Positions 1 through 30,745 of a stretch of 30,745 nucleotides of DNA are shown here, one piece after another. The position numbers and the translations under genes are program-made. The stretch comes from Minisyncoccota bacterium (GTDB lineage: Bacteria; Patescibacteriota; Minisyncoccia; Phycocordibacterales; GWA1-40-21). Numbering within the stretch: position 1 is the stretch's first letter; each line of letters starts with the position of its first letter. The notes beneath the pieces were generated by a model. The model saw nothing but the letters and a program-made list of their open reading frames with translations, was not told the DNA's origin and made no database searches. The DNA is taken from the NCBI GenBank assembly GCA_041659365.1, contig JBAZYH010000013.1, positions 1 to 30,745 of the forward strand, in the 5' to 3' direction.

Positions 1-127
1 AGTTATTAATTGTGAATTGAAGAAATATTTGCAATACTATAATAACGAAAGATTACATCTGGGAATTGATCTAAAAACACCGAATCAAATTATTAATTGC
101 GTCCAAGGTGCTGAATAGAATACGGCT
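1..127 (+). mobile_element. Partial IS element end: IS3-family transposase (OrfB/rve) C-terminal coding fragment (codons 2..118, stop TAG 116-118) plus terminal bases
   Basis: Frame starting at nt 2 translates to ...INCELKKYLQYYNNERLHLGIDLKTPNQIINCVQGAE*. The YYNxERxH...L...TP signature is typical of IS3-family transposase C-termini. An identical 127 bp is present inverted at 30619-30745. Confidence 0.7.
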
Positions 128-319
128 TTTATGTATTTTATTTCATTAATTACATAGAACATGTTGATAAATAAGGATTATTTAAATTTTAATAGATTAA
201 CCTGGATTATTACGTCGGAGTACCTTCTCATAATGACAATACAAAATTTATATAAGGAAGTTTTCTATTAGTTTGCGTCCCCCTAAAAGGACAGTTGGGG
301 GACGTCATTTTGCTAAATG

Positions 320-348
320 AAAAACCGGCCCAACGAATGTTGGGCCGG
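320..348 (-). terminator. Rho-independent terminator (minus strand): hairpin CCGGCCCAAC/GTTGGGCCGG with T-run on the minus strand
   Basis: Perfect 10-bp stem (325-334 / 339-348) with loop GAAT; A-run 320-324 on plus strand is the U-tract on minus. Confidence 0.5.
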
Positions 349-607
349 CCCAGGAGTGGATCATGAAGCATGGTCACAATTAGAAAACGAGAACAAAAAG
401 AAGCCCCCTTTCTTTGTTAATCATCTACACGACGACTCATTCATAGGTCGGAAAACAGAAGAACTAATATAATAATAATCCTCTCAAAAATTTAATCAAT
501 GATAAAAATGTTGATAACTTTAAAATTATAATTAAAAAACATTTAAGGAAGTGTCAATTAGTTTATGTCGCGTTTCAATGGACACTACGCGACATGATCC
601 TGCAGGA

Positions 608-1747
608 TCAAAAACTGTTGATAATCTTTTCCATATCTTTTATATTTTCTGTTTTCATAAGTTTTATTCTTAATTCTTTAGCACCATCAAATCCTGTAAC
701 GTATGCCTTAAAATGTTTTTTCATAACATCAAATCTTTTTTGCTTTGAAAGAAGTTTAATAAAAAGTTTTGTATGTTCTACAAGAATTTTGAGTTTTTCT
801 TTTGTAGTTGGTATATAGGAATTGAATTCATCCCGAACAATTTTAGAAGAATTATCTTTTTCTTTAAACAAAACTTTTAGATTATTTATATTATTATTTT
901 TTGTTTGTGAAAATTTAACGGGATGCTCAATTTTGTTAGAACTCACAGACTCGTTTACAAAATTGGCAAATAACCATGGTTTACCAAATATACCTCTTCC
1001 TATCATCACACCATCAAAACCAGCAGAAAGTGCTTTTTCTTTCCCTTCCTCCAGACTTTTAATATCCCCATTTGCAATAAGTACAACATTTTTATCTATT
1101 TTTCTCACTGTTTTAACCACATCTTTTGCAAGTTCCCAATGAGCATCTACTTTAGACATTTCTTTCTTTGTGCGAAGATGGATAGTAAGTGCTGATATGT
1201 TTTCTTTTAAAATTTCTGAAAGCCAAGTTTTGTATTCAAATGTATTAAAACCTAGTCTGGTTTTCACAGATATTGGAAGTTTGGGTGCACCTTCTTTAGC
1301 TGACCTTATAATTTCTCTGGCAAGTGAAGGTGTTCTTATAAGAGCTGATCCAGCACCTTGTTTTATAACCCCCTTATCTGGACAACCCATATTTATATCT
1401 ATACCGTCAAAACCAAGCTTTGATATTATCTGACAAGTCGTTTTTATGTTTTCTGGATTTGCACCAAATATCTGAGCAATGATAGGTTTTTCTTTTTTTG
1501 AGAATTTTAAAATAGGTAAGAGTTTTTTTCTTCCTTCTTTTGATGCAAGACCATCTGCTGATACAAATTCCGTCCAAAAGAGATCAGGTCCACCTCTGCC
1601 TGACACTCCATGTTTAGCGGCACCTTTTTTACCGTGTTTGCTATATTTTGCTATTATTTGTCTAAAAGCGATATCAGTAACATCTGCCATTGGTGCAAGA
1701 CAAAAGAATGTTTTATTTTTTATTACTTTTTGCCAAATATTTTTCAT
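608..1747 (-). CDS. dus: tRNA-dihydrouridine synthase
   Basis: 379-aa ORF. N-terminal CLAPMADVTDIAFR motif (Dus APMxxxTD signature); FGANP; INMGCP with catalytic Cys. Confidence 0.8.
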   Translation of the reverse strand: MKNIWQKVIKNKTFFCLAPMADVTDIAFRQIIAKYSKHGKKGAAKHGVSGRGGPDLFWTEFVSADGLASKEGRKKLLPILKFSKKEKPIIAQIFGANPENIKTTCQIISKLGFDGIDINMGCPDKGVIKQGAGSALIRTPSLAREIIRSAKEGAPKLPISVKTRLGFNTFEYKTWLSEILKENISALTIHLRTKKEMSKVDAHWELAKDVVKTVRKIDKNVVLIANGDIKSLEEGKEKALSAGFDGVMIGRGIFGKPWLFANFVNESVSSNKIEHPVKFSQTKNNNINNLKVLFKEKDNSSKIVRDEFNSYIPTTKEKLKILVEHTKLFIKLLSKQKRFDVMKKHFKAYVTGFDGAKELRIKLMKTENIKDMEKIINSF

Positions 1748-1931
1748 CCTATTAGAAATTTATAGCTAATAACTTTAATCGACTTTTTTTCATTGTGTAT
1801 TATATTATCTTCGTTTAATTTTAACTTTTATTTTCTCGGATTTCTAACAGGATAAATTATATTAAGAGATACTAACATTAAGTTAAACTCTTTTCAAATA
1901 ACAAAATAAATGTTATTTTAATAATACCAAT

Positions 1932-2522
1932 ATGGTTAAAATAAAAAGTAAAAAAATATCTTCTCTAAGTGGATCCGCCTATGGAGGAGAAATACTTCAA
2001 AAAGATAATCCTCTTCTTAGAGAGGTTTCTTCGCCAATATCACTAAGTGAAATCAAAGGAGAAGAAATTAAAAAAATTATTTCTGACTTGAAAATGGCAA
2101 TGGCTTCACAAGCTGATGCAGTTGCTATTTCTGCTATACAAATAGGTAAACCTGTTAGACTTTTTGTGATATCAAAAAGAATTTTTAAAATAGTAGAAGA
2201 GATTACTGGTGAAGAAATAAAAGAGAAAAAAGATCTAATTTTTATTAATCCAAAGATTAAAAGAATGTCTAAAGACAAACAGCTTATAGAAGAAGGCTGT
2301 CTTTCTGTAAGATATTTCTATGGTAAAGTTTCTCGCTCCTGTAAAGTTACGGTTGAAGCACAAGATGAAGATGGTAAAAAATTTTCAAGAGGTTTTTCTG
2401 GCCTTTTTGCCCAAGTAGTTCAGCATGAAAATGACCACTTAGATGGAGTTCTTTTTATAGACAAGGCTATAGATATTCAAGAAATAACACCGGAAGAGTT
2501 TGAAAAAACCCTTAAAAATTAA
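1932..2522 (+). CDS. def: Peptide deformylase
   Basis: Motifs EGCLS (motif 2) and QHENDHLDG (HExxH metal site, motif 3). Sits upstream of fmt as in the canonical def-fmt operon. Confidence 0.85.
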   Translation: MVKIKSKKISSLSGSAYGGEILQKDNPLLREVSSPISLSEIKGEEIKKIISDLKMAMASQADAVAISAIQIGKPVRLFVISKRIFKIVEEITGEEIKEKKDLIFINPKIKRMSKDKQLIEEGCLSVRYFYGKVSRSCKVTVEAQDEDGKKFSRGFSGLFAQVVQHENDHLDGVLFIDKAIDIQEITPEEFEKTLKN

Positions 2523-2618
2523 ATTTAATATAATTCTTTCTGTCATTCCCGTGCAGACGGGAATCCAGAATTAAATTAACCTGGATCCCCGCATTCGCGA
2601 GGATGACAACACAAAAAT

Positions 2619-3503
2619 ATGTTTAATAAAAATACAAAAATAGTTTTTTTTGGTAGTTCAGAATTTTCTCTGATCGTTTTAGAAGAATTAAAAAAGGATG
2701 GTATTATCCCAGATCTTATTGTTACAACACCAGATAAACCACAAGGTAGGAAAATGATTCTTACTCCTACACAGACAAAAGTTTGGGCTGAGAATAATTC
2801 TATTGAATATGTTACACCAGAAAAACTTAAAGATGAAGGTTTTTTGAAAAAGATATCTGATTACGATCTTTTTATTGTTGCTTCTTACGGAAAAATAATC
2901 CCTAAAATTGTTATAGATTTACCAAAATATAAAGTTTTAAATATTCACCCCTCCCTTCTACCAAAATATCGTGGATCTTCACCGCTTCAAGAACAAATTT
3001 TAAATGATGAAAAAGATATTGGTGTCTCTATAATGCTAATAGATGAACAGGTGGATCATGGAAATATAATAATTCAAAAAAAGGTAGAAATAAAAGATTG
3101 GCCTATTGGTTTTAATTTATTACAAGAAATATTAGCAAAAGAAGGATCAAAACTTTTAACTGAAATTCTCCCGATGTGGATTAAGGGTAAAATAGAATCA
3201 AAAGAACAAAACGATAACGAAGCAACTTTTACCAAAAAGGTTGAGAAACCAAACGGATTATTAGACCTTTCATCTGACCCATATAATAATTATCTAAAAA
3301 TTTTAGCTTATGAAGAATGGCCTAAAACTTATTTTGAAGTTGATAAAAAAGAAAGCCTAAACAGTAAAACTATCGGCCAAAGAAAAATAAGAGTAATTAT
3401 TAAAAAAGCCACATACAAAGATAATAATCTAGAAATATTAAGAGTTGTTCCTGAGGGGAAAAAAGAGATGGATTATAAGTCTTTTTTAAATGGCTTGAAA
3501 TAA
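2619..3503 (+). CDS. fmt: Methionyl-tRNA formyltransferase
   Basis: N-terminal IVFFGSSEFS...VVTTPDKPQGR; NIHPSLLPKYRG formyltransferase core. C-terminal domain present. Confidence 0.85.
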   Translation: MFNKNTKIVFFGSSEFSLIVLEELKKDGIIPDLIVTTPDKPQGRKMILTPTQTKVWAENNSIEYVTPEKLKDEGFLKKISDYDLFIVASYGKIIPKIVIDLPKYKVLNIHPSLLPKYRGSSPLQEQILNDEKDIGVSIMLIDEQVDHGNIIIQKKVEIKDWPIGFNLLQEILAKEGSKLLTEILPMWIKGKIESKEQNDNEATFTKKVEKPNGLLDLSSDPYNNYLKILAYEEWPKTYFEVDKKESLNSKTIGQRKIRVIIKKATYKDNNLEILRVVPEGKKEMDYKSFLNGLK

Positions 3504-3511
3504 AATTAAAT

Positions 3512-3548
3512 AAAAATAAGGGCCGCACTTTGTGCGGCCCTTATTTTT
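3512..3548. terminator. Bidirectional rho-independent terminator
   Basis: Stem AAGGGCCGCAC/GTGCGGCCCTT (11 bp, loop TTT) flanked by an A-run upstream and a T-run downstream. Follows the fmt stop. Confidence 0.7.
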
Positions 3549-3719
3549 ATTTAATTTTATTGTAAAAGTTCTGCAGTAACACTATTATTTGTCTCCTGCC
3601 AATTATCAGAAACCTTTTTTGCACTAACAGTCATATATGTAAGAATAATTATAAATACAAACATCCCAACATATAGGATATGTGCCTTAAAAAACTGAGT
3701 AAGTATTCTTAAATTAGTA

Positions 3720-4097
3720 TCAGTTGTTGGATCCATATAAACCTTTAATAATAGACTTTACTTTTGATGCGCCTCTCTTAAATAAACTATTTCTTTTACC
3801 TTTAAAAGCTTTCAATTCCTGAGTTACTTCGTCGCTAACAGTATCAATAGACGCATAGAGATCTTCTTTTTCAGATGTTGCTCTGAAAGTTTTTCCACCA
3901 ATATGAATTGTAAACTCTGTTCTAAATAAATCACCGGTCTTATGATGATTTGTCGTCTTACCAACCTCAACATAACACATTATACTTTCTTCTAAATTTG
4001 GATTTATAAACTTATCTAAATGAGCAATTCTTTTGTCCAAATAATCTGATATTGCGGGAGTGAGAGAAAAATCTGTCGTGTTTACATTATATTTCAT
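3720..4097 (-). CDS. hpf: Ribosome hibernation promoting factor / ribosome-associated inhibitor (short HPF/RaiA family)
   Basis: 125-aa protein; MKYNVNTTDFSLTPAISDYLDKRIAHLDKF...VEVGKTTNHHKTGDLFRTEFTIHIGGKTFRATSEKEDLYASIDTV matches the HPF/YfiA fold family. Confidence 0.75.
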   Translation of the reverse strand: MKYNVNTTDFSLTPAISDYLDKRIAHLDKFINPNLEESIMCYVEVGKTTNHHKTGDLFRTEFTIHIGGKTFRATSEKEDLYASIDTVSDEVTQELKAFKGKRNSLFKRGASKVKSIIKGLYGSNN

Positions 4098-4126
4098 ATT
4101 TTAAATAATTATTGAGTAAGAATATA

Positions 4127-4351
4127 TTAATCCTCCTCAATACTAATAATTTTCCCTGGAGAGTGATGACCGCTCACTATCCTTACGTCATTATTATACA
4201 CCTTAAAATATTCCCGCACCAGTTCAACTACCTTTTTATTTGCAAGACCTCTTTCTGCAGGTTCTTTTACGGCTACAGAAAAGTGATCTTTTGATATTTT
4301 TTCAAATTTTTCCTTTTTTGCACCAGCTTGAACTTTTAGTTTAATATACAT
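4127..4351 (-). CDS. DUF167 (YggU-like) family protein
   Basis: 74 aa; pattern LKVQAGAKK...ERGLANKKVVELVREYF...VRIVSGHHSPGKIISI parallels E. coli YggU (QPKASRD...DGQANSHLVKFL...VVIEKGELGRHKQIKI). Confidence 0.65.
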   Translation of the reverse strand: MYIKLKVQAGAKKEKFEKISKDHFSVAVKEPAERGLANKKVVELVREYFKVYNNDVRIVSGHHSPGKIISIEED

Positions 4352-4512
4352 CCTGTTAGAGATAAGTCACGGTAATAGTATAATACCTTTTACCTATCAA
4401 ATATTACTTAATATAAAAAAAATTAATAATTATATTTTAACCCCGAGTGATCGTGATCTCTAACGGGATACATCTACTTTTTTATTATATCACTAGTTAA
4501 AATTTAACAAAC

Positions 4513-4537
4513 AAAAACCGCACAAAATACTGTGCGG
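4513..4537 (-). terminator. Rho-independent terminator for the 4564-4875 gene (minus strand)
   Basis: Stem CCGCACA/TGTGCGG, loop AAATAC, A-run 4513-4517 on plus (U-tract on minus), 27 nt past the stop codon. Confidence 0.65.
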
Positions 4538-4563
4538 GTGAGAGCAATGGTGAAGAAGATGTC

Positions 4564-4875
4564 TTAACTTGGTAATGGGTGAAGAATCGAAAATTGTATC
4601 TTGTTGCCAAAAATACACTCCGACTTAATAACCCTTCCGACAAGAACAAGATCTTTAGTCGAAGAATTCGGACCTACGTGTATAATACAGAAACTCGCAG
4701 GTTGTCCCCGACCATCAACATTGTGATTCTCAGAAAAACTGAACCTTATGTCATCTGAGTCTTCGACACCACCCTGTTGAAGTCTTTTAACAAGGCGATC
4801 TGTCAGATCATTTCTTGCTTGTTCTGTCTTACACATTCCATTCAAACCAAACATTTCCACGACAATCATGATCAT
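4564..4875 (-). CDS. Hypothetical small protein (103 aa); noticeably higher G+C than neighbours
   Basis: Intact ORF with its own terminator. No family confidently recognised, possibly a small alpha+beta fold. By eye about 40% G+C against about 30% around it. Confidence 0.45.
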   Translation of the reverse strand: MIMIVVEMFGLNGMCKTEQARNDLTDRLVKRLQQGGVEDSDDIRFSFSENHNVDGRGQPASFCIIHVGPNSSTKDLVLVGRVIKSECIFGNKIQFSILHPLPS

Positions 4876-5031
4876 TCCCTTTCATTTAAAAAACAGTGTA
4901 CGAACCAATATTTATATTACATTTAATAAATAAATAATCAATAGAAGACCCTTCCCTTTTCAATTTTAATTTGCTAATATAATCAACGTATTCTTATTAA
5001 TAAGAACATTCCAACAAGAATATAAATACAT

Positions 5032-5106
5032 TCCGGAGTAGCTCAGCGGTAGAGCGGCGAGCTGTTAACTCGTTGGTCGTAGGTTCGATCCCTACCTCCG
5101 GAGCCA
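5032..5106 (+). tRNA. tRNA-Asn (anticodon GTT), CCA encoded
   Basis: Cloverleaf read by hand: acceptor TCCGGAG/CTCCGGA; D-stem GCTC/GAGC; anticodon stem CGAG/CTCG with loop CTGTTAA (GTT); T-arm GTAGG-TTCGATC-CCTAC; discriminator G then CCA. Confidence 0.9.
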
Positions 5107-6567
5107 GGTTGGTTGATATGCCAAATCTAATATACTGTTGTATGGAGAACGTAAGGAAAATTCTATGTTTTTTCCGTTTACAACACAGTTCTGAAGTAGG
5201 TAATTTAGAATTGCTCTTTTTTCAAGCACTTCAGAACTTTCAAATAGTTTAAGTGCATTTTTTGCTAGATTTAATACTGTAGAAACAGTGATATAGTAAT
5301 TTTCATCTGCTTTAGTATGATCTTCAAGTTGAATACTTAGATCATATTGTTTTTCTTTCAATTCTTTCAGAATCTTGTCATAGTTAGACTTAGTAATACT
5401 CTCATCAATAAATAGGTTTAAAATTCTATCTAATTTTATTTGTATAGAATCATACTCTTTTTTAATAGCATCTATCGAATTTTTATTATATAAAGTTTTT
5501 GCAACATTTGTTTTTTTAAGACCTTCAATAATCTTATCAATTTTCTCTTGAGGAATACTATTAAATGCCTCTAGGACCTCGTATATTGGCTTTAGTAGGT
5601 CTTTTTCTGGAACATATACCTTTGTATCACAAATGGCCTTTTTAGCGTTTGTACAAGCATAATAAACGTGACCTTTATGAGTTTCTGGACTCATAGAACA
5701 ACCGCATTTAGCACATCTTGCTAGTCCCCTAAAAATATATGGTTTAGAGGCATACTGGAACTTCTTTTTACCCCAGCTCTTCCTAATTTGTTGACACCTA
5801 TCAAATAACTCTTTGGTTATTAAAGGCTCATATTTATGATTCCAAGAAATATTTTTAGTTCTTGAATAAGATACACCATAATAAAAAGTATCATTAAGTA
5901 TTTTATCTATCATACTAAGTGATAATTTTTTATCATTTTTACTTCTTAAACCAAGCTTGGTTATTTCTTTCATTAAGGTAATAGTTGAATGATTACCAGT
6001 CGAATATAACTCAAACATTTTCTTAATATAATGTGATGTATCCGGATCCAAAACTACATCTATCTTTTTGCCATTTGTATTATATAAACTTTTATAACCG
6101 ATTGGGGGTTTGCCTGTACATTCCCCATTTTTACGCATTTGTTCCTGCTTTCTTTTAACATTATCACTCAGTTGAAGTACGTAACTTTTTGCAAACATTA
6201 CAGCCATATCCCAACGTAAAATATCAGAGCTATTTGACTCTTTATGAAGTACAAGATTTTCTCGATAGAAATGTATCTCGATCTTACCAGCTTTTCTTAG
6301 TAAATCTAGTTGGACCGACTCCTTGAAACTTCTTTGAAGACGATCTACTGTATCAACAACTAGAGCTATGATTTCTTTTGAATCTTGGATGCTCTTAATA
6401 ACTTCCTGAAACTTTTCTCGATCACCTTTAGTAGAAGATTCCTCTATTTCAACTGTTTTCCAAATAGTAAGTCCTTTAAATTTCACATAATCAGATACAC
6501 GAACAACTTGAGCTTCGTTTGAATCTTGTTTTTTGTCTGAAACTCTCGCTAGAATTATTGCTTTCAT
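5092..6567 (-). CDS. Large serine recombinase (resolvase/invertase N-domain + recombinase domain + zinc ribbon + coiled coil); putative island integrase
   Basis: MKAIILARVSDKKQ (catalytic Ser motif), CAKCGCSM...C zinc ribbon, C-terminal coiled-coil. Last 5 codons (QPTWLRR*) overlap the tRNA-Asn 3' end 5092-5106. The ORF-track start at 6642 is an upstream extension; Met at 6567 precedes the resolvase motif. Confidence 0.85.
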   Translation of the reverse strand: MKAIILARVSDKKQDSNEAQVVRVSDYVKFKGLTIWKTVEIEESSTKGDREKFQEVIKSIQDSKEIIALVVDTVDRLQRSFKESVQLDLLRKAGKIEIHFYRENLVLHKESNSSDILRWDMAVMFAKSYVLQLSDNVKRKQEQMRKNGECTGKPPIGYKSLYNTNGKKIDVVLDPDTSHYIKKMFELYSTGNHSTITLMKEITKLGLRSKNDKKLSLSMIDKILNDTFYYGVSYSRTKNISWNHKYEPLITKELFDRCQQIRKSWGKKKFQYASKPYIFRGLARCAKCGCSMSPETHKGHVYYACTNAKKAICDTKVYVPEKDLLKPIYEVLEAFNSIPQEKIDKIIEGLKKTNVAKTLYNKNSIDAIKKEYDSIQIKLDRILNLFIDESITKSNYDKILKELKEKQYDLSIQLEDHTKADENYYITVSTVLNLAKNALKLFESSEVLEKRAILNYLLQNCVVNGKNIEFSLRSPYNSILDLAYQPTWLRR

Positions 6568-6571
6568 AAAA

Positions 6572-8110
6572 TTATCTTTTTTGGTAAAATTCCGAGTTAT
6601 TAGTTTCAAGTTTTGAGATAAAATCCTCAATAGAAAAAGCAAATATAATCAATTTATCTTTATGTTCTATAAATTGAATCCACTTAATTGTATCTTCATG
6701 AATTTTTGGTGCAATAAAAAATGAAATACTCTCATTATTTTTAATCTTTTTATCTGCTAAATGCCTACTTATTGGTGCCATTTCTCTCGATACCTGTGCT
6801 GTCCCATTTAATAATGTTACTTCTAATAAACTACAACGTGTTGCTTCATAACATTCAATATCAGCATTGTTTCCAGGTGCGTGCGAAGAAGGAAGTCCTT
6901 CATCATCAGAAATGTAATTAGGAACTATCTTAATAGAAGGATATTTATTTAATACCGCCAAAGAGGTTAAAAATTCTAAACGTAATGGACTTTGTATATA
7001 TTTAAGAATCTCGTCTTTCGAAGAATTGTTTGTTTTTGTCAGATTAAGCATTTCTTCCTTAATTTTATTCCAGCTATAATATTCGGACCATTTTGAAAGT
7101 AATTTATTTTCTTCTTCAATATTAATTTTCTTAGCAAGTCCTAGCGATAAAAGATTTTGATCTATTTGTGATATATAATTAAAATAGTCTTTTTCGTTAG
7201 TGTATTTATTATACTTGTAATATTTATCAATTACGTAATCAATTTTTTGTAGTTCTTTTTTGTTTATATCAATAAATTGACCATAACCTCTAATTGTTAT
7301 TAGACCAGTAAGTCTCATTTTACGGATAAATTCATCTGGTAACTCTTGCATTATTGTTTCATTTTTTTGAGAGTTGTGACGACCACCAATAAGTTCATCA
7401 CAAACTTCAAGAATTACCTCCCAACTTGGTTGATATTTATGTTTATTTCTTATTTCTTTTATTTTTTTATATAAAGAGTCTACATCATCATCTCTCCAAC
7501 AAAGAATAAGTGGAAGTTCTAATTTTGATATTCCGGTATCATTGTATTCTGGGTCATTATCCAACCTTTTTATTACAGATAATAATAAAATTAGAGGCAC
7601 GTTCTCATTTAAAACCCTTCTAAATGGGTTATTTGATTGGTACTTCACAAAAGCATTTAAAAAGGCCTGTTGTTCAAATTCCGGATGTTCATTATCAGCA
7701 AATTTTAACCCAATTTCAGAAAATTCAATTGGCTCATCCATTTGGTAAAACACGAAACCAAGTTCTTTAGAAATTTTATAATGAGTATCAAACCTTGATG
7801 CCCACCCCCTATTAAAGCCGGCTTCCTTATGATCCTGTGGATTGTTAGACAAAACATCATTTACTTCCTCACTAGTAAGTTCTTCTTCGTTGACCCACTT
7901 GTTTTTAATAGAAGCGCTTACTTTCATTGGACGATATAACCCAAATTTAATTAAATCACCCTCAATACATTCAGCTAATTCGTTTGTTAAAATTTCCTTA
8001 TTATATTTTTTTAAAATATTTAAAAATCCTTTTATCCTCTCGGGATTTCTTACTGTTGTCGTAAATAACAAGGGTTTATATTGAGATTTTCTTTTGTTGG
8101 TTTTTGTCAT
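6572..8110 (-). CDS. Type IIS restriction endonuclease, AlwI family (N.BstNBI/PleI/MlyI-like)
   Basis: 512 aa. The N-terminal TTTVRNPERIKGFL motif resembles the conserved SPRSPEKI N-terminal motif of AlwI-family enzymes. Operon position next to two DNA MTases. Confidence 0.65.
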   Translation of the reverse strand: MTKTNKRKSQYKPLLFTTTVRNPERIKGFLNILKKYNKEILTNELAECIEGDLIKFGLYRPMKVSASIKNKWVNEEELTSEEVNDVLSNNPQDHKEAGFNRGWASRFDTHYKISKELGFVFYQMDEPIEFSEIGLKFADNEHPEFEQQAFLNAFVKYQSNNPFRRVLNENVPLILLLSVIKRLDNDPEYNDTGISKLELPLILCWRDDDVDSLYKKIKEIRNKHKYQPSWEVILEVCDELIGGRHNSQKNETIMQELPDEFIRKMRLTGLITIRGYGQFIDINKKELQKIDYVIDKYYKYNKYTNEKDYFNYISQIDQNLLSLGLAKKINIEEENKLLSKWSEYYSWNKIKEEMLNLTKTNNSSKDEILKYIQSPLRLEFLTSLAVLNKYPSIKIVPNYISDDEGLPSSHAPGNNADIECYEATRCSLLEVTLLNGTAQVSREMAPISRHLADKKIKNNESISFFIAPKIHEDTIKWIQFIEHKDKLIIFAFSIEDFISKLETNNSEFYQKR

Positions 8111-8124
8111 AAATAAAATTTATA

Positions 8125-8865
8125 TTATTTTACTAATTTTAATATTTCCAATGTATCAAGTGAATCACTAAAAGGAACTACACGATAAGAAGATTTTGTT
8201 GTTAACCTGGCATTACTAATTTCTCCATCTGGAATAAAGTCCTTAATGATGGATATATTATTATCTGTCATCATTTCCCAAGTAGCACCACCAGTTAAAT
8301 AAACTTCAAAACCATCTAGTTTAAGATTTTCTAAAACTAAAGAACTATCAAATGGAAATAGAGTTCTAACGTAAAAATCTTTTTGTATTTCTTCGGGTTT
8401 ATAATTATTATTATATGGTCCAATAACATCAAACTGATAATTAGGATGACATATTGCAAATTTTATTCCATTTCTTGGAAATGACGACCTTACTTCAATT
8501 TTTTTTGAATTTGATATGATTTTTAAATCAATTTGATTATTTGCTCCTTCAAAAGGAGTTTCTGAAACGGTTTCCTTATCTAAGTTTAAAATTTTTTTCC
8601 AGGCATATTCTGCTATTACGCCGGCAACACAATTTGTTTTTATTCTGTACTCATTTCTAGATAGTGTGGCATTATTTGCAGTACCAGCGTTTACATTTAT
8701 AGATAACTCGTTACCTTTTTTAATTAATTCATCCAAACATAATCTATCATCTTTGTCTGATTTATAATTAAAAATAACCTTAATCAAATTAAATGGTTTT
8801 GTACGTTTAGAGTTTTCATATTTTATATCATTCTGGCAGACTATTTGTTCTTGTATTATTTTCAT
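8125..8865 (-). CDS. Hypothetical protein inside the RM operon; candidate second-strand nuclease / small subunit
   Basis: 246-aa ORF translationally coupled (ATGA overlap) to the upstream MTase gene. Contains a possible E...IDLK (D-x-K) nuclease-like motif. No family recognised. Confidence 0.4.
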   Translation of the reverse strand: MKIIQEQIVCQNDIKYENSKRTKPFNLIKVIFNYKSDKDDRLCLDELIKKGNELSINVNAGTANNATLSRNEYRIKTNCVAGVIAEYAWKKILNLDKETVSETPFEGANNQIDLKIISNSKKIEVRSSFPRNGIKFAICHPNYQFDVIGPYNNNYKPEEIQKDFYVRTLFPFDSSLVLENLKLDGFEVYLTGGATWEMMTDNNISIIKDFIPDGEISNARLTTKSSYRVVPFSDSLDTLEILKLVK

Positions 8866-9770
8866 AAATAGTTAGTAATTAAAACCTCTTTAATTTCCTT
8901 GTTTGAATTATTATGATAACTAATATAATTACTTTTTATACAATATACATTATACTTCTTCATCCATTCTATCAACACATTATTCTTTTTTCCTTTATAG
9001 TGAGTTACATTAGATAGTGCAAATTTTACCCCTTTATTATTCAATTCATCTAAGTTTTTTAATAAATCTTTTTCACTATCATCATTCCAAAACTTATTAT
9101 ATTCACTAAAAGTAATAAGATAAGGTGGATCCACGTACACAAAATCATCTTTCTGAAACTTAAGATTAAAAAACCTCCTAAAGTCAACATCCGAAAGTTT
9201 AATCTTCTTATTTTTTACAGTTTCAAAATAATCTTTAAGTGCATTAACAACGTTTTTATTAAAATCAACGTTCCCCACAGGCAAATTAAAGTCACCGGAT
9301 CTATTAAAACGTAACATTCTATTAAAACCGTATATAAGTAAAGTATATAATTCCAATGGCAGTTCTTTCTTCTGGTTGTTAAAATAATTTCTTAAATCAG
9401 TGTATCCTTTTTTATTGAATCTTGCGTAGTACGTCTTTTTCCATAATTTTTTGATTGTAGTTGGAATAATATCTTCTTTATATGATCTAGAAAGATTATA
9501 TTTGGTTATAATTTTTTCAATCTCAACAAAAAATTGATCGTTCTTATCAGAATATGAAATTAATGTGTTATGTAGTCTTATTAAGTTAGTATCAATATCA
9601 TTTAAAAAGTATTTTTTTGCTTTAACATTGAGAAAAACAGTACCACCACCAACAAATGGTTCATAAAAATGGTTTACTTTTAATGGAAATAACTCAATAA
9701 GCTGTTCCATAAGCTTATATTTATCACCAACATAAAATAAGGGGGACCTTTTAATTTTATTTTTTATCAT
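8862..9770 (-). CDS. DNA N6-adenine methyltransferase (Dam/D12 class), M2 of Type IIS system
   Basis: Motif I EPFVGGGTVF and motif IV DPPY, in the Dam-family order. Confidence 0.8.
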   Translation of the reverse strand: MIKNKIKRSPLFYVGDKYKLMEQLIELFPLKVNHFYEPFVGGGTVFLNVKAKKYFLNDIDTNLIRLHNTLISYSDKNDQFFVEIEKIITKYNLSRSYKEDIIPTTIKKLWKKTYYARFNKKGYTDLRNYFNNQKKELPLELYTLLIYGFNRMLRFNRSGDFNLPVGNVDFNKNVVNALKDYFETVKNKKIKLSDVDFRRFFNLKFQKDDFVYVDPPYLITFSEYNKFWNDDSEKDLLKNLDELNNKGVKFALSNVTHYKGKKNNVLIEWMKKYNVYCIKSNYISYHNNSNKEIKEVLITNYL

Positions 9771-10773
9771 AAACTTTTGTTATAAATAACCACTCTTGAT
9801 GATCATCAAAATCTGTTTTTCCACTGTTAAAAAATGGGTGACTTTTTTTATGTATTTCTGTACTACCTTTTTCTTCTAAAATCTTTTGAATTTGTTCTAA
9901 TTTTATTTTATTTTTTGAAGAATTACTCTTAGAATTGTAGGTATTATTATAGGATACAACTATATACTTAGATTTTAAATTTTTTATTAAATCAGCAAAA
10001 ACTTTAGGTGCTTTTACTGTACAGTATTCACTCATGTTTTCAGACTCTGGTTTTAGAGCAACTCCGTATAATTCTTTTTTATTCCACTTAACCAATGTCT
10101 CTAAAAGATGATAAAAACGACTATATTGCCTTGAATTATATGGTGGGTCTATATAAACAACATCTGCTTTTATTTTTTTCGATAAAAAATTTGCATCCTG
10201 TTGAAAAATGGAAACATTTTTAATTTTGGTTGGTACTATTTGTTTGATACATAGTCTTTTATCCCCTATTGTTTTCTTTATATAGGCGTCATAATGTCCA
10301 ACAGTATTAGCGATCTTATCTATTGAGTAAATTAGCGAAGCAAGAATAATGTTATACTCCCTTTTTTTAAGCTTATTTTTCCTTTTTTCTAAATCTTCTC
10401 TTATATAACCTATTATTTTAGAATTTTCTTTTGAAAAATATTTATCTCCAAAGTTTTTTGAGAAATAGTTCTCTTCAATTAACTTTGGATTAAGGTTATT
10501 ATACTCGTCTATTATTTTTTTAACTTTTTTATCACTAAATTCACCCTTACCAAAAAACGCTTCATAACTAACTATATTTGAATATAACAAGTCATTCAAA
10601 ATAATGTGTTTAAATTTTTTTGAAGCCTCTGCCCCAATAACACCTGTTCCTGCAAAAATATCAGCAAAAGTATCACCCTTACAATTCTTTTCTATAAGCG
10701 AAAAAATCCAACTTTTTAGTTTTGCTTTACTACCTATATATCTTCTATTTTCAATGTTTATTAATCCTTCCAT
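9757..10773 (-). CDS. DNA N6-adenine methyltransferase (Dam/D12 class), M1 of Type IIS system
   Basis: N-terminal RYIGSK (Dam-family K-box), FAGTGVIG (motif I), DPPY (motif IV). Confidence 0.8.
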   Translation of the reverse strand: MEGLINIENRRYIGSKAKLKSWIFSLIEKNCKGDTFADIFAGTGVIGAEASKKFKHIILNDLLYSNIVSYEAFFGKGEFSDKKVKKIIDEYNNLNPKLIEENYFSKNFGDKYFSKENSKIIGYIREDLEKRKNKLKKREYNIILASLIYSIDKIANTVGHYDAYIKKTIGDKRLCIKQIVPTKIKNVSIFQQDANFLSKKIKADVVYIDPPYNSRQYSRFYHLLETLVKWNKKELYGVALKPESENMSEYCTVKAPKVFADLIKNLKSKYIVVSYNNTYNSKSNSSKNKIKLEQIQKILEEKGSTEIHKKSHPFFNSGKTDFDDHQEWLFITKVYDKK

Positions 10774-10774
10774 G

Positions 10775-10957
10775 TTATTTTATTTCAACTTTCTCAAGAA
10801 AGCTCTGAAACTCAACCTTGCATATTCTAAATTCTTTACCAATTTTATATGCTTTTAATTTGCCTGATTTTATATAACGATATATCGTCATTACGTTTAC
10901 CTTAAGTTTATTAGCCAAATCTTCGGCCTTATAGAACTCTTCTTCTTTATTATTCAT
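10775..10957 (-). CDS. Excisionase-family / MerR-like helix-turn-helix DNA-binding protein (RM controller or recombination directionality factor candidate)
   Basis: 60 aa. LKVNVMTIYRYIKSGKLKAYKIGKEFRI matches the excisionase-family HTH pattern (L.VS..TIYR.I..G.LPA.RIG.RWRI). Confidence 0.65.
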   Translation of the reverse strand: MNNKEEEFYKAEDLANKLKVNVMTIYRYIKSGKLKAYKIGKEFRICKVEFQSFLEKVEIK

Positions 10958-11429
10958 ATTTTTTTTGAATTATTTTTAATTTTTTATGATCATATTTTTG
11001 AACCACACCATTCTTGTCTATCAAAAACACACTAAGTCTTAATTTATTACATACATAATAAGGAATTTTCTTTAAAGCTATCTTTTCAAAAGACTGTGGA
11101 AAAGCAACACCGTAATTATAACCACCATAAATAGATTTTCTATTTGTATGCATTCTTGAAATTATTTGTCCTAAAGCTGAATTAAGTGAACTACTTATAG
11201 AACCGCTTGGAGATTTTACATTTTCTTTTGGATCACCCTTACATTCCACTAGATAGTACCAACCACAAGGTTTAGGTCTAACTTTTTTTACTTTTATATC
11301 GACACCTTTTTCCCTTAAATCTGTAACTTCAACATTCTTACTACCGAAACCTTCTTTACTTAAAAATTCTCTGACAGATTTTTGAACAAACTCCTCAGAT
11401 ATTATATTTCTAGTAATTTTCATGCTCAT
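10950..11429 (-). CDS. Hypothetical protein with PD-(D/E)xK-like nuclease motif
   Basis: 159 aa; GVDIKVKKVRPKPCGWYYLVECKGD gives D...(19 aa)...E-C-K spacing typical of PD-(D/E)xK nucleases. Confidence 0.4.
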   Translation of the reverse strand: MSMKITRNIISEEFVQKSVREFLSKEGFGSKNVEVTDLREKGVDIKVKKVRPKPCGWYYLVECKGDPKENVKSPSGSISSSLNSALGQIISRMHTNRKSIYGGYNYGVAFPQSFEKIALKKIPYYVCNKLRLSVFLIDKNGVVQKYDHKKLKIIQKKYE

Positions 11430-11684
11430 TTGAGCTGTATTATACTTTACAATTCTTTACACAACAAGCTTATATATTTGATTTTTTAATATTAACAAAT
11501 CTTAACAAATATAAAGTATTATTTTATTAAAAATATGAATTATATGGTTTTAGATCTTGATTTAATATTTTTTTATTTCTTAAGGCTCTTTTTACGTTTT
11601 CTGAGATCATTATTTTTTCATAATTCTTAAAAAACTTTATAAATTCCCTTTTTTGTTTTTTTGTCATATTTTTTATTATTTTAA

Positions 11685-12812
11685 TTAATTATTAACCTTT
11701 ATCCTTAATGGATCAAAACTTTTTATTGTTTGATCTATCTGTTGGACCCATGAATGTAAGGACTGCTTATTTGAAATTTTATTCAAAATCTTTATATCAT
11801 CTGCAAGCCTGTACCAGCTTCTTTGTTTTGTACATCTAGAAAGGATATCTCTTAATTCTCTTATACCTCCTTCATCTTTAGATAAAATGCTTAAACCTAC
11901 CAGAAAAATAGCCTGTTTCCCCTTAATACTCATATTCTCTTTTACTATTTTTCTTATTAGACGTTTAGGGCTATTAATAAGTTCGAATAAAAACAAATTC
12001 TCCCCTTTTATTATCTCTTCCCAATACCAACTTACAATTTTTTGACATACATCCCTTTTAATAATATCTCTAAAGACTGGACGTTCTGTAAAATTCATCT
12101 TTTTCATTACTTCCTTCATCTTTCTTTTACTACTCAACCTTACTTCGAACCTTAGAATCTCAAGAAGTGGCATTTTATTTTTTATTTCTGTAAAAAGTGA
12201 CTTTTGGTATTGTGAAGGGTTTTTATCAATAGCTTTTTTCTTATCCTTTATTATATCGGCAAGTTTGTCGTAGAAAACTATAGAATGACTTTGCGTCCTT
12301 ATTTGTAAGCTTGATCCATCGTTTGAAAAAACAACATCAGTTTTATCAAACTTTTTACTAACATTTATTTTTGATAACTCCTTTATTACCGCACTAGCCG
12401 TATAACCATCAGAAAGAATTATGTTCTTTGAAGGATGAAACGCGGATACTGTAGCAGATTCCAAATTTTTTTGAGATATTATTTCACCCATATTCTTGAG
12501 TCTTTCTTGTAATGTTTTAACTATCAAGGGAAAGTCTAACTCCTCTACTTCATTCAAATTATCACCCTTTATTAATTTAGGAACTGAAAACTCTATATTT
12601 ACCCCCTGCTTGAATTTTTTTGAACTGTTAGATTGAGTAAAACCAGTTAACTTTACACTAGATAGACCCATATTTAGTTCATCTTCAGACGTATTTTTAA
12701 TGCGTTTACAATAACCTTTTCCAGTACTATGTAGGTGCCATTTAGGGAACTTATTATCATTAATTGTTTTTATCTTTTCTCTAGGAACAGATAAAATTAC
12801 TGTATCTATCAT
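11685..12812 (-). CDS. Rolling-circle replication initiator, Rep_trans (pT181 RepC / phage gpII-like) family
   Basis: 375 aa. SIVFYDKLADI resembles the RIYDK/FIRIYNKKQE motif and ILRFEVRLSSKR resembles the LWRVEIELKRD segment of pT181 RepC. Recalled from memory, not searched. Confidence 0.5.
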   Translation of the reverse strand: MIDTVILSVPREKIKTINDNKFPKWHLHSTGKGYCKRIKNTSEDELNMGLSSVKLTGFTQSNSSKKFKQGVNIEFSVPKLIKGDNLNEVEELDFPLIVKTLQERLKNMGEIISQKNLESATVSAFHPSKNIILSDGYTASAVIKELSKINVSKKFDKTDVVFSNDGSSLQIRTQSHSIVFYDKLADIIKDKKKAIDKNPSQYQKSLFTEIKNKMPLLEILRFEVRLSSKRKMKEVMKKMNFTERPVFRDIIKRDVCQKIVSWYWEEIIKGENLFLFELINSPKRLIRKIVKENMSIKGKQAIFLVGLSILSKDEGGIRELRDILSRCTKQRSWYRLADDIKILNKISNKQSLHSWVQQIDQTIKSFDPLRIKVNN

Positions 12813-12892
12813 AAATTTATACTTATATTATCGTTCTTATAATTTTGTGGATTTGTCCTCTTATCGACCTGTAGAAGAATAGAAAAAAGACC

Positions 12893-12912
12893 AATCAGAT
12901 TTTGATCTGATT
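12893..12912. repeat. Perfect inverted repeat AATCAGAT-TTTG-ATCTGATT
   Basis: 8-bp arms, seen directly. Upstream of the Rep gene in a 300-bp non-coding region. Confidence 0.6.
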
Positions 12913-13070
12913 CAAATATCTCTTGTTTTGAAAAATTAGTATCATCTAATTTTTCTATGTTTTCTTTTTTATTCTCTTTATCTTCCACATAGTCGAGTAT
13001 AAAGAAAAAACACCCCTAAGGATGCTCTTGTTAGATTCTTGTTAATTTTGTAACCTCTCACTAATGTTAA

Positions 13071-13134
13071 CAATAGTTAACATTAGTAGAATTAACAAGT
13101 TAGACATCTAACTTGTTAATTCTACTTTTTAAGC
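13071..13134. repeat. Two adjacent perfect palindromes (CTAATGTTAAC-AATA-GTTAACATTAG; TAGAATTAACAAGTTAG-ACAT-CTAACTTGTTAATTCTA): candidate replication origin / operator
   Basis: 11-bp and 17-bp perfect inverted repeats read directly. Located between the Rep_trans gene and the next gene; the second overlaps the stop codon of 13122-14015. Confidence 0.6.
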
Positions 13135-14015
13135 TTTCTGGCTCTTTTTCTGCCCCTTTTTTTAATACAGTCTTTATTTTCTAGAACATTTTGGCAATAA
13201 TTACCTTTATAACCAAATGGTAAAGGCTTTCCACAACTTTTACAATATTTTGATGTCTTATAAAGAGCATATATCTCCTCAGTTACTAATGAATATAAAC
13301 CTCTAGCTATTGCTACTACAATATATTCATCATCATCCTCATCCAACTCTTTTATTTGATTTTTCAAAATTGAATTATCTTCACTATAGGAAATAACACC
13401 ATTATTTATAGAGTGATCTAAAGTCTTCCATAATTCAGAATATGGCACCCTAATATAAAAGACTAGAGGTTCTTTTAGACAAAAGATATTTTCCCATATA
13501 CTTACCTCACCATTCATCACTCTTTTAAAGTTTTCATCTATTATGGATCCAAATTTAATCAAAGAAGCTTCATCGTAATTTTTTAAATAAAGTTCTTTTA
13601 TTATATTTTCTTTTTTTAATCCATGTGAAATTCTCCAGAATAAAGGTACCTCTAACATACCCTCATAACTATATAAGCTCAAACTAAATGCTTCTCCCTC
13701 TGTCTTCCTACTTCCAAACATAGGAATGTTTTGTTTTAAAATTTCGTAAATATTTTTTTGCCACTCATCAGTATTGCTATTTAATTTTGGGAGAACACAA
13801 AGTTTATTATTATTACCATCTATACATTCAGTAGATACATATTTAATAGATAAATCATCTAGTGAAATTGGAGTTTTTTTAAGATATTCAAGAAGTTGAT
13901 ATGATAAAGATCCTCTTTTTGATAAATCAAAATCATTATTAGCTTTAATAATATCCTTAGTTTCAGATATCACTATTGCATATCTTATGGGAAATCTATC
14001 GGGTAGACTTTTCAT
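13122..14015 (-). CDS. Hypothetical protein with C-terminal Cys-rich (CxxC...C) ribbon and basic tail
   Basis: 297-aa intact ORF; YCKSCGKPLPFGYKGNYCQNV...KKRGRKRARKLKK at the C-terminus. Confidence 0.45.
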   Translation of the reverse strand: MKSLPDRFPIRYAIVISETKDIIKANNDFDLSKRGSLSYQLLEYLKKTPISLDDLSIKYVSTECIDGNNNKLCVLPKLNSNTDEWQKNIYEILKQNIPMFGSRKTEGEAFSLSLYSYEGMLEVPLFWRISHGLKKENIIKELYLKNYDEASLIKFGSIIDENFKRVMNGEVSIWENIFCLKEPLVFYIRVPYSELWKTLDHSINNGVISYSEDNSILKNQIKELDEDDDEYIVVAIARGLYSLVTEEIYALYKTSKYCKSCGKPLPFGYKGNYCQNVLENKDCIKKRGRKRARKLKK

Positions 14016-14064
14016 TACTTTACTTTACTTTACAACATGAAGAATATCAAGCTATACTTTGACC

Positions 14065-15381
14065 ATGGAAGAAAATAAACCATACACAGTTTCTAATTAT
14101 ATTGAACTAATAAATTCTACTTTAGAAGGACTTTTTGCTGATATTATTGGTGAAATTAGTGAACTTAAAATAGCTAGTAGTGGACATATTTATCTTACAC
14201 TTAAAGATAAAGATACTGGCTATATTTTACCCTGTACCATATGGAAACGTGACTATGATTTAATCGCCATAAAACTAGAAGTTGGGATGGAGATTTTGGT
14301 TAGAGGTAAGCCAGATTTCTATGGACCCTTTGGTAAACTATCGTTTATTGCAAAACATGCAGAATTGGTTGGTGAAGGTGCTTTAAAAAAGGCTTATGAT
14401 GAACTTAAAAAGAAATTAACTTCCGAAGGTTTATTTGAACAATCAAGAAAGAAGCCTATACCATTGTTTCCACAAAAGATTGGTGTAATTACATCTTTAC
14501 ACGGTGCTGTAATACATGATTTTAGTAATAATTTAAAGAAGTTCGGTTTTAAGGTAAAGATTGTTGATTCAAAGGTTGAAGGTCCAGAATCTGGAAAATT
14601 TCTCACACTAGCTGTTCGTTATTTTAAAAAGCAAGATATCGATGTCTTAGTCTTAATTAGAGGTGGTGGCTCAATGCAATCATTAGCTGGGTTTGATAAT
14701 GAAGCTTTGGTTAGAGAGATATCATCATTTCCAGTCCCGGTAATAACTGGCATTGGTCATCATAAGGATATACCATTAGCAACCTTAGTATCTGATGCTT
14801 CTGAATCAACTCCATCACTTGTAGCAACTTTATTGAATAAGTCATGGGAAGAGGCCGTATACTCGATAGATAAAAAACAATCAAATATTTTAAATATATA
14901 CAGTAATTGGTTAGAAAACTTTTCTCAAAAAATAGAATCATCGTTTAGAAAAATTAATTCATTTTTAAACAATATTATTGAAAAACATAAAAAAGCAAAA
15001 GAATTATTAAGAAATGCAACAGGTAGAATATCACTTCAAATAAGGCTTGATAGAAAAAAATTGATTGGGATACAAACGGATATTTTAAGTGGTTTTAAAA
15101 GTACAACCGAAATGATAAGAATTGATAAAATACCTAATACTGGAAAAAGAATTATAGAGTTATGTTTAAGAGGTTGTAAGAAGATATCAGATAAGATCAA
15201 AGATATTTCAAAATTAATAGAGTCGAATGATCCAGATAAGTTACTAAAATTAGGTTATAGTATTATTTCTAATAGTAAAGGTATAATTAAAAGTATAAAA
15301 GATATTAAAATAGGTGAAAATATAGAGATAAATGTTTTTGATGGTAAAATTTTATCAGAAGTTAAGAATATAAATAAATAA
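14065..15381 (+). CDS. xseA: Exodeoxyribonuclease VII large subunit
   Basis: N-terminal OB-fold region (YTVSNYIELINSTLEG...GEISELK) and catalytic region; length and order match XseA. ATG at 14065 is preferred over the ORF-track TTG at 14059. Confidence 0.8.
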   Translation: MEENKPYTVSNYIELINSTLEGLFADIIGEISELKIASSGHIYLTLKDKDTGYILPCTIWKRDYDLIAIKLEVGMEILVRGKPDFYGPFGKLSFIAKHAELVGEGALKKAYDELKKKLTSEGLFEQSRKKPIPLFPQKIGVITSLHGAVIHDFSNNLKKFGFKVKIVDSKVEGPESGKFLTLAVRYFKKQDIDVLVLIRGGGSMQSLAGFDNEALVREISSFPVPVITGIGHHKDIPLATLVSDASESTPSLVATLLNKSWEEAVYSIDKKQSNILNIYSNWLENFSQKIESSFRKINSFLNNIIEKHKKAKELLRNATGRISLQIRLDRKKLIGIQTDILSGFKSTTEMIRIDKIPNTGKRIIELCLRGCKKISDKIKDISKLIESNDPDKLLKLGYSIISNSKGIIKSIKDIKIGENIEINVFDGKILSEVKNINK

Positions 15382-15382
15382 T

Positions 15383-15622
15383 ATGAAAAAAGAAGAACAA
15401 AAAGTAAATCTAACAGAAAATCTTGATAAACTTTCAAAGATTTCTGAATGGTTTGACGCCAGAGATGAAATTGATGTTGAAGAAGGTTTAACAAAAGTAA
15501 AAGAAGCAGTAGTACTTATCAAGGAGAGTAAAGGTAGGCTCTCTGAGATTGAAAACGAGTTTGAAACAATTAAAAAGGATCTAGATAGTGAAGATCAGGG
15601 CGAATCTGAATCAGATTTTTAA
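15383..15622 (+). CDS. xseB: Exodeoxyribonuclease VII small subunit
   Basis: 79 aa; LSKISEWFDARDEIDVEEGLTKVKEAVVLIKESKGRL matches the XseB helical hairpin. Starts 1 nt after the xseA stop. Confidence 0.8.
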   Translation: MKKEEQKVNLTENLDKLSKISEWFDARDEIDVEEGLTKVKEAVVLIKESKGRLSEIENEFETIKKDLDSEDQGESESDF

Positions 15623-15632
15623 AACAACAAAT

Positions 15633-16178
15633 TTAACTATTTTTCTGATTATTTATCCTTTTAATTTCAGCTTCTGCTTCTTCAAATATCTTTTTCATTT
15701 CAGGCGAGATTGGTCTAGTTTCTCTGTAAAAAGAGTAAAACATACTTGATATTTTGGTCCATAAACTAACTTTTAATTCTTTTCTCCTAGAGTAAATCTT
15801 TAATATAATTTTGTAAAAATAATCCTTTAAATATAGAGACTTGTCATCAACTATCATTAAGTCTAGACATTCTTTTGTAAATGACTCCATATTCTTAGGT
15901 TTCTTTATTTCCATGTAGTTAAATATCTTGAAAACTAGCTCTTGAATAGAGTCTACAAAAGAACCAATATACCAAGCACCAGGAAGATAACTTCCACCGT
16001 TTATCTTATTGATTCTAAGACTCGTAATAAGTCCGTCAACGAACCTAAAATACTCCTTTGATACATTTGTCATTGGGACCGTTTTACAGCTAGGACAGGG
16101 CAAATTCTCTTCATATGGAACGTATAAAGCTTCACATTTTGGACACTTATATTCTTTTAATTTTATATGATATGACAT
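15633..16178 (-). CDS. Hypothetical protein with N-terminal zinc ribbon (CPKC...CPSC)
   Basis: 181 aa, last gene of a 4-gene minus-strand operon. Confidence 0.45.
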   Translation of the reverse strand: MSYHIKLKEYKCPKCEALYVPYEENLPCPSCKTVPMTNVSKEYFRFVDGLITSLRINKINGGSYLPGAWYIGSFVDSIQELVFKIFNYMEIKKPKNMESFTKECLDLMIVDDKSLYLKDYFYKIILKIYSRRKELKVSLWTKISSMFYSFYRETRPISPEMKKIFEEAEAEIKRINNQKNS

Positions 16179-16180
16179 AT

Positions 16181-16456
16181 CTATTTTTTCAAGCTAAAAA
16201 TGAATATTCCCGAGGTAATAATATCTAAAATCTGCCAAATATCTTTACTAAAAAATAATGGTAGGATTGGATTAAATAATATAGCGACGATAGTAAAAAT
16301 CCAGCCATATTTCTTATTATTAGATTGAAAGTATGAATAAGCCAAATATACAGAAAAACCTGTAATCACCCAACGTAAAATTTGATAGTAACCATAAGGA
16401 TTGTTAAGTAAGGCTATTAATAGCAATACAGAACAGACTATTTTAATTAATTTCAT
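16181..16456 (-). CDS. Small integral membrane protein (3 predicted TM helices)
   Basis: 91 aa; hydrophobic segments IVCSVLLLIALL, ILRWVITGFSVYLAY, WIFTIVAILFNPILPLFF. Confidence 0.45.
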   Translation of the reverse strand: MKLIKIVCSVLLLIALLNNPYGYYQILRWVITGFSVYLAYSYFQSNNKKYGWIFTIVAILFNPILPLFFSKDIWQILDIITSGIFIFSLKK

Positions 16457-16649
16457 ACTTTTCTTTTATTTCTTTAGCTGTTTTTTCTAGCGCAAAATAA
16501 ATAACCTTTTGAACTGCTTGATTGTGATCTAATTCACTATCTAGCTTATTTATATCTACTTTTTCTTTAATCTGATTTTGCCATTTAATTATATCAGAAA
16601 CAAAATCAGTAGCTTGTTTTTGAGCTGAAATTTTGGCGTTTTGTTCCAT
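16443..16649 (-). CDS. Small hypothetical coiled-coil protein
   Basis: ORF 16443-16694. Start placed at the internal Met (MEQNAKIS...) to avoid a 41-nt overlap with the upstream gene. Confidence 0.35.
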   Translation of the reverse strand: MEQNAKISAQKQATDFVSDIIKWQNQIKEKVDINKLDSELDHNQAVQKVIYFALEKTAKEIKEKYEIN

Positions 16650-16653
16650 ATTT

Positions 16654-17271
16654 TTAAATACACTCAAGATTATTATCTTTCTTATAAACATCAACTAACT
16701 TTCTTAGATTTTCATTCGTAATTTTTCCATCAACATTTAAAAAGGAGTCTCCTCGTAAATTATCAAATATCTTTTCTAACCTATCGTTAGGTGAATTTTT
16801 GATCCAATTAGTTATGTCTGGGTAACCAGCAATAAACCATTTTGGTAATCCTATTGGTCTGTCATATGGACTAGCTACTGTATCTATTGATTTCGTTCCT
16901 AAATCACTTATATCAACCTCGTCGTGCAATTTTGCCTCTGATTTACATATTTTTCTTGAACCACTTATTAATATTTGATAATTAGCATAAAAACTTTCTG
17001 GTTTTATATTATCTATAATAAAAAAATCACTTATAAGTCTAACAAATTCATTTTTATTATTATCATCTGGTAATTTTTCAATATGATCCTCCCATTCTAT
17101 AGTTCTATCTTTAGATTTAATGATATCTGTACCTGAAAAACGTATATTTAAAATAATAATACTAGTTATGTATACTATTAGAAAAATTAACCACTTATGG
17201 GTAAAAGCTAACGCAATTAAACCTAATATTAAAGCGGTTCCAGACCATACTCCATATGATTTATTTTTCAT
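16654..17271 (-). CDS. Membrane-anchored hypothetical protein (two N-terminal TM helices + soluble domain)
   Basis: 205 aa; N-terminal ALILGLIALAFTHKWLIFLIVYITSIIIL, then a charged soluble domain. No family recognised. Confidence 0.45.
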   Translation of the reverse strand: MKNKSYGVWSGTALILGLIALAFTHKWLIFLIVYITSIIILNIRFSGTDIIKSKDRTIEWEDHIEKLPDDNNKNEFVRLISDFFIIDNIKPESFYANYQILISGSRKICKSEAKLHDEVDISDLGTKSIDTVASPYDRPIGLPKWFIAGYPDITNWIKNSPNDRLEKIFDNLRGDSFLNVDGKITNENLRKLVDVYKKDNNLECI

Positions 17272-17304
17272 ATTATTTATTTAATTTATTTTTATATACA
17301 AAAA

Positions 17305-17410
17305 GCCCACCACATGGTCAACAGCAAAAGCTGTTTATACCGGTTTCCCGATATAGCCTGGAAAGACAACCCCATATGATGGGTTTTTTATGTCTTTCCA
17401 GGACTTTTTT
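17305..17410 (+). ncRNA. Candidate small RNA / orphan intrinsic terminator (GC-rich hairpins ending in U-tract)
   Basis: Hairpin AACAGC-AAAA-GCTGTT (17320-17335). Compound hairpin CCTGGAAAGACA...TGTCTTTCCAGG (17357-17402) followed by CTTTTTTTC. No plus-strand CDS upstream; TATATA at 17293-17298 is a possible -10. Confidence 0.3.
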
Positions 17411-17520
17411 TCATCATGCCAATAATTACTTACTGGTTTAGATTACTTTCAATATTTAGTTGTTTCTTAATTATTACATACAATGGTTTACATTTCAAAT
17501 ATGTTTTAAAGATTTTTATA

Positions 17521-17880
17521 TACTAGCAAATACTAGCAAATACTATTATTTCAATATAATAAAAAATATAACCAAATGTCAGTAAATGTCAGTCTTCCAA
17601 TGTAAACATATGTCAACATTTTTTAAAGTAATATTAATTAAAAATATACTTAAATAATGGTCCACAATGTTAGCATTTGTTAGCATTTTAATATTATCAA
17701 AAGATTAATAAATACTATCAAATACTATCATGCCAGTATGATAGAAATGTAACCAAATGTAAGCAAATGTCAGTATTCCCATGTGAACTTATGTCAACCT
17801 TTTTTAAAGTAATATTAATTAAAAATTTGCTTAAATAATAGTCCATAATGTTAACATTTATTAACATTTAAATTATATAT
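17521..17880. repeat. Two diverged tandem copies of an about 180-bp unit, each containing three short (10-11 bp) tandem doublets (iteron-like)
   Basis: Unit 1 17521-17700 and unit 2 17702-17880, about 85% identical by eye. Doublets in unit 1: TACTAGCAAA x2, AAATGTCAGT x2, TGTTAGCATTT x2. Doublets in unit 2: ATACTATCAA/ATACTATCA, AAATGTAAGC/AAATGTCAGT, TGTTAACATTT/ATTAACATTTA. Confidence 0.75.
17851..17879 (+). promoter_or_regulatory. Putative sigma-70-like promoter of the SIR2-HerA operon (TTAACA-17-TATATA)
   Basis: Hexamers read directly with 17-nt spacing. AT-rich context makes this weak evidence. Confidence 0.3.
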
Positions 17881-17935
17881 ATTGGTGAATTATCCTTTAC
17901 TTTACTTTACTTTACATTTTGTTACTATTTATATA

Positions 17936-30745: not shown

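What the first reader, a model, noticed from the sequence alone, without database searches (positions are those of the whole stretch)
17521..17935. Iteron-like nested tandem repeats immediately upstream of SIR2-HerA
Two diverged tandem copies of an about 180-bp unit each contain three 10-11 bp tandem doublets (for example TACTAGCAAA x2, AAATGTCAGT x2, TGTTAGCATTT x2). The corresponding doublets in unit 2 are mutated versions. The structure resembles plasmid or phage iterons or arrays of direct-repeat transcription-factor sites. It sits in the 660-bp leader of a defence operon. It could titrate a regulator, act as a replication or partition site of the mobile element, or drive repeat-mediated on/off variation.
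Basis: seen in the sequence. Interest (0 to 1): 0.55.

Follow-up and report, generated by a model that had tools for sequence, protein, structure and literature searches.

The report
Phased 10-bp repeats between divergent promoters
A real but orphan block of nested DNA repeats fills the gap between a conserved small-RNA gene (LOOT) and a SIR2-HerA phage-defence operon in an uncultured CPR bacterium. It most likely serves as a docking array for a DNA-binding protein, but nothing found here proves a function.

Summary
A ~181-bp unit occurs twice in tandem (17504-17880, 85-87% identical). Each unit carries four sets of 10-bp tandem doublets or triplets. Five of the six perfect period-10 doublets in the 30.7-kb window lie here (P≈3e-5 against non-coding DNA only).

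The b, c and d repeats share one core, AATGTnA (P≈0.004). An independent assembly reproduces the region exactly.

The 666-bp gap is not a plain leader. It holds a full-length LOOT RNA gene (Rfam, 82 bits, minus strand) with its own conserved promoter. The repeats fill the ~396 bp between that promoter and the leaderless SIR2-HerA promoter.

The repeats travel with neither neighbour. Six other SIR2-HerA loci and 36-39 other LOOT loci lack them. No match exists in phage, plasmid or viral collections, and the lineage has no sequenced close relative.

Iteron-origin and partition-site criteria are not met: no adjacent Rep or Par gene, no DnaA box, wrong repeat geometry.

Best reading (~0.4): an array of helically phased binding sites for an unidentified regulator. 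Main rival (~0.3): neutral slippage and duplication at the edge of a foreign higher-GC block. Interest is modest.

The parts
17320..17444 (-). LOOT RNA gene (Rfam RF03000), full length. A conserved ~20-nt 5' leader extends to about 17462.
   Evidence: cmscan gives 82.3 bits against a gathering score of 46.4, model positions 1-121 of 121. The leader ACAACTAAATATTGAAAGTAA matches the ACAAYTnAATA...GTAR leaders of other LOOT loci.
17470..17498 (-). Predicted LOOT promoter: -35 TTGAAA (17498-17493), 17-nt spacer, extended -10 TGTAATAAT (17478-17470).
   Evidence: Promoter scan gives 10 of 12 matches with TG. An equivalent TGnTATAAT-type box sits at the same distance in 8 other LOOT loci. Coordinates checked. 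This is a prediction, not a mapped start site.
17486..17495 (-). One extra copy of the repeat motif (AAATGTAAAC), inverted, overlapping the -35 and spacer of the LOOT promoter.
   Evidence: PWM scan score 12.0. This site was not used to build the PWM.
17504..17685 (.). Repeat unit 1 (~182 bp).
   Evidence: TRF period 181, the repeat finder D1/D2, pairwise alignment.
17521..17546 (+). a repeats of unit 1: TACTAGCAAA x2.6. The reverse complement, TTTGCTAGTA, resembles the d repeat TTTGTTAGCA.
17574..17593 (+). b doublet of unit 1: AAATGTCAGT x2 (perfect). It is preceded by a degenerate third copy, AAATATAACC, at 17564.
17598..17617 (+). c doublet of unit 1: CAATGTAAAC ATATGTCAAC.
17619..17645 (.). 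27-bp all-A/T core, TTTTTTAAAGTAATATTAATTAAAAAT, identical in both units (second copy at 17800-17826). It is the centre of a weak 48-bp palindrome.
   Evidence: Gapless alignment, inverted repeats I4/I5, coordinates.
17665..17684 (+). d doublet of unit 1: CAATGTTAGC ATTTGTTAGC.
17686..17880 (.). Repeat unit 2 (~195 bp), containing a' 17710-17730 (AAATACTATC x2.1), b' 17745-17774 (AAATGTAACC AAATGTAAGC AAATGTCAGT), c' 17779-17798 and d' 17846-17865 (TAATGTTAAC ATTTATTAAC).
17895..17928 (+). Predicted SIR2-HerA core promoter: (CTTTA)x4.2 covering the -35 region (17895-17915) and an extended -10, TGtTACTAT (17920-17928). It would give a leaderless mRNA starting at the ATG at 17936.
   Evidence: TRF. 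The same (CTTTA)n + -10 + ATG layout occurs at xseA (14007-14065) and upstream of the 79% SIR2 homologue in L002. This is an inference, not a mapped start site.
17936..18997 (+). SIR2 gene of the SIR2-HerA defence system. The true start is the ATG at 17936, not the TTG at 17882.
   Evidence: Pfam SIR2_2 1.3e-14. PADLOC SIR2 1.7e-47. Homologues align from this ATG.
18990..20711 (+). HerA ATPase gene, overlapping SIR2 by 8 bp.
   Evidence: Pfam DUF87 6.5e-45. PADLOC HerA 7.6e-137.

Best explanation
The nested repeats are a non-coding, cis-acting DNA array. There are about 19 sites of 10 bp, mostly arranged head-to-tail one helical turn apart. Fourteen are b, c and d sites on the plus strand, and most match AATGTnA. 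Five are a-type copies at the left of each unit. The unit-1 a copies read like an inverted d site. The sites sit in two tandem ~181-bp modules that fill the ~396 bp between the divergent promoters of the LOOT RNA gene and the leaderless SIR2-HerA operon.

The proposed mechanism is that a sequence-specific DNA-binding protein binds cooperatively as tandem protomers to adjacent 10-mers. A winged-helix or HTH protein of the kind that reads direct repeats would fit. Such binding would build a nucleoprotein complex that sets the activity of one or both flanking promoters. One inverted motif copy lies inside the LOOT promoter itself.

Shown: the repeat architecture, its clustering, the shared core, the LOOT gene, and the absence of coding or RNA-structure signal. 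Inferred: the two promoters, protein binding, and any regulatory effect. The binding protein is unidentified.
For: - Doublets are extremely clustered: 5 of 6 perfect period-10 doublets in the window, P=3e-5 against non-coding DNA.
- Three sequence-distinct doublet families share AATGTnA on the same strand. P≈0.004 for random 10-mers of this composition, or 0.0006 if the core must contain G/C.
- Motif density is 30 per kb inside the region against 0.4 per kb outside, with no phased pairs outside. One independent extra site lies in the LOOT promoter.
- Changes are concerted. Both a copies carry G in unit 1 and T in unit 2, and both d copies carry G in unit 1 and A in unit 2. At least two copies persist at all four positions in both units despite ~13% divergence between units. 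Simple decay does not predict this.
- The array lies exactly between two predicted promoters.
- The region is not coding. The paralogous small ORFs differ by 5 non-synonymous against 2 synonymous changes and have different stops.
- It is not a structured RNA: fold z-scores are -1.0 and -2.2.
- Architectural analogues exist. In ~80 viral contigs, 10-bp tandem arrays of the very 10-mer AAATGTCAGT (x3-5) sit between a phrog_36 transcriptional-regulator gene and terS.
Against: - There is no conservation evidence. The lineage has no sequenced close relative.
- The array is absent upstream of six other SIR2-HerA loci and 36-39 other LOOT loci.
- Substitutions between the units do not significantly avoid the TGT.A core: 2 of 28 against 16 of 106, P=0.36.
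- No cognate binding protein can be named. The nearby HTH_17, ArsR-like and ECF-sigma genes show no link to the motif.
- Doublet pairs sit on different helical faces relative to one another (b to c 14 bp, c to d 57 bp).
- The viral-contig resemblance is not above background once the one large phage clade is collapsed. Shuffled controls gave 15-16 hits.
- Both promoters are predictions.
Confidence: 0.4

Rival explanations
1. The repeats are a neutral by-product. Replication slippage made 10-bp duplications, and one 181-bp tandem duplication occurred in unconstrained AT-rich (~78% A+T) intergenic DNA. The site is the junction between host DNA and a horizontally acquired higher-GC block. The repeats do nothing.
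For: - The repeats sit exactly where GC jumps from 20-25% to 36-48%, across 17936-27152.
- They are unique to this contig and absent from all comparable loci.
- There is no significant sparing of the motif core.
- Unit 2 doublets are partly decayed.
- This is the longest intergenic region in the window, so it has the most room for such events.
Against: - Clustering remains extreme against non-coding DNA only, P=3e-5.
- Different doublets share one 6-of-7 core, P≈0.004.
- All four doublet positions are kept in both units with concerted variants. Under neutral slippage, contraction to a single copy should be common and hard to reverse.
Confidence: 0.3
2. The repeats are a replication origin or partition site (iterons or centromere) of an integrated or formerly integrated plasmid-like element at the LOOT flank. 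The site may be active or vestigial.
For: - The layout is short direct repeats flanking a 27-bp all-A/T core.
- Other genomes carry mobile-element genes 5' of LOOT.
- In L080 a prim-pol gene next to LOOT is preceded by a 13-bp-period array of 2.8 copies, seen as three TTTTATCTT repeats.
- The adjacent 9-kb block has foreign composition.
Against: - No Rep, Par or primase gene flanks the array.
- There is no DnaA box with <=1 mismatch.
- The repeats are 10-bp doublets of several sequences, not 3-7 copies of one 17-22-bp iteron.
- An all-A/T stretch is unremarkable in DNA that is 78% A+T.
- The window shows no GC-skew switch at this point.
Confidence: 0.12
3. The region is a contingency (phase-variation) locus. 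Gain or loss of 10-bp or 181-bp units switches SIR2-HerA or LOOT expression on and off.
For: - Perfect tandem repeats are slippage-prone.
- b is a doublet in unit 1 and a triplet in unit 2, and a is x2.6 against x2.1. Copy number has therefore changed during evolution.
Against: - The two assemblies are identical.
- The repeats lie upstream of both predicted -35 boxes rather than between -35 and -10 or inside an ORF.
- Two copies is a poor substrate for high-frequency slippage.
Confidence: 0.05
4. Each unit encodes a small protein or a small RNA.
For: - Gene callers placed two small minus-strand ORFs in the Logan contig, one per unit.
- Paralogous 23-aa plus-strand and 35/49-aa minus-strand ORFs exist.
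- The minus-strand fold has z=-2.2.
Against: - The plus-strand ORF pair differs by 5 non-synonymous against 2 synonymous changes.
- The minus-strand ORFs have different stops and lengths.
- There is no Rfam hit other than LOOT at E<=1.
- The plus-strand fold has z=-1.0.
Confidence: 0.03

Closest known systems
Direct-repeat operator arrays read by winged-helix or HTH proteins at one-helical-turn spacing (lambda Xis X1-X1.5-X2 sites, P2 Cox boxes, OmpR/PhoB boxes). Named from my own knowledge.
   Same: Head-to-tail sites with a 10-bp period, a short shared core, several adjacent sites allowing cooperative binding, and a location next to promoters.
   Different: No cognate protein is identified here. 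The sites come as doublets of four sequence variants nested in a duplicated 181-bp module. No integrase or att context adjoins the array.
Tandem 10-bp arrays between the late-regulator gene and terS in ~40-kb phages (IMG/VR contigs such as L199, L192, L264).
   Same: The identical 10-mer, AAATGTCAGT, repeated in tandem with a 10-bp period, just upstream of a TATAAT box and next to a phrog_36 'transcriptional regulator' gene.
   Different: The phages carry 3-5 copies of one sequence, and no phrog_36 homologue is in the window. After collapsing the one clade, hit numbers are close to the shuffled controls at 15-16. This is an analogy, not homology.
Iterons of theta-replicating plasmids and phages (pSC101, R6K, P1 oriR, lambda ori). 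Named from my own knowledge.
   Same: Clustered direct repeats beside an A/T-rich segment in a mobile-DNA context.
   Different: Iterons are 17-22 bp, usually 3-7 copies of one sequence at ~22-bp spacing, next to their rep gene and DnaA boxes. None of these features holds here.
parC-type centromeres (plasmid R1: two sets of five 11-bp direct repeats flanking the par promoter). Named from my own knowledge.
   Same: Roughly one-turn direct repeats on both sides of a central segment, in a promoter region.
   Different: There are no parM/parR or parA/parB genes. The array is doublets rather than runs of five, built from several sequence variants.
SIR2-HerA anti-phage system (PMC11472057, PMC11514289).
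   Same: The downstream operon is a typical two-gene SIR2 + HerA pair.
   Different: Neither the abstracts of those papers nor the six other homologue loci examined here show a dedicated upstream repeat array for this system.

Membership tests
Iteron-type replication origin | Three or more direct copies of one 17-22-bp sequence, typically ~22 bp apart | tested here: not met
   The units are 10 bp, with 2-3 copies each of four different sequences.
Iteron-type replication origin | Cognate initiator (rep) gene adjacent | tested here: not met
   The flanks are LOOT with a 205-aa orphan membrane-like protein on one side and SIR2-HerA on the other. No Rep signature appears in Pfam, PHROGs, NCBIfam or PDB for any neighbouring ORF.
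Iteron-type replication origin | DnaA boxes and an A/T-rich unwinding element | tested here: inconclusive
   No TTATCCACA match with <=1 mismatch. A 27-bp all-A/T core exists, but the whole region is ~78% A+T.
Iteron-type replication origin | Supports replication when Rep is supplied | not testable with these tools
   This needs an experiment.
parC-like or centromere partition site | Adjacent partition ATPase and adaptor genes | tested here: not met
   No ParA, ParM, ParB or ParR domain appears in any ORF examined.
Direct-repeat operator array (winged-helix or HTH binding sites) | Head-to-tail sites about one helical turn apart | tested here: met
   All arrays have a 10-bp period.
Direct-repeat operator array (winged-helix or HTH binding sites) | Shared recognition core among sites | tested here: met
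   AATGTnA is shared by the b, c and d families, P≈0.004. Thirteen of 14 plus-strand sites score >=9.3 bits with the PWM. That score is circular, because the PWM was built from these sites.
Direct-repeat operator array (winged-helix or HTH binding sites) | Sites positioned at or next to the regulated promoter(s) | tested here: inconclusive
   The array fills the space between two predicted promoters, and one site overlaps the LOOT -35 and spacer. The promoters are predictions only.
Direct-repeat operator array (winged-helix or HTH binding sites) | Identified cognate DNA-binding protein | tested here: not met
   The candidates are HTH_17 (10775-10957), the ArsR-like protein (29935-30207) and the ECF sigma (28565-29107). 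None is linked to the motif, and there is no motif upstream of the ECF operon.
Direct-repeat operator array (winged-helix or HTH binding sites) | Sites conserved in orthologous loci | tested here: inconclusive
   No orthologous locus exists in the collections. The array is absent from non-orthologous LOOT and SIR2-HerA loci.
Phase-variable simple-sequence contingency locus | Repeat-number polymorphism within or between populations | tested here: inconclusive
   The only two assemblies are identical and probably share the same reads.
Phase-variable simple-sequence contingency locus | Repeats inside an ORF or between -35 and -10 | tested here: not met
   The units lie upstream of both predicted -35 elements.
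LOOT RNA (Rfam RF03000) | Covariance-model score at or above the curated gathering score, full length | tested here: met
   82.3 bits against 46.4, model positions 1-121 of 121, at 17320-17444 on the minus strand.
SIR2-HerA defence system | Adjacent SIR2-domain and HerA (DUF87) ATPase genes matching the defence-system models | tested here: met
   Pfam SIR2_2 and DUF87. PADLOC SIR2 1.7e-47 and HerA 7.6e-137. The genes overlap by 8 bp.

The most novel reading that the evidence does not exclude
The array is the operator platform of a CPR-specific DNA-binding protein that co-regulates two divergent genes. One is the phylum-wide small RNA LOOT. The other is a horizontally acquired SIR2-HerA abortive-infection operon. 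This would tie expression of a conserved, function-unknown RNA to phage defence in an ultra-small bacterium.
Probability: 0.1. Interest if true: 0.55.

Novelty: new member of a known kind. Interest (0 to 1): 0.3.

Why it matters
If the array is functional, it would be one of the first candidate cis-regulatory elements described in a Patescibacteria (CPR) genome. Transcription control in this group is almost unstudied. It would also give a handle on how an acquired NAD-depleting defence operon is kept in check.

As it stands, the finding is an orphan repeat with no comparative support, so its direct value is limited.

The by-products may be more useful. LOOT RNA, known to me only as a metagenome RNA without an assigned host, turns out to be widespread in CPR genomes. 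It has a conserved promoter and leader, and mobile elements repeatedly neighbour it.

Tried and rejected
1. A gapped LOOT pattern in viral contigs gave 10 hits, none a real LOOT by Rfam.
2. The xseA-based synteny search in metagenomes returned 80 loci at <=54% identity. None had LOOT, shared neighbours or similarity to the repeats.
3. A homologue search with the 205-aa gene next to LOOT found only itself.
4. The unit core and whole region were searched against viral contigs, phages and plasmids. The only hits were weak AT-rich Borreliella matches.
5. A shared binding-protein family with phages was rejected after two shuffled-pattern controls.
6. My first idea, that LOOT itself is the attB of serine-recombinase elements, was weakened. 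tRNA genes abut the recombinase 3' ends in at least five loci, 24-370 bp away, as in the window's own tRNA-Asn pair.
7. TAATGTTAAC as an inverted repeat at 13062-13085 is the stem of a terminator-like hairpin, not an operator.
8. The doublet ATTTGTTAAG/ATTTGTTAAT at 11488-11512, upstream of the HTH_17 operon, is 17 of 22 identical to d'. About 13 such matches are expected by chance (my estimate), so I dropped it.
9. ECF-sigma -35 resemblance (TGTnAAC) was rejected. The motif is not enriched window-wide (23 observed against 17.5 expected) and is absent upstream of the ECF operon.
10. The 11-mer TTTAAATTATA lies at both edges of the high-GC block (17867 and 27203). About one such match is expected by chance, so it is not accepted as an att site.
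11. The small-ORF and structured-RNA readings were rejected.
12. The chromosomal oriC reading was rejected: no dnaA gene, no DnaA boxes and no clean skew switch.

Full report
**Observation**

The window is a 30,745-bp contig of a 'Candidatus Paceibacterota' (CPR/Patescibacteria) MAG.

Tandem Repeats Finder reports a 181-bp period x1.9 copies at 17528-17873 (85% matches, score 524). Within it are seven 10-bp arrays. The repeat finder gives 17564-17697 vs 17745-17878 at 87% identity and extends the duplication leftwards: 17504-65 vs 17686-747 at 71%. I take unit 1 as 17504-17685 and unit 2 as 17686-17880.

Each unit has four repeat positions:
- **a:** TACTAGCAAA x2.6 in unit 1, AAATACTATC x2.1 in unit 2.
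- **b:** AAATGTCAGT x2 in unit 1, AAATGTAACC/AAATGTAAGC/AAATGTCAGT in unit 2.
- **c:** CAATGTAAAC ATATGTCAAC in unit 1, CCATGTGAAC TTATGTCAAC in unit 2.
- **d:** CAATGTTAGC ATTTGTTAGC in unit 1, TAATGTTAAC ATTTATTAAC in unit 2.

A 27-bp all-A/T segment (17619-17645 and 17800-17826) is identical in both units.

Five of the six perfect period-10 doublets in the whole window lie in 17500-17900. That gives P=3e-5 even if doublets were confined to the 5.5 kb of non-coding DNA. The exact 10-mers occur nowhere else in the window. An independent Logan assembly (L190) is 100% identical over 17366-24229, so the architecture is not an assembler quirk.

**Context**

The 666-bp intergenic region is not simply a leader.

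Rfam finds a full-length LOOT RNA (RF03000) at 17320-17444 on the minus strand, at 82.3 bits against a gathering score of 46.4. A sigma-70-like promoter with an extended -10 lies at 17498-17470. Eight other LOOT loci have the same TGnTATAAT-type box and a conserved ~20-nt leader, ACAAYTnAATA...GTAR, at the same distance. This part is therefore native to LOOT.

On the other side, SIR2 starts at the ATG at 17936 (Pfam SIR2_2, PADLOC SIR2 1.7e-47). HerA follows with an 8-bp overlap (DUF87 6.5e-45, PADLOC HerA 7.6e-137).

Just upstream are (CTTTA)x4.2 (17895-17915) and TGtTACTAT (17920-17928). The same (CTTTA)n, -10, ATG layout precedes xseA (14007-14065). It also precedes the 79%-identical SIR2 homologue in L002. 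I read this as the core promoter of a leaderless mRNA. That is an inference.

The repeats thus fill the ~396 bp between two divergent predicted promoters. One extra inverted motif copy (AAATGTAAAC, 17486-17495) overlaps the LOOT -35 and spacer.

GC content is 20-25% across the repeats and 36-48% from 17936 to about 27150. The array therefore sits at the edge of a compositionally foreign block: SIR2-HerA, a major-vault-protein-shoulder-domain protein and unknown ORFs.

**Which neighbour do the repeats belong to?**

They belong to neither neighbour in any detectable way.

*SIR2-HerA.* The closest homologue locus (L002) has a 63-bp upstream region containing only (CTTTA)n. Five further independent loci (L003/4, L005, L329, L331, L333) show no comparable repeats.

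*LOOT.* A LOOT-derived pattern scanned over GTDB species genomes gave 94 loci. Of these, 37 pass a structural filter, and 17 of 17 tested pass Rfam's threshold at 73-105 bits. Short tandem doublets are not enriched 5' of these LOOTs: 0.28 per kb against 0.32 per kb elsewhere, compared with 8 in 600 bp in the window. TRF on 1.2-kb 5' flanks of 39 such loci finds nothing similar.

*Close relatives.* No close relative of the lineage exists. XseA relatives are <=54% identical and show no synteny. The 205-aa gene beside LOOT is an orphan.

*Other collections.* The unit core and the whole region have no match in viral contigs, phage records or plasmids.

**Evidence for one motif and for function**

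The b, c and d families share AATGTnA on the same strand. P≈0.004 for three random 10-mers of this composition in any register, or 0.0006 if the core must contain G/C. The reverse complement of a (TTTGCTAGTA) resembles d (TTTGTTAGCA).

A PWM built from the sites finds 30 sites per kb inside the region against 0.4 per kb outside, with no phased pairs outside. This figure is partly circular.

Both a copies differ between units by the same G>T change, and both d copies by the same G>A change. At least two copies persist at all four positions despite ~13% divergence between units. That pattern suggests homogenisation or selection rather than simple decay.

Against function, substitutions between the units do not significantly avoid the TGT.A core: 2 of 28 against 16 of 106, P=0.36.

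Coding and RNA readings fail:
- The paralogous small ORFs show 5 non-synonymous against 2 synonymous changes and have different stops.
- Fold z-scores are -1.0 and -2.2.
- No Rfam family other than LOOT hits at E<=1.

**Analogy from phages**

The degenerate doublet pattern AAATGTNAGY x2 hits 107 viral contigs. Eighty-one belong to one clade of ~40-kb phages, in which AAATGTCAGT x3-5 sits between a phrog_36 'transcriptional regulator' gene and terS/terL, about 24 nt before a TATAAT. Other lineages carry related arrays next to sigma-like genes, terS or an integrase.

Two composition-matched shuffled controls gave 15-16 hits. Once the big clade is collapsed, the recurrence is not clearly above background. 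I use this only as an architectural analogy: 10-bp tandem arrays as regulator sites at promoters. It is not evidence of a shared protein.

**Alternatives**

*Iteron origin or partition site.* No Rep, Par or primase gene is adjacent. There is no DnaA box with <=1 mismatch. The repeat geometry is wrong, and there is no skew switch.

*Phase variation.* The assemblies are identical, and the repeats lie outside the -35/-10 spacers.

*Neutral slippage at an island junction.* This remains a serious rival (~0.3).

*Candidate binders.* HTH_17 (10775-10957), an ArsR-like protein (29935-30207) and an ECF sigma (28565-29107) show no link to the motif.

**Verdict**

The repeat architecture is real and statistically striking, but it is an orphan.

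The best-supported mechanism (~0.4) is an array of helically phased binding sites for an unidentified DNA-binding protein, controlling the divergent LOOT and SIR2-HerA promoters. It is a new member of a known kind of element. The iteron and centromere labels fail their defining tests. Interest is modest at 0.3.

The side observations on LOOT are listed separately: its CPR host range, its conserved promoter and leader, and its recurrent neighbourhood of serine-recombinase elements and tRNAs. The defence-system context is as described in PMC11472057 and PMC11514289.

What I state about LOOT's original description (marine metagenomes, no assigned lineage) is from memory. The 2017 paper's main text does not discuss it, and its supplement is not held.

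Noticed in passing
window 17320-17444 (-); loci L016-L103: LOOT RNA (RF03000) is, as far as I recall, described only from ocean metagenomes with no assigned organism. Here it is present in a Paceibacterota MAG. A pattern scan of GTDB species genomes finds ~37 structurally valid copies. Of the 33 with visible record titles, 20 are labelled Patescibacteria/CPR lineages (Saccharibacteria, Paceibacterota, Gottesman-, Taylor-, Sung-, Nomura-, Magasanikbacteria, Minisyncoccia), 8 are unclassified, and 5 carry other phylum labels (all uncultured bins). LOOT looks like a phylum-wide CPR RNA.
   Followed up: partly
L016, L025, L031, L035, L036, L042, L060, L063, L084, L090 and others; window 5032-6642: A large serine recombinase homologous to window 5092-6642 lies within 8 kb of LOOT in 17 of ~37 LOOT loci and in none of ~57 chance-hit loci. 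Seventeen of its 18 copies lie on LOOT's 5' side, mostly divergent, 181-4760 bp away. In at least five loci a tRNA gene abuts the recombinase's 3' end (24-370 bp), as tRNA-Asn does in the window. The recurring layout is LOOT, recombinase element, tRNA. The tRNA rather than LOOT is probably the integration target.
   Followed up: partly
window 17445-17500 (-); 5' flanks of L035, L086, L080, L036, L022, L060, L062: LOOT genes share an extended -10 promoter (TGnTATAAT-like) and a conserved ~20-nt 5' leader, ACAAYTnAATA...GTAR, upstream of position 1 of the Rfam model. The mature or primary RNA may be longer than the Rfam model.
   Followed up: partly
window 14007-14033 and 17895-17915; L002 836-887: (CTTTA)n pentamer runs sit 20-30 bp upstream of the start codons of xseA and SIR2, and upstream of the 79% SIR2 homologue in another low-GC contig. 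Each is followed by a -10-like box 7-8 nt before the ATG. This suggests a lineage-specific promoter design for leaderless mRNAs.
   Followed up: partly
window 5032-14015: A mobile element is integrated at tRNA-Asn. It carries a large serine recombinase whose 3' end overlaps the tRNA, an AlwI-family restriction enzyme, two Dam-like D12 methyltransferases, an HTH_17 excisionase-like ORF, and three ORFs with no detectable family.
   Followed up: partly
window 22320-24869 (+): An 849-aa protein with a major-vault-protein 'shoulder' domain (PF11978, 2.2e-31) lies in the 43-48% GC part of the foreign block downstream of SIR2-HerA. It matches no PADLOC defence model.
   Followed up: no
IMG/VR loci L192, L197-L199, L202, L207, L212 and others: About 80 viral contigs of ~40 kb carry AAATGTCAGT x3-5 in tandem, overlapping the stop codon of a phrog_36 transcriptional-regulator gene and ~24 nt upstream of a TATAAT box preceding terS/terL. 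This is a candidate late-promoter operator array.
   Followed up: partly
L080, ~200-320 bp 5' of LOOT: Three TTTTATCTT repeats (TRF: period 13, 2.8 copies) lie upstream of a 599-aa prim-pol-like gene, next to a tyrosine-recombinase-like ORF. This looks like an integrated plasmid-like element with iteron-like repeats at the LOOT flank. Both gene identities rest on reading the sequences, not on a profile search.
   Followed up: no
window 17867-17877 and 27203-27213: The 11-mer TTTAAATTATA occurs at both edges of the higher-GC block (17936-27152). It could be an insertion-site duplication, but about one such match is expected by chance in this A/T-rich DNA.
   Followed up: partly
window 17366-17393: The two Logan contigs of run SRR18595301 (L001 and L190) overlap by only 28 bp and break inside the LOOT central hairpin. 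This may reflect a graph branch (strain variant) or a palindrome effect.
   Followed up: no
window 28098-30207 (-): A putative stress operon lies to the right of the foreign block: an ArsR-like HTH, a glutaredoxin-like protein, a secreted 126-aa protein, an ECF sigma factor (NCBIfam sigma70-ECF, 2.5e-22) and a possible anti-sigma factor. Only the ECF sigma rests on a profile hit. The ArsR-like and glutaredoxin-like labels come from reading the sequence. The motif TGTnAAC is not found upstream of it.
   Followed up: partly
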